A stretch of DNA of 11,648 bases from a virus. Its lineage: Duplodnaviria > Heunggongvirae > Uroviricota > Caudoviricetes. Location of the stretch: positions 1 to 11,648 of the IMG/VR virus record IMGVR_UViG_2671180963_000004. The stretch is one strand, 5' to 3'. This document shows positions 1 through 11,648 of this stretch, one piece after another (within the stretch, counting starts at the first letter, position 1; each line of letters begins with the position of its first letter). The translations under genes and the position numbers were made by a program. The notes under the pieces were generated by a model. The model saw only the letters and a program-made list of their open reading frames with translations. It had not been told where the DNA came from and searched no databases.

Positions 1-219
1 TCACATCCACATAATTTGCTGCCCTGACGGCAACGGGTGCGGCCTCACGGCGTGGACTTCTCCCGGCTTCACGATGTATCGCTGTACCGACTCATAAGTG
101 ATGAACGTGGCGCTGCAATTCACGTTCTGACACTGGTGATAACGCTCTTTTGTCGTGTCAGTGATATAGCGACTTGTACGCGCATGTGCGGCATGCTGGC
201 ATAAAGGACAATGAAACAT
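1..219 (-). CDS. ogr: Ogr-type late-gene transcription activator (72 aa zinc-finger protein)
   Basis: Translation from ATG at 217-219 gives MFHCPLCQHAAHARTSRYITDTTKERYHQCQNVNC..., with a C-x2-C-x22-C-x4-C zinc-binding pattern, and matches P2 Ogr as I recall it. SD-like GAGGTG lies 7 nt upstream. The ORF-track extension to 282 is probably not translated. Stop codon is at 1-3. Confidence 0.88.
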   Translation of the reverse strand: MFHCPLCQHAAHARTSRYITDTTKERYHQCQNVNCSATFITYESVQRYIVKPGEVHAVRPHPLPSGQQIMWM

Positions 220-253
220 CGCGAGCACCTCTTCCGGTTTTGTTGATGGTGCC

Positions 254-282
254 ATTTTAGTTAATTTATCCTTATAAAACAA
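254..282 (-). promoter_or_regulatory. Candidate sigma70 promoter for ogr (-35 TTGTTT at 282-277, 17-nt spacer, -10 TAAAAT at 259-254, read on minus strand)
   Basis: Hexamers read by eye in the AT-rich 80-bp spacer between the D remnant stop (301) and the ogr start (219). No other support. Confidence 0.3.
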
Positions 283-300
283 ACAGATAAAATAAAAACA

Positions 301-1179
301 TCACTCATCATCTTCTGTTTCGTACTCCACATCAGAAAGCCTGACCTCAAGCTCCAGGGACGTCGTGAAGCCGCTATTATTCAGAAAATGTGTCACCTTA
401 GTGATTGTCCAGTCCTGCTCGTCTATGACGCGCTTAAAGCCTGATACTTTGACCGGCGTTTCCGTGTAAATATCTGCCCGACCAGTAGCCAGACTGATGG
501 AGAACTCCGCAACGCCCCGTTGCAGCTTATCCCACTTCGCCTGAGCGGCGCGCATGGCCTGCGCTTTCGTGGCATATACCGTGGTCAGGGCAAAAACGTT
601 GTCAGCCTCACCTGCCATGTATTCACCTTCGCGCGCTTCCGGTACTTTTGGCGCTTTCTTCTGCGTGACCGGTTTCGCTTTCGGGTGCTCCAGTGCGCGC
701 AGGTGTTTCTCTTTCTTTTTGCGTTTCAGTTTTACCTTCTGCTTTTGTGGCTTCGGGTCTTTGGTGTGTAACCACTTTGCCGTTACGCCGGTATAGGCTC
801 CACGGTCAGCAATCGCAAAATGATGGCGGTCGCCGTCGCTGCGGGTTATGGTGACCTGCGGGATTTTTTTACCACTGGCCGTCACCCCCTGCCCCGCTTT
901 GAGAAACAACAATTTTCCCATTTTTACCGACACCTCACCGCCGTTGCGTTCAGCAAGACGGGTCAGGAATTTCGCATCGGACTCCTGCGACTGGTCGATG
1001 TGCGGGATTTTAATTCCGGCCAGTGACGGAGCGACACTGGCCTCCAGCCTGTTACGGGAGGCTATCGCCTCAACAATCGCACCGAGTGTGGTGTCATGCC
1101 AGGAGCCTTCCCGGCGGGAATTGAGCGTCCCGCGAAAATCTGCACTCCGGGCGCGGATGGTAATCCGGCCAGATGACCA
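301..1179 (-). pseudogene. D: Tail protein D (P2 gpD-like), 5'-truncated or frame-disrupted remnant
   Basis: Called ORF 301-933 begins at a GTG. Manual in-frame translation continues upstream as ...ITIRARSADFRGTLNSRREGSWHDTTLGAIVEAIASRNRLEASVAPSLAGIKIPHIDQSQESDAKFLTRLAERNGGEVSVKMGKLLFLKAGQG..., up to an in-frame TGA at 1180-1182. No plausible start codon with RBS; an N-terminal portion is missing. Confidence 0.7.
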
Positions 1180-1357
1180 TCAGCTCACGCTGGCTGAAAT
1201 TCTGGCGGTAGGCTTTCACCTCGGAAATGGTCTTACAGCCCCATGCGCTGATATAAAGGGAAATCAGTGTCGCCTTGCGTTCGGCGAGAATGGTTTCAAA
1301 GTCCAGCTCCTCGACCACATCCGGTGCGGGTAGCTGGTTCAGGTCGATAATCGGCAT
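1094..1357 (-). pseudogene. J: Baseplate protein J (P2 gpJ-like) N-terminal stub; only about the first 35 codons look J-like, remainder runs into D-derived DNA out of frame
   Basis: N-terminus MPIIDLNQLPAPDVVEELDFETILAERKATLISLY matches the P2 gpJ N-terminus as I recall it. The ORF is 87 codons, far shorter than a full baseplate J protein of roughly 300 aa. Sits 4 nt downstream of the W stop, as expected for the V-W-J order. Confidence 0.55.
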
Positions 1358-1361
1358 GGTT

Positions 1362-1709
1362 TCAACTCACAGGGATGGTTAACGAAAGTGGCTGGCCGGT
1401 GTCGTTGTGCTGGCCGGTTAACGTGACCGTCATTCGCCCGTCAAAACTGCGCGCCGTAGTGACGGATGACAGGGTGACGCGGGGTTCCCATTTCAGCACC
1501 GCCATGTAACAGGCGACCTTAATCTGCAACTCAAGCGCCTGGGTCTGCGGCTGGTCAATCATTGATGCCAGCAACGAGCCGTAATCACGACGCATCACCC
1601 GTGAGCCGACCGGTGTGCGCAGGATATCGCCGATACTCTGGCTGATATGCTCAAGGTCAGTGACAGTCAGGCCATCACTGCGATTCATTCCGAGATAACG
1701 TGCTGTCAT
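1362..1709 (-). CDS. W: Baseplate protein W (P2 gpW-like, 115 aa)
   Basis: Full-length 115-aa ORF, MTARYLGMNRSDGLTVTDLEHISQSIGDILRTPVGSRVMRRDYGSLLASMIDQPQT.... Its start overlaps the V stop by 4 nt (ATGA). Position V-W-J is syntenic with P2. Confidence 0.85.
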   Translation of the reverse strand: MTARYLGMNRSDGLTVTDLEHISQSIGDILRTPVGSRVMRRDYGSLLASMIDQPQTQALELQIKVACYMAVLKWEPRVTLSSVTTARSFDGRMTVTLTGQHNDTGQPLSLTIPVS

Positions 1710-2341
1710 AGAGGACTCCCGGTTGTGCCGCCGCTGTCTCCTGGGTGTTTGTGGGTATGCAGTACCTTACCGTTTGATGAGAGTTCACCGCCGGTGTGTT
1801 CAATGTTGCCGCGCATCGTCCCGCCCTTCTGCACTTCCAGCGTGCCGGTAATCAGCCTGTTGGTGCAGACCACCTCCGGTGTGTCCAGGGTGACGCGGGT
1901 TGATGCTTTCACCATGACCACCGGCACCGTGGCAGTAACAGAATCAGAAGCCGTCACGCTGACCGTTTTAATTCCGCTTACCGTGAGTGCACTGGTTTCG
2001 GGTTCATATTCAATCACCGCTCCGTCAGGGAAACGGATATGCAGGGCATCCGCCGACGCAGACGGCGCGGGGTTATCGCCGGAATAAATCCCCGGCAGAA
2101 CGAACGCCGTGTCGAGTTCACCGCCCACGGCCAGAATCAGCACCTGCTCCCCCACGGAAGGTGCCCACCATGTGCGCGAACGACCGGCACGATGGGTCAG
2201 CCACTGAAGCCAGTCAGTGCACATGCCGCCGGTCTGCACACGGCAGCGACCGGCGTTAAGGTCGGTTTCGACGACAAGGCCGGTGCGGATCATGTTGCGC
2301 AGTGCGCGCGCGAGTTCCTGAATATTTGCGAGAGTGTTCAT
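1706..2341 (-). CDS. V: Baseplate central spike protein V (P2 gpV-like, 211 aa)
   Basis: 211-aa ORF of the length expected for gpV. Lies between S and W in P2 order. Confidence 0.85.
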   Translation of the reverse strand: MNTLANIQELARALRNMIRTGLVVETDLNAGRCRVQTGGMCTDWLQWLTHRAGRSRTWWAPSVGEQVLILAVGGELDTAFVLPGIYSGDNPAPSASADALHIRFPDGAVIEYEPETSALTVSGIKTVSVTASDSVTATVPVVMVKASTRVTLDTPEVVCTNRLITGTLEVQKGGTMRGNIEHTGGELSSNGKVLHTHKHPGDSGGTTGSPL

Positions 2342-2407
2342 AACGGGAAGGATGCCGCCGGGTCATACCGGCGGCAATGTGACGATGAGGTGTCGGGAAT
2401 GGCACAA

Positions 2408-2860
2408 CTAACGGTCGAGGTGCGCCAGAATAATCTCTTCAATCATCTGCACATCCTCACCGGTAAAGCCGAGCAGGGGACGCGCCGGATAATCAATTTT
2501 CTTACCGTCTTTCCGGTTTTCTTCCGACAGACCGAACTGATGCACACTGGCGATTTTCGGTGACTTTCCGCCGTAAAATTCCATTGATGCCTGTTCCGGG
2601 CTGGCGCGGATATGCAAAAAACGACTGGTGATAAGTTTCGCAAACATTTTTCGCTTAACACGACCAGTCTTTTTTCTGGCGCTCTGCTGCTGGCGTGGCA
2701 CGTAGGGTGTGCCGTCCGGGGCTTTCTGTGCCATCACCCGACGCTGCTGACTCTGCCGCAGGCGCTTCGCCAGTTCGGCACTCAGTCGCCGACGCCCTGA
2801 CGGTGACAGCGATTCAATCAGTCCGGTCAGCCGGTCTTCAAAACGCTTAAACTCATTCAT
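2408..2860 (-). CDS. S: Tail completion protein S (P2 gpS-like, 150 aa)
   Basis: 150-aa ORF; start overlaps the upstream R-frame stop by 8 nt, as in a coupled late operon. Sits in S position upstream of V. Confidence 0.82.
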   Translation of the reverse strand: MNEFKRFEDRLTGLIESLSPSGRRRLSAELAKRLRQSQQRRVMAQKAPDGTPYVPRQQQSARKKTGRVKRKMFAKLITSRFLHIRASPEQASMEFYGGKSPKIASVHQFGLSEENRKDGKKIDYPARPLLGFTGEDVQMIEEIILAHLDR

Positions 2861-3059
2861 CCCACTTACTCACCAGTTCGCCATTGATATAAAGCTCCAT
2901 CGGGCGGGTGACCGGCTCCGGCGGCGGAGGTTCCGGGATATTCTTCACATGCAGCGCGCCGTCCACCTCACTGACCAGCGTGCGCTCGGTCAGCATCAGG
3001 CTGATGCTGATACAGGACAGGATTCGGGAAATAAACGGCTGGCTCGGCCAGGAGGTCAT
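2853..3059 (-). pseudogene. R: Tail completion protein R (P2 gpR-like), 3' fragment only (68 codons)
   Basis: 68-codon ORF ending 8 nt inside the S start, i.e. R position. Manual translation upstream of the ATG at 3057-3059 hits an in-frame stop at 3072-3074. Full-length gpR is roughly twice this size, so this is probably a 5'-truncated remnant. Confidence 0.55.
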
Positions 3060-3105
3060 CCGCTTTAAAAACTACTCACTGGACACTGACAACGGCTGAA
3101 CATCG

Positions 3106-3126
3106 CCGCCTGCGGGCGGCTTTTTT
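3106..3126 (+). terminator. Intrinsic terminator-like hairpin (GCCGCC-TGCG-GGCGGC followed by TTTTTT), plus-strand orientation
   Basis: Perfect 6-bp GC stem with 4-nt loop, followed directly by a T6 run. Oriented for rightward transcription, opposite to the flanking late genes. Consistent with a relic terminator from the far side of a deletion, possibly downstream of gene Q. Confidence 0.4.
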
Positions 3127-3268
3127 ACACCCCGTCATCACGCCCTCACACGCTCACCACCGCACAAAACACCCCGCAGACACACCAACGCCCCGGCGCA
3201 CAATCTAAACGCCATCAAGACGCGCTCAGACGCTGAAAAAATAAAATCAGCACCACCGCCAGCGCGCA

Positions 3269-3287
3269 GTGCTTTCCCCGCCTCGCC
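3269..3287 (-). other. cos: P2/P4-type cohesive end site (cos), 19 nt
   Basis: GTGCTTTCCCCGCCTCGCC at 3269-3287 is the exact reverse complement of the P2/P4 cohesive-end sequence GGCGAGGCGGGGAAAGCAC as I recall it. Orientation agrees with the reversed gene order. Confidence 0.8.
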
Positions 3288-3472
3288 CGCCCGCTTCATG
3301 GGGCATTTTTAATGCAGTTGCATGAACACTCCAAGAGCACACCATCGCTAGTGATAACTAACAATAAAAGCGACTTCTGACGCATGCAAATCCATGCACA
3401 TGATGGCATTTTTCATGATCTATGCGGTATGCTATCCGCTTCAATTTTTAACACTTGTTAAGGGAGCTAGAC

Positions 3473-4615
3473 ATGGACATTATTGATTTAAAATCTCAAC
3501 TAGAAAATGAAGATAATGCCAAGAAAAGAGCAGAGTTGCTTGCTCAGCTAGAGGTGATAAAGCAAAACGCTGAAGAGCAAATTCGTGCTGAGCAAAAGGA
3601 TGTGGATTTTGAGACCAAAGAATTTACCGTTGAGTTATTAGTTAATAAGTATCATAGCGGATTAGAGGATGATACTAACGAACTCTTTGTTCCTGATTAT
3701 CAAAGGGATTTTGTTTGGAGTGAAAAAAGACAATCAAGATTGATAGAGTCTTTGATTTTGGGTTTTCCTATACCATATATATTTACAGCAGATGTTCTCT
3801 CCGAAGATCCCGATTTAGATGGGCGAATTGAGATTGTTGATGGCTCACAGCGAGTTAGGACTATACACGCTTTTATCCAAAATGAATTAGTTTTACAAGA
3901 TCTGAAATCTTTAGACGCCCTTAATGGTTTCAAATTCCAAGATTTACCATTATCACGTCAACGTCGTTTCATGAGAATTCCTGTCCGCGTTATAGAATTG
4001 AGTTCTAAATGCAATGAAGAAACCCGTAGAGATCTTTTTGAACGTATTAACTCTGGCAGCGATATATTGAAAGATATGGAAGTCCGTAAAGGATCAGAAC
4101 TTGGTTCAACAAATTTATATACACAGGTTATTAAGCCATGCTCAACAATACCTAAATTTAAAGAATTAGCACCTTTATCTCAGACTAAAGAAAAACGAGA
4201 TGAACGGTTAGAATTTACATTAAGATTTTTTGCCTACTTAGATAAGTACAAGAACTTTGATCATTCCGTACGGGATTTTCTAAATGACTATATGTTAGAA
4301 AATCGAGATATAGACGAAACTAAACAAAACTCAATGAAACAAGAGTTTGCTAATGTTCTATCTTTTGTTGATAACTATTTCCCAGCAGGATTCAAGAAAA
4401 CTATTACTGCAAAATCTACACCTCGAGTTAGATTCGAATCTCTCGCTGTTGGCGCAGCACTTGCATTACGTGAAATCCCTGACCTTGTTCCCAAGAACTT
4501 GGATTGGCTAAGCTCAGAAGAATTCAAACGATTGACCACTTCAGACGGAGCTAATAGTCGCGTGAAGGTAATTGAACGAATTGAATATGTTCGGGATAAA
4601 TTATTAGAGGATTAA
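3473..4615 (+). CDS. DUF262 (ParB/GmrSD-N-terminal-like) domain protein, about 380 aa, no fused DUF1524/HNH nuclease domain
   Basis: Motifs DYQRDFVW (nt 3695-3718) and IVDGSQR (DGSQR at 3839-3853) are the hallmark QR..VW and DGQQR-type motifs of DUF262. Preferred start is ATG 3473, preceded by SD AGGGAG at 3461-3466; the ORF track uses TTG 3455. No (D/E)HxxP-type nuclease motif seen in the C-terminal half. AT-rich composition. Confidence 0.8.
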   Translation: MDIIDLKSQLENEDNAKKRAELLAQLEVIKQNAEEQIRAEQKDVDFETKEFTVELLVNKYHSGLEDDTNELFVPDYQRDFVWSEKRQSRLIESLILGFPIPYIFTADVLSEDPDLDGRIEIVDGSQRVRTIHAFIQNELVLQDLKSLDALNGFKFQDLPLSRQRRFMRIPVRVIELSSKCNEETRRDLFERINSGSDILKDMEVRKGSELGSTNLYTQVIKPCSTIPKFKELAPLSQTKEKRDERLEFTLRFFAYLDKYKNFDHSVRDFLNDYMLENRDIDETKQNSMKQEFANVLSFVDNYFPAGFKKTITAKSTPRVRFESLAVGAALALREIPDLVPKNLDWLSSEEFKRLTTSDGANSRVKVIERIEYVRDKLLED

Positions 4616-4616
4616 C

Positions 4617-5297
4617 ATGGATCGTTTTCGTGAGGATTTTGACGAAAGGTCAGGAGAGATCTTGGCCTATTTAGATCTTTTGAAATTTATTGAGTATGCC
4701 GGTGCAGAACTGATATCATCTGATGATAAAGAACATAAGTTCTCCATTACTGCTCAATCACGAAAAACTCTAAAGGGGGCAGTATATATTCTATTATATA
4801 ACCTCATTGAATCAACAATGAGAGAAGCTATCTGCCTTATTCATGAGACTATTTATGATAGAAACGTAGAATTTGACAAACTCAGGAAAAATATCAGGTC
4901 AGAAATATTAAAAAGATTAAAAAATGAATCTGTAAATATTGAAAGTTTAGTTAACCGTCTTACTAAAGGTATATCTTGCGGTATATCTTATGGCACTTTC
5001 AACAAAAAGAAAATATTCTCAGGAAATATTGATAGAGAGGAAATCAAAGAAAAATCGAAAATATATGGTTTTTCAACATATTCTGATTACACTCACACTA
5101 AACATGGTGAAAAATTAGCCACTGTCAAACAACATCGTAATGATTTATCTCATGGCAATGTATCATTTGCTGAGATTGGAAAAAATGTTTCATATCAGGA
5201 CTTAGAGAATATTTCATTAGAAGTAATCGCCTATCTTGATGCAATCGCGAATAATATAGAGCACTATATAAATAATAATGAATATTTAGAACAATAG
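4617..5297 (+). CDS. HEPN-like protein with Rx4H motif (putative RNase/nuclease effector), 226 aa
   Basis: ATG at 4617 is 1 nt after the upstream TAA (4613-4615), with SD-like GAGG at 4607-4610, indicating translational coupling. C-terminal region has KQHRNDLSHG, i.e. R174-x4-H179 (cgt 5136-5138, cat 5151-5153), the HEPN signature. Largely helical-looking, K/E-rich sequence. Pairing with a DUF262 protein resembles the MAE_28990/MAE_18760-type HEPN family naming as I recall it. Confidence 0.7.
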   Translation: MDRFREDFDERSGEILAYLDLLKFIEYAGAELISSDDKEHKFSITAQSRKTLKGAVYILLYNLIESTMREAICLIHETIYDRNVEFDKLRKNIRSEILKRLKNESVNIESLVNRLTKGISCGISYGTFNKKKIFSGNIDREEIKEKSKIYGFSTYSDYTHTKHGEKLATVKQHRNDLSHGNVSFAEIGKNVSYQDLENISLEVIAYLDAIANNIEHYINNNEYLEQ

Positions 5298-5303
5298 TAA
5301 TAA

Positions 5304-5320
5304 GGCCTGCAAAGCAGGCC
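5304..5320. terminator. Bidirectional terminator-like hairpin (GGCCTGC-AAA-GCAGGCC) between convergent genes
   Basis: 7-bp perfect stem with 3-nt loop in the 29-bp gap between the HEPN stop (5297) and the methyltransferase stop (5327). Flanked by T-rich sequence on plus (ATTTTAT) and A-rich on the other side. Confidence 0.5.
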
Positions 5321-5326
5321 ATTTTA

Positions 5327-6352
5327 TCATTCTAAATGGTTCTTGATTGATTGCCCAATTGCTTTTCCTAGTTCCACAGGAACAGCATTACCTATCATTT
5401 TCCCAATACTTCTTATAACAAACTTGTCTTTGTCTTCTACAAAGATATAATCCATCGGAAAAGTTTGCAATAAAGCAGCCTCTCTAAGAGAAATCGCTCT
5501 ATGCTGTTCTGGATGTCCAAAACGTCCATTTCCGAAACCATAACAAAGAGTTGTAATTGTTGGACTTGGCTTATCCCAAGACATGCGCCCATATACACTA
5601 GCATATCCTTTACCGCTAGATTTCATATGACAAGCAGCAATCAGCTCCTTCGGCCAGTCCTTCCATGTACCACCAGGAACAGAGTGTATAATTCTTTTTT
5701 TATTAATCGGATTTAATTTACTGGCTCTATGTAATATATCATTTGGATCTGTTTGGCCATCTTCTAACGGAGGAAGATTTCCTATTGCATCTCTAACTGT
5801 TTTCAAAATAACATCGTCACGTTTTACTAACTCAATCGCCCCCAATTTTGAAGCCAACAATACATGACGGGAACGGTTTTGTGGGATTCCATATTCGACA
5901 CAATCAACCTTCGACGCCCAAACATAATAGCCCAACTTTAACAATGAATTATAAAAATCATTATAAACTTTATGTTTAGTTACATCAGGAACGTTCTCCA
6001 TTGTTACGATTTCTGGAGATACTTCGCGAATTAAACGTTCGAACTCATAAAGAAGAGGCCATTTTTTATCATCAGCCTTATCTTTTCCTTGAGTATATTT
6101 TGAAAAAGGTTGGCAAGGTGCGCATCCTGCCAATACTTTTACAGACGCATCACCATAAAGCCTCAGCAGTTCCTCTTTTGTTACTTTAGCGATATCTTGC
6201 TCAATAAACTTAGATTTATTGTTTCTTTCATAGGGAAACCGACATTCCCCCTCAAGGTCTATGCCTGCAACGACATCAAGCCCCGCAAGCTGTAAACCAT
6301 GAGTTAATCCGCCAGCACCACAAAAAAGGTCTATCACCTTTACAGTCATCAT
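5327..6352 (-). CDS. DNA (cytosine-5)-methyltransferase, Dcm/M.HhaI-like, 341 aa
   Basis: Canonical C5-MTase motifs in order: motif I DLFCGAGG (AdoMet binding), motif IV GCAPCQPFS (catalytic PCQ, about 6110-6118), motif VI ENV (about 5990-5998), motif VIII QNRSRHVLLAS, and a C-terminal GNAVPV. SD-like GGAG upstream of the ATG at 6352. Confidence 0.9.
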   Translation of the reverse strand: MMTVKVIDLFCGAGGLTHGLQLAGLDVVAGIDLEGECRFPYERNNKSKFIEQDIAKVTKEELLRLYGDASVKVLAGCAPCQPFSKYTQGKDKADDKKWPLLYEFERLIREVSPEIVTMENVPDVTKHKVYNDFYNSLLKLGYYVWASKVDCVEYGIPQNRSRHVLLASKLGAIELVKRDDVILKTVRDAIGNLPPLEDGQTDPNDILHRASKLNPINKKRIIHSVPGGTWKDWPKELIAACHMKSSGKGYASVYGRMSWDKPSPTITTLCYGFGNGRFGHPEQHRAISLREAALLQTFPMDYIFVEDKDKFVIRSIGKMIGNAVPVELGKAIGQSIKNHLE

Positions 6353-6435
6353 TCACTCCAAATCTATACGATGCTCAGTATACATCCCTTTCTACAAAAT
6401 CTCGAGGCCTAACTTATAAACTCCTATTGATTGAG

Positions 6436-8535
6436 TTAACGCTTCACTGAGTTTGACTCTAATACTGTTGAGAATCCCGGCCACTCATCAGCGACCTGAT
6501 AAGTAAAATGTTTCCCGTCATAATTTACGGTCGCCCCACGCGCCAGCGCCTCAAGCTCCCATCGCTGCGGCCTGATACCGTTCTGAGCGAGGTCAACGCG
6601 GATACGGGTAATTTGCATTCGTTCCGACCGGGTCAGTCTGGCCGATGGTGCCATTTCATACTGTTTTAACGGGCTTCCGTTTCTCTGCTGACGATTTGGT
6701 GTTCTCAGCCCGTGTTTTAATGCGCCCCTGAGCGCCCTCACGACCTCCGGGTCATTCCATTCGATAACACCGTCATCAACCAGATTAAGCACTGCTGCGG
6801 CGTGCTCAGAAGGCGTGGGAGCCGGTAACGAAGTATCACCGCTGGTGAGCTTTCCACAGTTATTGACAGGACTCCGAGGCGCGGCGATGCCGCTTTTTAA
6901 AGTCAAAGGCTCAACGACCGGCACTTTCGGAACAATGCGCCAGTCCGTCGTTCTGGTGATATGAATATGACGCGCGCCGAGATGCGGCGCGTAAATGCCG
7001 ACCACTCTCTCGACTTCTTCCTCGTACTCGTTAACTTCATCCGACGGACTACGGGCGACCCTGACAGTCTGACAATCGCGCGGGACATTTGCCCCACCCT
7101 GCGCGCTGATATACAGCGCAAAATCACCACTGTCTGCGGCGGCGCGTGCAGCCTCGACGCGCTCGTCAAACTCATCAGCAATGCTGACGCCGCGAGGCAA
7201 TTTGCGTAGTTCACGGTAAGCCCCCATTGTCGGCAGGCCAACCGTTTTAAATTGCGGAATGCGCCACGTTGACGCCCATGCGGTAACAGCCGCGGCAGTA
7301 TCTTTCAGCGGTCTGCCGGTATCGTTATCGAGCTGCCCATCCAGTGCATAGCCGTCGATATTTTTTGAGATGTATTTCGCGATATACCCCGCAGCACCGC
7401 CCCGATTAAGATGTTTTGCCTGAAAACGGTTTCGCGCGGCTCCTCTTTCGTCGCCATCCTCTTTGAGCGCATAGCGACGCATGATTTCGATAATCTGGTT
7501 ACGCTGGCGTGGATTACAAAAAAACATCATATGCCAGTGCGGCGTTCCGTCGTGGTGTGGCTCGACGACTCGCAAACCGTAGACCTGTAAATCATTATCC
7601 TTGAATGCCGTGCGCATCAGGCTCCAGATACGGCAGAGATAACGCTGCGCATCCTTTGGATTAAATGCCTCATCGTTCCAGCCGTGATTTAGCTGGACGG
7701 TTTTACTTTCGCCTTTTCCAACCTGACGTGTCGGGTGATACTTTGACGGCGCGGTCAGCGTGATAAACATCCCCACATCACCCTCTGCGGCGGCGTAACG
7801 CTCAATACCGGCAATGGTGTTCATCAGCTCCATCCGGCGAATTTCAGGATTAGAAATACTGCCCATCACCTTACTGATAAGGTCGATGCGCTCGCCTGTT
7901 TCCCTGTTTTCGAGATCACACGATTTAAGAAATTCCAGATTTGCCTGGCGGCGTGCACGCACATCACGAATGGCATGTTTACTGGCATAAGGAGAACGGT
8001 CTTTATTGACCTCCCCGACAGCAATCAGTAACGCCTCATGCCAGCGCATACGCTGGCCTTTAAGCTGATGAGTCCACCACTCATCGTTAAACAGACGGGC
8101 AATGGCAGAATATGCCTGCCTCGTGGTCATCTGTCCTTTACGGTATTTTTTCCAGTAGAGAGGGGAAATATTGAAAGCACGTGCAGCGCCAGCAACATGA
8201 CCATAGAGGTGAGCCTGCGCCTCATCCGTAAACAGCGATTCTTTTTCGCCATGCGCATCCACCCATGCATCGCAGAGTTCCTCATACATCATGAAAAGCT
8301 GCGATGAGATACGGGCGGCAAACTTTTTCAGCTCCTTGTCATTCATTCCAGGCAGGCGCGCATAATGGTCACGCTCTGCCAGAAACAGCAACGACGCGTC
8401 GGTGTTCATTTCATGGCGCTGATTCACGCGCTCAATGCGCGGCCATAAGCGACGCTGAAAAGTGGATGTGAGGAAATAAAACCCGTGCAGCAGGTATTGG
8501 CGCATCACACTCTTCGCAAACCAGCGAAGAAACAC
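6436..8535 (-). CDS. A: Replication initiation protein A (P2 gpA-like rolling-circle HUH endonuclease)
   Basis: HUH motif in PHHDGTPHWHMMFF and tyrosine pair in GYIAKYISKN, typical of P2 A-family initiators. Called start 8533-8535 is a GTG with an in-frame stop 9 nt upstream (8545-8547); an in-frame ATG at 8503-8505 (MRQYLLHGFYF...) is an alternative start. Coding region overlaps the upstream zinc-finger ORF. Confidence 0.85.
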   Translation of the reverse strand: MFLRWFAKSVMRQYLLHGFYFLTSTFQRRLWPRIERVNQRHEMNTDASLLFLAERDHYARLPGMNDKELKKFAARISSQLFMMYEELCDAWVDAHGEKESLFTDEAQAHLYGHVAGAARAFNISPLYWKKYRKGQMTTRQAYSAIARLFNDEWWTHQLKGQRMRWHEALLIAVGEVNKDRSPYASKHAIRDVRARRQANLEFLKSCDLENRETGERIDLISKVMGSISNPEIRRMELMNTIAGIERYAAAEGDVGMFITLTAPSKYHPTRQVGKGESKTVQLNHGWNDEAFNPKDAQRYLCRIWSLMRTAFKDNDLQVYGLRVVEPHHDGTPHWHMMFFCNPRQRNQIIEIMRRYALKEDGDERGAARNRFQAKHLNRGGAAGYIAKYISKNIDGYALDGQLDNDTGRPLKDTAAAVTAWASTWRIPQFKTVGLPTMGAYRELRKLPRGVSIADEFDERVEAARAAADSGDFALYISAQGGANVPRDCQTVRVARSPSDEVNEYEEEVERVVGIYAPHLGARHIHITRTTDWRIVPKVPVVEPLTLKSGIAAPRSPVNNCGKLTSGDTSLPAPTPSEHAAAVLNLVDDGVIEWNDPEVVRALRGALKHGLRTPNRQQRNGSPLKQYEMAPSARLTRSERMQITRIRVDLAQNGIRPQRWELEALARGATVNYDGKHFTYQVADEWPGFSTVLESNSVKR

Positions 8536-8620
8536 CGCAATGTTTTACCCTTGCCGCGTTAATCTGGCGCTCCAGTAATTCAGCCTGTTGTTCCTGAATA
8601 AAATCTACGTTGTCCGGCAT
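8432..8620 (-). CDS. Small TraR/DksA-like zinc-finger protein (possibly degenerate), 62 aa
   Basis: Contains CEECDAPIPAAR, resembling the C-x2-C-G-x-P-I-P-x-x-RR core of TraR-family phage zinc fingers. The expected second CxxC pair is absent in all three frames; the tail is VLFPHIHFSASLMAAH. Overlaps the A start region by about 70-100 nt. Confidence 0.45.
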   Translation of the reverse strand: MPDNVDFIQEQQAELLERQINAARVKHCGVSSLVCEECDAPIPAARVLFPHIHFSASLMAAH

Positions 8621-8622
8621 TA

Positions 8623-8925
8623 TCAGCTCCTTTTATCGTTAAGTTTCCTGGATACATCAGCGCAATAACTGGCGAGTTCTGTCGTTAATTTTGTCAGTTC
8701 ATCCACTGAGGAAATTTGCTTGTGGAACACAGCGCGTTTAACAAGTAAATTGACCACATCAGACAGGAGGTTTAATTCATTCTGATAAATCGCGATAACA
8801 GATTCAGTTATGTCGCGTTTTTCTTTATCAAGACAAAGTTGAATAAGAGACAAATCACCATTTTCCATAACGGCGATTTTTAAGGCGTTATTCAGTAATA
8901 CAACTGAATGAGAACAGGACATCAA
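8623..8925 (-). CDS. Hypothetical small early protein (100 aa), in the B-to-A interval
   Basis: ORF in the same orientation as the early operon; start overlaps the upstream ORF stop by 4 nt (8922-8925). No recognisable motif. Confidence 0.5.
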
Positions 8926-9146
8926 AGCACCTCCCCGCGAGACAATCCGATATTGTGAAATTTTTCCGACTCCTGACTGAGCAGCTCGACTATCTCCACG
9001 CGGGATAACTCCGCCTTTGTGATATGGCGAATCATGGCGTCAAGATGAGAAGAAAAGCGCGTCGCAGCGTCGGCCTGTGCTTCGGTTCTGGCCTGTTGCA
9101 GCAGTAATGCGTATTTACCGCACTGATTTTCAGAAACTGTATGCAT
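8922..9146 (-). CDS. Hypothetical small early protein (74 aa), downstream of B
   Basis: ORF in early-operon orientation, coupled by overlap to the next ORF. No recognisable motif. Confidence 0.5.
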
Positions 9147-9209
9147 GACTTTCTCCAGGCAAAAAGAAGCCCCGCACGATTAAGTGCGTTAAAAACTCTG
9201 GTTAATTAT

Positions 9210-9710
9210 TTAATGCAAATATTGCTCTGGTTTTACCGACGTCAGAATTGTCGGTGCATACTCAAACAGACTGAATAGTTCACGTAATGCACGGAATAAA
9301 GCATCACGCCAGTAACATGACTCTTCATTAATTCGCCAGTATGGCTGATTGAATTCTTTTTCAGTCAATCCGGCATGCATAAATAAAGTACGACGCTGAC
9401 TGACTGTTAAAAAACTAATATATGCATACTCACTTGCGCCAACCTGACGGCGTTTTGAGAATGCCCCACGCAATTCATCAATTGCACAAACCAGCCGTTC
9501 ACGTTCGACGTCGTTCATTTCTTCAAAACGCATCGTTGCGTGACGTTGTTTTAACTGCGCATGAAAGCAAACTGTTAGCCGTTCGCGCTCCATCATCTGA
9601 TTATAATAATCACATGTATCCTGCCAGCGAGGGACGGCAAGATGCTTACCAATTATCCGGCGCATAGCTGCTGGCTGTTTTTCGACGAGATTGAGCGTCA
9701 TCACTGTCAT
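9210..9710 (-). CDS. B: Replication protein B (P2 gpB-like, 166 aa, helicase-loader-type early protein)
   Basis: 166-aa ORF of the length and position (downstream of cox and a small ORF, upstream of A) expected for P2 B. Confidence 0.75.
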   Translation of the reverse strand: MTVMTLNLVEKQPAAMRRIIGKHLAVPRWQDTCDYYNQMMERERLTVCFHAQLKQRHATMRFEEMNDVERERLVCAIDELRGAFSKRRQVGASEYAYISFLTVSQRRTLFMHAGLTEKEFNQPYWRINEESCYWRDALFRALRELFSLFEYAPTILTSVKPEQYLH

Positions 9711-9877
9711 TTCCAGACCCTCCGGCTTTTCAGAAAGGTCAGAGCCTTTTTTAACGGACTCTGTTTTTTGGTGCGGATAATGATTCCCTTACGCCCCTTA
9801 CCGTGGGTGATGGTGAAGTCAATCGCCCTGGGGCTTTCGTTACGCAGTAACTGAGCAATACAACGCGGTTCACTCAT
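9707..9877 (-). CDS. Small early ORF between cox and B (orf78-like position), about 56 aa
   Basis: ORF track starts at ATG 9902-9904, which would overlap the cox 3' end by 25 nt. In-frame ATG at 9875-9877 lies 2 nt after the cox stop and is preferred. Stop overlaps the B start (ATGA-type). Confidence 0.45.
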   Translation of the reverse strand: MSEPRCIAQLLRNESPRAIDFTITHGKGRKGIIIRTKKQSPLKKALTFLKSRRVWK

Positions 9878-9879
9878 AA

Positions 9880-10152
9880 TCACAACCCCATCCACAAAAG
9901 CCATGCATCACGCTGTTCAACTGGTCGGTTATAAAACGCCTCTCGTACAGCGCGATTAAACTCTGGAATGAAAACCCACTTCTCACCGACACGAGCGTTC
10001 GGCTTACTTGGATCACGAAGCTCAATAACTGGCAATTTATTCTCTTTTACCATCTTGACTACAGCCGTTTCTGGCTTACCAAGTAACTCTGCAAACTTAA
10101 CCGTATGTACCGCATCAATCGGGTACTGAATCACATAGTCATTGACTTCCAT
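9880..10152 (-). CDS. cox: Cox (P2-type excisionase/early-promoter regulator), 90 aa
   Basis: 90-aa ORF, first gene of the minus-strand early operon and divergent from C. Region KLPVIELRDPSKPNARVGEKWVFIPEFN...RDAWLLWMGL resembles P2 Cox as I recall it. Confidence 0.78.
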   Translation of the reverse strand: MEVNDYVIQYPIDAVHTVKFAELLGKPETAVVKMVKENKLPVIELRDPSKPNARVGEKWVFIPEFNRAVREAFYNRPVEQRDAWLLWMGL

Positions 10153-10197
10153 TGATTAGCCCTTTTTGCTTTCGTGTTACCCTTATTAGATCCAGCC

Positions 10198-10227
10198 CCT
10201 TCTAGGTCGCCCCTGTCCTTTCTAGGG
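10198..10227. repeat. Direct repeats CCTTCTAGG / CCTTTCTAGG (10198-10206 and 10218-10227): second candidate operator or Cox-box pair
   Basis: Near-identical 9-10-bp direct repeats spaced about 21 bp apart (two helical turns) in the cox-C intergenic region. Confidence 0.3.
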
Positions 10228-10248
10228 ACTGGCTAACACACTCAAAAG

Positions 10249-10292
10249 GTCACCAATACACAACCTTTTGACGGGAATATAAGTCACCAATA
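10249..10292. repeat. Direct repeats GTCACCAATA (10249-10258 and 10283-10292) flanking the candidate Pe -10: candidate repressor (C) or Cox operator half-sites
   Basis: Exact 10-bp direct repeat, 34 bp apart, one copy inside the Pe spacer and one just downstream of the predicted start site. Confidence 0.35.
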
Positions 10293-10304
10293 GGTTACTG
10301 TCAA
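10276..10304 (-). promoter_or_regulatory. Candidate early promoter Pe (minus strand): -35 TTGACA (10304-10299), 17-nt spacer, -10 TATATT (10281-10276)
   Basis: Near-consensus hexamers with 17-bp spacing, read on the minus strand. Lies on the C-proximal side of the cox-C intergenic region, consistent with the face-to-face Pe/Pc arrangement described for P2. Confidence 0.5.
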
Positions 10305-10598
10305 ATGCAGACATTCGAAAAACTGAAAGCGATTAGGAAAGCAGAAGGCTTAACACAGGCGAAATTCAGCGAAATTAGCGGGATAGCTCTAGGAACAGTC
10401 AAAAATTACGAAAGTGGGCATAAAGACCCTGGTCTCAGCATCGTTATGCGAGTCACAAATACGCCTTTATTTAAAAAATATACGCTCTGGTTAATGACTG
10501 GTGATACGTCACCACAAGCTGGTCAGATCGCGCCGGCTCTCGCACACATTGGGCAAAAACCAACAGAATCAGACCGCTCCGAAAAACAGACTGGTTAA
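10305..10598 (+). CDS. C: Immunity repressor C (P2 C-like, 97 aa, HTH)
   Basis: N-terminal helix-turn-helix region LTQAKFSEISGIALGTVKNYESG. C-terminal KYTLWLMTGDTSPQAGQIAPALAHIGQ closely resembles P2 C as I recall it. Divergent from cox and upstream of int. Confidence 0.82.
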   Translation: MQTFEKLKAIRKAEGLTQAKFSEISGIALGTVKNYESGHKDPGLSIVMRVTNTPLFKKYTLWLMTGDTSPQAGQIAPALAHIGQKPTESDRSEKQTG

Positions 10599-10667
10599 CA
10601 CTCTATAAACATTACATTTTCACCATTTGTTACCAAGATGGTGAATACAGCGTCAGAGGGCTTTCTT

Positions 10668-11648
10668 ATGTCAATTAAGAAGCTCGATGATGGACGCTAT
10701 GAAGTGGACATTAGACCTCGCGGTCGCGACGGAAAACGCATCCGCAGGAAATTTGAAAGAAAAGCTGAGGCTGTAGCATTTGAGCGATACACAATCGCCT
10801 ACGCCAGCCAGAAAGAATGGGCAGGTCAGCGAGCAGATCGCAGAACTTTGAGTGAGTTGCTGGACATCTGGTGGAAATATCACGGGCAAAACCACGAGCA
10901 TGGAACAAAAGAGTTTAATCATCTGCTCAAAACCATCAGCGGCATAGGTGATATACCAGTGAGCCGGATGAGCAAAAGAGCTTTGATGGATTATCGTTCC
11001 ATGCGACTACGAAATGGTATCAGTGCCGCAACGATAAACCGTGACATGTACCGATTATCCGGCATGTTCACAAAATTAATTCAATTGGATGAATTTTCCG
11101 GGCAACACCCAATTCACGGACTGCCGCCACTGGCGGAGGCCAACCCTGAAATGACGTTCCTGGAAAAAGCAGAAATCGAAAAACTGTTAAATGTTTTGGA
11201 TGGTGATGACTTACTTGTCGCACTTTTATGTCTGAGCACTGGAGGAAGATGGACGGAAGTTGCCACGCTAAAACCAGCACAGATTACAAATTGCAGGGTT
11301 ACCTTCCTGAAAACCAAAAACGGTAAAAAGCGAACCGTGCCGATTTCTGAGGAACTGGAGAAAAAAGTTAAAGAGGAGGCCAGCGCTAAATTATTCAAAG
11401 TTGATTATGAGAAGTTTTGCGGGATTTTACGCAGAGTGAAGCCAGATATACCACCCAATCAGGCAACCCACATCCTGCGGCATACATTCGCAAGCCATTT
11501 CATGATGAATGGGGGCAATATAATCGCACTGCAACAGATTCTGGGACATGCGAGCATTCAGCAGACGATGGCCTATGCGCACCTTGCGCCTGACTACCTG
11601 CAAAATGCCGTCGCGCTGAATCCTCTAAAAGGCGGAGTGACGTTATAA
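10668..11648 (+). CDS. int: Tyrosine integrase (P2 Int-like), about 326 aa
   Basis: MSIKKLDDGRYEVDIRP... matches the P2 Int N-terminus as I recall it. C-terminal catalytic region HILRHTFASHFMMNGGNIIALQQILGHASIQQTMAYAHL carries the H-x-x-R box and Tyr of tyrosine recombinases. Preferred start is ATG 10668 with SD AGAGGG at 10655-10660; the ORF track starts at 10638. Stop is at 11646-11648, the window edge. Confidence 0.9.
   Translation: MSIKKLDDGRYEVDIRPRGRDGKRIRRKFERKAEAVAFERYTIAYASQKEWAGQRADRRTLSELLDIWWKYHGQNHEHGTKEFNHLLKTISGIGDIPVSRMSKRALMDYRSMRLRNGISAATINRDMYRLSGMFTKLIQLDEFSGQHPIHGLPPLAEANPEMTFLEKAEIEKLLNVLDGDDLLVALLCLSTGGRWTEVATLKPAQITNCRVTFLKTKNGKKRTVPISEELEKKVKEEASAKLFKVDYEKFCGILRRVKPDIPPNQATHILRHTFASHFMMNGGNIIALQQILGHASIQQTMAYAHLAPDYLQNAVALNPLKGGVTL

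Follow-up and report, generated by a model that had tools for sequence, protein, structure and literature searches.

Does an 11.6-kb sequence derived from phage P2 represent an element that a helper phage can mobilise, or is it what remains of a decaying prophage? The stretch of DNA analysed here (the window; 11,648 bp) raises this question, as an earlier note had read it as a miniaturised P2 element with a possible route of packaging through cos. Alignment with phage Wphi (Peduovirus Wphi, NC_005056) resolved the window into six collinear blocks of 93-98% identity from ogr to int, and 132 phage records matched it. The extent proposed by the note, from ogr to the int stop codon, was upheld by this alignment, and the entire window from the ogr stop to the int stop is a Wphi-type P2-like (Peduovirus) prophage remnant (Table 1). 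The element is thus P2-derived and cut down to the early region, cargo, cos and ogr. It shares with Wphi, and with the full-length Wphi-type prophage of E. coli CFSAN064036, the integrase, immunity, attP/attB (the cpxP terminator), cos and the hotspot between A and cos.

Table 1. Features of the window, numbered from its first nucleotide, with the evidence for each assignment.
Feature	Position	Strand	Evidence
ogr, late-gene activator, 72 aa, intact	1-219	-	Pfam Ogr_Delta 1.1e-21; maps to Wphi ogr; stop codon is the first triplet of the window
D' pseudogene, 3' three-quarters of tail gene D (codons 102-388)	301-1161	-	Maps to Wphi 21278-22138
FI (tail-sheath gene) scrap, 97 bp between two deletion junctions	1159-1255	-	Wphi 16316-16412, 97.9%
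J' pseudogene, first 104 nt of baseplate gene J	1254-1357	-	Wphi mapping, junction sequence
W, baseplate wedge subunit, 115 aa, intact	1362-1709	-	PHROG 43, 2.6e-52; PF04965
V, baseplate spike/assembly protein, 211 aa, intact	1706-2341	-	PHROG 6142; PF04717/PF18715
S, tail completion protein, 150 aa, intact	2408-2860	-	PHROG 26, 1.5e-57; PF05069
R' pseudogene, 3' ~160 nt of tail gene R	2853-3011	-	Wphi 8764-8923
Q' pseudogene, last ~90-100 nt of portal gene Q	3012-3100	+	Wphi 188-287
cos region	3105-3331	-	19-nt cohesive end 3269-3287; 55-bp P2/P4-shared core 3262-3316; conserved flanks
Cargo gene 1, DUF262/GmrSD_N protein, 380 aa	3473-4615	+	Pfam GmrSD_N 6.4e-26
Cargo gene 2, MAE_28990-type HEPN protein, 226 aa	4617-5297	+	Pfam HEPN_MAE_28990 2.8e-29
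Cargo gene 3, C-5 cytosine DNA methyltransferase (Dcm), 340 aa	5327-6352	-	Pfam DNA_methylase 4.4e-58
'A, replication initiator gene, start and ~first 82 codons missing	6436-8489	-	Wphi 26470-28503; aligned with P2, CFSAN and 186 A proteins
Junction of 599-bp deletion (orf82 3' end, all orf83, A 5' end)	8484-8489	.	Wphi mapping
orf82', TraR/DksA-like zinc-finger gene, 3'-truncated, fused out of frame	8490-8620	-	Wphi mapping
orf81 and orf80 (DUF5405, DUF2732), intact	8623-9146	-	Pfam/PHROG profiles
B, replication, lagging-strand synthesis, 166 aa, intact	9210-9710	-	PF26815 Phage_RepB; PHROG 235
orf78 and cox (excisionase and Pc repressor), intact	9707-10152	-	PHROG 272 Cox-like 6.2e-46; PF10743
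C immunity repressor, 97 aa, Wphi immunity type	10305-10598	+	98.2% nucleotide identity to Wphi (8484-11648); PHROG 147
int, tyrosine integrase, 326 aa, intact	10668-11648	+	Pfam Int_N and Phage_integrase; stop codon closes the window

The source contig was matched at 100% identity in E. coli assembly GCA_001283625.2, where the remnant lies between cpxP and fieF. Late genes just beyond the window, which would have refuted the note's reading, were not there; the neighbours were cpxP/cpxR on one side and fieF/pfkA on the other. The att direct repeats that had been expected just outside the window were found as a 47-bp repeat (1 mismatch) on both sides of the element, giving an intact attL 115 nt past the window end and an intact attR 112 nt ahead of its start, and the attP arms were those of Wphi apart from single-base differences. 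From att to att the element measured 11,921 bp, which is 35% of P2 (33,593 bp) and 39% of the closest full-length sibling prophage (30,824 bp); the earlier figure of about one third of P2 was therefore a loose one.

Relative to Wphi, the genes P, O, N, M, L, X, Y, K, lysABC, I, H, G, FII, E, T and U were absent, and what was left of Q, R, J, FI and D was fragmentary, a total of ~1.3 kb of late-gene debris. The reported loss of the capsid, terminase, lysis, sheath/tube, tape-measure and fibre genes was thus correct, apart from the 97-bp scrap of FI, but the inventory had passed over the intact tail and baseplate genes S, V and W as well as the five gene fragments. D' has no start codon, its translation meets stops upstream of the junction, and Pfam Phage_GPD matched at profile positions 151-304 only. 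J' is fused into an 87-aa open reading frame (1094-1357) for which a Pfam search returned no hit, and a 68-aa frame at 2853-3059 crosses the R'/Q' junction. Q' is followed by the terminator tQ (about 3101-3130), placed from the P2 annotation and by reading the sequence. The complete morphogenesis, packaging and lysis set that a functional prophage needs is lacking, which makes this a defective, or cryptic, member of its family; judged by gene content, the element is unable to make virions.

Microhomology of 1-3 bp was present at all four deletion junctions, which argues for piecemeal decay rather than streamlined design. Each junction joins unique sequence and not repeats, and this also bears on the idea that a full-length prophage was collapsed by misassembly. 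Repeats can collapse in short-read assemblies, and the structure is missing from the complete (long-read) E. coli genomes, but the same junctions recurred in about 10 independently assembled contigs (NCBI and Logan runs) and a 137-kb contig spans the element together with both flanks. An artefact of assembly is scarcely credible.

The replication genes A and B had both been listed as kept. B is indeed full length, but A has lost its 5' end to a 599-bp deletion that is not present in one sibling contig. The truncated gene still encodes the complete Pfam Phage_GPA domain (1-321/321), and the ori nick site (6862-6887), an exact match to the P2 ori 26-mer, is kept within it; the ~82 missing codons include a WNAPR motif conserved with phage 186. 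Rolling-circle replication calls for an intact A initiator together with ori, and here the sequence provides the ori but a truncated A. The 62-aa frame created by the orf82' fusion (8432-8620) gave no hit in a Pfam search.

Retention of int and of C/cox immunity was corroborated, all being full length by Pfam and PHROG profiles. With attL and attR, int and cox make up an excision and integration module that is complete by sequence. The C repressor would be expected to silence the early operon and to confer immunity to Wphi-immune phages. In the hotspot between A and cos, the first cargo gene resembles NsnA (PADLOC 2.1e-54) and PD-T4-2_A (PADLOC 5.3e-35) and has a GC content of ~35%, compared with ~55% for the backbone. 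The DUF262, HEPN and Dcm cargo probably still defends the host.

The exact cos site described earlier is present. The P2 cohesive-end 19-mer GGCGAGGCGGGGAAAGCAC had a single exact occurrence, with 0 expected by chance (200 shuffles). The cos core was identical to that of P2 at 52/55 positions, equal to the functional cos of Wphi and P4, and at 55/55 to that of the full-length prophage of CFSAN064036. Disruption of the cos-flanking sequence, which would have refuted the packaging proposal, was not seen: the core and the flanks, in a block delimited by its conservation across Peduoviridae, are undisturbed and the same as in the full-length prophage. A packaging signal that a helper could recognise thus appears intact. 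An intact cos, together with intact attL, attR, int and cox, supplies the least that mobilisation through cos would need, and helper packaging by this route is possible in principle, as the note had held; functions like those of P4, however, are absent, and the sequence data lend the idea no support.

The likeness to P4 (NC_001609, 11,624 bp) extends to an integrative lifestyle, the 55-bp cos core, a defence hotspot adjoining cos (PMC9122126) and a zinc-finger activator of the Ogr/Delta family, and the window (11.65 kb) and the att-to-att length (11.9 kb) are near the size of P4. It is nevertheless very improbable that this is a purpose-evolved satellite of the P4 kind assembled from P2 parts. 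Although the resemblance in size noted earlier is real, the size is the sum of an 8.4-kb int-to-cos block and ~3 kb of debris, and it is not conserved among siblings (12.5, 11.9 and 9.6 kb). The activator is the ordinary ogr of P2 and not P4 delta. Wphi genes and the three cargo genes account for the whole window, and Wphi mapping, Pfam, PADLOC and PHROG found in it none of the features peculiar to P4: the replicon built on the alpha primase/helicase with its ori/crr, the genes sid and psu for capsid size and stability, epsilon, which derepresses the helper, an immunity system of its own and a different integrase. Useless gene fragments and orphan tail genes are carried, and divergence from an ordinary full-length prophage stays below 0.3% along most of the element. 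Gene content effectively refutes the satellite reading.

That prophage, in CFSAN064036, occupies the same attB and carries the identical DUF262, HEPN and Dcm cargo on a backbone 96.8-99.97% identical to that of the element. The two were 99.7-99.97% identical over 1254-11648, whereas the D/ogr end of the window (3-1161) diverged by ~3%. Compared with Wphi and the CFSAN064036 prophage, late genes amounting to ~19 kb are missing from the window, as is the 5' end of A, and the element is unable to form particles. Intact cos, attL/attR, int and cox are not what purely neutral decay predicts, and count against a reading of decay; given the youth of the remnant (no more than 0.3% divergence over 1254-11648), their intactness says little either way.

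Carriers numbered ~10 assemblies, a small sample, with the same late-gene junctions in ~10 contigs, and every carrier contig that reaches into the chromosome sits at the cpxP/fieF site. Three sibling contigs had 0 mismatches to the source contig in their flanks (812-2,367 bp per side), and those of one further carrier contig were likewise identical. Other E. coli strains, by comparison, had 3-13 mismatches to the source contig in the left flank (1,411 bp) and 18-53 in the right flank (2.5-4.6 kb compared). The element junction was not found in 5,426 complete E. coli genomes, GTDB species representatives, IMG/VR or JGI metagenomes; a search for horizontal spread (unrelated backgrounds, other sites, viral collections) found none, and all comparable flanks were identical. 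Within the lineage the A region existed in three nested states: A intact (12.5 kb), the window form lacking 599 bp (11.9 kb), and a form lacking ~2.9 kb including ori (~9.6 kb). This evidence favours vertical transmission within a single E. coli lineage, with the replication module still being lost.

Could such an element nonetheless hitch a ride? The element, excised by Int/Cox as an 11.9-kb circle, would have its cos recognised by the terminase of a co-infecting P2-like phage, be packaged as a dimer or trimer in the helper's T=7 capsids, and so spread its defence cargo. In addition to the exact cos with its undisturbed flanks and the intact att sites with int and cox, one sibling form keeps an intact A and ori. 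P2 machinery packages a plasmid carrying only a P4-derived cos (PMC9942202), and a P2-size head can hold three P4 genomes, though inefficiently (PMC6893505). The P2/P4 cos cosmids (pACK57, P4 cosmid) show that P2 machinery needs no more than a cos site on a replicating circle to package the DNA (PMC9942202); these, however, are plasmids present in many copies in a P2 delta-cos lysogen under induction, whereas the element exists once, in the chromosome, under repression and with its replication gene impaired. The experimental precedent is Sp13 of E. coli O157:H7 Sakai, a defective P2-like prophage from which most morphogenetic genes are gone but in which integration and early functions persist. 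It was shown to undergo excision and amplification, and was detected in particles (Asadulghani et al. 2009, PMC2669165). Sp13 differs in that its replication works and in having a P4 epsilon-like gene, which may explain its induction; the window has no such gene, and its A is truncated.

Against this stand the truncation of A in the present copy and its full deletion in another sibling. P2 A is cis-acting, according to the title of Liu et al. (1993), which makes it unlikely that a helper would replicate the element. Moreover, the resident C repressor controls cox and A, and a heteroimmune helper has no known route to their derepression, while a homoimmune helper, whose Wphi-type Int and Cox would match, would be subject to repression too; this derepression problem is the bottleneck discussed for proto-hitchers (PMC11389934). 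Capsid-size redirection is absent, and a trimer of 35.8 kb would be 116% of the parent genome and 106% of P2. Finally, the identical flanks of all flank-sequenced carriers, with none elsewhere or in viral collections, give no sign of movement. Such helper-driven transfer is unlikely.

Cryptic Wphi-type remnants in E. coli strains K_EC180, GmF046 and H2 provide a wider comparison. They are 11.5-12.7 kb long from att to att, occupy the same attB and keep int-C-cox-B-A, hotspot cargo, cos and ogr, with most late genes deleted at independent endpoints (P'..U', P'..D' and O'..ogr'); their A is intact, the portal gene is kept, and the cargo differs (HNH; BbrUII/HgiDII restriction-modification; HIRAN and exonuclease). 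That several independent remnants of this size keep int to cos and ogr at one attB could hint at selection, but a floor effect and listing bias in the search also explain the pattern. A general version of the mobilisation idea, in which young P2 remnants keeping att, int, cox, cos and ogr, such as this one and its independent counterparts at the same attB, act as transient 'proto-satellites', their multimers sometimes packaged through cos by heteroimmune P2-like helpers that move defence cargo between strains before further decay, is improbable.

Very probably the window is a Wphi-type P2-like prophage that has become cryptic (defective); it occupies the cpxP/fieF attachment site, and would be vertically inherited and still shrinking. 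In the proposed course of events, a full prophage of ~31 kb would have lost ~19 kb of late genes by at least three illegitimate (microhomology) deletions (Q..R, J..FI and FI..D), and a later deletion of a further 599 bp would have taken the 5' end of A. Left behind are int/C/cox with Wphi immunity, part of the early operon, the cargo, cos, ogr and both att sites, along with three orphan tail genes and five gene fragments. Loss of A and ori was presumably tolerated or favoured, because replication from an unpackageable prophage would be useless or harmful. The element is an ordinary cryptic prophage, a passively inherited remnant with no sign of helper-driven movement.

The element shows a P2-type prophage whittled down to an immunity module and a defence-gene hotspot, with three successive deletion states captured in one bacterial lineage and the replication gene the next to be lost. 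If helper packaging were demonstrated, it would illustrate in nature how a defective prophage takes its first step towards becoming a satellite, and would offer a means of disseminating hotspot defence systems.

The window was identical to contig CYEL01000013.1 of the E. coli assembly GCA_001283625.2 (100% identity across all 11,648 bases), where cpxP and fieF flank the element; the contig was reached through a 68-aa ORF of the window that spans the R′/Q′ deletion junction. A 47-bp att direct repeat, GACACCATCCCTGTCTTCCCCCACATG[A/C]TGTGGGGGTTTTTTTTATC, was found on both sides of it; the arm sequences beside the repeats matched Wphi attP, and the attachment core, just 3′ of cpxP, overlaps the putative cpxP terminator. 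The predicted excised circle (att-to-att) is 11,921 bp. As the window starts at the stop codon of ogr and ends at that of int, it holds the entire prophage except for the att sites, and does so in reverse orientation. The earlier note had recognized that the missing late genes might be present just outside the window. None were there: the neighbouring genes are cpxP/cpxR/cpxA and fieF/pfkA, which excludes this arrangement.

Every segment of the window could be assigned through its nucleotide identity with annotated phages, and alignment with Wphi (NC_005056) gave six collinear minus-strand blocks. Pfam, PHROGs and precomputed Pfam hits led to the same gene assignments, and no tRNA genes were found in the window. 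Consistent with what had been noticed from the sequence, the Wphi alignment placed no capsid, terminase, lysis, tube, tape-measure or fibre genes in the window, and int, C and cox were all full length. The statement that the replication genes are kept held for B, which is full length, but not for A, which is truncated at its 5′ end.

Features of the window and their counterparts in Wphi (NC_005056)
Feature	Window	Wphi	Basis
ogr and 3′ three-quarters of D	1–1161	22438–21278	BLAST
Scrap of sheath gene FI, 97 bp	1159–1255	16412–16316	BLAST
First 104 nt of J, then W, V, S, then last ~160 nt of R	1254–3012	10522–8764	BLAST
Last ~100 nt of portal gene Q, tQ terminator, left cos flank	3000–3287	287–1	BLAST
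Low-GC cargo	3288–6455	no match	BLAST
A minus first ~244 nt	6456–8489	28503–26470	BLAST
5′ part of orf82, orf81, orf80, B, orf78, cox, C, int	8484–11648	25876–22712	BLAST
V, W and truncated J fusion	1094–2341
S–V intergenic region	2342–2407
Block around cos conserved across Peduoviridae	3105–3331
55-bp cos core	3262–3316
P2 19-nt cohesive end	3269–3287
TGCAT-containing motif	3370–3395
Three-gene cargo island	3473–6352
ori nick site	6862–6887
Junction of 599-bp deletion	8484–8489
Further loss in L018	6609–8913

All four deletion junctions were simple joins with 1–3 bp of microhomology, for which illegitimate recombination is the typical source. Of the late genes, S, V and W are intact, and Q, R, J, FI and D survive only as fragments, D′ lacking a start codon and having stop codons upstream. 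S, V and W are useless on their own, and their retention together with these fragments indicates that the element is not streamlined. The S–V intergenic region is preserved; its P2 counterpart is annotated with the Ogr-activated pV promoter, putative here, so V, W and a truncated 87-aa J fusion could come to be expressed, either through the resident ogr or upon infection by a P2-like phage.

As to the coincidence in size with satellite P4 pointed out earlier, the length is made up of an int-to-cos block of 8.4 kb with the cargo, ogr (0.3 kb) and ~3 kb of late-gene debris; from the first two, no remnant that keeps both ends can be shorter than ~8.7 kb. At least three independent Wphi-type remnants of 11.5–12.7 kb occupy the same cpxP/fieF attB, namely those of K_EC180, GmF046 and H2 (11,491, 12,740 and 12,066 bp att-to-att, respectively). 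In each, one large deletion took out late genes between endpoints that differ from remnant to remnant, and int-C-cox-B-A, cos, Q and ogr are kept throughout; their hotspot cargo is, respectively, an HNH endonuclease, a BbrUII/HgiDII R-M system, and HIRAN with a 3′-5′ exonuclease. Among the listed matches with both ends joined, ogr-to-int spans were 11.2, 11.8, 11.9, 12.5, 14.5 and 14.9 kb, with longer ones of 15.5, 17.3, 19.2, 22.9 and 25.3 kb, a broad spread whose floor near 11 kb follows from the length of the int-to-cos block (8.4 kb). Because the search joined pieces only at distances below 6.3 kb, small remnants are over-represented and the spans cannot establish selection for one third of a genome.

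A full-length Wphi-type prophage in E. coli CFSAN064036 (30,824 bp att-to-att) occupies the same attB, carries the same three cargo genes and has an intact A. Its identity to the element was 99.7–99.97% over window positions 1254–11648, and this near-identity marks the window as having arisen very recently, by deletion, from an ordinary Wphi-type prophage. Identity to the same prophage was lower at the D/ogr end (96.8%), which points to mosaic recombination among P2-like prophages. Between ogr and attR the CFSAN064036 prophage also has ~500 bp of inserted sequence, including a 402-nt ORF, that the element lacks.

The cargo is a three-gene island of ~31–38% GC, compared with ~55% in the backbone, and lies beside cos, in the interval from A to Q that is known as a defence hotspot of P2 (Rousset et al. 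2022, PMC9122126). In PADLOC, the DUF262/GmrSD_N protein matched NsnA (2e-54) and PD-T4-2_A (5e-35); the product of the adjoining MAE_28990-type HEPN gene had no PADLOC match. The third gene, convergent, encodes a C5 cytosine methyltransferase. Full-length prophages of NH-21 and others, besides CFSAN064036, contain the same trio.

The truncation of A is due to a 599-bp deletion extending from the 3′ end of orf82 through the whole of orf83 and the start codon of A, with a loss of the first ~82 A codons. The lost N-terminus contained a WNAPR motif common to P2-type A and the A protein of phage 186 (38% identical), and the phage 186 record describes translation of A as coupled to an upstream ORF. 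Both the GPA domain (Pfam) and the ori nick site are still present; judged from its sequence, gene A is most likely crippled. Carrier contigs showed this region in three states. In L005, L016 and similar contigs A, orf82 and orf83 are intact (att-to-att 12,520 bp); seven contigs have the 11,921-bp window form, minus the 599 bp; and L018 (SRR15464320; att-to-att about 9.6 kb) has an extra 2.3-kb deletion compared with the window form, or ~2.9 kb when set against the intact one, spanning orf81′ to almost all of A with the ori nick site included.

All three states occur within a single lineage. The late-gene junctions of the window were the same in ~10 contigs (NCBI and Logan), and every junction-carrying contig that extends into the chromosome does so at the same site. 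The flanks of carrier contigs L005–L007 (812–2,367 bp per side, the full extent of each contig) were 100% identical to the source, from which other E. coli strains differ by 3–13 mismatches in the left flank (1,411 bp) and 18–53 in the right (2.5–4.6 kb). Across 5,426 complete E. coli genomes no place covered ≥80% of the window. An exact scan for the junction 40-mer gave no match in GTDB species representatives, IMG/VR or JGI metagenomes, and thus no sign that the element occurs in viral fractions or in species other than E. coli.

The exact cos site described in the earlier note was confirmed, the P2 19-nt cohesive end being present in a single exact copy where none is expected by chance. The passage of PMC5694545 that cites Ziermann & Calendar 1990 gives P2-family cos sites a 55-bp core. 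With the core boundaries as we read them from the P2/P4 alignment, the window matched P2 at 52/55 positions, the score also obtained by the functional Wphi and P4 sites, and the full-length CFSAN064036 prophage at 55/55; the shared core was intact in alignment with P2, Wphi and P4. Disruption of the cos flanks, which would have spoken against packaging, was excluded: the closest deletion junction is ~257 bp from the cut site and outside the Peduoviridae-conserved block, which is entirely kept. A TGCAT-containing motif, GTGCATGGATTTGCATGCG, lies ~90–110 bp from the cos cut toward the phage right end; P4 has a near-identical counterpart, GTGCATGGCTTTGCATGCG, and the P2 and Wphi versions are looser. 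It may be a terminase-related or regulatory repeat. In the Logan assembly of SRR21934145 (L008, L020) the element is split across contigs that end at the att core and, unusually, within A (window 7527) and 3 nt beyond the cos 19-mer (window 3290). The latter break might come from mere fragmentation or from another cos-bearing element (P2-like or P4-like) in that genome.

Low-frequency mobilisation of the element by a helper is possible in principle but improbable. P2 A is known to act in cis, as Liu et al. 1993 reportedly described, and with A truncated in the window copy a helper should not replicate the element. Resident C would repress cox and A, and an epsilon-like derepressor is absent. 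Helpers with matching Wphi-type Int and Cox have the same immunity and would themselves be repressed, the bottleneck described for proto-hitchers (PMC11389934). A P4-derived cos alone does suffice for packaging of a plasmid by P2 machinery (PMC9942202), and the morphogenesis-defective P2-like prophage Sp13 of O157 Sakai undergoes excision and amplification and was detected in particles (PMC2669165). A P2-size head can be filled, though inefficiently, by three P4 genomes (PMC6893505), but a trimer of the element would be 35.8 kb, or 116% of the length of the parental genome and 106% of that of P2, Sid-like size redirection is absent, and there was no trace of horizontal spread. An adapted satellite is scarcely credible, since of the features that define P4-like satellites the element shares only cos and an Ogr/Delta-type activator. 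Its closest precedents are Sp13, the other cpxP/fieF remnants and the concept of domesticated defective prophages or proto-hitchers.

The element is most likely a cryptic prophage, a defective Wphi-type member of Peduovirus. From its genes we infer that the C repressor, of Wphi immunity type, presumably holds the early operon off and gives immunity to Wphi-immune phages, and that the cargo plausibly still protects the host. The observed structure and inheritance are those of a snapshot on a reduction path, with the replication module being lost, and not of a conserved miniature; the one mildly notable point is the capture of three successive deletion states in a single clone.

Follow-up and report, generated by a model that had tools for sequence, protein, structure and literature searches.

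A microhomology-flanked deletion scar, with a recurrent breakpoint in gene J, in the P2-like prophage remnant at the cpxP-fieF site of Escherichia coli

How does the beginning of the baseplate gene J of a P2-like prophage come to lie within 100 nt of the end of the tail gene D? The question is raised by a stretch of viral DNA of 11,648 nucleotides (IMG/VR record IMGVR_UViG_2671180963_000004, here called the window), for which the original prediction, made from the sequence alone, was a deletion scar in a P2-type prophage that joined the first 35 or so codons of J to an internal part of D. A scar with these two ends is indeed present. With a probability of about 0.88, we take it to be a product of illegitimate deletion, mediated by microhomology, within a P2-like prophage, now defective, that lies between cpxP and fieF, and its breakpoint in J to be one that has been used recurrently.

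The shortened prophage and its intact parent

A draft contig of E. coli (GCA_001283625.2, CYEL01000013.1) matches window positions 1-11357 at 100% identity and has the order int...ogr-fieF-pfkA, and in a sister contig (L005) cpxA-cpxR-cpxP stands directly upstream of int. The chromosomal neighbours of the prophage, which has been reduced from about 31 kb to 11.6 kb, are cpxP and fieF, a location given for P2-type prophages in a published table (PMC3032704). Its P2-like (Peduovirus) identity is evident from the possession of its own tyrosine integrase at this known P2-type attachment site, from its gene order (ogr-D'-FI'-J'-W-V-S-R'-Q'-cos...A-B) and from 96-97% nucleotide identity to P2. The genes cox, C and int then follow (gene calls, and Pfam Phage_Cox, HTH_3 and Phage_integrase), int and C having diverged so far as to be only 70-79% identical to those of P2. 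Alignment by blastn to P2 (NC_001895) as reference phage gave the following blocks.

Window 3-1161 (P2 24252-23094): ogr and the 3' part of D
Window 1159-1255 (P2 18228-18132; 95.9% identity): internal part of FI
Window 1254-2341 (P2 11395-10308): J nt 1-104, W and V
Window 2406-3012 (P2 9369-8763): S and the 3' part of R
Window 3000-3316: P2 286-1 and cos
Window 6456-8489 and 8484-9878: A and early genes

Three genes near the scar are intact; W and V, which lie upstream of it, together occupy 1362..2341.

1..219, minus strand: ogr, late-gene activator, 72 codons (Pfam Ogr_Delta, 2e-21; a 72-aa gene call in the source contig)
1362-1709, minus strand: W, baseplate gene (Pfam GPW_gp25; blastn)
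1706-2341, minus strand: V, baseplate gene (Pfam Phage_base_V and Phage_spike; blastn)

Most of Q, everything from P through lysC, the 5' part of R and most of J have been lost, as have all of I, H, G, FII, E, T and U, most of FI and the 5' part of D. The window is thus a defective remnant that lacks the complete morphogenetic gene set of an inducible phage, and we infer that it cannot make capsids or tails.

What the prophage looked like before these losses can be seen in other strains. Many complete E. coli genomes share its int-C-cox module at 100% identity, and two of them (CFSAN064036 and NH-21) were examined. Strain NH-21 carries an intact and near-identical parent, showing 99.9-100% identity over every segment of the window. 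In CFSAN064036 a prophage carrying the same cargo, also intact, lies at cpxP/fieF; its early, cargo and R'-S-V-W-J' segments match the window at 99.7-100%, whereas identity in D-ogr is only 96.8%, compared with 99.9% for NH-21. V-W-J' of the window is 100% identical to both. The comparison of window 1-1161 with CFSAN064036 (L020, 31722-32880) indicates mosaicism between strains at the right end of these prophages. The spacer between S and V (window 2342-2405) lacks orf30, unlike that of P2 and of the remnants at the yegQ locus; since the intact parent has an equally short spacer, the absence of orf30 reflects lineage variation and not an additional deletion.

Against NH-21, four blocks totalling 19,137 bp are missing from the window, and each deletion shows microhomology of 2-3 bp.

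599 bp, orf82' to A': microhomology TGC; junction at 8484..8489, no strand assigned, orf82 being fused to A minus its first 81 or so codons
8,489 bp, Q' to R': microhomology TA within a homeologous patch of 8/13; junction (the second large deletion) at 3000..3012, no strand assigned, from blastn and alignment to the parent
5,181 bp, J' to FI' (J nt 104 to FI nt 481), including I, H, G and a DNA invertase: microhomology TA
4,868 bp, FI' to D' (FI nt 574 to D nt 304): microhomology TT

The 8,489-bp deletion, which joins the 3' end of Q, the portal gene, to a point in the middle of R, took with it the greater part of Q, all of P, O, N, M, L, X, Y and K, the lys genes and the beginning (5' part) of R, so that the capsid, terminase and lysis genes are all gone, while cos (about 3269-3316) is still present. 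The 599-bp deletion in A is polymorphic within the clone that carries the prophage: one contig (L003) has A intact, and another (L005) is without most of it. In the NH-21 parent (L021, 24000-27234) a serine-recombinase (DNA invertase) gene and inverted tail-fibre and assembly segments lie between G and FI, and this module falls wholly inside the J-FI deletion of the window.

The four junctions, when read against NH-21, thus show the short microhomologies (TA, TT, TA and TGC) of illegitimate deletion. Long repeats near them were seen only at the level of chance, and neither an IS, an att site, cos, an origin nick nor a long repeat was seen at the ends of the scar. From 2-3 bp of microhomology and the lack of any of these elements, RecA-independent illegitimate recombination seems the appropriate explanation.

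Structure and origin of the scar

Base-by-base alignment against P2, repeated against NH-21, resolved the spot flagged in the original prediction into two junctions, the sequence passing from J into a 94-nt piece of FI and thence into D.

1254..1357, minus strand: first 104 nt of baseplate gene J (codons 1-35), ending ...GATTTCCCTTTA (blastn)
1254..1255, no strand assigned: J/FI junction, 2-bp microhomology TA (alignments)
1162..1255, minus strand: internal fragment of the sheath gene FI, 94 nt (FI nt 481-574, residues 161-191), in frame with J
1162..1163, no strand assigned: FI/D junction, 2-bp microhomology TT on the minus strand (three-way alignment with the FI and D regions of L021)
301..1161, minus strand: 3' fragment of tail gene D, 861 nt (codons 102-387 and stop), no usable start (blastn)
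1094..1357, minus strand: chimeric ORF of 87 codons (J 1-35, FI 162-191 and 22 codons of D read in the +1 frame), stop TGA at 1096-1094

Read on the minus strand from 1357, the window gives MPIIDLNQLPAPDVVEELDFETILAERKATLISLY, that is, residues 1-35 of P2 gpJ with one substitution, encoded by the first 104 nt of J; the J-like N-terminus that had been predicted to start there is therefore real. At the first junction J continues to ...GATTTCCCTTTA at 1254 and FI takes over from TATATCAGC..., the join falling inside a tyrosine codon of both genes (Y35 of J, TAC; Y161 of FI, TAT). The FI piece is 99% identical to the NH-21 parent (window 1255-1159, L021 27774-27870; blastn). At the second junction FI runs to ...GGCCGGATT and D starts from TTACCATCC..., with TT common to FI and to the D allele of NH-21; the join looks blunt when the D allele of P2 serves as the reference. 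The D fragment itself is 99.9% identical to NH-21 D, and its Pfam Phage_GPD match covers profile positions 151-304 only. Translation in the D frame gives a stop followed by WSSGRI and then TIRARSADFRG..., D resuming at T102 (window 1161).

Several elements of the original prediction can be judged from this map. D sequence in a different frame from J was correctly recognized, in that D runs from codon 102 to its stop at 1161-301, but the interval 1180-1252, which had been assigned to D, is wholly derived from FI. The in-frame TGA reported at 1180-1182 does close the D frame upstream, although it sits in FI DNA. The genes between J and D, all of which had been thought absent, have been lost from the tail module save for about 90 nt of FI. 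The proposed alignment to P2, intended to place the breakpoint and find any microhomology, was carried out and, with the alignment to NH-21, found TA and TT; it also excluded two readings that would have counted against the prediction, namely that 1094-1357 is a contiguous gene unrelated to J, and that the D region is a complete gene with an alternative start (it begins at codon 102, with the TGA upstream).

The single J/D fusion of the original prediction, with everything below about 1253 belonging to D, did not survive alignment, which places breakpoints at 1255/1254 and 1163/1162. J' and D' are certainly both present and within 100 nt of each other, and a genuine fusion of J codon 35 to D is known in strain H1827/12; but the alignment of window 1162-1255 is with FI (96-99%) rather than with D, and the corresponding peptide is FI residues 162-191, so that a direct junction in the window is rejected and has become wholly improbable as an account of it.

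Two routes to the observed arrangement may be considered. Two co-linear deletions, of 5,181 bp and 4,868 bp, would strip out the tail module, with 94 nt of FI remaining between J' and D'; or a single event of replication template switching would copy a short stretch of FI and then land in D. That two unrelated deletions occurred in sequence (J to FI, and FI to D), with the FI remnant spared by chance, would be in keeping with the two further independent deletions in this prophage, with the stepwise decay of its sisters and with the ordinary 2-bp microhomology at each junction. It would, however, need the second event to fall within about 90 nt out of several kilobases, for which our own estimate from segment sizes is an a priori chance of roughly 1-3%. 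Moreover, neither half of the compound junction was present in complete E. coli genomes (0/5,426), and an intermediate with one deletion (J/FI only or FI/D only) was found neither in these 5,426 genomes nor in the 10 contigs that carry the chimeric ORF. We therefore regard sequential deletion as unlikely, though it is the most serious of the competing accounts. The low chance of so short a gap favours a templated insertion; examined for template switching of the MMBIR/FoSTeS type, the scar showed a co-linear FI insert of 94 nt with a 2-bp microhomology on either side. We infer that one event with two template switches is more likely than two separate deletions.

Might the outcome have been selected, either as a functional J-FI chimera or as a mobilisable mini-P2 satellite of 12 kb in which cos, ori, int, cox and ogr persist? 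The join between J and FI does preserve the reading frame, as would be expected in one case in three anyway, and the chimeric ORF ends 22 codons into out-of-frame D. It matched no Pfam family and was found on 10 contigs by exact look-up. The lack of a domain match and the out-of-frame tail suggest that it is probably a pseudogene, although its position in the V operon means that expression of Ogr could lead to its production. As for a satellite, L003 retains int, C, cox, B, an intact A and the cos-adjacent junction sequence, and the size of about 12 kb is roughly one third that of P2 (cos, ori and ogr were seen in the window only). But the chromosomal flanks are identical across the carriers compared: over fieF-pfkA there were 0/2139 mismatches among the five comparable carrier contigs (L002-L006), against 8-15 in other strains (8 in NH-21 and 15 in CFSAN064036), which speaks for vertical inheritance, and gene A is decaying in several sisters. 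Mobilisation was rejected on the grounds of these flanks, and selection in either form is very improbable.

An ordinary illegitimate deletion scar, inherited vertically, thus remains the preferred account. All the sister contigs carry both junctions of the J/FI/D scar as well as the Q'/R' junction, and gene A is in differing states of decay among them. Identical flanks together with varied states of A indicate that the carriers are a single clone in which the prophage is still decaying; the tail and head deletions are the earlier ones, and decay of the replication genes is ongoing.

At the position of tin and old in P2, the window has a cargo (3455-6352) encoding a DUF262/GmrSD_N protein, a HEPN protein of the MAE_28990 type and a C5 cytosine methyltransferase. 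In PADLOC, the first of these matched NsnA (2e-54) and PD-T4-2_A (5e-35). Despite the loss of phage genes, the cargo shows 0-1 mismatch among the five sisters (L002-L006) and in the intact parents.

The recurrent breakpoint in gene J

When the 87-aa ORF was searched against 5.8 billion protein clusters, many short ORFs with the N-terminus of J were returned. Their tails were mapped on P2, and removal of frameshifts, partial ORFs at contig ends and adaptor artefacts left 39 junction events, a census based on called ORFs of up to 151 aa in one database. In 9/39 J is truncated at codon 35, in 2/39 at codon 34 and in 4/39 at codon 45, the remaining events being scattered at one or two per codon. 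A uniform model gives a probability of about 0 for nine or more events at one codon, and the value is 5e-6 if only codons 25-60 are considered, so that within the census the recurrence is statistically solid. To the nine events at codon 35 are added the window and H1827/12, the only finished genome among the examples, most of which are draft or Logan assemblies. Altogether, the breakpoints of at least 11 further P2 remnants, all independent, fall within 1-5 nt of the J breakpoint of the window, with J ends at P2 11393-11399 (J codons 34-36), which corresponds to window 1254-1255. The partners recorded are I, H, FI, FII (twice), T, D, ogr and an internal part of J (P0106, known at the protein level only), with 2-6 bp of microhomology. 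The tract containing the breakpoint is GATTTCCCTTTACCCGG (J codons 32-37).

DNA was fetched for nine of the census events, which with H1827/12 gives ten other junctions read at the DNA level. For 8/10 the partner could be placed on P2 or on the NH-21 parent.

L008 (H1827/12): J end at P2 11396; partner D, 23485; TAC
L014: J end at P2 11397; partner I, 12310; ACC
L016: J end at P2 11397; partner FI, 18074; TACC
L012: J end at P2 11395; partner FII, 19066; TTA
L013: J end at P2 11397; partner FII, 19142; TACC
L019: J end at P2 11396; partner T, 21068; AC
L017: J end at P2 11395; partner ogr, 24048; CCTTTA
L018: J end at P2 11397; partner H (NH-21 type); TACC
L015: J end at P2 11395; partner not placed on P2
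L022: J end at P2 11393; partner not placed on P2

Within these loci the breakpoints lie at about 6000 (L008), about 4104 (L012-L015 and L022) and about 5104 (L016-L019). All ten deletions are rightward, every microhomology is a substring of CCTTTACCC, and deletion lengths at the site range from 0.6 to 12.7 kb.

Could the shared breakpoint have been handed down from a common ancestor, or spread among remnants by gene conversion? Most of the examples do lie in one widely inherited remnant, that at the yegQ/yegR locus. However, the right-hand partner differs from example to example, and fuller remnants cannot descend from emptier ones; serial re-deletion from the same left end would in any case need a determinant at that end. 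The window and L018, moreover, belong to a different prophage lineage, the NH-21 type (over its short J stretch, L018 is 99.4% identical to NH-21), while the other junction examples are of the yegQ-locus lineage, to which the window is 97.7% identical (2.3% divergent) in V-W-J. By their sequences, then, the breakpoints fall in at least two prophage lineages, and common descent does not explain how two diverged lineages have the same J end. We consider shared ancestry or conversion improbable.

More tentatively, and at somewhat less than even odds, we propose that GATTTCCCTTTACCCGG is a sequence-determined, one-sided deletion hot spot in P2-like prophages. Replication or a nicking activity would repeatedly leave a 3' end at P2 11395-11397, and this end would re-prime downstream by means of microhomology of 2-6 nt and would at times pick up a templated insert, as proposed for the window. 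Frameshift variants also cluster at codons 33-36, in the tract T3C3T3AC3G2, and this pile-up fits a tract at which polymerases slip or pause. On the K-12 map, the P2 plus strand is the nascent leading strand at both loci.

None of the specific causes that we tested for the preference gained support. A pseudo-attP for Int was rejected, as the local score was 9 against 11 at other P2 sites and two integrase types are involved. A mimic of the origin nick site of the P2 A protein was rejected in the lack of similarity to the J site, a pseudo-cos for terminase with a score of 9 at J, under the background mean of 10.3, and a Chi/RecBCD asymmetry with zero Chi sites in P2 and in the window. Self-targeting by a Type I-E CRISPR system was rejected by reasoning, its products being expected to retain the protospacer and PAM, and adjacent deletion mediated by an IS because the phage-placed junctions have no IS sequence and show microhomology throughout. 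A hairpin formed by CTGATTTCC and GGAAGATCAG, with the breakpoint in its loop, had a predicted energy of -9.3 kcal/mol (z = -1.0) and is unsupported; the NH-21 allele weakens its stem, yet the breakpoint is still used. ViennaRNA with its gquad option gave no G-quadruplex on the bottom strand. A G4-like motif, C3N4C3N22C3N3C3, occurs once in P2, by a definition set after the site had been seen, and the breakpoints lie inside it and not at its edge, so that the case for it is weak.

A second cluster of J truncations is found at about P2 11426 (codon 45), comprising four events (P0019, P0022, P0039 and P0046). It lies 31 nt downstream of the first, also at T-ACCC, and is not significant on its own (P = 0.05-0.27). 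The T^ACCC common to the codon-35 and codon-45 clusters involves two sites only, and P0039 and P0109 disagree on its register, the P0109 junction having been deduced from its peptide and an R sequence and not from DNA.

Two other rearrangements were seen among the remnants. In E. coli KTE156 (L012, 4102-5467) the junction of J codon 35 with FII occurs twice in tandem, in a repeat unit of about 560 bp (J 11367-11403 and FII from 19066 onwards), which suggests a complex rearrangement at the J hot spot. In the holin gene Y, two remnants break within 5 nt of each other at P2 6940-6944 (L019 at about 649 and L014 at about 1875), the breakpoint being the retained right end in one and the retained left end in the other; this may be another recurrent breakpoint.

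Attempts to extend the census to complete genomes were uninformative: counts for the J half-site (1723, 1718 and 1742 places) contained more noise than signal, and truncations of the codon-35 type were too rare there for measurement. Our literature searches found no report of the J breakpoint.

Prophage decay and comparison with known systems

Taken by itself, the scar appears to be an ordinary one from the loss of tail genes. It records how one E. coli clone cut a P2-like prophage of 31 kb to 11.6 kb, keeping the regulatory genes, some baseplate genes and an intact cargo of the defence type, a pattern in agreement with what has been published on defective P2 elements, in which defence genes are conserved (PMC13586616). 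An annotation trap is corrected at the same time, for the 87-aa ORF and the 206-aa 'D family' ORF are fragments. If the proposed hot spot is real, the J site would be a preferred start of tail-module loss when P2-like prophages are inactivated; its confirmation would mean that prophage decay is non-random at the nucleotide level, and would provide a natural and easily assayed site for RecA-independent, microhomology-primed deletion in E. coli.

Among the systems close to the window are the intact Peduovirus prophages at cpxP-fieF (in NH-21 and CFSAN064036, and Wphi1 of E. coli W), which share its site, integrase, immunity and cargo at 99.9-100% identity, and from which it differs in being short of 19,137 bp in four blocks.

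The original prediction had likened the D part to the remnant next to ogrK in E. coli K-12 (ogrK-yegZ, PR-X), named ogr-D' in PMC3032704. The likeness is one of kind, each being a P2-type right end cut down by deletion to ogr and the 3' part of D, but it does not extend to identity of the element. The K-12 remnant is at another locus (cyaR/yegQ-yegR) and is without J, W, V, S and the early genes. In MG1655 it comprises P2 24382-23742 only (ogrK and the last 213 nt of D), with a D breakpoint that lies 648 nt further 3' than that of the window, where D starts at P2 23094. Over 511 nt the two are 96.5% identical, with 18 mismatches.

Strain H1827/12, whose remnant is a derivative of the P2*B type of E. 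coli B at the yegQ/yegR site, comes closer with respect to J, for it keeps codons 1-35 and its J break is within 1 nt of that of the window, with 3 bp of microhomology (TAC). It differs in having a direct junction of J to D, at P2 23485, with no FI insert, and in belonging to another lineage (2.3% divergent, with orf30) at another locus. Its junction is carried by 1/5,426 genomes.

Beyond P2, the J site may be set beside deletions that start at a nick or a replication block. Illegitimate recombination at the origin nick of M13 and of pC194 was reportedly described by Michel and Ehrlich in 1986, and G4-induced deletions in dog-1/FANCJ mutants of C. elegans are said to have been described by Kruisselbrink in 2008 and Koole in 2014. 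Differences from these systems are that the J site matched no nickase site, origin, cos, att or Chi, that its fit to a G4 is poor and that its deletions, at 0.6-12.7 kb, are larger. It resembles them in that one end is fixed to within a few nucleotides while the other varies over kilobases, in being one-sided and in its microhomology of 2-6 nt. MMBIR and FoSTeS involve template switching with templated inserts, and the stretch of FI in the window may be just such a short templated insert.

What the first reader, a model, noticed from the sequence alone, without database searches (positions are those of the whole stretch)
3060..3126. Second deletion junction: R fragment abutting a relic terminator on the cos-proximal side
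The R ORF has only 68 codons and an in-frame stop just upstream (3072-3074). Within about 50 bp there is a strong plus-strand terminator hairpin (3106-3126) oriented opposite to the late genes, then cos about 140 bp further on. This fits loss of K, Y, X, L, M, N, O, P and most or all of Q, with the hairpin being the former terminator of the leftward Q-P operon.
Basis: inference. Interest (0 to 1): 0.35.

Follow-up and report, generated by a model that had tools for sequence, protein, structure and literature searches.

The report
Deletion scar in decayed P2-like prophage
This is an ordinary deletion scar in a decaying P2-type prophage of E. coli: an 8.5-kb loss of the head, packaging and lysis genes joined the tail end of gene R to the tail end of the portal gene Q, leaving Q's terminator and the cos site intact.

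Summary

This is a real deletion junction in a P2-like prophage, and the hairpin is base-for-base P2's annotated tQ, the terminator of the leftward P-Q operon.

Three details are wrong:
- **Breakpoint position.** It lies at a shared TA at 3011/3012, inside the supposed R ORF, not in 3060-3126.
- **The ORF is a chimera.** Only its last 52 codons are R (residues 104-155). The first 16 are antisense of Q, so the ATG is accidental.
- **R does not touch the terminator.** The last 28 codons of Q lie between them.

Against an intact, 100%-identical prophage (E. coli NH-21) the deletion is 8,489 bp. It removes Q codons 1-316, P, O, N, M, L, X, Y, K, lysA, lysB, lysC and R codons 1-103.

It is one of four microhomology deletions in the window. 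The same junction occurs in several independent E. coli assemblies, always between cpxP and fieF, so it is not an artefact. The finding is ordinary and of low interest.

The parts
2853..3012 (-). R' : the 3' remnant of tail-completion gene R (codons 104-155 plus stop, and the last base of codon 103).
   Evidence: It is 100% identical to NH-21 prophage L004 19836-19995. At the protein level, 51 of 52 residues match P2 gpR residues 104-155. Homology to R of P2-like phages stops at window 3012.
3011..3012 (.). The deletion breakpoint: a TA dinucleotide present at both parental sites (2-bp microhomology), joining R to Q. 8,489 bp of the parent are missing here.
   Evidence: The blastn blocks 1254-3012 and 3011-8489 overlap by 2 bp. 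The junction was reconstructed against both parental flanks. Alignments to P2 and Wphi agree.
2990..3010 (.). A perfect 21-bp palindrome native to R (TCAGCATCAG-G-CTGATGCTGA on the plus strand), directly abutting the breakpoint. It is a candidate trigger of the deletion (inferred).
   Evidence: It is inverted repeat I7. It is one of only two perfect palindromes with arms of at least 10 nt in the 30.8-kb parent prophage, and the only one next to any of the eight breakpoints.
2853..3059 (-). A chimeric 68-codon ORF: 16 codons from the antisense strand of Q' (including an accidental ATG) fused to 52 codons of R. It is deposited as CTX56832.1 'tail protein'. It is most likely not expressed and not functional.
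   Evidence: It gives no Pfam hit, whereas full-length R hits PF06891 over residues 1-131. No sigma-70-like promoter was found in 2300-3500. The exact sequence is on record in 7-10 contigs.
3011..3099 (+). Q' : the 3' remnant of the portal gene Q (last 28 codons QDRIREINGWLGQEVIRFKNYSLDTDNG plus stop TGA at 3097-3099).
   Evidence: It is 100% identical to L004 11260-11348, the end of the annotated portal CDS. It matches P2 gpQ residues 316-343. It aligns to P2 nt 187-275.
3105..3126 (+). tQ, the intrinsic terminator of the leftward P-Q late operon. It is structurally intact but is now a relic, because its promoter was deleted.
   Evidence: It is identical to P2 nt 160-181, annotated as tQ. The terminator scan gives 6 G-C pairs, a loop of 4 and a T6 tail. 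It is invariant across P2, Wphi and the window.
3127..3268 (.). The non-coding left end of the phage genome, between tQ and cos.
   Evidence: It aligns to P2 and Wphi nt 20-159.
3269..3287 (-). cos: the 19-nt cohesive-end sequence GGCGAGGCGGGGAAAGCAC (read on the minus strand), intact.
   Evidence: It is identical to P2 nt 1-19, annotated as cosL.

Best explanation
The window is a P2-like (Peduovirus) prophage integrated between cpxP and fieF of E. coli. It has lost 19.1 kb through four separate deletions.

The finding concerns the largest one, 8,489 bp. It fused the 3' third of tail-completion gene R (minus strand) to the last 89 nt of portal gene Q (plus strand) at a shared TA (window 3011/3012). 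It removed Q codons 1-316, P, the divergent P/O late promoters, O, N, M, L, X, Y, K, lysA, lysB, lysC and R codons 1-103.

The rest of the region follows from this:
- The '68-codon R ORF' is an accidental chimera of 16 antisense-Q codons and 52 R codons.
- The stop at 3072-3074 is simply antisense Q sequence.
- The hairpin at 3105-3126 is Q's own terminator tQ, left behind with the intact cos site 143 bp downstream.

Consequences (inferred). The prophage can no longer make heads, package DNA or lyse the cell. R'-S has lost its promoter. tQ has no operon left to terminate. The cos site, the defence genes beside it (a DUF262/GmrSD_N protein, a HEPN nuclease and a Dcm methylase) and the immunity and integration genes remain.

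How the deletion arose (inferred). It looks like RecA-independent illegitimate recombination, either replication slippage or end joining at microhomology. A perfect 21-bp palindrome in R that abuts the breakpoint probably promoted it, together with a 17/30 in-register similarity between the two parental flanks.

The confidence given applies to the deletion mapping and the identity of the parts. The formation mechanism is about 0.5.
For: **Mapping**
- blastn of the window against the intact NH-21 prophage gives five collinear blocks. Four are 100% identical and one has a single mismatch. Overlaps at the four junctions are 2, 2, 2 and 3 bp.
- Junction 3 is R/Q at 3011-3012, with 8,489 bp missing. 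The NH-21 annotation lists the genes that lie between.
- Independent mapping to P2 and Wphi gives the same breakpoint: P2 nt 275 joined to about nt 8763.

**Identity of the parts**
- R' matches gpR residues 104-155.
- Q' matches the gpQ C-terminus.
- tQ and cosL follow the P2 RefSeq annotation and are sequence-identical.
- The terminator scan finds the hairpin.

**Reality of the junction**
- The exact chimeric ORF is on 7-10 contigs from one NCBI assembly (GCA_001283625.2, 100% identical to the window over all 11,648 bp) and several independent SRA assemblies. It always lies between cpxP and fieF.
- One form (L006) carries this junction but still has the 599 bp that are missing from the early region of the window. 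Decay was therefore stepwise.
- cpxP-fieF is a documented P2-like integration site: Wphi1 in E. coli W (PMC3032704).

**Mechanism**
- For a random blunt join, at least 2 bp of ambiguity at all four junctions has a chance of about 6e-4.
- The flank on the retained-R side matches the corresponding Q-side flank at 17 of 30 positions, p about 2e-4 before correction for testing eight flanks.
- The R-side breakpoint abuts one of only two perfect palindromes with arms of at least 10 nt in the 30.8-kb parent.
Against: - Nothing contradicts the deletion mapping.
- The mechanistic part is circumstantial. The palindrome association was noticed after the fact; my rough estimate of the chance is about 0.005.
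- The R 3' region is intact in 1561 of 1569 matching complete E. coli genome records, so the palindrome is not a recurrent deletion hotspot.
- tQ is only a 'putative' terminator in the P2 record, and no expression data were available.
- NH-21 is a proxy for the ancestor, not the ancestor itself.
Confidence: 0.94

Rival explanations
1. R is natively short (about 68 aa) in this phage lineage, and there is no deletion at this site.
For: The ORF has an ATG and is annotated as 'tail protein' in GenBank.
Against: - An otherwise 100%-identical prophage has a 155-aa R and 8.5 kb of head and lysis genes between R and Q.
- The first 16 codons of the ORF are antisense Q.
- Pfam GpR covers residues 1-131 of the full protein and does not detect the 68-aa ORF.
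- 1561 of 1569 matching complete-genome records have the full region.
Confidence: 0.01
2. The junction is an assembly artefact: a chimeric or collapsed contig.
For: - The junction is absent from 5,426 complete E. coli genomes.
- It is also absent from the viral, species-representative genome and metagenome contig collections.
Against: - The identical chimeric ORF, with identical neighbours, occurs in one NCBI assembly and at least four independently assembled SRA runs.
- These include a sister form that differs by the 599-bp early-region deletion, which a random misassembly would not reproduce.
Confidence: 0.01
3. The deletion was made by a dedicated enzyme: adjacent deletion driven by an IS element, the prophage's Hin/Cin-type invertase, or Int/Cox.
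For: - The parent prophage encodes a 'recombinase family protein' near the tail-fibre genes, and an integrase.
- IS21-family elements occur in related prophages.
Against: - No IS sequence or inverted terminal repeat lies at the junction. R and Q sequences abut directly.
- The breakpoints lie inside the coding sequences of R and Q, far from the invertible segment and from att.
- The four junctions share no common motif, only 2-3 bp of microhomology (AA, TA, TA, GCA).
Confidence: 0.02
4. The scar is not neutral decay. The deletion was selected because it disarms the prophage by removing the lysis and head genes, while keeping the cos-proximal defence island, immunity and integration genes. This would be domestication.
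For: - All four deletions spare int, C, cox, B, the Dcm, HEPN and DUF262 genes and cos. Together they remove or truncate every head and lysis gene and most tail genes.
- Retained sequence is 100% identical to an intact prophage apart from one mismatch.
- Defective P2-like elements with conserved defence genes are described in PMC13586616.
Against: - Intact but useless S, V and W genes, and fragments of J, FI and D, remain. That pattern fits haphazard loss.
- The later 599-bp deletion truncates replication gene A.
- There is no comparative or experimental test of selection here, and only 7-10 contigs carry the junction.
Confidence: 0.12

Closest known systems
Bacteriophage P2 left end (NC_001895 nt 1-275: cosL, tQ, 3' end of Q)
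   Same: It is collinear with the window, with only scattered substitutions. The 19-nt cos sequence and the 22-nt tQ hairpin with its T-run are identical. The last 28 codons of Q are conserved apart from the final residue.
   Different: In P2, Q continues upstream for another 316 codons, followed by P. Here the sequence switches to R at P2 nt 275.
P2 / Wphi gpR tail completion protein (PF06891, 155 aa)
   Same: Residues 104-155 are retained, 51 of 52 identical to P2, and R' overlaps the start of S as in P2.
   Different: The first 103 residues, which make up most of the Pfam domain (model matches residues 1-131), are missing. The remnant does not score against PF06891.
Intact P2-like prophage at cpxP-fieF in E. 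coli NH-21 (NZ_CP148034.1) and CFSAN064036; Wphi1 of E. coli W uses the same site
   Same: The integration site is the same, and every retained segment is 100% identical apart from one mismatch.
   Different: The window lacks 4,868, 5,181, 8,489 and 599 bp relative to it.
Defective or cryptic P2-like prophages, for example the ogr-D' remnant of E. coli K-12, the P2*B prophage of E. coli B, and defective P2 elements that keep their defence genes
   Same: These are P2-type prophages inactivated by deletion that persist in the chromosome, sometimes with a conserved defence hotspot next to cos (PMC3032704; PMC13586616).
   Different: This allele, an R/Q junction at TA, was not found in any complete E. 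coli genome or phage record searched.
Microhomology-mediated illegitimate deletion in E. coli: short-homology slippage, palindrome-associated deletion endpoints, alternative end joining (from my own knowledge of the literature)
   Same: There are 2-3 bp of shared bases at all four junctions, and one endpoint lies at the base of a perfect palindrome.
   Different: The pathway was not tested, and the palindrome link rests on a single junction.

Membership tests
P2 tQ intrinsic terminator of the P-Q operon | A G+C-rich hairpin followed by a T-run, on the strand that encodes Q, immediately downstream of the Q stop codon. | tested here: met
   The stem at 3105-3120 has 6 G-C pairs and is followed by T6. 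It starts 6 nt after the Q stop codon at 3097-3099, on the same strand.
P2 tQ intrinsic terminator of the P-Q operon | Sequence homology and matching position relative to the annotated P2 feature (nt 160-181, complement). | tested here: met
   All 22 nt are identical, in a collinear alignment from cos to Q.
P2 tQ intrinsic terminator of the P-Q operon | It actually terminates transcription. | not testable with these tools
   The P2 record itself calls it 'putative'. There are no RNA data.
gpR tail completion protein (PF06891) | The full GpR domain (model positions 1-133, protein residues about 1-131). | tested here: not met
   The 68-aa ORF gives no Pfam hit, and only residues 104-155 are present. 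It is a gene fragment, not a family member in any functional sense.
P2-type cos site | The 19-nt cohesive-end sequence with its flanking left-end and right-end sequences. | tested here: met
   The 19 nt at 3269-3287 are identical to P2 cosL. The 256 bp of left-end flank are collinear with P2 and Wphi. The right-end flank is 100% identical to the intact NH-21 prophage.
P2-type cos site | It is cut and packaged by P2-type terminase. | not testable with these tools
   The element encodes no terminase, because P and M are deleted.
Defective (cryptic) P2-like prophage | P2-type gene order and integration at a bacterial att site, with essential morphogenesis or lysis genes missing. | tested here: met
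   The order is int-C-cox-B-A ... cos ... R'-S-V-W-J'-FI'-D'-ogr, between cpxP and fieF. Q, P, O, N, M, L, X, Y and K are absent.
Microhomology-mediated illegitimate deletion | A few shared bases at the two parental breakpoints, with one copy retained, no long homology and no mobile-element sequence. | tested here: met
   TA is shared at this junction. All four junctions share 2-3 bp, with a chance of about 6e-4.
Microhomology-mediated illegitimate deletion | Dependence on a specific pathway (slippage, SbcCD cleavage of a hairpin, or RecBCD/LigA end joining). | not testable with these tools
   The only support is circumstantial: a palindrome at the breakpoint.

The most novel reading that the evidence does not exclude
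The remnant may not be junk. The form that still has an intact A gene (L006, about 12.2 kb) keeps int, C, cox, B, A with its origin, ogr and a complete cos site, next to a DUF262-HEPN-Dcm defence island. It is about the size of satellite P4. It could act as a helper-dependent, cos-packaged mobilisable defence island that a superinfecting P2-like phage of different immunity excises and packages. Alternatively, the orphan chromosomal cos could act as a decoy for incoming P2-type terminase. On either reading the R/Q deletion endpoint was tolerated or selected because it stops 256 bp short of cos.
Probability: 0.04. Interest if true: 0.5.

Novelty: already known. Interest (0 to 1): 0.1.

Why it matters
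It matters mostly for annotation.
- The 68-aa 'tail protein' in GenBank (CTX56832.1) is a fusion artefact of R and antisense Q.
- The hairpin and cos are standard P2 left-end features.
- The region should be annotated as a pseudogene junction in a defective prophage.

More broadly, the window gives a clean, base-resolved example of stepwise prophage decay. It shows four microhomology deletions and almost no point mutations relative to an intact twin, and an intermediate form still exists. The defence cargo next to cos is kept. That pattern is already described for defective P2-like elements (PMC13586616). No new biology is implied.

Tried and rejected
1. **Pfam on the two junction ORFs.** Neither the 68-aa ORF nor the 63-aa plus-strand ORF gave a hit. 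Identity had to be shown by direct comparison with P2 gpR and gpQ.
2. **Exact junction sequence in public collections.** A 31-mer found nothing in IMG/VR viral contigs or the GTDB species-representative genomes, and a 22-mer found nothing in JGI metagenome contigs. No complete E. coli genome has R' and Q' contiguous. The carriers were found only through an exact-protein look-up of the chimeric ORF.
3. **Rfam over the whole window.** No RNA family reached its gathering threshold.
4. **The R palindrome as a recurrent deletion hotspot.** Rejected: 1561 of 1569 matching complete-genome records carry the whole region.
5. **IS-, invertase- or integrase-mediated deletion.** Rejected from the junction sequences.
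6. **The minus-strand terminator-like sites at 3051-3039 and 3265-3250.** These are weak, with 3-4 G-C pairs. With four sites found against 1.3 ± 1.4 expected, I treat them as chance matches.
7. **The 53-aa ORF across cos (3138-3299, minus strand).** Its only hit is a sub-threshold VacA2 match, so I treat it as spurious.
8. **Whole-stretch fold of 3085-3135.** The z-score is only -1.28. The case for the terminator rests on its anatomy and its homology to tQ, not on this score.

Full report
**What is in the sequence**

- ORF 2853-3059 on the minus strand has 68 codons.
- Translating 2853-3080 on the minus strand gives SE*FLKRMTSWPSQPFISRILSCISISLMLTERTLV...SKWDE*. The in-frame stop is therefore at 3072-3074.
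- On the plus strand, GCCGCC-TGCG-GGCGGC (3105-3120) followed by TTTTTT (3121-3126) is the best terminator-like site in 2300-3500.
- The 19-nt P2 cohesive end lies at 3269-3287, 143 bp beyond the T-run.

**What the region is homologous to**

- Megablast against phage records shows that window 2400-3012 is 97-98% identical to the S-R region of P2-like phages, including Wphi, fiAA91-ss and P2 isolates. In every record the homology stops at window 3012.
- A second search shows that homology to the other half starts at window 3011 in every record. It covers the 3' end of the portal gene and runs to the genome end.
- The P2 RefSeq record annotates cosL at 1-19, 'tQ; putative rho-independent terminator for P operon' at 160-181 (complement), Q at 187-1221 (complement) and R at 8455-8922.
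- Multiple alignments with P2 and Wphi place the switch exactly. Read on the minus strand, the window follows the P2 left end up to ...ATCCTGTCCTGTA (P2 nt 275) and then continues TCAGCATCAGCCTGATGCTGACC..., which is R from about P2 nt 8763.
- The hairpin plus T-run is identical to P2 nt 160-181.

**An intact twin and the exact size of the deletion**

- Searching the whole window against complete E. coli genomes found two strains, NH-21 and CFSAN064036, whose prophage is 100% identical to window 3011-11648.
- The NH-21 prophage lies between cpxP and fieF. It has the full P2 gene set: int, C, cox, B, A, Dcm, HEPN, DUF262, [cos], Q, P, O, N, M, L, X, Y, K, lysA, lysB, lysC, R (155 aa), S, V, W, J, I, H..., FI, FII, E, T, U, D, ogr.
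- blastn of the window against this locus gives five collinear blocks:

| Window | NH-21 locus (L004) | Content |
|---|---|---|
| 1-1163 | 32896-31734 | ogr, 3' part of D |
| 1162-1255 | 26867-26774 | 94 bp of FI |
| 1254-3012 | 21594-19836 | 5' part of J, W, V, S, 3' part of R |
| 3011-8489 | 11348-5870 | 3' end of Q, tQ, cos, defence genes, A |
| 8487-11648 | 5273-2112 | early genes, C, int |

- Four blocks are 100% identical and the first has one mismatch.
- The four gaps are 4,868, 5,181, 8,489 and 599 bp. They sum to 19,137 bp, exactly the difference between the 30,785-bp parent and the 11,648-bp window.

**The junction in question**

It is the 8,489-bp gap. The two parental sequences share TA at the breakpoint (window 3011-3012).

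- *R side.* Window 3011-2853 encodes I104-E155 of gpR plus the stop. 51 of 52 residues match P2.
- *Q side.* Window 3013-3099 encodes the last 28 residues of gpQ plus the stop.
- *The 68-codon ORF.* It is a chimera. Codons 1-16 (3059-3012) are the antisense of Q', so the ATG at 3059 and the stop at 3072-3074 are accidents of that antisense sequence. Codons 17-68 are R.
- *Domain check.* Full-length R from P2 and from NH-21 matches Pfam PF06891 over residues 1-131. The 68-aa ORF gives no hit.
- *Genes lost.* Q codons 1-316, P, the P/O promoter region, O, N, M, L, X, Y, K, lysA, lysB, lysC and R codons 1-103.

'Most of Q' is right, and 'all of Q' is not.

**Is it real?**

- The junction is absent from 5,426 complete E. 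coli genomes.
- It is also absent from exact-match scans of IMG/VR, GTDB representative genomes and JGI metagenomes.
- The exact chimeric protein, however, is on record as CTX56832.1 'tail protein [Escherichia coli]' on 7-10 contigs.
- GCA_001283625.2 contig CYEL01000013.1 is 100% identical to the whole window and is probably its source.
- Four Logan assemblies of separate SRA runs carry the same junction, in every case with the element between cpxP and fieF.
- One form (L006, with four similar places not shown) has the R/Q, J/FI and FI/D junctions but still has the 599 bp. These encode a TraR-like protein, a DUF5405 protein and the 5' end of A, giving a 765-aa A protein.
- The early-region deletion is therefore the most recent event, and decay was stepwise. 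An assembly artefact is excluded.
- cpxP-fieF is a known P2-like attachment site: prophage Wphi1 of E. coli W (PMC3032704).

**How it probably arose (inference)**

- All four junctions have 2-3 shared bases (AA, TA, TA, GCA). For a random blunt join, the chance of at least 2 ambiguous bases is 0.156 per junction, or about 6e-4 for all four.
- At the R/Q junction the 30 nt on the retained-R side match the corresponding Q-side flank at 17 of 30 positions in register (binomial p about 2e-4, uncorrected for eight flanks tested).
- The R-side breakpoint directly abuts a perfect 21-bp palindrome, TCAGCATCAG-N-CTGATGCTGA (window 2990-3010).
- The 30.8-kb parent contains only two perfect palindromes with arms of at least 10 nt and loops of at most 6 nt. 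No other breakpoint lies near a hairpin with arms of at least 8 nt.
- This fits classical illegitimate deletion: replication slippage or template switching at a hairpin, or hairpin cleavage followed by microhomology end joining.
The site is also not a recurrent hotspot, since 1561 of 1569 matching complete-genome records have the whole R 3' region.
- No IS element, recombinase site or long repeat lies at the junction.

**What it does now (inference)**

- The late promoters PP and PO lie in the deleted segment (P2 nt 3016-3127). Q' therefore has no promoter and tQ has no operon to terminate.
- R'-S has lost its promoter too. No sigma-70-like promoter is predicted in 2300-3500.
- tQ is still structurally perfect. 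It could stop stray plus-strand transcription from running into cos and the defence genes that start at 3455.
- The hairpin is not a terminator on the minus strand, because no T-run follows it there.
- The element cannot form heads, package DNA or lyse. It keeps int, C, cox, B, a truncated A, a Dcm methylase, a DUF262/GmrSD_N protein with a HEPN partner, cos, and intact S, V, W and ogr.
- Defective P2-like elements with conserved defence genes next to cos have been described (PMC13586616).

**Verdict**

- Every component (gpR, gpQ, tQ, cos) is an annotated P2 feature, and the process is ordinary prophage decay. Novelty is nil and interest is low.
- The only non-trivial residual idea is that the cos-bearing remnant, which is about the size of P4, could be mobilised by a helper phage. 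It is untested and unlikely. The later truncation of A argues against it in this window, and so, from my own knowledge, does the cis-acting nature of P2 A.

Noticed in passing
window 1162-1163, 1254-1255 and 8487-8489: There are three further deletion junctions relative to the intact NH-21 prophage. D'/FI' shares AA, with 4,868 bp lost. FI'/J' shares TA, with 5,181 bp lost. The traR-like gene/A' junction shares GCA, with 599 bp lost. A 94-bp island of the sheath gene FI (1162-1255) survives between the first two.
   Followed up: partly
L006 (SRR7184330) 3841-6624, compared with window 8432-8620 and 6436-8535: A sister form of the remnant still has the 599 bp, with an intact TraR-like protein, DUF5405 protein and 765-aa A protein. 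The early-region deletion is therefore the latest step. In the window, A has lost its first ~81 codons and its native start.
   Followed up: partly
window 3455-5297 (+) and 5327-6352 (-): Defence cargo sits at the cos-proximal P2 hotspot. It comprises a DUF262/GmrSD_N protein (best PADLOC matches NsnA at 2e-54 and PD-T4-2_A at 5e-35), a MAE_28990-type HEPN nuclease and a C-5 cytosine methyltransferase. All three are 100% identical to those of the intact prophage.
   Followed up: partly
window 1 and 11648: The window starts exactly at the ogr stop codon and ends exactly at the int stop codon (L004 32896 and 2112). It looks like a provirus call trimmed at gene boundaries, so attL and attR lie outside it.
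   Followed up: no
NZ_CM128592-type hits; H185 NZ_CM129848.1 1807168-1807209: In at least one other complete E. coli genome only the last 42 bp of the R-S query match, and the features under the match are S and a 'terminase large subunit domain-containing protein'. This suggests an independent head and lysis module deletion, P joined to S, in another lineage.
   Followed up: no
L004 23000-24283 (NH-21 prophage): The 'intact' reference prophage itself has a broken tail-fibre gene H, annotated as two partial pseudogenes. It may therefore also be defective.
   Followed up: no
window 2908-3099 (+): A 63-codon plus-strand ORF reads antisense R in frame into the last 28 codons of Q. It is a second accidental chimera created by the same junction.
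   Followed up: yes

Follow-up and report, generated by a model that had tools for sequence, protein, structure and literature searches.

A P2-family cos site carried by a four-deletion P2-like prophage remnant between fieF and cpxP of Escherichia coli

Described P2-family cos sites and the prophage studied here

The cos site of P2 and P4, the defence hotspot in its neighbourhood and the existence of defective P2-like prophages are already well described, and the finding reported here mainly confirms annotation. Passages of PMC5694545, PMC9594776 and PMC2231350 attribute a 55-bp cos core to Ziermann & Calendar 1990, and the P2 anti-phage hotspot between gpA and gpQ, adjoining cos, was described by Rousset et al. 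2022 (PMC9122126). In the P2 record (AF063097) the 19-mer GGCGAGGCGGGGAAAGCAC is annotated as cosL (1-19) and cosR (33575-33593), the records of Wphi (NC_005056) and P4 (NC_001609) open with it as their first 19 nt, and phage 186 differs from it at 2 positions. In an active P2-family phage the terminase (gpP and gpM) recognises the core of about 55 bp together with nearby sequence on a closed circular genome, nicks it with a stagger of 19 nt and packages the DNA. Two kinds of molecules without a complete set of packaging functions have been described as well. One is the P2/P4 cosmid, a cos circle that carries no structural genes and relies wholly on a helper for its packaging (PMC2231350, PMC9594776, PMC9942202). 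The other is Sp13 of E. coli O157:H7 Sakai, a P2-like prophage whose head-formation and packaging genes are missing, yet which excises, replicates and has been found packaged at low level, a precedent for packaging by other prophages (Asadulghani et al. 2009, PMC2669165).

The window, i.e., the whole stretch of 11,648 nucleotides that we analysed, is an E. coli P2-like (Peduovirus) prophage with Wphi-type immunity and integrase, located between fieF and cpxP. Megablast against phage records gave piecewise matches to Peduovirus (P2-like) at 95-98% identity, and by local BLAST the window maps in pieces to P2/Wphi at 96-98% identity, in prophage order and reversed with respect to the P2 map. The order of genes is int-C-cox-B-A-variable region-cos-Q...D-ogr, as in a P2-like prophage, and the stretch from the truncated replication gene (A') through the cargo, cos and the tQ terminator to the stub of Q is colinear with P2, Wphi and the nearest intact relative, a gene-complete P2-like prophage adjoining cpxP in CFSAN064036 (L003). 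The leftover late genes (1..3012, minus strand) were assigned from piecewise BLAST to P2, Wphi and L003 and from the annotation of P2 and L003. The pieces are as follows.

1-1161, minus strand: ogr (1-219) and the 3' part of D (to 1161), matching P2 24252-23094
1159-1255, minus strand: a 97-bp fragment of FI, matching P2 18228-18132
1254-3012, minus strand: 5' fragment of J (1255-1357), W (1362-1709), V (1706-2341), S (2408-2860) and the 3' part of R (2853-3012), colinear with Wphi 10522-8764
3000-3287: left-end region from cos through tQ into the last 100 bp of Q, matching P2 286-1
3011..3099, plus strand: remnant of the portal gene Q, its last 29 codons and stop, colinear with L003 from 20001 and with P2 187-286
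3269-3316: P2 right end, matching P2 33593-33546
3317-6455: no match to P2, GC 0.31-0.41
6456-8489: gene A
8484-11648: orf82' to int, Wphi-type, 98.2%
8623..11648: early/lysogeny region, with orf81, orf80, B, an orf78-like gene and cox on the minus strand, and C (10305-10598) and the integrase (10668-11648) on the plus strand

The early/lysogeny region (8623-11648) has zero mismatches to L003 and its ORF lengths equal those of the annotated genes; the integrase shows Int_N and Phage_integrase domains, and ogr (1-219) carries PF04606 (Ogr_Delta). An Rfam scan of the window gave zero matches. The bounds of the window coincide with genes, position 1 being the last base of the ogr stop codon and 11648 the end of the int stop codon. 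The known remnants of E. coli B and K-12 were rejected as the identity of the window, as none of 5,426 complete E. coli genomes holds at least 80% of it in one place.

Set against the described systems, the locus resembles P2 and Wphi in having the same 19-mer, the left-end region with tQ (91-93% over 288 bp) and the same position between hotspot and Q. It differs from P2 by three substitutions in the right-end half of the core, from both phages in being without the cognate terminase, portal and capsid genes, and its cargo consists of DUF262, HEPN and Dcm genes, vs. old/tin in P2 or Wphi's own genes. With P4 it shares the 19-mer, 49/55 positions of the core, a pair of TGCAT motifs ca. 100 bp off and the placement of cos beside a defence hotspot (PMC9122126), and the 11,921 bp between its att copies are close to the 11,624 bp of P4. 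However, it has no alpha primase, sid, psu, delta, epsilon or cI RNA, and its backbone is P2 DNA at 96-100% identity. Sp13 is alike in its P2-like nature and its missing head-formation and packaging genes, but has a P4 epsilon-like gene and experimental packaging, whereas the element described here is known from its sequence and has a truncated A. Finally, the cosmids reach high copy from plasmid origins, whereas this element is a single-copy, repressed insert in the chromosome.

The cos site and its flanking sequences

Four features make up the region around the cleavage site.

3262..3316, minus strand: 55-bp cos core, with the 19-mer between 29 bp of right-end and 7 bp of left-end sequence
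3269..3287, minus strand: cos 19-mer GGCGAGGCGGGGAAAGCAC, exact match to the annotated P2 cosL/cosR
3384..3398, minus strand: TGCAT pair TGCATGGATTTGCAT, TGCAT-N6-TGCAT at -111/-100 from the 19-mer, conserved in position
3100..3268, plus strand: non-coding left end of P2 with tQ, the rho-independent terminator of the P-Q operon, found by BLAST to P2 and Wphi

The first-pass annotation had identified this 19-mer as a perfect match to the cohesive end of P2 and P4, in the orientation expected from the gene order, and on both counts it was right. The plus strand of the window reads GTGCTTTCCCCGCCTCGCC at 3269-3287, and the reverse complement, GGCGAGGCGGGGAAAGCAC, is identical to the cosL/cosR annotated in P2 and to the left end of P4. 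On the minus strand, what follows the 19-mer is the P2 left end, i.e., the tQ terminator and the 3' end of the portal gene Q. It has a single match in the window even with 3 mismatches permitted, it never appeared in shuffled sequences (0/200), and an exact 19-mer is expected by chance at about 1e-7 matches on both strands of 11.6 kb.

We aligned the joined ends of P2, Wphi, 186 and P4 with the window and four prophage loci (L003-L006). The core of the window, TGCATTAAAAATGCCCCATGAAGCGGGCG/GGCGAGGCGGGGAAAGCAC/TGCGCGC, is identical to that of the gene-complete prophage L003 and agrees with P2 at 52/55 positions, P2 and P4 themselves agreeing at 52/55 and the window and P4 at the 49 given above. 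The differences from P2 fall at positions 11, 12 and 18 of the core and result in AAAAATGCCCCA in the window vs. AAAACCGCCCCG in P2; at positions 11-12 the window has AT where P2, Wphi, 186 and P4 all have CC. These three positions are also variable among L004-L006 and L009-L018, which comprise ten gene-complete prophages with the same cargo together with other remnants.

On the right-end side the TGCAT pair is aligned without gaps in the window, P2, 186, P4 and L003-L006, and Wphi has a gap of one column before the motif. Three more remnants (L023-L025) have it at this offset as well, as seen without alignment, and two of the loci (L005 and L025) have one mismatch each, in one TGCAT. The spacer that separates the pair from the core is not conserved in sequence. 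Counted within the window alone, TGCA(N5-8)TGCAT is not above chance, and the informative part is the conservation of position across phages. The pair is for us a candidate accessory packaging or terminase-recognition element outside the core. A second such arrangement, TGCA-N2-TGCAT, adjoins the 55-bp core (3312-3323).

On the left-end side, window 3000-3287 aligns to P2 286-1 at 91% and to Wphi 287-1 at 93%. A hairpin followed by a T-run lies at about 3105-3126 (gccgcctgcgggcggctttttt), and tQ is annotated at P2 160-181, so that the left-end non-coding region has been kept whole, portal-operon terminator included. The similarity between P2 and P4 ends 7 bp into this Q side of cos, and the window retains 257 bp of it; the flanks of cos in the window are in this way the position-conserved TGCAT pair (3384-3398) and these 257 bp of left-end region. 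The alignment with the P2 and P4 cos regions that had been proposed as a check gives an identical 19-mer with core and flanks present, which makes this, by sequence, an intact P2-family cos; judged in that manner, 3269-3287 is a genuine site of this family with core and flanks intact. The same annotation had placed cos next to a deletion junction, and this needs qualification, since the junction is real but lies 257 bp off, at 3011/3012, and does not immediately adjoin the site.

An intact 19-mer could still belong to a site that no longer functions, either through the three substitutions in the core or through the deletion 257 bp off. The AT at core positions 11-12, where P2, Wphi, 186 and P4 have CC, would fit this, and longer flanks of cos are known to alter transduction efficiency more than 1,000-fold (PMC9594776). 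However, the same core with 400 bp of flank is found in the gene-complete prophages of CFSAN064036 and NH-21, and neighbouring variants (AC, TC, CC) are found in many gene-complete prophages. Moreover, as P2 and P4 share nothing past 7 bp on the Q side, a junction as distant as this one should not matter. We regard loss of function as very unlikely.

Deletions, cargo and related remnants at fieF-cpxP

Of 5,426 complete E. coli genomes, two (CFSAN064036 and NH-21) match window 3011-11648 at 100%; this stretch of 8.6 kb is free of mismatches with respect to L003, apart from a single deletion of 593 bp. In all, the window shows four deletions relative to L003 (J1 to J4).

~1161 (J1): D joined to FI
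~1255 (J2): FI joined to J
3011/3012 (J3): 3' part of R joined to the last 29 codons of Q, 257 bp from cos
8489/8490 (J4): 593 bp removed, comprising the end of orf82, the entire orf83 and the first 81 codons of A
6436..8505, minus strand: replication gene A' without its first 81 codons, through the 593-bp deletion vs. L003 and P2
8432..8620, minus strand: orf82' (TraR/DksA-type), its N-terminal 43 codons fused out of frame across J4 to give a product of 62 aa

At J3, ca. 8.5 kb was lost, with Q, P, O, N, M, L, X, Y, K, lysA/B/C and the 5' part of R; the parental sequences match up to 3012 on the left and from 3011 on the right, i.e., with an overlap of 2 bp (TA). P2 coordinates 287-8762, where the same genes lie, have no counterpart in the window, and the loss of packaging genes from this prophage, already noticed in the first reading, is thereby confirmed. 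Gone are the terminase genes P and M, the scaffold gene O, the capsid gene N, the head-completion gene L, the lysis genes and most tail genes, with Q reduced to its 29-codon stub. At the other end of the cargo, A' retains a complete Phage_GPA domain and is called as 689 or 657 aa by gene callers, vs. 765 aa in intact relatives, and the ori nick region at ~6875 is identical to P2 at 61/61 positions. The 97-bp island of the tail-sheath gene FI (1159-1255) is flanked by the D/FI and FI/J junctions, and suggests a complex or two-step rearrangement over one simple deletion.

That the deletions could be an artefact of assembly is a reading to which we give almost no credence. The unusual 97-bp fragment of FI between two junctions is all that speaks for it, and one NCBI assembly and two independent Logan assemblies from different runs agree with 0-1 mismatch. 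CYEL01000013.1 (NCBI, assembly GCA_001283625.2) contains the window at 100% identity, Logan SRR32363960 contains it with one mismatch and SRR21934145 contains part of it; since these assemblies show the same structure, the element is real. The 62-aa product of orf82' is carried by seven contigs.

The element lies between cpxP and fieF. Direct repeats of 47 bp (46/47 identical), spaced 11,921 bp apart, bound it, and repeats of the Int arm type are found on either side. The att repeats fall just outside the window, at 112 and 116 bp in L019. Over 4.2 kb of chromosomal flank, CYEL01000013.1 and SRR32363960 are identical, whereas unrelated strains differ by 0.9-2%; the carriers compared are thus one clone and give no sign of horizontal movement. 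A 30-mer across J3 had zero matches in GTDB representative genomes, JGI metagenomes and IMG/VR.

Beside cos, in the variable hotspot, lies a cargo of low GC.

3473..6352: cargo in the cos-adjacent variable hotspot, GC 0.31-0.38 vs. 0.51-0.60 in the P2 backbone
3473-4615, plus strand: GmrSD_N/DUF262 protein (Pfam), with PADLOC matches to NsnA (2e-54) and PD-T4-2_A (5e-35)
4617-5297, plus strand: HEPN_MAE_28990 protein (Pfam)
5327-6352, minus strand, convergent: C-5 cytosine methyltransferase (Dcm)

PADLOC gave zero matches for the HEPN_MAE_28990 protein. The DUF262 protein is very common in intact prophages (8,001 indexed blocks in the assembly collection), and it stands beside cos in every gene-complete prophage among those listed.

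We also asked how often similar remnants are found at this site, using the 25-kb K_EC180 locus (remnant plus chromosomal flanks) as query against the 5,426 complete genomes. At least 80% of this remnant-bearing locus was found in one place in 56 of them, all deletion derivatives at the same site; about 1% of complete E. coli genomes thus have such remnants, of independent origin, at one site. Measured from att to att, seven remnants have 10,817, 11,491, 11,921 (this element), 12,066, 12,740, 12,892 and 14,823 bp, and lengths estimated from match spans run from 15 to about 25 kb. The six inspected besides this element (K_EC180, H2, 26561, W13-16, GmF046 and isolateD) have one large deletion each, with late genes gone, and keep ogr, Q (frameshifted in H2), cos, the cargo, the stretch from A to int and both att copies. 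They resemble the element of the window in their att site, in keeping ogr, the early region, cargo, cos and both att copies, and in size (10.8-14.8 kb). They differ from it by their single deletion, the retention of Q and a full-length A. With its four deletions, 29-codon Q stub and truncated A, the element studied here is further decayed than the others. Most of the remnant deletions run from a tail or late gene into the terminase gene P (L004, L005, L006, L022-L025).

None of the seven remnants examined has lost cos, an att copy or the early region, which is a possible hint of selection, but the sample is biased, since parts that had been retained were in the queries, and partly clonal. A peak of sizes at the length of P4, as expected from selection by capsid size, was rejected: the sizes are spread as a continuum over 10.8-25 kb, and their floor, near 11 kb, is approximately the sum of early region, cargo, cos and ogr. 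The range of sizes reads as progressive, ordinary prophage decay, possibly shaped by selection on immunity or defence genes, and is not evidence for selection driven by packaging.

Selection on the DNA that flanks cos could have carried the site along. Under such hitch-hiking, the adjacent defence cargo and the immunity/early region would be what is selected, for their benefit to the host; a loss of C without loss of A or ori would be harmful, so that the deletions that survive would be confined to the late genes and cos would come along with its neighbours. The cargo does lie in an anti-phage hotspot known to adjoin cos (PMC9122126), its DUF262 protein is as common in intact prophages as stated above, and in the six other remnants a single late-gene deletion left Q, cos, cargo, A-to-int and ogr in place. 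But the sample is biased to loci containing parts of the query, and in the window A is damaged and Q nearly gone, which means that the block is not immune to deletion. The P2 remnant of K-12 (ogrK and a D fragment), which is not known to retain either cos or the early region, also counts against this explanation. We see it as a possibility to be taken seriously, one that nevertheless falls short of an even chance.

Probable passive survival of cos and the question of helper dependence

The explanation we favour, and which we consider highly probable, is that this is the native cos of a P2-like prophage at fieF-cpxP that has decayed by four deletions, with cos as a passive survivor. The four internal deletions have taken the genes for terminase, portal, scaffold, capsid and lysis, along with most of those for the tail and the 5' end of A, and cos would have survived because it lies inside the undeleted block between the portal stub and the cos-adjacent defence hotspot. 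As it belongs to a block of 8.6 kb that, outside the one 593-bp deletion, is 100% identical to an intact prophage, its presence needs no special explanation, and there is no sign that it has been kept for a purpose. One observation, that the unit of 11,921 bp is within 3% of the length of P4, is not predicted by passive decay, though it is permitted by it. The window is now fixed as a four-deletion P2-like remnant at fieF-cpxP, in which core and flanks of cos are intact in sequence despite the loss of every packaging gene.

Passive survival would leave room for some activity. A P2-type terminase provided in trans could still cut the cos here, an excised circle of 11.9 kb could occasionally be packaged, and the segment with cos and cargo could be rescued by recombination into a superinfecting phage. 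The genes and sites for excision and the steps that follow are intact (int, cox, two att copies, cos, ori, ogr, C and B), and with int, cox, the att copies, cos, ori and ogr in this state, occasional packaging by a P2-like helper may be possible.

A stronger version would make of the remnant a working, helper-dependent proto-satellite, which excises by its own Int and Cox, has its cos cut by the terminase of a helper, and in which cos is under selection. P2-size heads would take it up as a multimer, or P4-size heads as a monomer if a P4-like satellite supplies Sid, and the element would spread its defence cargo. Several facts are in line with this. The core of cos and its flanks are intact, as are int, cox, C, B, ogr and ori, with two att copies delimiting a unit of 11,921 bp; this unit is 1.03x the length of P4, and three copies of it are 1.07x the length of P2. 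Circles of 5-10 kb with the P4 cos are packaged in P4-infected P2 lysogens (PMC2231350), P2/P4 cosmids are transduced by P2 (PMC9594776), and Sp13, defective yet excised, replicated and packaged at low level, is a natural precedent (PMC2669165). Likewise, cos and att have been kept in seven of seven independent remnants at the site. Traits of the satellite type are indeed present, i.e., a cos compatible with a helper as far as its sequence goes, an integrase with att, and the late-gene transactivator ogr.

Against it, the element has been found in a single clone only, its flanks identical and its site the same. A search for spread to unrelated hosts or sites found none, the element being missing from the 5,426 complete E. 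coli genomes and also from the GTDB, JGI and IMG/VR collections. A is without 81 N-terminal codons and is preceded by the frameshifted stub of orf82. Homologues of the P4-type alpha, sid, psu and epsilon are absent from the window, and with them the genes that redirect capsid size and stabilise the capsid (sid, psu) or derepress a helper (epsilon); all DNA outside the 3.1-kb cargo maps to P2. A replication system of its own, of the P4 type (alpha primase-helicase, ori/crr), is also absent, the replication genes being the P2 B and the truncated A. The remnants form a size continuum of 10.8-25 kb, with no peak at P4 size. gpA of P2 acts preferentially in cis, and a helper would hence complement A' poorly. 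To our knowledge, P2-type repressors are not SOS-inducible, which leaves no obvious trigger for excision. Both points count against the helper-dependent reading. The first-pass annotation had seen in the retained cos what a helper-dependent element would need, and as an account of its lifestyle this is not borne out by an element confined to one clone and one site, with A truncated and without sid, psu, epsilon or alpha. We judge a working proto-satellite unlikely. Identity with a P4-like satellite was rejected outright, there being no P4 gene.

The same idea can be put more generally, in that P2-like deletion derivatives of ca. 11-13 kb might be nascent satellites riding P2-like helpers and moving anti-phage cargo. 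As proposed, they would contain int, cox, C, replication functions, ogr, cos and a defence cassette only, and would be packaged in P4-size heads when monomeric and in P2-size heads when multimeric. We find this very unlikely. If it is true, and helpers do package remnants, prophage-borne defence systems could be moved by a simple natural route, and satellite evolution might have begun from such elements, with a satellite arising from its own helper's lineage.

Finally, the exact 55-bp core was found in two contigs of IMG/VR, neither of which is this element. One is part of a prophage of the intact type. The other (IMGVR_UViG_648276665_000003, 11,509 bp) has the same variant of the cos core and the same cargo, and is a different remnant, or a fragment, listed as a virus; in it, the portal/terminase region is directly joined to the tail sheath/tube region.

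Follow-up and report, generated by a model that had tools for sequence, protein, structure and literature searches.

The interval between gpA and cos/gpQ in P2-like phages, which is the old-tin locus of P2, has been described as a cargo hotspot (Odegrip 2006, as cited; Rousset et al., 2022, PMC9122126; Vassallo 2022, PMC9519451), where the cargo averages 3.2 kb. Cargos of this hotspot that bear a methylase have been labelled 'RM-like' (PMC9122126, Table S5B). Rousset et al. (2022) also catalogue at this hotspot exactly the three proteins considered in this work, annotated in RefSeq for the CFSAN064036 prophage. Operons in which a HEPN protein of the MAE_28990 family occurs with a ParB protein and a DNA methylase were noted in one table line by Anantharaman et al. 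(2013, PMC3710099), who also predicted in general that an RNase could be attached to R-M systems as a second line of defence. The feature is therefore already known, both from the three listed proteins and from the operon type. In SspE, GmrSD, and BrxU, the DUF262 domain senses modification and works as an NTPase (PMC12065111, PMC10952713), and PD-T4-2, which is a DUF262 and HEPN pair, is a validated anti-T4 defence (PMC9519451). No experimental study of a DUF262, HEPN, and cytosine methyltransferase triad was found in the literature on MAE_28990 and on DUF262 with HEPN.

The window analysed in this work is the whole stretch of 11,648 nucleotides, which carries part of a P2-like prophage. The features from cos to gene A are as follows.

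3269..3287, minus strand: P2 cos cohesive-end sequence GGCGAGGCGGGGAAAGCAC; exact, single match; left boundary landmark
3288..3400, no strand: cos-proximal leader, still backbone-like; 84-86% identity to P2-like phages carrying different cargo
3473..4615, plus strand: ORF1, 380 aa; ParB/DUF262 NTPase with a helical ParBDB-type DNA-binding domain; predicted sensor
4617..5297, plus strand: ORF2, 226 aa; MAE_28990-family HEPN protein; predicted RNase effector
5304..5320, no strand: intrinsic terminator hairpin GGCCTGCAAAGCAGGCC, bidirectional; ORF2 and ORF3 converge on the 29-nt gap that contains it
5327..6352, minus strand: ORF3, 341 aa; C5 DNA cytosine methyltransferase; the RefSeq start is the second Met, at 6349
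6377..6405, minus strand: promoter-like site TCGAGA-17-TATACT between A and ORF3; 9/12 positions in a consensus scan; weak, as such sites are not above shuffled expectation
6436..8535, minus strand: gene A (replication endonuclease); Pfam Phage_GPA 2.5e-124; right boundary landmark

The cos sequence aligns to cosR of NC_001895. The island starts at the first base past cos because cos occupies 3269-3287, and it ends one base short of A because the stop codon of A is at 6436. Exactly three intact genes lie in 3288-6435. The alignment to P2 ends at 3316 and picks up again at 6456, and other P2-like phages match up to 3400, so the foreign DNA proper starts near 3317-3400. The repeat search identified a 13-mer, GGCATTTTT(A/C)ATG, in the leader at 3302 and a second copy at 3405, just past the leader; it identified no flanking direct or inverted repeats of a transposon or integron-type insertion. 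No RNA family was found in the window with Rfam.

The same interval in the P2 reference holds orf91, tin, and old, and the old-tin transcript begins near cos. Both blocks are of nearly equal size (3.14 kb in the window and 3.23 kb in P2). Both blocks also exhibit the same layout, which consists of a two-gene operon directed away from cos and one gene co-directional with A. ORF1 and ORF2 stand where old-tin is in P2, and ORF3, downstream of A, stands where orf91 is. The locus thus has the position, size (3.1 kb), and layout of the described hotspot, and no structural difference was identified. The earlier note had proposed that an AT-rich island lies between cos and A and replaces old and tin, and these boundaries and this layout bear it out; the identities of the genes were absent from that note. 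The intact prophage of CFSAN064036 carries the cassette between portal and A, and this part of the window agrees with its DNA at 100% identity. The prophage in the window itself is a deletion remnant, which had been missed earlier: gene A is truncated at its N-terminus, with the deletion junction at 8487-8489 and ~81 codons gone.

The composition of the island is distinct from that of the flanking phage genes. The GC content of 3288-6435 is 0.362. The optimal two-breakpoint segmentation of the whole window places the segment at 3306-6475, with GC 0.360 inside compared with 0.514 outside and a log-likelihood gain of 112. No other 3.1-kb stretch of the window matches this AT-richness. The GC3 values are 0.265 for ORF1, 0.242 for ORF2, and 0.278 for ORF3, compared with 0.55-0.66 for A and the tail genes. 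The lower GC character that had been claimed for the three genes is hence confirmed by the GC profile and by GC3.

The flanks of the locus were matched in 2160 of the 5426 complete E. coli genomes, and this cassette was identified in only nine of these. In other genomes, the slot is filled by DUF3850/ASCH genes, reverse transcriptases, an R-M system (BbrUII/HgiDII), or a methylase together with a ParB_N protein. System #2 of Rousset et al. ('ParB_N + hypothetical + C5 methylase'), a very common P2-hotspot cargo, was considered and rejected as an identity for the present cassette; its methylase shares 26% identity with ORF3, and the other two proteins are dissimilar. A divergent allele (dS ~0.5) was found in a backbone with a 98% identical gpA. 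A Tatumella P2-like phage carries an allele that is 82-87% identical in protein, and its gpA is only 30% identical. Klebsiella lambdoid prophages carry an allele that is ~86% identical. The triad was also identified in Salmonella P2-like prophages, in Moraxella phages, in four bacterial phyla, and in non-phage contexts. It is common: hundreds of Escherichia/Shigella, Salmonella, and Klebsiella assemblies carry the cassette, and 415 relatives were identified among GTDB species genomes. Several independently decayed P2 remnants, including the one in this window, keep the triad intact and 100% identical. The triad travels as one unit among P2-like, lambdoid, and Moraxella phages. These findings support the stretch as horizontally acquired lysogenic-conversion cargo in the cos-proximal hotspot between gpQ/cos and gpA. 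They also agree with the earlier note, which had described a variable hotspot for defence cargo: the flanks are conserved, the inserts vary, and the cassette is not part of the core of this phage lineage.

ORF1 and ORF2 belong to one operon and are translationally coupled. The ATG of ORF2 is 1 nt past the stop codon of ORF1 and a GAGG ribosome-binding site lies within the 3' end of ORF1. The scan upstream of ORF1 identified no convincing promoter, the total of sites being the shuffled expectation. The hairpin GGCCTGCAAAGCAGGCC is terminator-like on both strands (-13.9 kcal/mol, z = -3.85 compared with shuffles).

The N-terminal DUF262 domain of ORF1 carries the DGxQR NTP-binding motif. The best PADLOC model of ORF1 is NsnA (2e-54, residues 25-374, full length), which is far better than PD-T4-2_A (5e-35); one 'REase_II' model of PADLOC matches weakly (3e-5) and only at the DUF262 part. 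The top structural matches of ORF1 are BrxU, which is the best, and SspE. No Pfam match to DUF1524 was found in ORF1, and its C-terminal half is all-helical in the model. ORF2 matches Pfam PF18737 (2.8e-29) and secondarily PF18735 (HEPN_RiboL-PSP, 8.5e-9). Its fold is that of HEPN proteins, with HEPN-MNT toxin-antitoxin proteins among the structural neighbours, and its Rx4H motif is intact, with R174 and H179 invariant. No PADLOC model, PD-T4-2_B included, matches ORF2 at E<=10, and the triad is absent from PADLOC v2, where the HEPN component has no model. Neither ORF1 nor the HEPN profile matched any PDB sequence.

ORF3 matches Pfam DNA_methylase (4.4e-58) and TIGR00675 dcm. Its motifs FCGAGG, PCQ, ENV, QNRSR, and GNAVP are kept across 37 triads, and the nearest solved structures are M.HaeIII, DNMT1, and M.HhaI. 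For the target motif, the PDB relatives, NCBIfam, and PADLOC (DrmMII-like) yield only the generic family. Across the 37 triads, conservation of the methylase is highest at residues 221-300; this part is also a generic DNMT1-like segment, so a shared specificity is not claimed.

The triad was compared with the described systems that share its components. It agrees with the operon type of Anantharaman et al. (2013, PMC3710099) in Pfam family, in the conserved Rx4-6H motif, and in having ParB (DUF262) and a methylase as neighbours; that report gives no experiment and does not place the operon in a phage hotspot. ORF1 has the ParB-DUF262 and ParBDB domains of NsnA in common with Menshen (NsnABC), and HEPN and methylase replace NsnB and NsnC. 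Menshen was rejected although its NsnA model is the top match: the NsnB ABC-ATPase and the NsnC inPIN-nuclease are absent, and the gene downstream of ORF1 is no ATPase but the 226-aa HEPN protein. PD-T4-2 (ECOR65, anti-T4; Vassallo 2022) has the DUF262 and HEPN two-gene core in common with the triad, and PF18735, the secondary family of ORF2, is the family assigned to its HEPN protein. However, both genes of PD-T4-2 span 1.54 kb compared with 1.83 kb in the window, PD-T4-2 has no methylase, and ORF2 does not match PD-T4-2_B even at E=10; PD-T4-2 was ruled out by size and by this missing match. GmrSD, BrxU, and SspE resemble ORF1 in their DUF262 fold, an NTPase sensor, and in a helical middle domain, but they carry a DUF1524 His-Me nuclease, whereas a separate HEPN protein is the predicted effector here; GmrSD was ruled out because DUF1524 is absent. 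PrrC-EcoprrI, a HEPN anticodon nuclease inside a type I R-M locus, likewise ties a HEPN RNase to DNA modification; PrrC, however, brings an ABC ATPase of its own and is kept silent by a complete type I R-M enzyme, whereas no DNA endonuclease was recognised here. A methyltransferase with complete catalytic motifs, as in type II R-M systems, is present (ORF3), and no recognisable DNase fold was found in the island. The closest functional analogy is the logic of SspE, whose DUF262 domain reads a self modification.

The linkage of the three genes was examined in 80 loci drawn from the 415 relatives. The DUF262 gene is directly upstream of the HEPN gene in all 80, and the ORF1-ORF2 pair is obligate. 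A methylase orthologue (50-59% identity) adjoins the pair in 36 of the 80 loci, which belong to Gammaproteobacteria, Cyanobacteria, Bacteroidales, and Acidobacteriota, and this adjacency is retained in three loci with changed order or orientation (L037, L061, and L079). In the reverse look-up, all five methylase homologues (99, 72, 62, 62, and 60% identity) adjoin a HEPN gene, and a DUF262 gene lies beside it in four; at the P. aeruginosa locus, the next gene has no Pfam hit and the contig ends there. DUF262 and the methylase co-diverge, with a correlation of r = 0.96 between their pairwise distances (Mantel p <= 5e-4); this mirror-tree correlation would arise in part from shared history by itself. 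The dN/dS is 0.06-0.08 in all three genes with equal dS (~0.5), and all three genes are under purifying selection. The methylase is a dedicated partner of the pair. The P. aeruginosa triad contains an inserted vsr gene, for mismatch repair, whose presence implies genuine genomic 5mC. Pairs that have intact motifs and no linked methylase were also identified, in one whole cyanobacterial clade, where they lie beside housekeeping genes, and in loci L014 and L015, the latter with a methylase reduced to an 83-aa remnant. Phage P24B2 has a frameshifted methylase and an intact pair.

We give about an even chance to the proposal that the three genes form one mobile module, in which a methylation-coupled DUF262 sensor drives a HEPN RNase effector. 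The methylase would place 5-methylcytosine at one motif on the resident DNA, both chromosome and prophage. The DUF262/ParBDB module of ORF1, on the model of the DUF262 domains of SspE, BrxU, and GmrSD, would read the modification state of DNA and couple this reading to NTP binding or hydrolysis. Incoming non-self DNA met by ORF1 would then lead to the release or activation of the HEPN partner, which would cleave RNA and stop phage growth, probably via growth arrest or abortive infection. No terminator was found between A and ORF3, and the methylase, being downstream of A, could be expressed by read-through of the early operon in lytic growth, so that replicating phage DNA would be marked too. 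We infer that the triad acts against phages, in which direction it senses methylation, and that its target is RNA. The intact pairs that have no linked methylase count against a plain logic of attacking unmethylated DNA, unless its place is taken by a host methylase with the same specificity. That PD-T4-2 functions in K-12 without any methylase (PMC9519451) also counts against the proposal.

The pair may instead be a modification-dependent, type-IV-like sensor of hypermodified phage DNA (T-even hmC or glucosyl-hmC), similar to GmrSD, BrxU, and perhaps PD-T4-2, with the methylase as a separate passenger that shields phage DNA from host restriction enzymes. We consider this combined explanation rather unlikely. 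It accords with BrxU, a type IV enzyme, as the best structural match of ORF1, but the DUF1524 nuclease of type IV enzymes is absent from ORF1. In its favour, the methylase-free PD-T4-2 protects against T4 and does no harm to K-12 (PMC9519451), but the PD-T4-2_B model does not match ORF2. The methylase-less pairs with intact motifs also favour a type-IV-like sensor, and Rousset et al. called a Vibrio 'DUF262 + DUF262/DndB + HEPN_MAE_28990' locus 'Type-IV restriction'. An independent passenger, however, would not keep its adjacency through gene-order changes in four phyla, and would neither co-diverge with the pair at such a correlation nor adjoin it in every reverse look-up.

It is improbable that the triad serves mainly as a module of addiction or stabilisation, in which a HEPN toxin is curbed by ORF1, by methylation, or by both, so that loss of the element kills the cell and anti-phage activity is secondary or absent. 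Classical R-M systems do act as addiction modules, and HEPN-MNT toxins are structural neighbours of ORF2, the putative toxin of this explanation. The intact, identical triads in independently decayed P2 remnants would suit such a module, but a useful set of defence genes is equally expected to persist in remnants. Moreover, post-segregational killing through lost modification would lead to the reverse of the observed pattern, in which the pair survives and the methylase is lost.

That the stretch is ordinary AT-rich backbone conserved in the lineage has almost no probability left, since nothing favours it beyond the moderate AT-richness of some early P2 genes (such as 8623-8925, GC 0.376), and it is refuted by the cassette being in 9/2160 flank-bearing E. 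coli genomes, by the orf91-tin-old content of P2 itself, and by the same cassette in lambdoid and Moraxella phages and non-phage contexts, with an island GC3 less than half that of the backbone.

A broader claim can be put forward tentatively, as somewhat doubtful when taken with all its parts. The module of sensor, effector, and methylase might represent a distinct and widespread R-M-like immunity whose 'restriction' arm has no DNA endonuclease: a DUF262 NTPase would read a dedicated 5mC mark and trigger a HEPN RNase, so that self and non-self would be judged on DNA and killing would be performed on RNA. The cyanobacterial methylase-less clade would then be derived and would read the mark of a conserved host methylase. 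The module would be exchangeable cargo of several temperate phage families and would be kept by decaying prophages.

As a genomic feature, the island is a classic instance of the P2-like phage defence hotspot and does not extend what is known of it. The triad kept in decayed prophages illustrates the domestication of phage-borne defence genes by the host. The cargo merits a bench test, as it is common, missing from PADLOC v2, and a possible link from a DNA mark to an RNase. If the proposed working is true, the triad would link methylation-based self-marking to an RNase effector via a DUF262 sensor, and it would bear on how targets are recognised by the DUF262 sensors that have no DUF1524 nuclease, such as those of Menshen, Dazbog, and PD-T4-2.

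The AT-rich island lies between cos and gene A of the P2-like (Peduovirus) prophage that was identified in the window by Pfam and PHROG scans and by megablast. The landmarks are shown below.

10638-11648, minus strand, int, followed on the same strand by C, cox, a B-like gene and small early genes
6436-8535, minus strand, A, followed by the island, cos and tail/late-gene fragments to ogr
6436, stop codon of A
3269-3287, minus strand, P2 cohesive-end 19-mer (cos), single exact match

These positions of cos and of the A stop codon mean that 3288-6435 runs exactly from cos to A. The GC content of this interval is 0.362 compared with 0.513 in the rest of the window, and no other 3.1-kb stretch in the window is equally AT-rich. 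When two breakpoints were fitted to the window without constraint, the AT-rich segment came out as 3306-6475 (log-likelihood gain, 112). The GC3 of the three island genes (ORF1, ORF2 and ORF3, the triad) is 0.24-0.28 compared with 0.55-0.66 for A and the tail genes. The earlier note had claimed an AT-rich island of three lower-GC genes here, between cos and A, and these values confirm it. The left edge needs one refinement: 3288-3316 is still P2 backbone in the alignment to P2, and 3288-3400 is ~85% identical to other P2-like phages with different cargo. The early-operon DUF5405 gene (8623-8925) is likewise AT-rich (GC 0.376). The leader between cos and ORF1 contains two copies of the 13-mer GGCATTTTT(A/C)ATG, at 3302-3314 and 3405-3417 (103 bp apart), which may represent a protein-binding site or have arisen by chance.

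The interval from A to cosR in P2 (NC_001895) consists of three genes, orf91, tin and old. The orf91 gene is co-directional with A, and tin and old have their start site ~170 bp from the genome end and are read back towards A. Homology to P2 stops at 3316 and starts again at 6456, so 3.14 kb in the window stands in for 3.23 kb in P2. The P2 layout is kept, with a two-gene operon reading away from cos and one gene downstream of A. The flanks were matched in 2160 of the 5426 complete E. coli genomes, with the cassette present in 9. Other occupants of the slot are DUF3850/ASCH genes, reverse transcriptases, a BbrUII/HgiDII R-M system, and a ParB_N protein with a methylase. This comparison, which had been set in advance, exhibits conserved flanks with variable inserts, and the three genes are not core genes of the lineage. 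The earlier interpretation of acquired cargo replacing old/tin in a variable P2-like hotspot is therefore supported. A different three-gene cargo was identified in the same hotspot of another genome (L106:9528-12653) and encodes a ParB N-terminal-domain protein, a hypothetical protein and a C5 methylase. It is system #2 ('RM-like') of Rousset et al. 2022, among the commonest P2 cargos, and its architecture is parallel to that of the triad but the sequences are unrelated. Other P2-like prophages have a PAPS-reductase or Dam-like methylase gene inserted just upstream of A (L002:12364-13371; L090:11970-12827). Together with the AT-rich DUF5405 gene, these inserts suggest another variable site within the early operon.

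The features of the island are as follows.

3473-4615, ORF1, 380 aa, DUF262/GmrSD_N (4.7e-26)
4617-5297, ORF2, 226 aa, full-length MAE_28990-type HEPN (2.8e-29)
5304-5320, perfect GC-rich hairpin with T-tracts on either side, scoring as a terminator on both strands
5327-6352, minus strand, ORF3, C5 cytosine methyltransferase with all catalytic motifs present
6377-6405, promoter-like site, weakly supported candidate

The PADLOC NsnA model matches ORF1 over its whole length (2e-54) and PD-T4-2_A matches it more weakly (5e-35). The DUF262 motifs QRxxxW, DGxQR and FxxxN are present in ORF1 and invariant across 27 homologues. The C-terminal half of ORF1 is made of helices and is free of nuclease domains, DUF1524 included. 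ORF2 starts 1 base past the ORF1 stop and is preceded by GAGG. The R-N-x-L-x-H motif is invariant in the ORF2 HEPN family alignment, the predicted structure (pLDDT 91) is similar to HEPN toxins, and no PADLOC model matches ORF2. The hairpin occupies the 29-nt gap between ORF2 and ORF3, and there is no terminator between A and ORF3. The target of ORF3 could not be inferred from PDB relatives, NCBIfam and PADLOC, which give the generic family alone.

One genome per GTDB species was scanned with the HEPN homologue alignment, and 80 loci from 415 relatives were examined. The DUF262 gene is directly upstream of HEPN in all 80 loci, and a full-length ORF3 orthologue (50-59% identity) adjoins the pair in 36 of them. 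This orthologue is mostly convergent; it is co-directional downstream in a Bacteroidales locus and upstream in two Acidobacteriota loci. In the reverse look-up, methylase homologues (99, 72, 62, 62 and 60% identity) adjoin a MAE_28990 HEPN gene in five of five cases, with a DUF262 gene beside HEPN in four. At the Pseudomonas aeruginosa locus, the gene after HEPN is without a Pfam match and the contig ends there. This triad also has a vsr (very-short-patch repair) gene between methylase and HEPN (L103:5028-5438), which is indirect evidence for genomic 5-methylcytosine made by this methylase family. Pairwise protein distances are correlated between DUF262 and methylase (r = 0.96), DUF262 and HEPN (0.88), and HEPN and methylase (0.88; Mantel p <= 5e-4). 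Compared with the E. coli GN04592 allele (89% identical), all three genes exhibit dS of ~0.5 and dN/dS of 0.06-0.08, and the gpA and portal proteins encoded beside that allele are 98-99% identical. We conclude that the three genes are one mobile, selected module.

Salmonella P2-like prophages carry the cassette between portal and A, Klebsiella lambdoid prophages carry it in the nin region, and in Moraxella phages it lies beside a CI-like repressor. It is also present in a P2-like prophage of Tatumella with a gpA of only 30% identity, and E. coli P2 hotspots hold two further diverged triad alleles. In nearly every host, the cassette is richer in AT than the DNA around it. Horizontal acquisition, as had been proposed, agrees with this spread over P2-like, lambdoid and Moraxella phages and with the low GC3. 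The Klebsiella pneumoniae allele (~86% identical; L087-L089) is flanked by replication genes on one side and by the NinG/RusA/antiterminator region on the other; both the phage family and the moron site differ from those of the window. An IS with an rve-family transposase has inserted between HEPN and methylase in one of the Salmonella prophages (L092:7933-8973) and left both genes unbroken.

Alignment to the intact prophage at the cpxP locus of E. coli CFSAN064036 resolves the window into five collinear pieces. Four internal deletions separate the window prophage, a remnant, from that otherwise near-identical one.

1161/1162, 1254/1255, 3011/3012 and 8487-8489, deletion junctions
3103-3125, strong intrinsic terminator (GCCGCCTGCGGGCGGC then T6), located between cos and Q' (what remains of the 3' end of portal gene Q) and immediately following Q'

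Because the pieces are joined at these junctions, the element is without the portal, terminase, capsid, lysis, tail fibre, sheath, tube and tape-measure genes and the start of A. A has lost its first ~81 codons and is joined out of frame to a TraR-like gene. Positions 3011-11648 are otherwise 100% identical to the CFSAN064036 prophage, and the triad is intact and 100% identical despite the decay. Three independently decayed P2 prophages with deletions or insertion sequences (L094, L095 and L096) keep the same triad, and L106 is a decayed P2 prophage that keeps its different cargo in the same slot. These four cases suggest that cargo in the hotspot survives the decay of its phage.

The hotspot is known, and its cargo has been catalogued. 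The catalogue of Rousset et al. 2022 is decisive, since its entries for this hotspot include the three proteins of the triad (PMC9122126). The listed proteins are those annotated in RefSeq for the CFSAN064036 prophage, which matches this part of the window at 100% DNA identity. The arrangement occurs at least 6-7 times, as counted over ~2000 of the 18,150 rows of that listing, and the curated table labels methylase-bearing cargos 'RM-like system' and a DUF262+HEPN_RiboL-PSP cargo 'Likely a RNAse' (PMC9122126). No sign of cloning or testing of the triad was found in the literature. PD-T4-2, a DUF262+HEPN pair, has been validated as a defence against T-even phages (PMC9519451; PMC10952713), but it totals 1.54 kb, its HEPN model does not match ORF2 and it is without a methylase. 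GmrSD, BrxU and SspE have their own DUF1524 nuclease, unlike the triad. Menshen needs the NsnB ABC-ATPase and the NsnC effector (PMC12065111) and is ruled out because both are absent despite the NsnA-like ORF1.

In the DUF262 tree, the loci that lack a linked methylase group in one clade, and all of them are cyanobacterial or metagenome bins clustering with cyanobacteria (L011, L014, L025-L081). These pairs lie beside the housekeeping genes acnB (Nostocales), clpB (Microcoleus), secA and cobN, and most have intact motifs. DUF262 is truncated in several Microcoleus copies. Inside the methylase-bearing clade, the methylase is lost in Aphanizomenon, reduced to an 83-aa remnant in Dolichospermum and frameshifted in phage P24B2, where a sequencing error is possible. 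A system that plainly attacks unmethylated DNA should not outlast the loss of its own methylase. A host methylase of the same specificity could plausibly substitute in cyanobacteria, because they keep conserved orphan m5C methylases. The mark may instead license the sensor rather than shield, as phosphorothioate does for SspE, or the pair may sense something else. For the mechanism, the main rival explanation, a type-IV-like sensor accompanied by a passenger methylase that is unrelated to it, is rather unlikely, and the best account, for which we put the chances at roughly even, is a methylation-coupled DUF262 sensor that would control the HEPN RNase.

Follow-up and report, generated by a model that had tools for sequence, protein, structure and literature searches.

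Positions ~3250-6420 of the 11,648-nt stretch of viral DNA analyzed here (the window) are a mobile three-gene cassette carried as prophage cargo. We propose, with slightly more confidence than doubt, that this is an anti-phage cassette with restriction-modification logic, a sister of PD-T4-2 that combines an m5C methyltransferase with an NsnA-like DUF262/ParB-fold protein and a MAE_28990 HEPN protein. The locus contains the following features:

3250..3472, plus strand: conserved, non-coding 5' leader of the cassette (alignment with Klebsiella lambdoid and Salmonella P2-like copies)
3473..4615, plus strand: gene 1, NsnA-like protein of 380 aa, ParB-DUF262 plus helical C-terminal (ParBDB-type) domain (ORF, Pfam, PADLOC)
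4617..5297, plus strand: gene 2, MAE_28990-family HEPN protein of 226 aa (ORF, Pfam)
5304..5320, unstranded: GC-rich hairpin between the convergent genes (terminator scan of both strands)
5327..6352, minus strand: C5 DNA cytosine methyltransferase of 340/341 aa (Pfam, TIGR00675, PDB)
6353..6420, minus strand: conserved leader/promoter region of the methyltransferase gene (Klebsiella and Salmonella alignment)

The prophage that holds the pair formed by genes 1 and 2 is a decayed P2-like element with AT-rich cargo between a portal remnant and gpA. GC content is 0.30 to 0.40 across 3400-6200 of the window and 0.52 to 0.62 in the flanks, in keeping with an earlier, sequence-only reading of this DNA, which had described the pair as AT-rich relative to the phage backbone. 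In E. coli CFSAN064036, whose prophage is intact, the portal gene and the gene for the gpA replication endonuclease border the island on either side. The setting of the island is the P2 portal/gpA defense hotspot, as that reading had also supposed.

The borders of the cassette come from aligning the window with the copies from Klebsiella (lambdoid) and Salmonella (P2-like). The sequences begin to agree ~220 nt ahead of the gene 1 ATG, and further left the similarity is gone, which places the left boundary at ~3250; on the right, conservation continues through ...AAAATCTCGAGG and gives way to divergence beyond, at ~6420. The 5' leader contains a ribosome-binding site, AAGGGAG (3461-3467), two copies of GGCATTTTT(A/C)ATG, and several CATGCA/TGCATG elements. 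No convincing gene 1 promoter was found, consensus-scan matches in the region being no more numerous than in shuffled sequence. Between the convergent genes, the hairpin, with T-runs flanking it on both strands, is a predicted bidirectional intrinsic terminator.

Gene 1 runs from the ATG at 3473, with AAGGGAG ahead of it, to a TAA at 4613-4615, and RefSeq annotates an identical 380-aa CDS. The protein carries the motifs QRDFVW (77-82), DGSQR (123-127), and FERIN (189-193), and its Pfam match to GmrSD_N/DUF262 (4.7e-26) spans aa 63-206 only. Pfam returned no DUF1524 or HNH match at E<=1, and no His-Me match was found by structure, which agrees with the initial description of a DUF262 protein without a fused DUF1524/HNH domain. 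Of the PADLOC models, NsnA fits best (2e-54 over the full length, 23-376/385); the PD-T4-2_A model also matches (5e-35, aa 73-371 against profile positions 55-355/363). NCBIfam gave no family match for gene 1 or gene 2, and in a PDB sequence search, the solved relatives of gene 1 were limited to the DUF262 motif region of BrxU-like proteins. We predict that the gene 1 product is an NTP-binding DNA sensor that lacks a nuclease domain.

A classical restriction-modification scheme, which we regard as decidedly unlikely, would give this protein another role. The ParB-fold DUF262 protein would itself cleave unmethylated DNA, and the HEPN protein would be a second-line RNase, released on restriction failure. 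Anantharaman et al. (2013) proposed such a "multi-pronged" model by analogy with EcoprrI-PrrC and classed ParB as an endoDNase domain of restriction-modification systems. Moreover, the DUF262 region of gene 1 gives a weak hit (3e-5; homologues down to 1e-7) to PDLC03418, a PADLOC Type II REase model of 372 positions. However, this match is weak and confined to the motif region, and in experiments on GmrSD, BrxU, and SspE, DUF262 is the NTPase/sensor, while cleavage is the work of DUF1524, which is absent here.

Gene 2 begins with the ATG at 4617, 1 nt past the gene 1 stop and preceded by GAGGA, and ends with a TAG at 5295-5297. Two translationally coupled genes at 3473-5297, as first read from the letters alone, are therefore borne out, both as ORFs and by strong Pfam matches. 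The gene 2 protein matches HEPN_MAE_28990 (PF18737) over its full length (2.8e-29) and HEPN_RiboL-PSP (PF18735) at 8.5e-9, and RefSeq names it "MAE_28990/MAE_18760 family HEPN-like nuclease." Judged from sequence, the Pfam-scale homology of both genes is strongly significant, and chance ORFs are excluded. The conserved motif RNDLSH (174-179) supplies the HEPN-type Rx4H residues, R174 and H179, that had been pointed out before, and the protein has the four-helix HEPN fold together with the Rx4-6H catalytic motif of the superfamily. PADLOC produced zero matches at E<=1 for gene 2, and the same was true of its homologues; a PDB sequence search found no solved relative. Characterized HEPN enzymes are RNases, and the gene 2 product is predicted to be an RNase effector that acts via R174 and H179.

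The third gene, convergent with the pair, matches DNA_methylase in Pfam (4.4e-58), TIGR00675 dcm (3.8e-37), and M.HaeIII in the PDB (1.4e-21), although its resemblance to M.HaeIII and DNMT1 is confined to the catalytic core and allows no inference about the target site. All of its catalytic motifs (FCGAGG, PCQPFS, ENVPD, QNRSR, and GNAVP) are intact, and the enzyme looks active. The methyltransferase appears to be an ancestral, co-inherited component, and the functional unit, which the sequence-only reading had taken to be two genes, would then be three.

The DUF262-HEPN pairing is obligate. In 79 of 80 species-representative loci, the gene directly ahead of the HEPN gene encodes a DUF262 protein, the 80th locus having no upstream DNA; the same holds for 41 of 42 viral loci, the exception (L135) having only 49 nt ahead of the HEPN match. 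The junction is tight throughout the homologues, with gaps of 1 to 3 nt or overlaps of 4 to 8 nt. A methylase orthologue adjoins the pair in all informative viral contigs (38/38) and in 36 of 76 species-representative genomes. Viral-locus methylases are 48 to 100% identical to the window enzyme in 37 loci and only 29% identical in one (L134), and they occur in two gene orders, convergent downstream or co-directional upstream. The methylase accompanies the pair in P2-like and lambdoid prophages, Vibrio, a Moraxella phage, and cyanobacteria, including two Microcystis aeruginosa loci (L032 and L083) with the same three genes; the window copy is 36 to 44% (HEPN) and 44 to 63% (DUF262) identical to cyanobacterial and marine members. 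P2-like and lambdoid prophage copies are the same cassette, with non-coding ends that are also conserved. The cassette is widespread in Klebsiella and Salmonella prophages, and the Klebsiella DUF262 variant alone occurs in 487 indexed blocks of the contig collection.

The remaining 40 of the 76 genomic homologues have no adjacent methylase and keep DGxQR and RNDLAHG intact; most belong to one chromosomally fixed cyanobacterial clade. In a tree, the methylase-less loci fall mainly in this derived, chromosomal clade, and one of them retains a methylase fragment, which suggests that methylase loss took place mainly there. Clustering of the neighbors of methylase-less loci recovered only clade-specific syntenic host genes, with no alternative methylase or replacement third gene. 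Phage P24B2 has a methylase gene with a broken reading frame. Given this broken frame and the methylase-less homologues with intact motifs, the pair is not necessarily lethal without a linked methylase, barring an unlinked one that compensates.

Such loci would also be expected of a PD-T4-2-type system of only two genes that depends on modification (type IV-like), a real if unlikely possibility. Here, DUF262 would sense modified phage DNA (hmC or glucosyl-hmC) and release the HEPN protein, and the methyltransferase would be a separate passenger that, for example, shields prophage DNA from host restriction. PD-T4-2 without a methylase defends against T4, T2, and T6, and because it needs no methylase and acts on T-even phages with modified cytosines, it fits a modification-dependent sensor too. 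In GmrSD, BrxU, and SspE, it is the DUF262 domain that reads modified DNA, and about half of the genomic homologues lack the methylase with their catalytic motifs kept. A mere passenger, however, is hard to reconcile with a methylase that is co-inherited across phyla, in two gene orders and in every informative viral contig, or with unrelated prophage backbones that share the cassette as one unit, non-coding ends included. The three-gene operon is, moreover, the family's typical context in Anantharaman et al. (2013).

Tolerance of methylase loss in many lineages weighs against a further alternative, which we consider very improbable: a selfish addiction or toxin-antitoxin-like module, in which a HEPN toxin restrained by the DUF262 protein and/or by methylation would mainly stabilize the cassette and its prophage. 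Restriction-modification modules can act as addiction modules, the closest structural neighbors of the gene 2 HEPN are the HEPN toxins of toxin-antitoxin systems, and the cassette is still intact though its host prophage has lost >9 kb elsewhere. Nevertheless, the closest validated relative has a clear defense phenotype in its native strain, and the hotspot that houses the locus is given over to defense cargo.

In the three-gene restriction-modification reading that we prefer, the methyltransferase would mark host and prophage DNA as self. The protein with the DUF262 and helical domains would be an NTP-dependent reader of the modification state of incoming DNA, a step suggested by the role of DUF262 in GmrSD, BrxU, and SspE and by the NsnA model. 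It would control its co-translated HEPN partner, the only recognizable nuclease and, by its family and conserved Rx4H motif, most likely an RNase, which would destroy phage transcripts or shut down the infected cell. Taken together, the sensor, effector, and methylase steps would amount to restriction-modification logic in which DUF262 is the sensor and HEPN the effector. The locus is consistent with this, since a methyltransferase gene is linked to a putative restriction component, with motifs intact and with co-inheritance in two gene orders. Given the methylase-less homologues with intact motifs, host-controlled modification by the linked methylase is at most a possibility.

A further reading, which we offer tentatively and would not be surprised to see fail, is epigenetic restriction with an RNase killing arm. 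A ParB-like, NTP-dependent clamp would read the m5C state, and unmethylated foreign DNA would license the HEPN ribonuclease, which might act locally on phage transcripts as they are made or bring about abortive infection on a global scale. If true, DNA-modification self/non-self discrimination would be coupled directly to RNA targeting in a minimal three-gene module. Our literature search found no mechanism for PD-T4-2, PD-lambda-5, or MAE_28990 proteins and no experiments on the gene 1/2 subfamily.

DUF262 proteins without DUF1524 (PD-T4-2, Menshen, and Dazbog) are validated defense components whose mechanism is not known, and the present cassette is a compact, E. coli-native version with an added cognate methylase, in a prophage hotspot. 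Because it is compact, native to E. coli, methylase bearing, and widespread in Klebsiella and Salmonella prophages, it is a tractable test system. It could be used to ask whether DNA methylation is read by a ParB-fold NTPase, how such an NTPase turns on a HEPN nuclease, and whether restriction-modification logic can be wired to an RNase effector. PADLOC v2 defense-finder models would miss the gene 1/2 family, as the HEPN subunit has no model.

Comparison with known systems places the cassette near several of them. GmrSD and BrxU share the DUF262 N-terminal NTPase domain with gene 1. However, the DUF1524 His-Me/HNH nuclease domain of GmrSD, BrxU, and SspE is absent here, and GmrSD-type enzymes are single-chain, modification-dependent DNases without a cognate methylase, unlike the present cassette. 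Membership in the GmrSD type was rejected because DUF1524 is absent both by Pfam and by structure. From the GmrSD-like split nuclease suggested at the outset, a GmrSD-like logic with a separate effector survives; that HEPN substitutes for the GmrSD DNase is conjecture.

Menshen NsnABC (Millman 2022; Li et al. 2025) has the same architecture in NsnA as gene 1, ParB-DUF262 plus a helical ParBDB-type C-terminal domain, and the same proposed sensor role. In the cassette, however, a HEPN effector is coupled directly to the sensor, with a linked methylase as well, and both the NsnB ABC ATPase transducer and the NsnC inPIN-nuclease are missing: the downstream neighbor of gene 1 encodes HEPN, no ATPase ORF occurs in 3000-6500, and no NsnC inPIN plus nuclease effector was found in the window or the homologous loci. 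Menshen identity was rejected on the absence of NsnB and NsnC everywhere, even though NsnA is the best model for gene 1. That full-length match might be read as the mark of a degenerate Menshen, an NsnA orphaned by the loss of NsnB and NsnC, but we find this hardly credible, since the two genes are absent from all homologous loci as well as the window, the partner is always a HEPN gene, and Menshen and PD-T4-2-type DUF262 operons are told apart by their neighbors (Li et al. 2025).

PD-lambda-5 from ECOR7, listed as "ParB/HEPN, methyltransferase" (Vassallo et al. 2022), also brings together a ParB fold, a HEPN-like region, and a DNA methyltransferase, and it is validated, with a broad phage range. 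Its ParB and HEPN regions are fused (~500 aa, with weak HHpred support for HEPN), whereas here they are separate proteins, and its methylase is a D12-class (Dam-like) N6-adenine enzyme, whereas here it is C5. The PD-lambda-5 model was absent among the PADLOC matches of genes 1 and 2.

Low-identity matches in Vibrio phage L9-1, which has a methylase and a 646-aa DUF262 protein, and in Salmonella phage Adana, which is unannotated there, were rejected as PD-T4-2; each is a different system.

PD-T4-2 itself, compared here through profile models and the published description, is the closest relative. Its two proteins are RCO39066.1 and the product of the second ORF, without annotation, in QOYX01000002:338334-339873. 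Found in E. coli ECOR65 and listed as "DUF262, HEPN," it protects against T4 natively and in K-12, and its deletion sensitizes ECOR65; the phenotype is validated and the mechanism unsolved (Vassallo et al. 2022). The architecture, which the sequence-only reading did not recognize as a characterized named system, was thus already named and validated. The likeness lies in an operon of two genes, the first for a DUF262 protein of ~363 aa that lacks DUF1524 and the second for a small RiboL-PSP/MAE_28990-clade HEPN protein, in the alignment of the PD-T4-2_A model to gene 1, and in PF18735 and PF18737, the families to which HHpred assigns PD-T4-2B and which gene 2 shares. PD-T4-2 is also from E. coli, and P2 hotspots house many systems of the same screen (Vassallo et al. 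2022). The differences are that gene 1 scores higher on NsnA than on PD-T4-2_A, that gene 2 is unmatched by PD-T4-2_B at E<=1 and exceeds PD-T4-2B, whose HHpred span reaches residue ~163, by ~60 aa, and that PD-T4-2 is functional when cloned with no methylase (1540-bp ORF span), whereas here a C5 methylase appears to be an ancestral third component. A clear match to a characterized system, which would have told against the initial reading, is thus present for the A subunit and lacking for the B subunit. Strict identity with PD-T4-2 was rejected, as neither gene 2 nor its homologues match the B model; with NsnB and NsnC absent and gene 2 unmatched by PADLOC, the cassette is neither Menshen nor strictly PD-T4-2.

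The operon of Anantharaman et al. (2013; Biol Direct 8:15) places the MAE_28990 HEPN family with ParB and a DNA methylase; that work was computational only, and it treated the ParB protein as a nuclease. The three-gene content is identical: gene 2 is a full-length PF18737 member with Rx4-6H, beside a ParB-fold (DUF262) gene and a DNA methylase gene. The 2013 description came without phenotype, mechanism, or phage context, whereas the present copy is enterobacterial prophage cargo. The cassette is a relative of PD-T4-2 in a gene arrangement that had already been described in 2013.

The sequence-only reading, which saw a DUF262 gene and a HEPN gene forming a candidate split-nuclease defense effector, was sound as an observation and right in part as an interpretation, because the architecture already has a name and a neighboring methylase belongs to the unit. 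The locus is a genuine defense cassette that probably functions, and this kind of cassette was described in silico in 2013. Conservation of the non-coding ends between P2-like and lambdoid copies delimits it to ~3.2 kb (about 3250-6420). The features of the cassette and its left-hand spacer are as follows.

3138-3299, minus strand: 53-aa ORF in the GC-rich spacer from the portal remnant to the cassette, without RefSeq annotation
3473 (ATG) to 4613-4615 (TAA), plus strand: gene 1, DUF262/ParB-like protein, ribosome-binding site AAGGGAG
4617 (ATG) to 5295-5297 (TAG), plus strand: gene 2, HEPN protein, with its own GAGGA
5304-5320: hairpin between gene 2 and the methyltransferase gene, a bidirectional terminator
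5327-6352, convergent to gene 2 and directly downstream of it: C5 DNA methyltransferase (Pfam, 4.4e-58)

In identical prophages RefSeq has both coding sequences, naming the first product "DUF262 domain-containing protein" and the second "MAE_28990/MAE_18760 family HEPN-like nuclease." The motifs reported from sequence were located in gene 1 (QRDFVW at 77-82 and DGSQR at 123-127, accompanied by FERIN at 189-193) and in gene 2 (RNDLSH at 174-179), and the gene 2 ATG does begin one base past the gene 1 stop. All catalytic motifs are present in the methyltransferase translation. The domain identities are established, the NTP-binding and Rx4H motifs are conserved, and the C5 methylase is intact and co-inherited. 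The conserved leader 5' of gene 1 (window 3300-3425) contains GGCATTTTT(A/C)ATG twice, at 3302 and 3405, tandem CATGCA(A/C)AT at 3383 and 3393, and the inverted pair ATGCAGTTGCATG / CATGCAAATCCAT. Klebsiella and Salmonella copies retain several of these repeats, which may be operator sites. The product of the 53-aa ORF is low-complexity and Ala/Gly/Arg-rich, and the ORF is probably not a gene.

Among the PADLOC models, gene 1 matches the NsnA type over its full length (2e-54) and also PD-T4-2_A (5e-35). Menshen (NsnABC) was rejected, since NsnB and NsnC, both of which are needed, are absent. Gene 1 shares a ParB-DUF262 plus ParBDB architecture with proteins that Li et al. (2025) described as a DNA sensor. 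PADLOC model PDLC03418 (REase_II, 372 positions), whose source is a Type II restriction enzyme in REBASE, also matches weakly (3e-5 down to 1e-7) to the DUF262 portion of gene 1 and of its homologues; this similarity hints that a DUF262-type protein has already been catalogued as a restriction enzyme. It likewise lends weak support to a classical restriction-modification (R-M) system, with the ParB-fold protein as the DNase and HEPN as a backup, an explanation we consider distinctly unlikely.

The proposed two-gene operon stands as a pairing, but the real unit has three genes. A survey of one genome per species yielded 236 HEPN relatives; among the best 80 of these, the DUF262 gene lies directly upstream of HEPN in 79 loci, and the 80th is without upstream DNA. 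The pairing is obligate and translationally coupled. An orthologous full-length methylase (50-56% identity) adjoins the pair in 36 of the 76 informative loci among those best 80, and all 38 informative loci in IMG/VR viral contigs have the three genes. Of the 38 viral methylases, 37 share 48-100% identity with the window enzyme, and the one at locus L134 shares only 29%. Viral loci come in two gene orders, the methylase being either convergent downstream or co-directional upstream. The same-strand order methylase-DUF262-HEPN in L134, L136-L139, and L141 (IMG/VR) and in L074 (Pyrinomonadaceae) shows that linkage is kept in the second arrangement. The three genes also occur together in Klebsiella lambdoid prophages, in the portal-gpA interval of Salmonella P2-like prophages, beside a resolvase in Vibrio jasicida, in the cyanobacterium Brasilonema, and in Moraxella phage Mcat28 and Peduovirus P24B2.

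In a neighbor-joining tree of DUF262 plus HEPN, the methylase-less loci fall mainly into one derived cyanobacterial clade, along with two sporadic losses, and one such locus retains a methylase fragment. Within that clade, the pair keeps its catalytic motifs and occupies fixed chromosomal positions among host genes; the methylase-less subset of L029-L095 has recurring host neighbor ORFs, each common to 8-12 loci, which suggests vertical inheritance or domestication. One recurring neighbor encodes a protein of ~895 aa, ClpB-like by eye. The methylase is therefore ancestral and always present in the mobile module, yet it can be lost. The existence of methylase-less homologues, together with the methylase-free PD-T4-2 system of E. 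coli, supports one of the two main rivals, a type IV-like arrangement with a modification-dependent sensor and an independent methylase, which we regard as unlikely.

A variant cassette occupies the same P2 hotspot in Peduovirus P24B2 (L096; LR595873.1, 2021-3041). Its methylase is 72-77% identical to that of the window, while DUF262 is only 45% and HEPN only 30% identical, which shows the sensor/effector pair diverging in modular fashion beside a methylase that is conserved. The methylase gene of P24B2 does not read through in a single frame: its match splits into two HSPs in separate frames, and the annotated protein has 234 aa. This may reflect methylase decay or sequencing error. Across the P24B2-type subfamily, identities to the window cassette are 57-77% for the methylase, 40-49% for DUF262, and 28-36% for HEPN, rates consistent with arms-race pressure on an effector. 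In Vibrio phage L9-1 (L099, Peduoviridae; 410-4718), a cytosine methyltransferase beside the integrase is followed by a protein of 646 aa, part of which resembles DUF262 (31% identical to gene 1 over aa 74-274), and then by unannotated genes; this looks like a DUF262-methylase arrangement of a different type.

The surrounding prophage is P2-like and fills the window, with ogr on the far left and the integrase on the far right. The AT-richness noted from sequence is borne out (GC 0.30-0.40 at about 3400-6200 versus 0.52-0.62 in the flanks). Window 3011-8489 is 100% and 8484-11648 is 99.97% identical to a P2-like prophage of E. coli CFSAN064036 (L098) that is intact. Compared with that prophage, the lysis, head, and terminase genes and most of portal are absent, about 8.5 kb in all; the match to the gpS region (2789-3012) passes at 3011 directly into the final ~90 nt of portal. 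A second deletion of 593 nt, at the 8484-8489 junction, removed the 5' end of gpA, the DUF5405 gene, and part of a TraR-like gene. D and J (301-1360) are fragments too. The prophage is a decayed deletion derivative, and the defense cassette inside it is intact. Among 5426 complete E. coli genomes the cassette is present in 9; it is far commoner in Klebsiella and Salmonella prophages.

The cassette resides in a defense hotspot. In related P2-like prophages of E. coli strains 3908 and PEC301 (H71/H72), the same position holds other methylase-containing cargo, [quoted passage not shown] or [quoted passage not shown] Of two Salmonella P2-like copies (L007/L008), one encodes a reverse transcriptase of 585 aa (RVT_1) in the portal-cassette interval, and so has two cargo systems in one hotspot; in the other, an inserted IS element (rve transposase) separates HEPN from the methylase. 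These features lie as follows.

L008, 3793-5550: reverse-transcriptase gene in a Salmonella P2-like prophage
L007, 7933-8973: IS element in a Salmonella P2-like prophage

We lean, with slightly better than even confidence, toward an R-M-like module. The methylase would mark self DNA, the DUF262/ParBDB protein would be an NTP-dependent reader of DNA, the role that DUF262 has in GmrSD, BrxU, and SspE, and HEPN, which is the only recognizable nuclease in the cassette and by family precedent probably an RNase, would act under its control. The cassette is a good experimental handle on DUF262 sensors driving HEPN effectors and on whether the self/non-self signal comes from methylation.

The architecture that the sequence-only reading left unnamed is already named and validated, because PD-T4-2 appears in Vassallo et al. 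(2022) as "DUF262, HEPN," two ORFs across 1540 bp in ECOR65 that protect against T4 and whose deletion sensitizes the native strain. By HHpred, its B protein matches HEPN_RiboL-PSP (97.8%) and HEPN_MAE_28990 (96.9%). By profile models and published domain assignments, the cassette equals PD-T4-2 in architecture. It is not a PD-T4-2 system in the strict sense, since the PADLOC model of the B subunit, PD-T4-2_B, has no match in gene 2 or in any of the homologues tested. Current tools would leave the locus uncalled. Our literature search found MAE_28990 mentioned only in the 2013 analysis and no published mechanism for PD-T4-2 or PD-lambda-5. The latter, a validated system listed as "ParB/HEPN, methyltransferase," is analogous in combination but has a fused ParB/HEPN protein and a Dam-like methylase. 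The gene content described by Anantharaman et al. (2013), who proposed R-M-linked HEPN RNases as a second line of defense by analogy to PrrC, is the same three genes as in this cassette.

Follow-up and report, generated by a model that had tools for sequence, protein, structure and literature searches.

A predicted HEPN ribonuclease of the MAE_28990 family in a probable DUF262-HEPN-methylase defence cassette of a P2-like E. coli prophage

Introduction

The MAE_28990 family of HEPN proteins was defined by Anantharaman et al. (2013), who also described a gene layout in which its members are accompanied by ParB-like and DNA methylase genes (PMC3710099). HEPN RNases linked to restriction-modification (R-M) genes were considered by these authors to be a second prong of defence, by analogy with PrrC-EcoprrI (PMC3710099). 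The validated system nearest to the cassette described here is PD-T4-2 of E. coli ECOR65, a two-gene 'DUF262, HEPN' anti-T4 system (Vassallo et al., 2022). It protects against T4 both when cloned and in the native strain, and the clone spans two ORFs only, with no methylase. Its B protein, of about 165 aa, was assigned by HHpred to RiboL-PSP (97.8%) and MAE_28990 (96.9%); the text does not state whether protection is abortive or direct (Vassallo et al., 2022). PD-T4-2, Dazbog and Menshen have been grouped as DUF262 systems without DUF1524, and NsnA-like proteins have been argued to be DNA sensors (Li et al., 2025; PMC12065111). The layout of NsnA, a ParB-DUF262 domain followed by a helical 'ParBDB' domain, is the proposed sensor (PMC12065111), and those DUF262 domains that have been characterised recognise modified, not unmodified, DNA (PMC12065111; PMC10952713). 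In the literature searched, we found neither mechanism nor experiments for the MAE_28990 HEPN family, and no mechanism for PD-T4-2.

Phage P2 carries a hotspot, tin/old, which has been shown to be rich in defence systems (Vassallo et al. and Rousset et al.; PMC9519451). Rousset et al. (2022) make no mention of DUF262 or of a methylase in the P2 hotspot. Here we describe a cassette of three genes, for a DUF262 protein, a HEPN protein and a C5 cytosine DNA methyltransferase (Dcm), in a stretch of 11,648 nucleotides (positions 1 to 11,648 of the virus record IMGVR_UViG_2671180963_000004), called the window below. At the level of annotation the HEPN motif is an ordinary find, restating what Pfam, RefSeq and the 2013 comparative study (Anantharaman et al.) hold. 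What is added is the location in the P2 hotspot and, for the MAE_28990 family, the split between Dcm-linked loci and a Dcm-less clade.

The HEPN protein

The middle gene of the cassette (4617-5297, + strand) encodes a predicted RNase effector of 226 aa, identical to WP_000373633.1, which RefSeq names 'MAE_28990/MAE_18760 family HEPN-like nuclease'. It matches Pfam PF18737 (HEPN_MAE_28990) with 103.2 bits (cut-off 26.8; E 2.8e-29), over residues 5-223 of the protein and positions 6-211 of the 211 in the profile, and it also matches PF18735 (RiboL-PSP-HEPN), more weakly. A database search returned 113 homologues, from Enterobacterales, Vibrio, methanotrophs and cyanobacteria. The PADLOC search gave no family at E <= 1 for this protein, PD-T4-2_B included, and a sequence-only search of the PDB gave no match. 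The AlphaFold2 model, built on an alignment of 44 sequences that reaches 30% identity, is all-helical and confident (pLDDT 92.4, pTM 0.88), and has the all-alpha helical-bundle fold of HEPN proteins. The original prediction had taken the protein for a HEPN nuclease. A profile search and a structure prediction, either of which could have spoken for another fold, leave that idea standing, the former with a full-length match above the gathering score.

The catalytic centre was predicted to be the Rx4H motif RNDLSH. On rereading of the ORF, the codons cgt aat gat tta tct cat at 5136-5153 (+ strand), in the frame of 4617-5297, spell R174-N-D-L-S-H179, and the position and residue numbers first given for the motif are correct. 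Taken by itself the hexapeptide is weak evidence, no more than chance would give: when the residues of the 226-aa protein were shuffled 20,000 times, Rx4H appeared in 32% of the shuffles and Rx4-6H in 68%. The extended form RNxxxHG was rare, at 0.17%. It is the family context, and not the six residues alone, that makes the feature real. In the 44-sequence alignment R174, N175, L177, H179 and G180 of RNxLxHG are invariant, and R[NHD]x[LIVM]xHG was found at 79 of the 82 loci examined (see below). The predicted catalytic centre can thus be given as RNDLSHG (5136-5156, + strand), from the sequence read and the alignment, with the invariant G180 added to the Rx4H of R174 and H179. The residue after the arginine is polar, as in the conserved Rx4-6H of the MAE_28990 family. 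A second match, Rx6H from R69 to H76, is due to chance, H76 being unconserved in relatives.

In the AlphaFold2 model R174-S178 form the end of a helix (166-178), which is followed by a loop and a long terminal helix (193-219). By family homology, R174 and H179 would lie on the canonical catalytic helix. The remaining invariant columns of the alignment are Y61, E65, G136, N137, Y150, F152, F184 and G188. Y61 and E65 belong to YNLIE (4797-4811, + strand), within the long helix that comes second in the model (46-81), and are possibly part of the active site or of a dimer surface; G136 and N137 belong to a family-specific conserved loop, FSGNID (5016-5033, + strand). Profile, motif, fold and gene neighbourhood all place the protein in the MAE_28990 HEPN family, and we infer RNase activity, toxicity and anti-phage activity for it.

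The DUF262 partner

The gene directly upstream (3473-4615, + strand) encodes a ParB/DUF262 protein of 380 aa (RefSeq WP_000351260.1), a predicted DNA-binding NTPase sensor. Its start is at 3473 according to RefSeq; the mechanical ORF opens at a TTG at 3455. A single nucleotide separates its stop codon from the ATG of the HEPN gene, which is translationally coupled to it. The protein carries Pfam GmrSD_N/DUF262, and in PADLOC it matches NsnA over its full length (residues 17-380, E 2.1e-54) and, with a lower score, PD-T4-2_A (profile positions 55-355 of 363, E 5.3e-35). The three DUF262 motifs, as defined in PMC12065111, are all found on the + strand: motif I, QRxxxW, as QRDFVW (3701-3718); motif II, DGxQR, as DGSQR (3839-3853), the predicted NTP-binding centre; and motif III, FxxxN, as FERIN (4037-4051). 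The ParB/Srx NTPase motifs are intact, and all five residues of DGSQR (D123, G124, S125, Q126 and R127) are invariant in the alignment of DUF262 proteins. The AlphaFold2 model (pLDDT 86) resembles BrxU, SspE, KorB, PadC, sulfiredoxin and ParB, with BrxU and SspE the best structural matches.

Profile, alignment and structure comparison revealed neither DUF1524 nor any other nuclease domain in the 380-aa protein, and its C-terminal half has no invariant histidine in the alignment. The HEPN protein is therefore the sole predicted nuclease of the cassette. It is reasonable to take the second gene as the likely effector, as was originally proposed, since the DUF262 partner is without a nuclease domain and the third gene encodes a methylase.

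The methylase as third gene

The third gene (5327-6352, - strand) encodes a Dcm of 341 aa (Pfam DNA_methylase, E 4e-58). The protein is M.HaeIII/M.HhaI-like and has the motifs FxGxG, PCQ (catalytic; 6110-6118, - strand), ENV (5990-5998, - strand), QxR and GN. The gene is convergent with the DUF262-HEPN pair. A GC-rich hairpin, GGCCTGC-AAA-GCAGGCC (5304-5320, both strands), is a candidate shared terminator of the HEPN and dcm genes, identified by a consensus scan only; its tail is T-rich on the + strand, at the HEPN end, and a weaker, T/A-mixed one on the - strand, at the dcm end. A promoter scan upstream of 3473 gave no convincing sigma-70 site, with counts not above those of shuffles. The search for an RNA antitoxin or a repeat array in the style of AbiF or ToxIN found neither, but for one sub-threshold miRNA hit and two trivial repeats.

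Relatives were found in 419 species in a one-genome-per-species scan, and 80 loci were fetched; together with two phage/prophage loci they make the 82 examined. The DUF262 gene is directly upstream of the HEPN gene, on the same strand, in every one of them (82/82). Next to the pair, 40 loci have an orthologous Dcm (phmmer about 1e-120), as an intact gene in 38 and as a broken copy in two (L002 and L014). The intact genes are convergent and downstream in 36 cases, and upstream on the same strand in two, both from Acidobacteria. The DUF262, HEPN and Dcm genes are the only ones shared among 37 Dcm-linked loci, the other clusters in the flanks being present in no more than five. An ORF cluster found in 18 cassette flanks proved to be an antisense shadow ORF inside the DUF262 gene. 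Of 5,426 complete genomes of E. coli, nine have the pair, and exactly these nine have Dcm. Median identities to the window proteins are 55% for Dcm and 53% for DUF262, which diverge in step, and 41% for HEPN, which is more diverged than DUF262 in 37/37 Dcm-linked loci. Genes of both kinds described for MAE_28990 neighbourhoods, ParB-like and DNA methylase, are thus present. The module has the methylase as an integral third member that is inherited with the other two genes, a point that the original prediction had missed.

On the DUF262 tree the loci without Dcm group in a single derived clade of cyanobacteria, and Dcm is present in all other lineages bar three cases of apparent decay: Peduovirus P2_4B2 has a split gene, a Dolichospermum a fragmentary one and an Aphanizomenon none. 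The pair can therefore persist without the methylase. At three loci of the clade and about 25 other cyanobacterial loci, the Dcm-less pair is found directly downstream of aconitase B (acnB), in many Nostocales and Oscillatoriales. The conserved gene of about 880 aa upstream of Dcm-less pairs was considered as a fourth component; it is aconitase B itself and reflects chromosomal synteny. This synteny suggests long vertical inheritance of the Dcm-less pair at one chromosomal site.

Related cassettes in other phages and in cyanobacteria

The cassette is mobile, and related cassettes are found in other phages. Peduovirus P2_4B2 carries a diverged copy at the same P2 site (1997-3179 of locus L002), with DUF262 45% and HEPN 30% identical to those of the window. 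Both of these genes are intact, and Dcm is split into two overlapping ORFs; a sequencing error, a frameshift or a methylase that is naturally in two parts could account for this. A tblastn search of phages returned DUF262-HEPN pairs in P2_4B2, in the Klebsiella phage described below and in the Moraxella catarrhalis phages Mcat24-32; Mcat32 and its eight sister phages have the full cassette of DUF262, MAE_28990 HEPN and convergent Dcm (3498-6395 of locus L084). The deposited HEPN CDS of Mcat32 begins late, at 4834 instead of about 4666. In Klebsiella phage ST16-OXA48phi5.4 (Peduoviridae; 3363-5266 of locus L083) an NsnA-like DUF262 gene is followed by the gene of a 220-aa HEPN of the RiboL-PSP type, amid tail genes, a position that may correspond to the second P2 hotspot. 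An hhalign comparison of the family profile with this RiboL-PSP-type HEPN showed no similarity (probability 1.5%). For the HEPN partners in P2_4B2, the Moraxella phages and the Klebsiella phage, too, PADLOC gave no family at E <= 1, and none of them matches PD-T4-2_B.

At eight loci of Microcoleus and Oscillatoriales the DUF262 gene is cut to about 190 aa. These truncated genes have lost the C-terminal helical domain, and in some of them DGxQR is degenerate (YGAQR, DGAER). At one further locus the DUF262 gene is split by an insertion of about 2 kb. Beside every truncated or split cyanobacterial DUF262 gene, the HEPN protein keeps RNxLxHG.

The P2-like prophage setting

The three genes, all of low GC, are found in a cargo island (3301-6400) of 36% GC between flanks of 48-56%. 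In the intact prophage of E. coli CFSAN064036, which is 100% identical, the island is present between the portal gene and gpA. The left boundary of the hotspot is marked in the window by an exact match to a 19-nt sequence, GGCGAGGCGGGGAAAGCAC (3269-3287, - strand), which we take to be a P2-type cos site, and the right boundary by the P2 replication endonuclease gpA (6436-8535, - strand; Pfam Phage_GPA, E 2.5e-124). The cassette thus occupies the P2 tin/old hotspot, between cos/portal and gpA. Two further E. coli hits are P2-like prophages with other methylase-containing cargo in the same hotspot, comprising a 'ParB N-terminal domain-containing protein' with a DNA cytosine methyltransferase and a BbrUII/HgiDII-family restriction enzyme with a DNA cytosine methyltransferase.

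Compared with the CFSAN064036 prophage, the P2-like prophage in the window has internal deletions (1-3010; about 8432-8620). To the left of about 3011, the 3' end of the portal gene, it jumps to gpS/V/W, to fragments of J and D and to ogr, without the genes for head, terminase, lysis, tail fibre, sheath and tube. Also gone are about 600 bp around the gpA N-terminus, a DUF5405 gene and the TraR-like gene, and gpA is N-terminally shortened relative to that of the intact prophage. The deleted arrangement is present in no complete E. coli genome of the collection. It is either a decayed prophage that retained the cassette or an artefact of assembly or splicing.

How the cassette may work

Together these observations make it probable that the 226-aa protein is a ribonuclease of the MAE_28990 HEPN type, with RNDLSHG as catalytic centre, and that it belongs to a mobile defence cassette of a P2-like E. 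coli prophage in which DUF262 is the sensor and Dcm the methylase. The DUF262 protein would bind DNA through its ParB-like domain and helical C-terminal domain, and would read some feature of incoming DNA. The most economical such feature would be the absence of the 5mC mark made by the cassette's own methylase; alternatively, it might be a base modification of the phage type. Binding or hydrolysis of NTP at DGSQR could then lead the DUF262 protein to switch on its co-translated HEPN partner, dimers of which would cut cellular and/or phage RNA (tRNA or mRNA), so that translation and phage growth would stop. What is shown is the fold, the conservation of the motif, the linkage of the genes, the mobility of the cassette and its place in the hotspot; activation of the HEPN protein by DUF262, a part for methylation in sensing and an anti-phage function of the cassette are proposals.

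If the missing 5mC mark is what is read, the cassette would be an R-M system whose restriction arm cuts RNA, with unmarked DNA read by the DUF262 NTPase turning HEPN on. We offer this form of the proposal tentatively, as a possibility. The reading of methylation is its weakest step, because the pair persists without Dcm and because characterised DUF262 sensors read modified DNA. If true, a self/non-self mark on DNA would be converted into translational shutdown, a logic distinct from that of PrrC and of GmrSD-type modification-dependent DNases, and the module, whose conservation extends from prophages of enterobacteria as far as cyanobacteria and Acidobacteria, would have a function.

The conserved linkage to Dcm also fits a different division of labour, in which the ParB/DUF262 protein would be a restriction DNase with Dcm as its cognate methylase, and the HEPN protein a backup in the manner of PrrC, silenced by the complex of the two and released solely by phages that disable or overwhelm DNA restriction. 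This is the model of Anantharaman et al. for HEPN genes linked to R-M, in which the partner is called a 'ParB nuclease' (PMC3710099). However, characterised DUF262 proteins are NTPase sensors, and cleavage is the task of a separate DUF1524, which is missing here. Moreover, an intact pair beside a lost or split Dcm is hard to square with a classical self-restricting DNase, and PD-T4-2 works without any methylase. We therefore regard a DNA-cutting partner as rather unlikely.

DUF262 sensors known to date respond to modified DNA, PD-T4-2 came from a selection on T4 and is protective in the native strain, and the two-gene clade shows that the pair is able to stand alone. These points are those to be expected if the DUF262 protein recognised modified bases of phages (hmC, glucosyl-hmC), as in GmrSD and BrxU and perhaps PD-T4-2, and then activated HEPN, with Dcm travelling along in a separate role, such as shielding the element from restriction in other hosts. 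However, Dcm has been co-inherited, at matching divergence, across Proteobacteria, Cyanobacteria and Acidobacteria, which exceeds what is expected of hitch-hiking, and it is the only other gene shared with the pair among the Dcm-linked loci. Recognition of this type IV-like kind, with Dcm standing apart, appears quite unlikely to us.

The fate of broken DUF262 genes bears on whether DUF262 restrains HEPN or activates it. As a toxin-antitoxin or addiction pair, HEPN would be a constitutive toxin neutralised by DUF262, and the main role would be to stabilise the cassette or the prophage. That several cyanobacteria retain an intact HEPN gene next to a DUF262 gene that is truncated, degenerate in its motif or split by an insertion argues against this and lends some support to DUF262 being an activator rather than an antitoxin, although the survival of HEPN there could reflect polar loss of expression. 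The gene order is also atypical for HEPN/MNT pairs, there is no MNT, and no RNA antitoxin candidate was found, which leaves addiction a very improbable main role. That HEPN is non-catalytic, a regulator that binds a ligand or a protein in the way of MtlR or the HEPN of sacsin, with Rx4H serving structure, is hardly credible: the R, N, H and G of RNxLxHG do not vary among homologues as distant as 30% identity, and inactive HEPN families characteristically lose motif residues (Table 1 of PMC3710099).

R174 and H179 offer a clean handle on a cassette of the defence type. The three genes move together across phyla, and their cooperation could show DNA-modification sensing wired to an RNA-level effector. 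Understanding the cassette would also improve the annotation of P2 hotspot cargo.

Comparison with known systems

The PADLOC profiles used assign the cassette in the P2 hotspot to no complete known system. It is not a HEPN-MNT toxin-antitoxin pair, since there is no MNT gene and the neighbours are DUF262 and Dcm. With regard to classical type II R-M, a methylase with PCQ and ENV is present and no recognisable REase fold was found. With GmrSD, BrxU and SspE it shares the ParB/Srx-like DUF262 domain with its DGxQR NTPase motif. It differs from them in lacking the DUF1524 His-Me nuclease, which is neither fused nor adjacent to DUF262, so that it is not a type IV enzyme of the GmrSD/BrxU kind; the predicted nuclease is instead supplied in trans and is an RNase-type HEPN. 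In Menshen (NsnABC) the likeness again concerns the first gene, as the window DUF262 matches NsnA over its full length and has the same layout of ParB-DUF262 and helical 'ParBDB' domains. However, the NsnB ATPase and the NsnC inPIN-nuclease are lacking. The genes downstream are those of a HEPN effector and a convergent methylase, with no ATPase ORF in the cassette, which is therefore not Menshen. PrrC-EcoprrI, in which a HEPN anticodon nuclease in a type Ic R-M locus is controlled by sensing at the DNA level, is a conceptual precedent, as in both cases a HEPN RNase is genetically tied to genes of DNA modification and DNA recognition. The partners are unrelated, namely HsdMSR and an ABC-ATPase fusion there, and DUF262 and Dcm here. 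At the level of the MAE_28990 family (PF18737; PMC3710099), which has been described computationally only, there is no difference.

PD-T4-2 comes closest. The architecture and gene order are the same, the A component is homologous to the window DUF262 (PD-T4-2_A), and the HHpred table of its authors puts the B component into the same HEPN clade, RiboL-PSP/MAE_28990. The relation of the window HEPN to PD-T4-2 B rests on that table, because no HEPN partner found matches PD-T4-2_B. A homologue search with the DUF262 protein, aimed at PD-T4-2, gave only close relatives among the matches listed. The cassette is nonetheless not PD-T4-2 itself: the B profile misses the window HEPN, the B protein has about 165 aa there against 226 aa here, and DUF262 scores higher against NsnA than against PD-T4-2_A. 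Furthermore, the conserved Dcm is part of the window cassette, which thus departs from the self-sufficiency of the two genes of PD-T4-2. Because the PADLOC model of PD-T4-2_B misses the window HEPN, function is transferred from PD-T4-2 by architecture only. On these comparisons, the cassette of the P2 hotspot is a predicted methylase-linked relative of PD-T4-2, of the DUF262-HEPN type.

Follow-up and report, generated by a model that had tools for sequence, protein, structure and literature searches.

A cytosine-C5 methyltransferase co-inherited with a DUF262-HEPN gene pair in a P2-like prophage: a candidate three-gene cassette with restriction-modification logic

The window, by which we mean the whole stretch of 11,648 nucleotides analysed (positions 1 to 11,648 of IMG/VR virus record IMGVR_UViG_2671180963_000004), contains an island with a GC content of 0.31-0.41, versus 0.50-0.60 in the flanks. 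The island and its borders hold the following features:

3269..3287: the 19-mer GTGCTTTCCCCGCCTCGCC, which we take to be the P2 cos end in reverse complement; it bounds the hotspot on the left
3473..4615, forward strand: DUF262 (ParB-like NTPase) protein with a C-terminal helical DNA-binding (ParBDB-like) part, 380 aa; putative DNA sensor or switch
4617..5297, forward strand: MAE_28990-family HEPN protein, 226 aa; putative RNase effector
5304..5320: GC-rich hairpin GGCCTGCAAAGCAGGCC with a 7-bp stem, between the convergent stop codons; candidate bidirectional terminator
5327..6352, reverse strand: C5-cytosine DNA methyltransferase (MTase), 341 aa, stop codon 5327-5329; putative modification module of the cassette
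6377..6405, reverse strand: candidate promoter, a weak sigma-70-like match (TCGAGA-17-TATACT, 9 of 12 positions)
6436..8535, reverse strand: P2 gpA replication endonuclease (Pfam Phage_GPA, 2.5e-124); right border of the hotspot

With the cos end so assumed, the island occupies the defence hotspot between cos and gpA in a P2-like prophage riddled with deletions. The gpA gene of this prophage is without a normal 5' end, 594 bp being deleted by comparison with L001, an intact prophage. The MTase and HEPN genes lie tail to tail; the HEPN stop codon ends at position 5297 and a 29-bp spacer separates it from that of the MTase. A terminator scan called the intervening hairpin on both strands. The sigma-70-like match falls in the 83 bp that separate the stop codon of gpA from the start of the MTase gene, such matches overall being no more frequent than the shuffled expectation. 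When the island was scanned for a restriction endonuclease (REase) with Pfam and NCBIfam, and for extra or controller open reading frames, none was found, and the DUF262 and HEPN genes were the sole non-MTase genes. An earlier note on this DNA had described a tail-to-tail arrangement inside an AT-rich island, and no classical restriction endonuclease gene adjoining; coordinates, GC content and the domain and reading-frame search agree with both. The island is thus without a recognisable REase of DNA-cleaving fold, which a classical type II restriction-modification (R-M) system has beside its MTase.

The MTase aligned with Pfam PF00145 over profile positions 2-323 of 324 (E=4.4e-58; 197.7 bits, cutoff 22), passed the curated cutoff of NCBIfam TIGR00675, the dcm superfamily (128.7 versus 100.65 bits), and matched the PADLOC models MTase_II (1e-88) and DrmMII (4.4e-91). 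RefSeq places the start at the second ATG, giving a 340-aa 'DNA cytosine methyltransferase' (WP_001697730.1). Read in the translation, motif I is D8-L-F-C-G-A-G-G15, motif IV P79-C80-Q81, motif VI E119-N120-V121, motif VIII Q158-N-R160-S-R162, motif IX R290-E291...Q296-x-F298-P299 and motif X G321-N322-A-V-P325; none of the six varied in 10 orthologues, which bears out the statement in the earlier note that the diagnostic C5-MTase motifs are all intact. From its sequence, the gene is intact and encodes a full-length enzyme with complete catalytic motifs.

Two diverged alleles of the cassette occur at one hotspot in E. coli P2-like prophages. Measured against the second allele, dN/dS of the MTase was 0.06 at a dS of about 0.5, and all three genes gave 0.06-0.08 at a similar dS. 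The value for the MTase matches both neighbour genes, and the gene is kept by purifying selection and is not decaying; a decaying MTase was rejected on this ratio together with co-inheritance with DUF262-HEPN. A phase-variable MTase was likewise rejected, the C8 tract at which the allele of phage P24B2 is frameshifted being missing from the window.

The mechanical reading frame of the DUF262 gene opens at TTG 3455, and RefSeq begins at ATG 3473, behind AAGGGAG. GmrSD_N was the sole Pfam domain found in the protein, which carries the motifs QRxxxW, DGxQR and FxxxN and has a helical C-terminal half. Its match to PADLOC NsnA was full length (2.1e-54, residues 17-380) and scored higher than that to PD-T4-2_A (PDLC04027; 5.3e-35, residues 79-377); there was also a weak, partial match to one REase_II model (3.2e-5). 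Its best structural matches were BrxU and SspE. Pfam detected no nuclease domain in it, nor did a nuclease fold stand out in the AF2 model, and a search by sequence returned no related solved structure. The HEPN gene is probably translationally coupled to the DUF262 gene, since it starts 1 nt past the DUF262 stop. Its product matched Pfam PF18737 (2.8e-29) and PF18735 (8.5e-9), and its Rx4H motif, R174-N-D-L-S-H179, is kept in 28 homologues; no PADLOC model matched it even at E<=5, and a profile search of the PDB found no relative.

Co-occurrence with this MTase family had been named in the earlier note as a test of a functional link, and it was followed from both sides. Among 80 HEPN-centred loci of species-dereplicated genomes (388 HEPN matches overall), DUF262 lay directly upstream of HEPN in all 80, and 33 of the loci included an adjacent MTase orthologue (E 1e-115 to 1e-209). 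The MTase was carried by a single DUF262 clade that spans three phyla (Gammaproteobacteria, Pyrinomonadales of the Acidobacteria, and Cyanobacteria), and every member had it save one truncated contig and two cases of decay. At two loci of this clade, L008 and L009, most or all of the MTase has been lost while the DUF262 and HEPN reading frames are kept with their motifs intact. Pairwise distances of the MTase correlated with those of DUF262 (r=0.96) and of HEPN (r=0.85), and across the MTase-carrying clade the target-recognition domain was conserved at 0.80, versus 0.75 for the catalytic core. The layout was mostly convergent, with 31 such loci among the 33 from genomes and 50 among the 53 from viral contigs, and co-directional with the MTase first in the remainder; in 20 of the 31 convergent genome loci the 3' ends of the MTase and HEPN frames overlap by 4 bp.

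A cyanobacterial sister clade carries DUF262-HEPN as a bare two-gene insert, without an MTase, between housekeeping genes (acnB, clpB, secA and cobN among the flanks). That another type of MTase takes its place there was rejected, given these flanks; an N6/N4 MTase adjoins only one locus, L079. One locus of the MTase-less clade, L066, lies near a HaeII system.

The three-gene unit was found in unrelated elements, namely E. coli P2-like prophages, a Klebsiella lambdoid prophage, Moraxella phages and the chromosomes of many cyanobacteria; it is probably present in P2-like or lambdoid prophages of other Enterobacterales, such as Salmonella, too. On these sequence comparisons, MTase, DUF262 and HEPN are inherited jointly, as one cassette that is mobile from prophage to prophage.

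Seen from the MTase, the neighbourhood is more varied. In 80 IMG/VR loci (MTases 54-100% identical; the MTase has more than 8000 homologues overall), DUF262-HEPN stood beside the MTase in 53 and a GHKL protein in 16; all five GHKL partners tested scored 618-778 bits, above the cutoff of 550 for NF050001, the 'BbrUII/HgiDII family restriction enzyme' equivalog. Another GHKL module was present in three loci and a further module in seven: a NERD-UvrD helicase (three), an SNF2 helicase (two), a smaller GHKL protein (one) and a large protein without a family match (one). Vsr was present in five of these last seven loci, and often also occurs with the BbrUII/HgiDII REases. Only one MTase looked solitary. 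The family is therefore almost never alone; where DUF262-HEPN does not adjoin it, an REase or another nuclease or helicase module does. In the MTase tree, loci with DUF262-HEPN and loci with an REase are interleaved, and identity to the target-recognition domain of the window MTase is about 0.60 in both partner groups. The test had thus come out in favour of a link in viral and genome loci alike, and the independent orphan MTase that the earlier note offered as an alternative was rejected on the co-inheritance, the dN/dS of 0.06 and the single solitary relative.

The company of these REases also bears on the probable methylation target. Experiments have characterised M.HgiDII as an m5C MTase that acts on GTCGAC (PMC5867850). 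Because relatives sharing 55-61% identity with the window enzyme (about 60% in the target-recognition domain) adjoin BbrUII/HgiDII-family REases, the window MTase is probably M.HgiDII-like, with GTCGAC as its predicted target; specificity can shift at this level of identity. M.HgiDII (CAA38941) did not appear by name among the best 120 MTase homologues, which bore generic names only, and naming the target from PDB matches (HaeIII, HhaI, DNMT1) was rejected, these relatives being too distant. GTCGAC occurs 0 times in the window, versus 2.1+-1.4 expected, and twice in locus L001, whose 33 kb comprise the prophage and about 9 kb of chromosome at its flanks, versus 7.5+-2.9 expected; both counts are low and not significant.

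The trio is not first sighted here. A MAE_28990-HEPN / ParB / DNA-methylase neighbourhood was listed computationally by Anantharaman et al. 2013 (Biol Direct 8:15, Table 1; PMC3710099), who proposed HEPN RNases as effectors coupled to R-M. The window holds all three components (a MAE_28990 HEPN with Rx4H, DUF262/ParB in its operon and an adjacent methylase) and is an instance of that neighbourhood. The 2013 entry is one table line from comparative genomics, which names neither the family nor the target of the MTase and offers no clade structure and no experiment; what the present analysis adds is that the MTase is a C5 enzyme, probably M.HgiDII-like, that it is restricted to one clade, and that DUF262-HEPN alternates with HgiDII-type REases. 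Among the papers searched, none describes experiments on the trio, and DUF262 goes unmentioned in Rousset 2022.

Among characterised systems, the HgiDII/BbrUII (SalI-isoschizomer) type II R-M loci share the convergent or co-directional MTase-REase layout of the window, but have a GHKL-type REase where the window has DUF262 and HEPN. PD-T4-2, a distantly related two-gene anti-T4 system of E. coli ECOR65 (Vassallo et al. 2022), resembles the window in having DUF262 followed by a small HEPN gene, and both are prophage- or MGE-borne defence cargo of E. coli; PD-T4-2, however, measures about 1.5 kb and was cloned without an MTase, whereas the window cassette has a co-evolving MTase. Assignment to PD-T4-2 was not made: the DUF262 protein matched PD-T4-2_A, and the HEPN protein, which drew no PADLOC match and hence none to PD-T4-2_B, shared only Pfam PF18735. 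Menshen (NsnABC) has in NsnA a protein built the same way, with ParB-DUF262 joined to a helical domain that binds DNA, and was rejected because the NsnB ABC-ATPase (AAA_15 + DUF3696) and the NsnC inPIN-nuclease are absent, with a separate 226-aa HEPN protein downstream instead. GmrSD, BrxU and SspE have the same N-terminal DUF262 fold and its three motifs, but they are proteins of about 560-770 aa with DUF1524/HNH, whereas the 380-aa window protein has no DUF1524 and its putative effector is separate; a GmrSD-type type IV enzyme was rejected on the missing DUF1524. The GmrSD-like reading of the earlier note accordingly gives way to an NsnA/PD-T4-2_A-like one, and its remark that such an enzyme beside an MTase would be an unusual combination was overstated, since SspE, DndB and Menshen-methylase neighbourhoods pair DUF262 with self-modification. 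R-M systems, BREX systems or methylases lie next to about 28% of Menshen operons, and the Menshen authors raise the possibility that DUF262 may target non-modified DNA.

From the domains, the intact motifs, the co-inheritance and the swapping of modules, all observed directly, we judge it somewhat probable that MTase, DUF262 and HEPN form one mobile three-gene defence cassette with R-M logic. In this reading the MTase is the modification partner of a three-gene system, as the earlier note had put forward, and co-inheritance across three phyla and in unrelated prophages favours it. Because the partner types interleave on the MTase tree and BbrUII/HgiDII REases replace the pair, DUF262-HEPN would fill the 'R' slot of an R-M-like cassette. 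We propose that the MTase, as an M.HgiDII-like m5C enzyme, would mark resident DNA at its predicted GTCGAC sites and so, we infer, protect host DNA from the pair; that the DUF262/ParBDB protein, a putative ParB-type NTPase and DNA-binding switch, would read DNA for this mark and on unmarked incoming DNA release HEPN; and that HEPN, with its intact Rx4H site, would most likely cut RNA and halt the infected cell (abortive infection). The sensor role has a parallel in SspE, whose DUF262 domain senses a DNA modification and activates the nuclease domain by way of its NTPase activity, GmrSD having been described likewise (PMC10952713, PMC12065111). The more specific proposition, that methylation-based discrimination of self from non-self is wired to a sensor and RNase abortive pair interchangeable with an HgiDII-type REase beside one MTase, is held tentatively, at a little below even.

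Some observations weigh against this cassette model. An MTase is no intrinsic requirement of the DUF262-HEPN core, as the bare sister clade and PD-T4-2 attest; and strict lethal self-attack fits poorly with the loss of the MTase at L008 and L009 and with its frameshift in P24B2, unless a second MTase protects the same site or the loss (or error) happened recently. The mark could also have the opposite polarity to that of R-M and be sensed as a licence, as in SspE. In an SspE/Dnd-like arrangement of this kind, DUF262 would bind the host m5C mark as a licence, with the NTPase tuned and the system poised, another cue would trigger attack on phage DNA or HEPN action, and the MTase would be needed without being an antidote. 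We regard this as unlikely: this one MTase family takes as partner either the pair or a genuine REase family, which is simplest if both read the mark as 'self, do not attack', and R-M regulation accords with the convergent layout as well as with the co-directional variants in which the MTase comes first.

It is quite unlikely, in our estimation, that the locus instead holds two independent co-travelling cargos, a PD-T4-2-like defence that works free of methylation and a solitary MTase that shields from SalI/HgiDII-type restriction or acts epigenetically. PD-T4-2 cloned without an MTase does protect E. coli K-12 from T4 (Vassallo et al. 2022), the cyanobacterial sister clade has no MTase, its loss is tolerated at L008 and L009, and unrelated systems are often stacked at P2 hotspots (PMC9519451). 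Independent cargos would nevertheless have to account for an MTase that is clade-specific and has co-diverged with DUF262 over three phyla, a conserved tail-to-tail junction whose stop codons often overlap, joint three-gene transfer into P2-like, lambdoid and Moraxella phages, equal purifying selection on the three genes, and an MTase family in which solitary members are so rare. The DNA-cutting R-M model of Anantharaman et al. 2013, in which the ParB-like DUF262 protein would be an endonuclease or nickase at unmethylated sites and HEPN a second-line suicidal RNase if restriction fails, is improbable, since in GmrSD, BrxU and SspE the role of NTPase or sensor belongs to DUF262 and that of cleavage to DUF1524, a domain that the window protein lacks, and neither Pfam nor the AF2 model of the window protein provides a clear nuclease.

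If the more specific proposition is right, the MTase would be a 'modification hub' serving quite different attack modules: REase, DUF262-HEPN, NERD-helicase and SNF2. If the cassette model with R-M logic holds, the 3-kb cassette would be a compact case in which self is recognised by methylation and the response is an abortive RNase, linking the R-M and Abi/HEPN classes of defence. DUF262-only sensors (PD-T4-2, Menshen, Dazbog) would then gain a testable ligand, an unmethylated and probably GTCGAC site. In carrier strains, of which E. coli CFSAN064036 and NH-21 are two, the cassette could hinder transformation and phage therapy, and pre-methylated DNA could get around it. The cassette is common, and a PADLOC-style scan would probably miss it as a defence system, because the HEPN protein has no PADLOC model; the cluster of the window MTase was found on 754 contigs.

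Gene content and Pfam matches show that the window carries a P2-like prophage of Enterobacterales, in which a low-GC island (GC 0.31-0.41, vs 0.50-0.60 in the flanks) holds exactly three genes, judged from mechanical ORF calling:

3473-4615, plus strand: DUF262 gene
4617-5297, plus strand: HEPN gene
5327-6352, minus strand: C5-cytosine methyltransferase (MTase) gene

The tail-to-tail layout in an AT-rich island described in the earlier note was borne out; the convergent 3' ends of the HEPN and MTase genes are 29 bp apart, and this spacer contains a hairpin that scores as a terminator in both directions. Neither a restriction endonuclease (REase) nor an extra small gene was found in the island by ORF and domain searches, in agreement with the earlier statement that no classical REase gene adjoins the MTase. 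The MTase is also, as had been claimed, complete with intact diagnostic motifs: the protein aligns end to end with PF00145, exceeds the TIGR00675 cutoff and retains motifs I, IV, VI, VIII, IX and X, all unchanged across orthologues. When compared with an 89% identical allele (dS ~0.5), dN/dS was 0.06 for both the MTase and HEPN, and 0.08 for DUF262.

GmrSD_N was the only Pfam domain of the DUF262 protein, no DUF1524 nuclease domain being found by Pfam; its QRxxxW, DGxQR and FxxxN motifs are intact, and its PADLOC matches were NsnA, over the full length (2.1e-54), and PD-T4-2_A (5.3e-35). The HEPN protein belongs to the MAE_28990 family, with a conserved RNDLSH site, and had no match among the PADLOC models at a threshold as loose as E<=5; the PD-T4-2_B component was therefore not recognised, and on this count the locus fails as a PD-T4-2 member. 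Menshen was ruled out because NsnB and NsnC are missing (system definition from PMC12065111), and assignment to GmrSD failed. The locus belongs to the MAE_28990 HEPN-ParB-methylase neighbourhood, which was catalogued in 2013, is related to PD-T4-2, and is a positional counterpart of the HgiDII/BbrUII restriction-modification (R-M) systems, with DUF262-HEPN in place of the REase. It is best called an R-M-like system whose 'R' module consists of a sensor plus HEPN. The literature searched contained no experiments on the trio; the novel points are the clade-specific coupling of the MTase to DUF262-HEPN, the probable M.HgiDII-like identity of the MTase, and the repeated swapping of DUF262-HEPN with a true restriction enzyme.

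Co-occurrence of homologues, proposed earlier as a check, was examined from both sides in samples of 80 loci, each a best-scoring subset with near-duplicates included. Scanning one genome per species gave 388 HEPN relatives; among the best 80 of these, DUF262 lay directly 5' of HEPN in every case and an orthologous MTase adjoined HEPN in 33 (E 1e-115 to 1e-209), so that the check came out in favour of association. On the DUF262 tree of these 80 loci (neighbour joining on p-distances, as for all trees here), the MTase is restricted to one clade, which comprises Tatumella, a Vibrionaceae genome, Pseudoalteromonas, two Pyrinomonadales and many cyanobacteria; within this clade the pattern is broken only by a contig that stops short and by two cases of decay. 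Pairwise distances of MTase and DUF262 were correlated (r=0.96), and among the MTase orthologues of this clade the target-recognition domain (TRD) was no less conserved than the catalytic core (0.80 vs 0.75). The layout was convergent in 31 of the 33 loci, with exactly a 4-bp overlap in 20 of the 31, and co-directional with the MTase first in the two Pyrinomonadales. The sister clade without MTase is entirely or almost entirely cyanobacterial, its unit being a bare DUF262-HEPN insert flanked by housekeeping genes, acnB, clpB, secA and cobN among them. The two decay cases, L008 (Aphanizomenon) and L009 (Dolichospermum), are natural MTase-loss derivatives, placed by the DUF262 tree on a long branch; only residues ~248-330 of the MTase persist in L009 and nothing in L008, and both keep full-length DUF262 and HEPN with DGxQR and Rx4H intact.

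The MTase-centred sample consisted of 80 IMG/VR contigs with MTases 54-100% identical to the window enzyme. DUF262-HEPN adjoined the MTase in 53; in 16 of the remaining 27 the neighbour was a ~660-aa GHKL-ATPase protein. The one such protein searched in PADLOC matched a type II REase model (1.9e-94), and 5/5 searched in NCBIfam reached the 'BbrUII/HgiDII family restriction enzyme' equivalog cutoff (618-778 bits vs 550). Three contigs without DUF262-HEPN carried another GHKL module, seven had an adjoining NERD-UvrD helicase (3), SNF2 helicase (2), smaller GHKL protein (1) or large protein without family match (1), and only L141 had a solitary-looking MTase. On the MTase tree, DUF262-HEPN and REase partners are interleaved (e.g. 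L107/L109, L110/L132, L160/L131), and TRD identity to the window enzyme is ~0.60 in both groups; we therefore reasoned that the attack module beside one conserved modification module has been swapped repeatedly. A Vsr mismatch endonuclease in ten of the loci implies real m5C production.

A third partner architecture beside this MTase family (L121, L122, L130) comprises a protein of 730 aa carrying two HATPase domains, together with two ORFs (~400 and ~220 aa) that had no Pfam or PADLOC match, and may be another, as yet uncharacterised, restriction-like module. In L134, L137, L142, L144, L145 and L159 the MTase, accompanied by Vsr (not found in L144), is followed by a helicase or large protein: a NERD-nuclease/UvrD-like fusion of 534-570 aa, an SNF2-family protein of 1046-1132 aa or, in L159, a 1062-aa protein without Pfam match.

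Since relatives of the window enzyme are paired with BbrUII/HgiDII-family REases, and M.HgiDII has been characterised by experiment as an m5C MTase acting on GTCGAC (PMC5867850), the target of the window enzyme is predicted to be GTCGAC, from enzymes ~55-61% identical. GTCGAC occurs 0 times in the window vs 2.1 expected, and 2 times vs 7.5+-2.9 in L001, a 33-kb locus with the intact P2-like prophage of E. coli CFSAN064036 and flanking chromosome; neither difference is significant. Methylation of this predicted site would be expected to make DNA resistant to SalI and HgiDII.

With domains, motifs, linkage and partner swapping observed, the most economical reading is that the trio follows R-M logic: the MTase would mark self DNA, the DUF262/ParBDB NTPase would read the mark, and HEPN would be the effector, most likely an RNase causing abortive infection; the polarity of the response, like the RNA substrate and abortive outcome, is what we infer. 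This reading is supported by the listing of the trio by Anantharaman et al. 2013, where R-M-linked HEPN domains were proposed to be restrained until required (PMC3710099), and by SspE, whose DUF262 detects a modification of the DNA and, via NTPase activity, turns on the attached nuclease, GmrSD being described in the same terms (PMC10952713, PMC12065111). Given SspE, the earlier view of an MTase beside a DUF262 protein as an unusual combination was overstated. Against a strict antidote role for the MTase stand the MTase-less sister clade, PD-T4-2, which functions without an MTase (Vassallo et al. 2022), and the intact DUF262 and HEPN after MTase loss in L008, L009 and perhaps phage P24B2. Two rivals are therefore retained: a 'licence' model along the lines of SspE and one of 'independent cargo', in which MTase and pair would be separate.

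The window reads, from left to right, ogr, gpD fragment, W, V, S, island, gpA, cox, C, int, with two further features:

301-933: gpD fragment
3269-3287: cohesive-end-like 19-mer, GTGCTTTCCCCGCCTCGCC

The 19-mer presumably represents the 19-nt P2 cohesive end (cos) in reverse complement, which would put the island immediately between cos and gpA. At 3105-3120 lies a strong hairpin that resembles a terminator. Compared with L001, an 8.5-kb deletion (junction ~3000-3012, 12-bp overlap) fuses gpR to the portal-gene end, a second of 594 bp (junction ~8484-8489) takes the gpA 5' end and a DUF5405 gene, and at least one more lies between the tail genes (1159-1255). The cassette, spared by the deletions, is 100% identical; the prophage is defective and, with its cassette untouched, looks like a domesticated remnant. 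Its deleted form was absent from all complete E. coli genomes searched. In L001 the cassette, with all three genes, is flanked by the portal gene and gpA, a position that is the tin/old defence hotspot of P2-like phages (PMC9519451). The cassette is present in 9/5426 complete E. coli genomes, eight copies being at least 99.6% and one 89% identical in nucleotides.

The cassette moves between elements as one unit. Other E. coli carry a second, diverged allele at this P2 hotspot (MTase 72% identical to the window's; DUF262 ~45% and HEPN ~30%, as read for this allele group in P24B2). In Peduovirus P24B2 itself (NC_049387, L083) the MTase is frameshifted within a run of eight C (~2362-2369), the cause being either an error in sequencing or a tract prone to slippage; the window MTase has no homopolymer at this position. 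The assembly collection records the intact 375-aa MTase allele, P0163, in 234 blocks; four places were examined, all of them E. coli-type P2-like prophages. A Klebsiella pneumoniae lambdoid prophage (L169-L171) contains a three-gene cassette that is 85% identical. The DUF262 gene is present in Moraxella phages Mcat24-32; in Mcat29, the one examined, the full cassette adjoins the repressor (MTase 59% identical). Across copies, conservation among the three genes is consistently highest for the MTase, a pattern typical of R-M pairs.

The Klebsiella cassette neighbours RusA, antiterminator Q and an HTH_ParB gene, and its DUF262 protein cluster is recorded in 487 blocks of the collection. The P2-like prophage of E. 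coli GN04592 (L082), which carries the 89% allele, has two extra genes, possibly further accessory cargo:

12524-12976: DUF3850/ASCH gene, between MTase and gpA
15264-16271: PAPS-reductase-family gene, 5' of gpA

Follow-up and report, generated by a model that had tools for sequence, protein, structure and literature searches.

The remnant, its early operon, and the closest intact relative

The window, by which we mean the whole 11,648-nucleotide stretch of DNA that was analyzed, is an 11.6-kb prophage remnant that sits between cpxP and fieF/pfkA in Escherichia coli. Its ends coincide exactly with the stop codons of ogr and int, and the att sites therefore lie outside it. The integrase and repressor genes and the P2-like early operon are laid out as follows (all coordinates are those of the window):

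10638-11648, (+) strand: integrase, 336 codons from the first ATG
10305-10598, (+) strand: immunity repressor C (HTH_3), intact, with 100% identity to its counterpart in the intact prophage
9880-10152, (-) strand: cox
9707-9904, (-) strand: orf78
9210-9710, (-) strand: B
8922-9146, (-) strand: orf80 (DUF2732)
8623-8925, (-) strand: orf81 homologue (DUF5405), intact, directly upstream of orf82'
8432-8620, (-) strand: chimeric open reading frame (ORF) orf82', ATG at 8620, 62 codons, TGA stop at 8432
6436-8488, (-) strand: replication gene A', truncated to codons 83-765 and the stop codon of the intact gene

RefSeq and gene callers annotate a shorter integrase of 326 amino acids, starting at 10668.

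In E. coli CFSAN064036 (NZ_CP028166.1), this cpxP site carries an apparently complete P2-like prophage, which shares its integrase, repressor, and cargo genes with the window. Alignment with blastn returned two blocks across the region of interest (prophage coordinates are those of the extracted prophage locus, L007):

window 11648-8487 = prophage locus 236-3397: 0 mismatches in 3162 positions
window 8489-3011 = prophage locus 3994-9472: 0 mismatches in 5479 positions

Over these 8.6 kb, a gap of 599 bp is the sole difference between the window and the CFSAN064036 prophage, which thus supplies the intact orthologous locus, the defined indel, and the identical flanks that mark a deletion pseudogene.

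The DUF5405 profile of Pfam matches both orf81 (8623-8925; E = 6e-30) and orf83, the gene missing from the window (prophage locus 3485-3760; E = 7e-13), so that orf81 and orf83 are paralogues flanking orf82 in intact P2-like phages. The label "replication initiation protein" that some RefSeq records attach to orf81 or orf83 has no evident basis.

A chimeric ORF with half of a zinc finger

The ORF orf82' is preceded by a strong Shine-Dalgarno sequence (aaaaggagctgataATG); its translation is MPDNVDFIQEQQAELLERQINAARVKHCGVSSLVCEECDAPIPAARVLFPHIHFSASLMAAH, and its 62 codons carry CEECDAPIPAAR. The sequence-only reading had described an ORF here with a CEEC-D-x-PIP-x-x-R core, a His-rich tail in place of the second CxxC that no alternative frame could supply, and an overlap with the A frame. 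These observations were all borne out. The ORF runs for 62 codons from ATG 8620 to its TGA and encodes one CxxC followed by D-A-PIP-A-A-R and a tail with three histidines (H51, H53, and H62). All three frames were scanned over 220 nucleotides counted from that first CxxC, and none has a second one; the A frame is open from GTG 8535, with ATG 8505 inside it. The ORF is composed of two parts that meet at a junction:

8483-8620, (-) strand: retained 5' part of orf82, which encodes the first CxxC (C35-E-E-C38) and an N-terminal helix bearing D3/D6
8486-8489: deletion junction, with a 3-bp TGC microhomology (8489-8487) common to both parental sites and A-only sequence from 8486
8432-8482, (-) strand: orf82' tail and stop codon, whose DNA is that of intact gene A, +2 frame, from nucleotide 252

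Residues 1 to 46 are identical to the corresponding part of the 74-amino-acid TraR/DksA protein of the intact prophage (MPDNVDFIQEQQAELLERQINAARVKHCGVSSLVCEECDAPIPAAR-RAAYPSATRCVSCQSVFEAKNKHYRRTA), a protein found on at least 1000 contigs, and orf82' is therefore not a chance ORF. Codons 45 and 46 lie at or after the junction, where Ala-Arg is still encoded by coincidence. Codons 47 to 62 (VLFPHIHFSASLMAAH) are out-of-frame gene A.

TraR-type proteins are built from an N-terminal helix that carries DxxDxA at its tip, a globular domain with a CxxC-17-CxxC zinc site, and a C-terminal helix in contact with beta Si1 of RNA polymerase (PMC9239242). In orf82', the helix tip is retained as M-P-D3-N-V-D6-F-I, identical to that of the intact orthologue; the Ala of the DxxDxA motif is naturally missing from P2 Orf82 too (PMC9239242). 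Of the four-Cys zinc site, only C35-E-E-C38 is present, whereas the intact orthologue adds C56-V-S-C59, and the C-terminal helix is absent because orthologue residues 47 to 74 (RAAYPSATRCVSCQSVFEAKNKHYRRTA) are deleted. Profile searches gave the same picture. Pfam zf-dskA_traR (PF01258) scored 14.4 bits against residues 34 to 47 of orf82' (E = 0.038; profile positions 5 to 18 of 36), so that no match was obtained at E <= 0.01 and the gathering cutoff of 24.9 bits was not reached, whereas full-length Orf82 of phage L-413C scored 36.4 bits over profile positions 5 to 35.

A 599-bp deletion between orf82 and gene A

The missing interval was mapped against phages L-413C and FSL SP-004 and the CFSAN064036 prophage by anchored base-by-base comparison and blastn. 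The base-by-base comparison fixes its size at exactly 599 bp, which leaves a remainder of 2 on division by 3. Gene orf82 is retained to nucleotide 134 and is followed by A from nucleotide 248, so that orf82 codon 45/46 is fused out of frame to A codon 83. Around the TGC microhomology, the parental sites show imperfect homology (CCTGCTGC versus CCCGGTGC). Lost with the 599 bp are orf82 codons 47 to 74, which encode the second CxxC and the C-terminal helix; orf83 in its entirety; and, from A, the first 82 codons (start codon included) together with the ribosome-binding site.

Intact phages document what the interval contains. In the annotated genomes of L-413C (a Yersinia phage) and FSL SP-004 (a Salmonella phage), it spans the 3' part of orf82, orf83, and the A start; orf82 (annotated as a "DksA-like zinc-finger protein") is 225 bp and orf83 (DUF5405) 276 bp, and the A start overlaps the end of orf83 by 11 nucleotides. 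A 901-bp query taken across the site matched 75 phage records at 90 to 99% identity. In all 65 of the records that cover most of the query, the match falls in two pieces spanning 1500 bp, and each of these records has full orf82 and orf83 genes. No intact P2-like phage therefore has the same C terminus and overlap, which makes the arrangement a lesion rather than a conserved feature. The possibility that orf82' and A' are coupled in translation, or linked by a programmed frameshift, was considered and rejected, given that the arrangement occurs in no intact phage.

The tail is explained by the same comparison. The sequence VLFPHIHFSASLMAAH, together with its stop codon, reappears unchanged in the +2 frame of intact A, starting at nucleotide 252, and identity to the intact prophage is 100.000% on both flanks; the His-rich tail is thus unmodified A read in the wrong frame, and its DNA never evolved as coding sequence. 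Two further conclusions follow from that identity, namely, that the histidines are accidental rather than evolved ligands of a Cys2-His site and that an evolved fold of the chimera is ruled out.

The half-finger ORF and its seeming overlap with A demonstrably come from a single out-of-frame deletion at a 3-bp microhomology. We regard it as close to certain that orf82' is a junction product, left when a P2-like (Peduovirus) prophage remnant in E. coli recently lost 599 bp of its early operon in one event, and this analysis turned up nothing that contradicts the deletion itself. The "decaying gene" that the sequence-only reading had offered as one of two alternatives was, in this sense, the right one. 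The event, which joined orf82, a phage TraR homologue, to A at the nucleotides given above, was probably replication slippage or illegitimate recombination at the TGC microhomology, which lies inside an imperfect 8-bp match. Because 599 is not divisible by 3, a ribosome reading orf82 would enter A in the wrong frame and translate 16 accidental codons before a stop, while the A frame happens to stay open into orf82 sequence and creates an illusory overlapping start.

Gene A' without its native start

The A-frame ORF extends over 699 codons from GTG 8535 to 6436 and is overlapped by orf82'. From His83 onward, A' and the intact 765-amino-acid gpA agree at every one of the 684 positions aligned, counting the stop (0 mismatches), and the Phage_GPA domain (Pfam PF05840) is complete (E = 2.5e-124; profile positions 1 to 321 of 321; residues 67 to 396 of the 699-amino-acid ORF). 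The codons upstream of His83 are of a different origin:

8490-8535, (-) strand: VFLRWFAKSVMRQYL, a spurious addition at the 5' end of the A-frame ORF, orf82 in the +1 frame and not native gpA

These 16 codons are orf82 read in the +1 frame, and VFLRWFAKSVMRQYLL, which precedes His83, occurs verbatim in that frame of intact orf82. The earlier supposition that A must start at GTG 8535 or ATG 8505 was consequently mistaken, as both codons lie in this sequence and the native start is deleted. Both are also poor starts, with AAGGG 12 nucleotides upstream of GTG 8535 and GAAGAG 4 nucleotides upstream of ATG 8505; a third candidate, ATG 8409, has no Shine-Dalgarno-like sequence upstream. Automatic gene callers differ in where they start A', calling a 689-amino-acid protein in one assembly and a 657-amino-acid protein in another.

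With codons 1 to 82 and the start context deleted, the window does not encode a full-length gpA with its native N terminus. The deleted segment is conserved in the family: in 84 of 87 phage records, the alignment takes in at least 80% of the first 130 gpA residues. Among these records are those of Yersinia enterocolitica phages, where identity is about 40%. The literature searched yielded nothing usable on a function for the gpA N terminus or orf83. A protein made without a proper translation start and this conserved segment would be expected to be inactive, and A' has likely lost its function; residual activity from an internal start is possible, considering that the Phage_GPA catalytic domain and the 699-codon frame are kept. 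No conclusion about selection follows from the frame being open, as too little time has passed since the deletion for substitutions to accumulate.

Wider decay of the remnant and an intact cargo module

Compared with the CFSAN064036 prophage, the window has three more large deletions:

second deletion: 8489 bp, junction 3011/3010, Q (portal) to R (tail gene), 2 bp of microhomology
third deletion: 4443 bp, junction 1254/1253, J to FI (sheath), 2 bp of microhomology
fourth deletion: 4868 bp, junction 1162/1161, FI to D, 0 bp of microhomology

Together they take out the capsid, lysis, and most tail genes, leaving a defective element, and such additional multikilobase losses are consistent with ongoing decay. 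A 94-bp island of the sheath gene is left between the 4443-bp and 4868-bp deletions. Among the further chimeric ORFs that have arisen at these junctions are two:

1094-1357, (-) strand: deletion chimera J'/FI'/D', 87 amino acids, with a faint Pfam match to Phage_sheath_1
2853-3059, (-) strand: deletion chimera Q'/R', 68 amino acids, with a faint Pfam match to P2_Phage_GpR

Gene callers list both as proteins. At the D'-ogr end (3-1161), 37 mismatches in 1159 bp bring the identity with the CFSAN064036 prophage down to 96.8%, against 99.7 to 100% in the rest of the window. The difference suggests that the right end is mosaic or that the direct ancestor was a slightly different one.

Three cargo genes lie in the stretch that separates A from the late-gene remnant (3455-6352), all of them intact and 100% identical to the CFSAN064036 cargo:

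5327-6352, (-) strand: Dcm-type C5 cytosine methyltransferase
4617-5297, (+) strand: HEPN MAE_28990/RiboL-PSP protein
3455-4615, (+) strand: DUF262/GmrSD_N protein

The DUF262/GmrSD_N protein matches PADLOC NsnA (E = 2e-54) and PD-T4-2_A (E = 5e-35). Together, the three genes at 3455-6352 are a P2 cargo-hotspot defense module surviving in the remnant.

The intact cargo bears on whether the 599-bp deletion, although real, was selected. According to this explanation, the loss was favored because it disabled both Orf82, a growth-inhibiting modulator of RNA polymerase, and the cis-acting nickase A, thereby locking in and detoxifying a cargo-bearing remnant. The survival of the methylase and DUF262/HEPN genes in an element whose structural genes are gone fits such a scenario, as does a report that overexpressed P2 Orf82 halts cell growth, which is relayed from earlier work in PMC9239242. 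Nevertheless, zero substitutions in 8.6 kb mean that the event is too recent for a selection signature to be visible, and the lineage is tiny, at 4 to 7 contigs. Moreover, the immunity repressor C is intact; from P2 biology, it should hold the early operon, with orf82' and A' among its genes, in a silent state in a lysogen, where products of either are therefore unlikely. Neutral decay explains everything observed, and positive evidence for selection is lacking, so that we consider selection improbable.

Could the chimeric product retain a function?

Both truncated products are expected from their sequences to be nonfunctional. Half of a finger would form no C4 zinc site and have no helix to contact beta Si1, which would leave the orf82' protein inactive, and the peptide is probably unable to fold into a zinc domain. 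Nevertheless, should the early promoter fire, the 62-amino-acid peptide could be made, given that the strong Shine-Dalgarno sequence and the D3/D6 helix are kept. A composite alternative holds either that the chimera is partly active through this helix, as a zinc-independent or His-assisted secondary-channel peptide, or that the deletion was selected as a cargo-stabilizing step of domestication; we think it very unlikely.

Another proposal, and the second alternative of the sequence-only reading, is that orf82' encodes a genuine variant TraR-like protein with a Cys2-His or Cys2-His2 zinc site and a conserved long overlap with gene A. Its attractions are the good Shine-Dalgarno sequence and the three histidines (H51, H53, and H62) that follow the first CxxC. 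However, the tail DNA is the same as that of out-of-frame A, so no selection has acted on those histidines; the arrangement, moreover, recurs in no intact phage. The Pfam match covers half of the profile at a score below threshold, the ORF is confined to a few near-clonal E. coli assemblies, and no TraR homologue without a C4 finger has been identified according to PMC9239242. We reject this proposal with hardly any reservation.

Distribution of the junction

An exact look-up of the 62-amino-acid protein led to the source: the window is an exact match to the reverse complement of positions 6973-18620 of contig CYEL01000013.1 in the draft E. coli assembly GCA_001283625.2 at NCBI. Three independent assemblies, one from NCBI and two from Logan that stem from different sequencing runs, share the junction (L003, L004, and L005), and each is at least 99.97% identical to the window and different from it by at most 1 base. 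The 62-amino-acid chimera occurs on 4 to 7 contigs, versus at least 1000 for the intact 74-amino-acid protein, and its several NCBI accessions are all named "hypothetical protein [Escherichia coli]." That the ORF is a sequencing or assembly artefact, from a collapsed or misjoined contig, might be thought of because the source contigs are drafts, but the identical junction in three independent assemblies, the multiple protein accessions, and the lack of any repeat longer than 3 bp on which an assembly could collapse leave next to no room for it.

Scans for the exact junction were empty in phage records (none of 58 matching records spans it), in 5426 complete E. coli genomes, in GTDB species-representative genomes, in IMG/VR, and in JGI metagenome contigs, and the deletion is therefore not a widespread variant. 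Among the collections scanned, the junction is limited to a few near-identical E. coli draft assemblies. A form of the remnant without the 599-bp deletion was likewise not found among complete E. coli genomes, none of which covers at least 80% of window positions 1-6500.

Implications for annotation and prophage decay

The case is one of ordinary, recent prophage decay: orf82' is a pseudogene of the common sort and does not represent a novel type of zinc finger. Its parent gene, P2 orf82, is already known, as is the decay of prophages through microhomology deletions, and orf82' extends neither the TraR/DksA family nor P2 biology. What the locus offers is an annotation correction, in that orf82' (a "hypothetical protein") and A' (a "replication endonuclease" of 689 or 657 amino acids) are better recorded as pseudogene fragments. 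It also provides a clean, datable case of microhomology-mediated prophage decay, with four deletions and essentially no point substitutions, and a reminder that an out-of-frame fusion can mimic a "variant" domain.

Comparison with known systems

P2 Orf82 is a member of the TraR/DksA family that binds in RNA polymerase's secondary channel (PMC9239242). It competes with DksA for RNA polymerase, complements a delta-dksA strain, and inhibits the rrnB P1 promoter with an IC50 of about 250 nM (PMC9239242). Like P2 Orf82, orf82' has its place in the early operon after orf81, a Shine-Dalgarno sequence, a D3-x-x-D6 helix, and the first CxxC. Unlike it, orf82' has 16 accidental residues instead of residues 47 to 74, with their second CxxC and beta Si1 helix.

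A similar division holds for the replication protein. In common with P2 gpA, an HUH-type rolling-circle initiator, A' has codons 83 to 765 identical to those of intact gpA and a full Phage_GPA domain. It differs from gpA in having neither the native start and ribosome-binding site nor the first 82 codons, and its remaining starts have a weak Shine-Dalgarno sequence or none.

Cryptic or defective P2-like remnants are known in E. coli, for example, the ogrK-containing remnant of K-12. The element in the window resembles these remnants in lying at a chromosomal att site, in having lost most late genes while keeping ogr and int, and in carrying several internal deletions with 0 to 3 bp of microhomology. 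It stands apart from other such remnants in being very young and in having its defense cargo still intact.

Follow-up and report, generated by a model that had tools for sequence, protein, structure and literature searches.

The short spacer between two divergently placed genes, cox and C, in the tailed-phage DNA analysed here (the window, 11,648 nucleotides at its full length) raises two questions: what kind of developmental switch does it hold, and which proteins would its repeats bind? A first-pass annotation had read the spacer as a face-to-face pair of promoters, Pe and Pc, similar to that of phage P2. We found that the cox-C region (9880-10640) is 99.7% identical at the nucleotide level to phage WPhi (AJ245959, AY135739), and it also matches many Peduovirus records at 99.7%. 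Within the spacer, 151 of 152 positions are identical to WPhi, the single difference lying at 10196 (C here, T in WPhi). GenBank record AJ245959 carries two promoter features which, mapped onto the window, fall at 10306-10270 on the minus strand (Pe) and at 10152-10188 on the plus strand (Pc). The WPhi identity, these two promoters and the published 10-bp half-sites all bear out the reading of a face-to-face Pe/Pc switch like that of P2. Judged from the sequence, the region is very probably a P2-type face-to-face Pe/Pc developmental (immunity) switch of a WPhi-type P2-like prophage belonging to immunity class III. Because the 99.7%-identical WPhi region has been dissected experimentally, with transcription start mapping, EMSA and operator mutagenesis all published, this interpretation is right but was established beforehand: the switch is already known from WPhi, and its identification here is correct, not new.

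Immunity class III is defined by a WPhi-like C together with a WPhi-like spacer (PMC3448106), and a prophage differing by two residues has been assigned to its class on the basis of a (near-)identical C and C-cox spacer (Nilsson et al. 2011, PMC3448106). In the window, C is identical to WPhi C at 96 of 97 residues (R91 here, H in WPhi), and both half-sites are identical to those of WPhi. The practical value of the identification therefore lies in annotating the element as WPhi immunity class III; as a member of this class, it should make its host immune to WPhi-type phages, provided that C is expressed.

The proteins of the switch were compared with those of known phages. Cox shows 100% amino-acid identity to WPhi Cox and is homologous to the P2 Cox structure 4LHF (E 2.5e-20), and C is homologous to the P2 C structures 2XCJ/2L49 (E 6e-24); these structures were the only PDB relatives found for the two proteins. 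The sequence features by which a P2-type switch is recognised were present: an HTH repressor of about 100 aa whose gene heads an operon shared with int, a divergently placed cox of the Phage_Cox family, two face-to-face promoters in the C-cox spacer (Pe with 11 of 12 consensus matches, and both at the AJ245959 positions), and an operator whose two half-sites are direct repeats, not palindromic, and lie around the Pe -10. The coordinates are collected in Table 1. The start of int is annotated in WPhi at the equivalent of window position 10668.

Table 1. Features of the cox-C switch region and of the cargo genes, in window coordinates.
Feature	Position	Strand	Description	Basis
cox	9880-10152	-	90 aa; lytic repressor of Pc, excision directionality factor	Pfam Phage_Cox PF10743, E 9e-24
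cox-C spacer	10153-10304		152 bp, between the minus-strand 90-aa ORF (9880-10152) and the plus-strand 97-aa ORF (10305-10598)	
C	10305-10598	+	immunity repressor, 97 aa, HTH	Pfam HTH_3
int	10638-11648	+	tyrosine integrase, second gene of the Pc operon, 336 aa	Pfam Int_N and Phage_integrase; WPhi annotation
Pe	10270-10306	-	early promoter; -35 TTGACA 10304-10299, -10 TATATT 10281-10276, +1 near 10270	promoter scan; AJ245959 feature
O1	10283-10292	+	C repressor half-site GTCACCAATA, within the Pe -35/-10 spacer	published half-site description
O2	10249-10258	+	C repressor half-site GTCACCAATA, downstream of the Pe -10	published half-site description
Pc	10152-10188	+	promoter of the lysogenic C-int operon; TTGATT 10152-10157, 17 bp, TGTTAC 10175-10180, +1 near 10188	AJ245959 feature
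Probable Cox operator repeat 1	10195-10206	+	GCCCCTTCTAGG here, GTCCCTTCTAGG in WPhi	inferred assignment
Probable Cox operator repeat 2	10215-10226	+	GTCCTTTCTAGG	as for repeat 1
Inverted repeat H1	10242-10271		TCAAAAGGT (10242-10250) / ACCTTTTGA (10263-10271); 9 bp perfect, 12-nt loop	
Inverted repeat H2	10192-10232		CCAGCCCCT (10192-10200) / AGGGACTGG (10224-10232); perfect CCAGTCCCT in WPhi	
DUF262/GmrSD_N protein	3455-4615		absent from WPhi	PADLOC NsnA E 2e-54, PD-T4-2_A E 5e-35
HEPN (MAE_28990) protein	4617-5297		beside the DUF262 protein; absent from WPhi	
C5-cytosine methyltransferase	5327-6352		cargo between gene A and the cos/Q side; absent from WPhi	

A promoter scan of 9800-10700 gave one sigma-70-like site, which lies on the minus strand, has a 17-bp spacer and matches the consensus at 11 of 12 positions. 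Its -35 hexamer directly adjoins the C ATG at 10305. The minus-strand near-consensus promoter (TTGACA-17-TATATT) abutting the C start, which the first-pass annotation had described, was thus recovered, and so were the exact 10-bp direct repeats that it had placed around the -10. These are the only two exact copies of GTCACCAATA in the 11.6-kb window, with a start-to-start distance of 34 bp; the -10 is flanked by the pair, with O1 between it and the -35 and O2 at 17 bp on its downstream side. The half-sites of WPhi C have been described by the Haggard-Ljungquist laboratory as 10 bp long and 34 bp apart, and half-sites flank the Pe -10 in both P2 and WPhi (PMC1904268), with operators varying among immunity classes (PMC1904268, PMC1904263). 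WPhi transcription starts had been determined in earlier work (PMC1904263). WPhi C was found to be a dimer that bends its target and is able to bind one half-site in vitro; repression in vivo requires both half-sites, and it persists when their spacing is cut to 2.5 or 2 helical turns (PMC1904263). A search of the WPhi genome by the authors of PMC1904268 gave no further paired C sites. In the window, a one-mismatch copy of the half-site, GTCACAAATA, was seen inside the C gene at 10452-10461, 169 bp from O1, and it resembles the O2 variant of Salmonella phage SI7. As an additional C site this copy was rejected, being single, unpaired and a chance-level match, which is consistent with PMC1904268.

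For Pc, the position was taken from the AJ245959 feature, and the assignment of the hexamers is our own reading of the sequence. Pc may be an extended -10 promoter, TGnTACCCT at 10175-10183, instead of TTGATT-17-TGTTAC; the TGnTAnnCT motif of its -10 region was found to be conserved across relatives. Directly after the annotated Pc +1 lies a GATC (Dam) site (10189-10192), and most relatives in the WPhi-C clade have such a site in the same place.

As for the second question, two sets of repeats, the second with a spacing of 21 bp, had previously been taken for operator half-sites. This held for the GTCACCAATA pair, which fits C, but the second pair is most likely the Cox operator and not a pair of C half-sites. 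The second pair does exist, but in imperfect form: CCCTTCTAGG (10197-10206) shares 9 of 10 positions with CCTTTCTAGG (10217-10226), and their start-to-start distance is 20 bp, not 21. When extended from 10192 and 10212, they match at 12 of 15 positions, a value that was reached by 5.8% of 1000 shuffles, so that the pair is marginal when taken alone; the argument for it is one of literature and relatives rather than of statistics. WPhi Cox acts as the repressor of Pc, promotes excision and fails to activate satellite phage P4; what it recognises between Pe and Pc is a direct repeat of 12 nt (PMC5009727). Since a repeat search identified the second pair as the sole other direct-repeat family of such size in the spacer, we infer that the 12-nt Cox repeat of the literature is most likely the pair at 10195-10226, which in WPhi (GTCCCTTCTAGG / GTCCTTTCTAGG) is identical at 11 of 12 positions. 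By sequence reading, repeats of the TTCTA type or the GTCCTT type recur about 20 bp apart in three close relatives (L008, L010 and L011).

A further Cox site may lie in the attP region. Ahlgren-Berg et al. are said to have described (in 2009, Virology 385:303) an "imperfect direct repeat of 12 nucleotides" and, in attP, a 9-bp repeat sharing 5 bp with it. In the WPhi attP region downstream of int (L004 3599-3623, outside the window), we observed GTTTTCTTA twice, 16 bp apart, and the two copies are consistent with the 9-bp repeat that was reportedly found there. As it shares TTTCT with the spacer repeat, the GTTTTCTTA pair is a possible Cox site in attP. Directly after the int stop codon, WPhi (L004) has TCCCTTCT.

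The one position at which the spacer departs from WPhi belongs to Cox repeat 1 as well as to the 5' arm of the inverted repeat H2; in H2, the C at 10196 is mismatched with A on the Pc strand, and the Pe strand has a G-U pair there. Among the 34 switch regions from IMG/VR, 31 have T at this position and three have C, so that the window carries the minority allele. The presence of C in repeat 1 might alter the affinity for Cox.

The overlap with H2 also bears on another explanation, namely that the second pair is a by-product of this hairpin and no protein operator at all, Cox binding elsewhere in the spacer. The two repeats overlap the two arms of H2 (repeat 1 the 5' arm, repeat 2 the 3' arm), H2 is conserved in relatives with differing loop sequences, and the pair itself is identical at 12 of 15 positions only, with a shuffle p of about 0.06. 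We nevertheless consider this explanation improbable, given the 12-nt direct repeat at which WPhi Cox acts in Pe-Pc (PMC5009727), the failure of the repeat search to find any other direct-repeat family of that size in the spacer, and the recurrence of TTCTA- and GTCCTT-type repeats in the three relatives. Very unlikely is the extended operator implied by the wording of the first-pass annotation, in which all four repeats would be C sites covering Pe and Pc. P2 C does regulate its own promoter as well (PMC3448106), but the two repeat families are unrelated (GTCACCAATA versus CCYTTCTAGG), no further paired C sites were found in the WPhi genome (PMC1904268), and the 12-nt repeat has been attributed to Cox (PMC5009727). 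That repeats and promoter match merely arose by chance in an AT-rich intergenic spacer can be dismissed almost entirely: although promoter-like sites were about as frequent in shuffles (mean 1.3, against one observed), 0.8% of 5000 dinucleotide shuffles of the 152-bp spacer contained an exact direct repeat at least 10 bp long (p about 0.008), the layout is conserved in diverged relatives, and in the published genetics and biochemistry of the 99.7%-identical WPhi region the half-site mutagenesis effectively refutes chance.

With the GTCACCAATA pair assigned to C and the second pair to Cox, the switch would work as follows. Pe, the strong promoter beside the C start codon, would fire leftward into cox-orf78-B-A, and Pc, the weak promoter beside the cox start codon, would fire rightward into C-int. 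From their +1 positions near 10270 and 10188, respectively, the two transcripts would overlap by about 83 nt. In the lysogen, C dimers would bind both GTCACCAATA half-sites, bend the DNA and shut Pe. Upon loss of C, Pe would make Cox, which would bind the imperfect 12-nt direct repeat close behind the Pc start (about +8 to +39), shut Pc, and double as the excision directionality factor. The specificity of immunity would be set by the half-site sequence together with the recognition helix of C. Of this scheme we observed the anatomy, the homology of the proteins and how nearly identical the region is to WPhi; the binding of C and Cox, the need for both half-sites and the transcription starts were adopted from the WPhi literature, the published +1 and Cox-repeat positions being those of GenBank features and secondary citations.

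Two inverted repeats were also seen in the transcript overlap. O2 lies inside H1, whose end coincides with the Pe +1; the two Cox repeats lie inside H2, which begins some 4 nt past the Pc +1. When folded, the 85-nt overlap formed exactly H1 and H2, with z = -3.0 on the Pc strand. The equivalent 86 nt of 20 diverged relatives folded well below shuffles, mostly into two stem-loops, with mean z values of -2.9 (Pc strand) and -2.5 (Pe strand), and with z < -2 in 16 and 14 of the 20, respectively. Covariation in H1 was analysed with the full helix of the stated structure on a MAFFT alignment of 16 relatives that was not fitted to structure. Here 79% of cells were paired, and 7 of 11 pairs had changes on both sides; double-change cells numbered 20, compared with 8.4 +/- 2.2 in shuffles (none of 500 reached 20) and 3-9 in slid controls. 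From the plain MAFFT alignment, RNAalifold predicted no more of H1 than its 4-bp core. For H2, MAFFT set the 3' arms 1 nt out of register between lineages; as such register shifts spoil column-wise counting, complementarity of each arm with its own partner was compared with that to the arms of other lineages instead. Own-arm complementarity in the 16 relatives was 7.5/10 versus 6.4/10 with other lineages, and none of 20000 permutations gave a value as high. Loop lengths among the relatives ranged from 4 to 14 nt in H1 and from about 23 to 29 nt in H2, and this variation favours a nucleic-acid structure over a dimeric protein site. Regarding the strand of the structures, G-U and A-C were counted 7 and 14 times, respectively. 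In several relatives, outer pairs of H1 lie upstream of the expected Pe +1, so that a complete H1 would be present only in the Pc (C-int) transcript of those relatives. A terminator scan of 9800-10700 found no intrinsic terminators, and no U-run follows H1 or H2; a role of the two as intrinsic terminators was rejected accordingly. No match to an Rfam family was found anywhere in the window.

Kept with compensatory changes in about 16-20 diverged relatives, H1 and H2 suggest a conserved structured leader. Tentatively, the two maintained stem-loops could give the C-int mRNA a structured 5' leader, their complement lying at the 5' end of the early mRNA, and thereby add RNA-level control, a possibility that we consider on balance rather doubtful. 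If true, mRNA stability, C translation or sense/antisense pairing would be added to a switch described so far by protein-DNA binding and promoter interference. Reporter expression from the minimal Pe/operator is reported to drop about 100-fold once flanking phage sequences are included, an effect "not studied further" (PMC1904263), and the stem-loops might explain this lower Pe activity. Mention of a hairpin, a stem-loop or an antisense element in the P2 switch was not found in the literature covered, a scope to which the primary papers in J Virol 1999 and Virology 2009 did not belong. The pair of stem-loops may be the sole element here that goes beyond published knowledge, and it is put forward as a lead, not a result, towards a post-transcriptional part of P2-type lysis-lysogeny control.

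Of 5426 complete E. coli genomes, 260 carry the WPhi-type switch, as do 34 IMG/VR contigs. Variation was limited to a few positions, namely the tenth base of the half-site (A to T or G, in single isolates) and the bases between the Cox repeats. Diverged C homologues of 35-71% identity were found at 80 loci when one genome per species was scanned. In the WPhi-like clade, the scaffold was fixed: TTGACA adjoins the C ATG, TATATT serves as the -10, and the direct repeats on its two sides are spaced by 31-34 bp; the sequence of the half-site repeat differed by lineage. Upstream of the C gene of Kosakonia oryzendophytica (L017), an exact 17-bp direct repeat, ACACATATAGGTTCCAT, was found 33 bp apart at the O1/O2 positions, and it is a candidate half-site far longer than in any characterised P2-like phage. 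Pairs of ATGGAACCTT in a metagenome-assembled genome and of GTCATTAA in Arsenophonus likewise occupy the half-site positions. In Salmonella phage SI7, the HTH region is that of WPhi except at two positions, GIALGTVKNYE being identical, and half-sites of the GTCAC type are kept, 32 bp apart. The finding of similar half-sites with a similar helix in SI7, and of GTTTAGAT with a different helix in P2, supports the view that the repeats carry immunity specificity, and together with the lineage-specific repeats it lends support to the earlier suggestion that they may define it. Collectively, a fixed promoter scaffold with half-sites that vary by lineage across Enterobacterales illustrates how immunity specificity diversifies.

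Beyond cox, the minus-strand genes of the window are orf78, B, orf80-83 and A, as in WPhi. The segment 3011-11648 was matched at 100% in two complete E. coli genomes. In one E. coli strain, NH-21, window 1254-3010 (parts of R, S, V, W and J) lies 8.5 kb away from 3011-11648, and 1-1253 maps elsewhere. Relative to complete E. coli genomes with this prophage, the window lacks about 8.5 kb and is not colinear at about 1253/1254 and 3010/3011, and the genes for head, terminase and lysis functions that an intact prophage has are missing. This suggests that the window is either a deleted prophage remnant or an assembly artefact; if the deletion is real, the switch may provide immunity only. From their annotations (Table 1), the three cargo genes at 3455-6352 probably form an anti-phage or restriction-modification-like module.

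Finally, the switch was compared with the known systems. In the CI/Apl switch of coliphage 186, too, the lytic and lysogenic promoters converge, and its small excisionase-repressor, Apl, binds direct repeats about one helical turn apart. In contrast, the CI protein of 186 has two domains and 196 aa, its targets are inverted repeats together with distal sites, and the phage has cII, a gene that the P2-type switch lacks. Of the marks of a 186-type switch (a two-domain CI of about 190 aa, inverted repeats and cII), none was found in the window, where the repressor is a 97-aa protein with a single HTH domain, the repeats are direct, and the genes following cox are WPhi orf78 and B, not cII. P2 itself (AF063097) is similar in that the Pe -35 lies at the C start, the -10 sits between the direct repeats O1 and O2, Pc faces Pe from the cox side, and int comes after C; in annotated P2, the elements come in the same order from the C start, namely -35, O1, -10 and O2. 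However, P2 is heteroimmune, its C is 44% identical, and its half-sites are 8 bp long (GTTTAGAT) and 22 bp apart, as compared with 10 bp and 34 bp in the window (PMC1904268, PMC1904263). Furthermore, P2 Cox binds cox-boxes of the form TTAAA(G/C)NC(A/C), to which WPhi Cox does not bind (PMC5009727). The closest system is WPhi (AJ245959/AY135739), from which the window differs in the SNP at 10196, in R91 of C and in the cargo between gene A and cos, and with which it shares both GTCACCAATA half-sites, the positions of Pe and Pc, an identical Cox, and int downstream of C.
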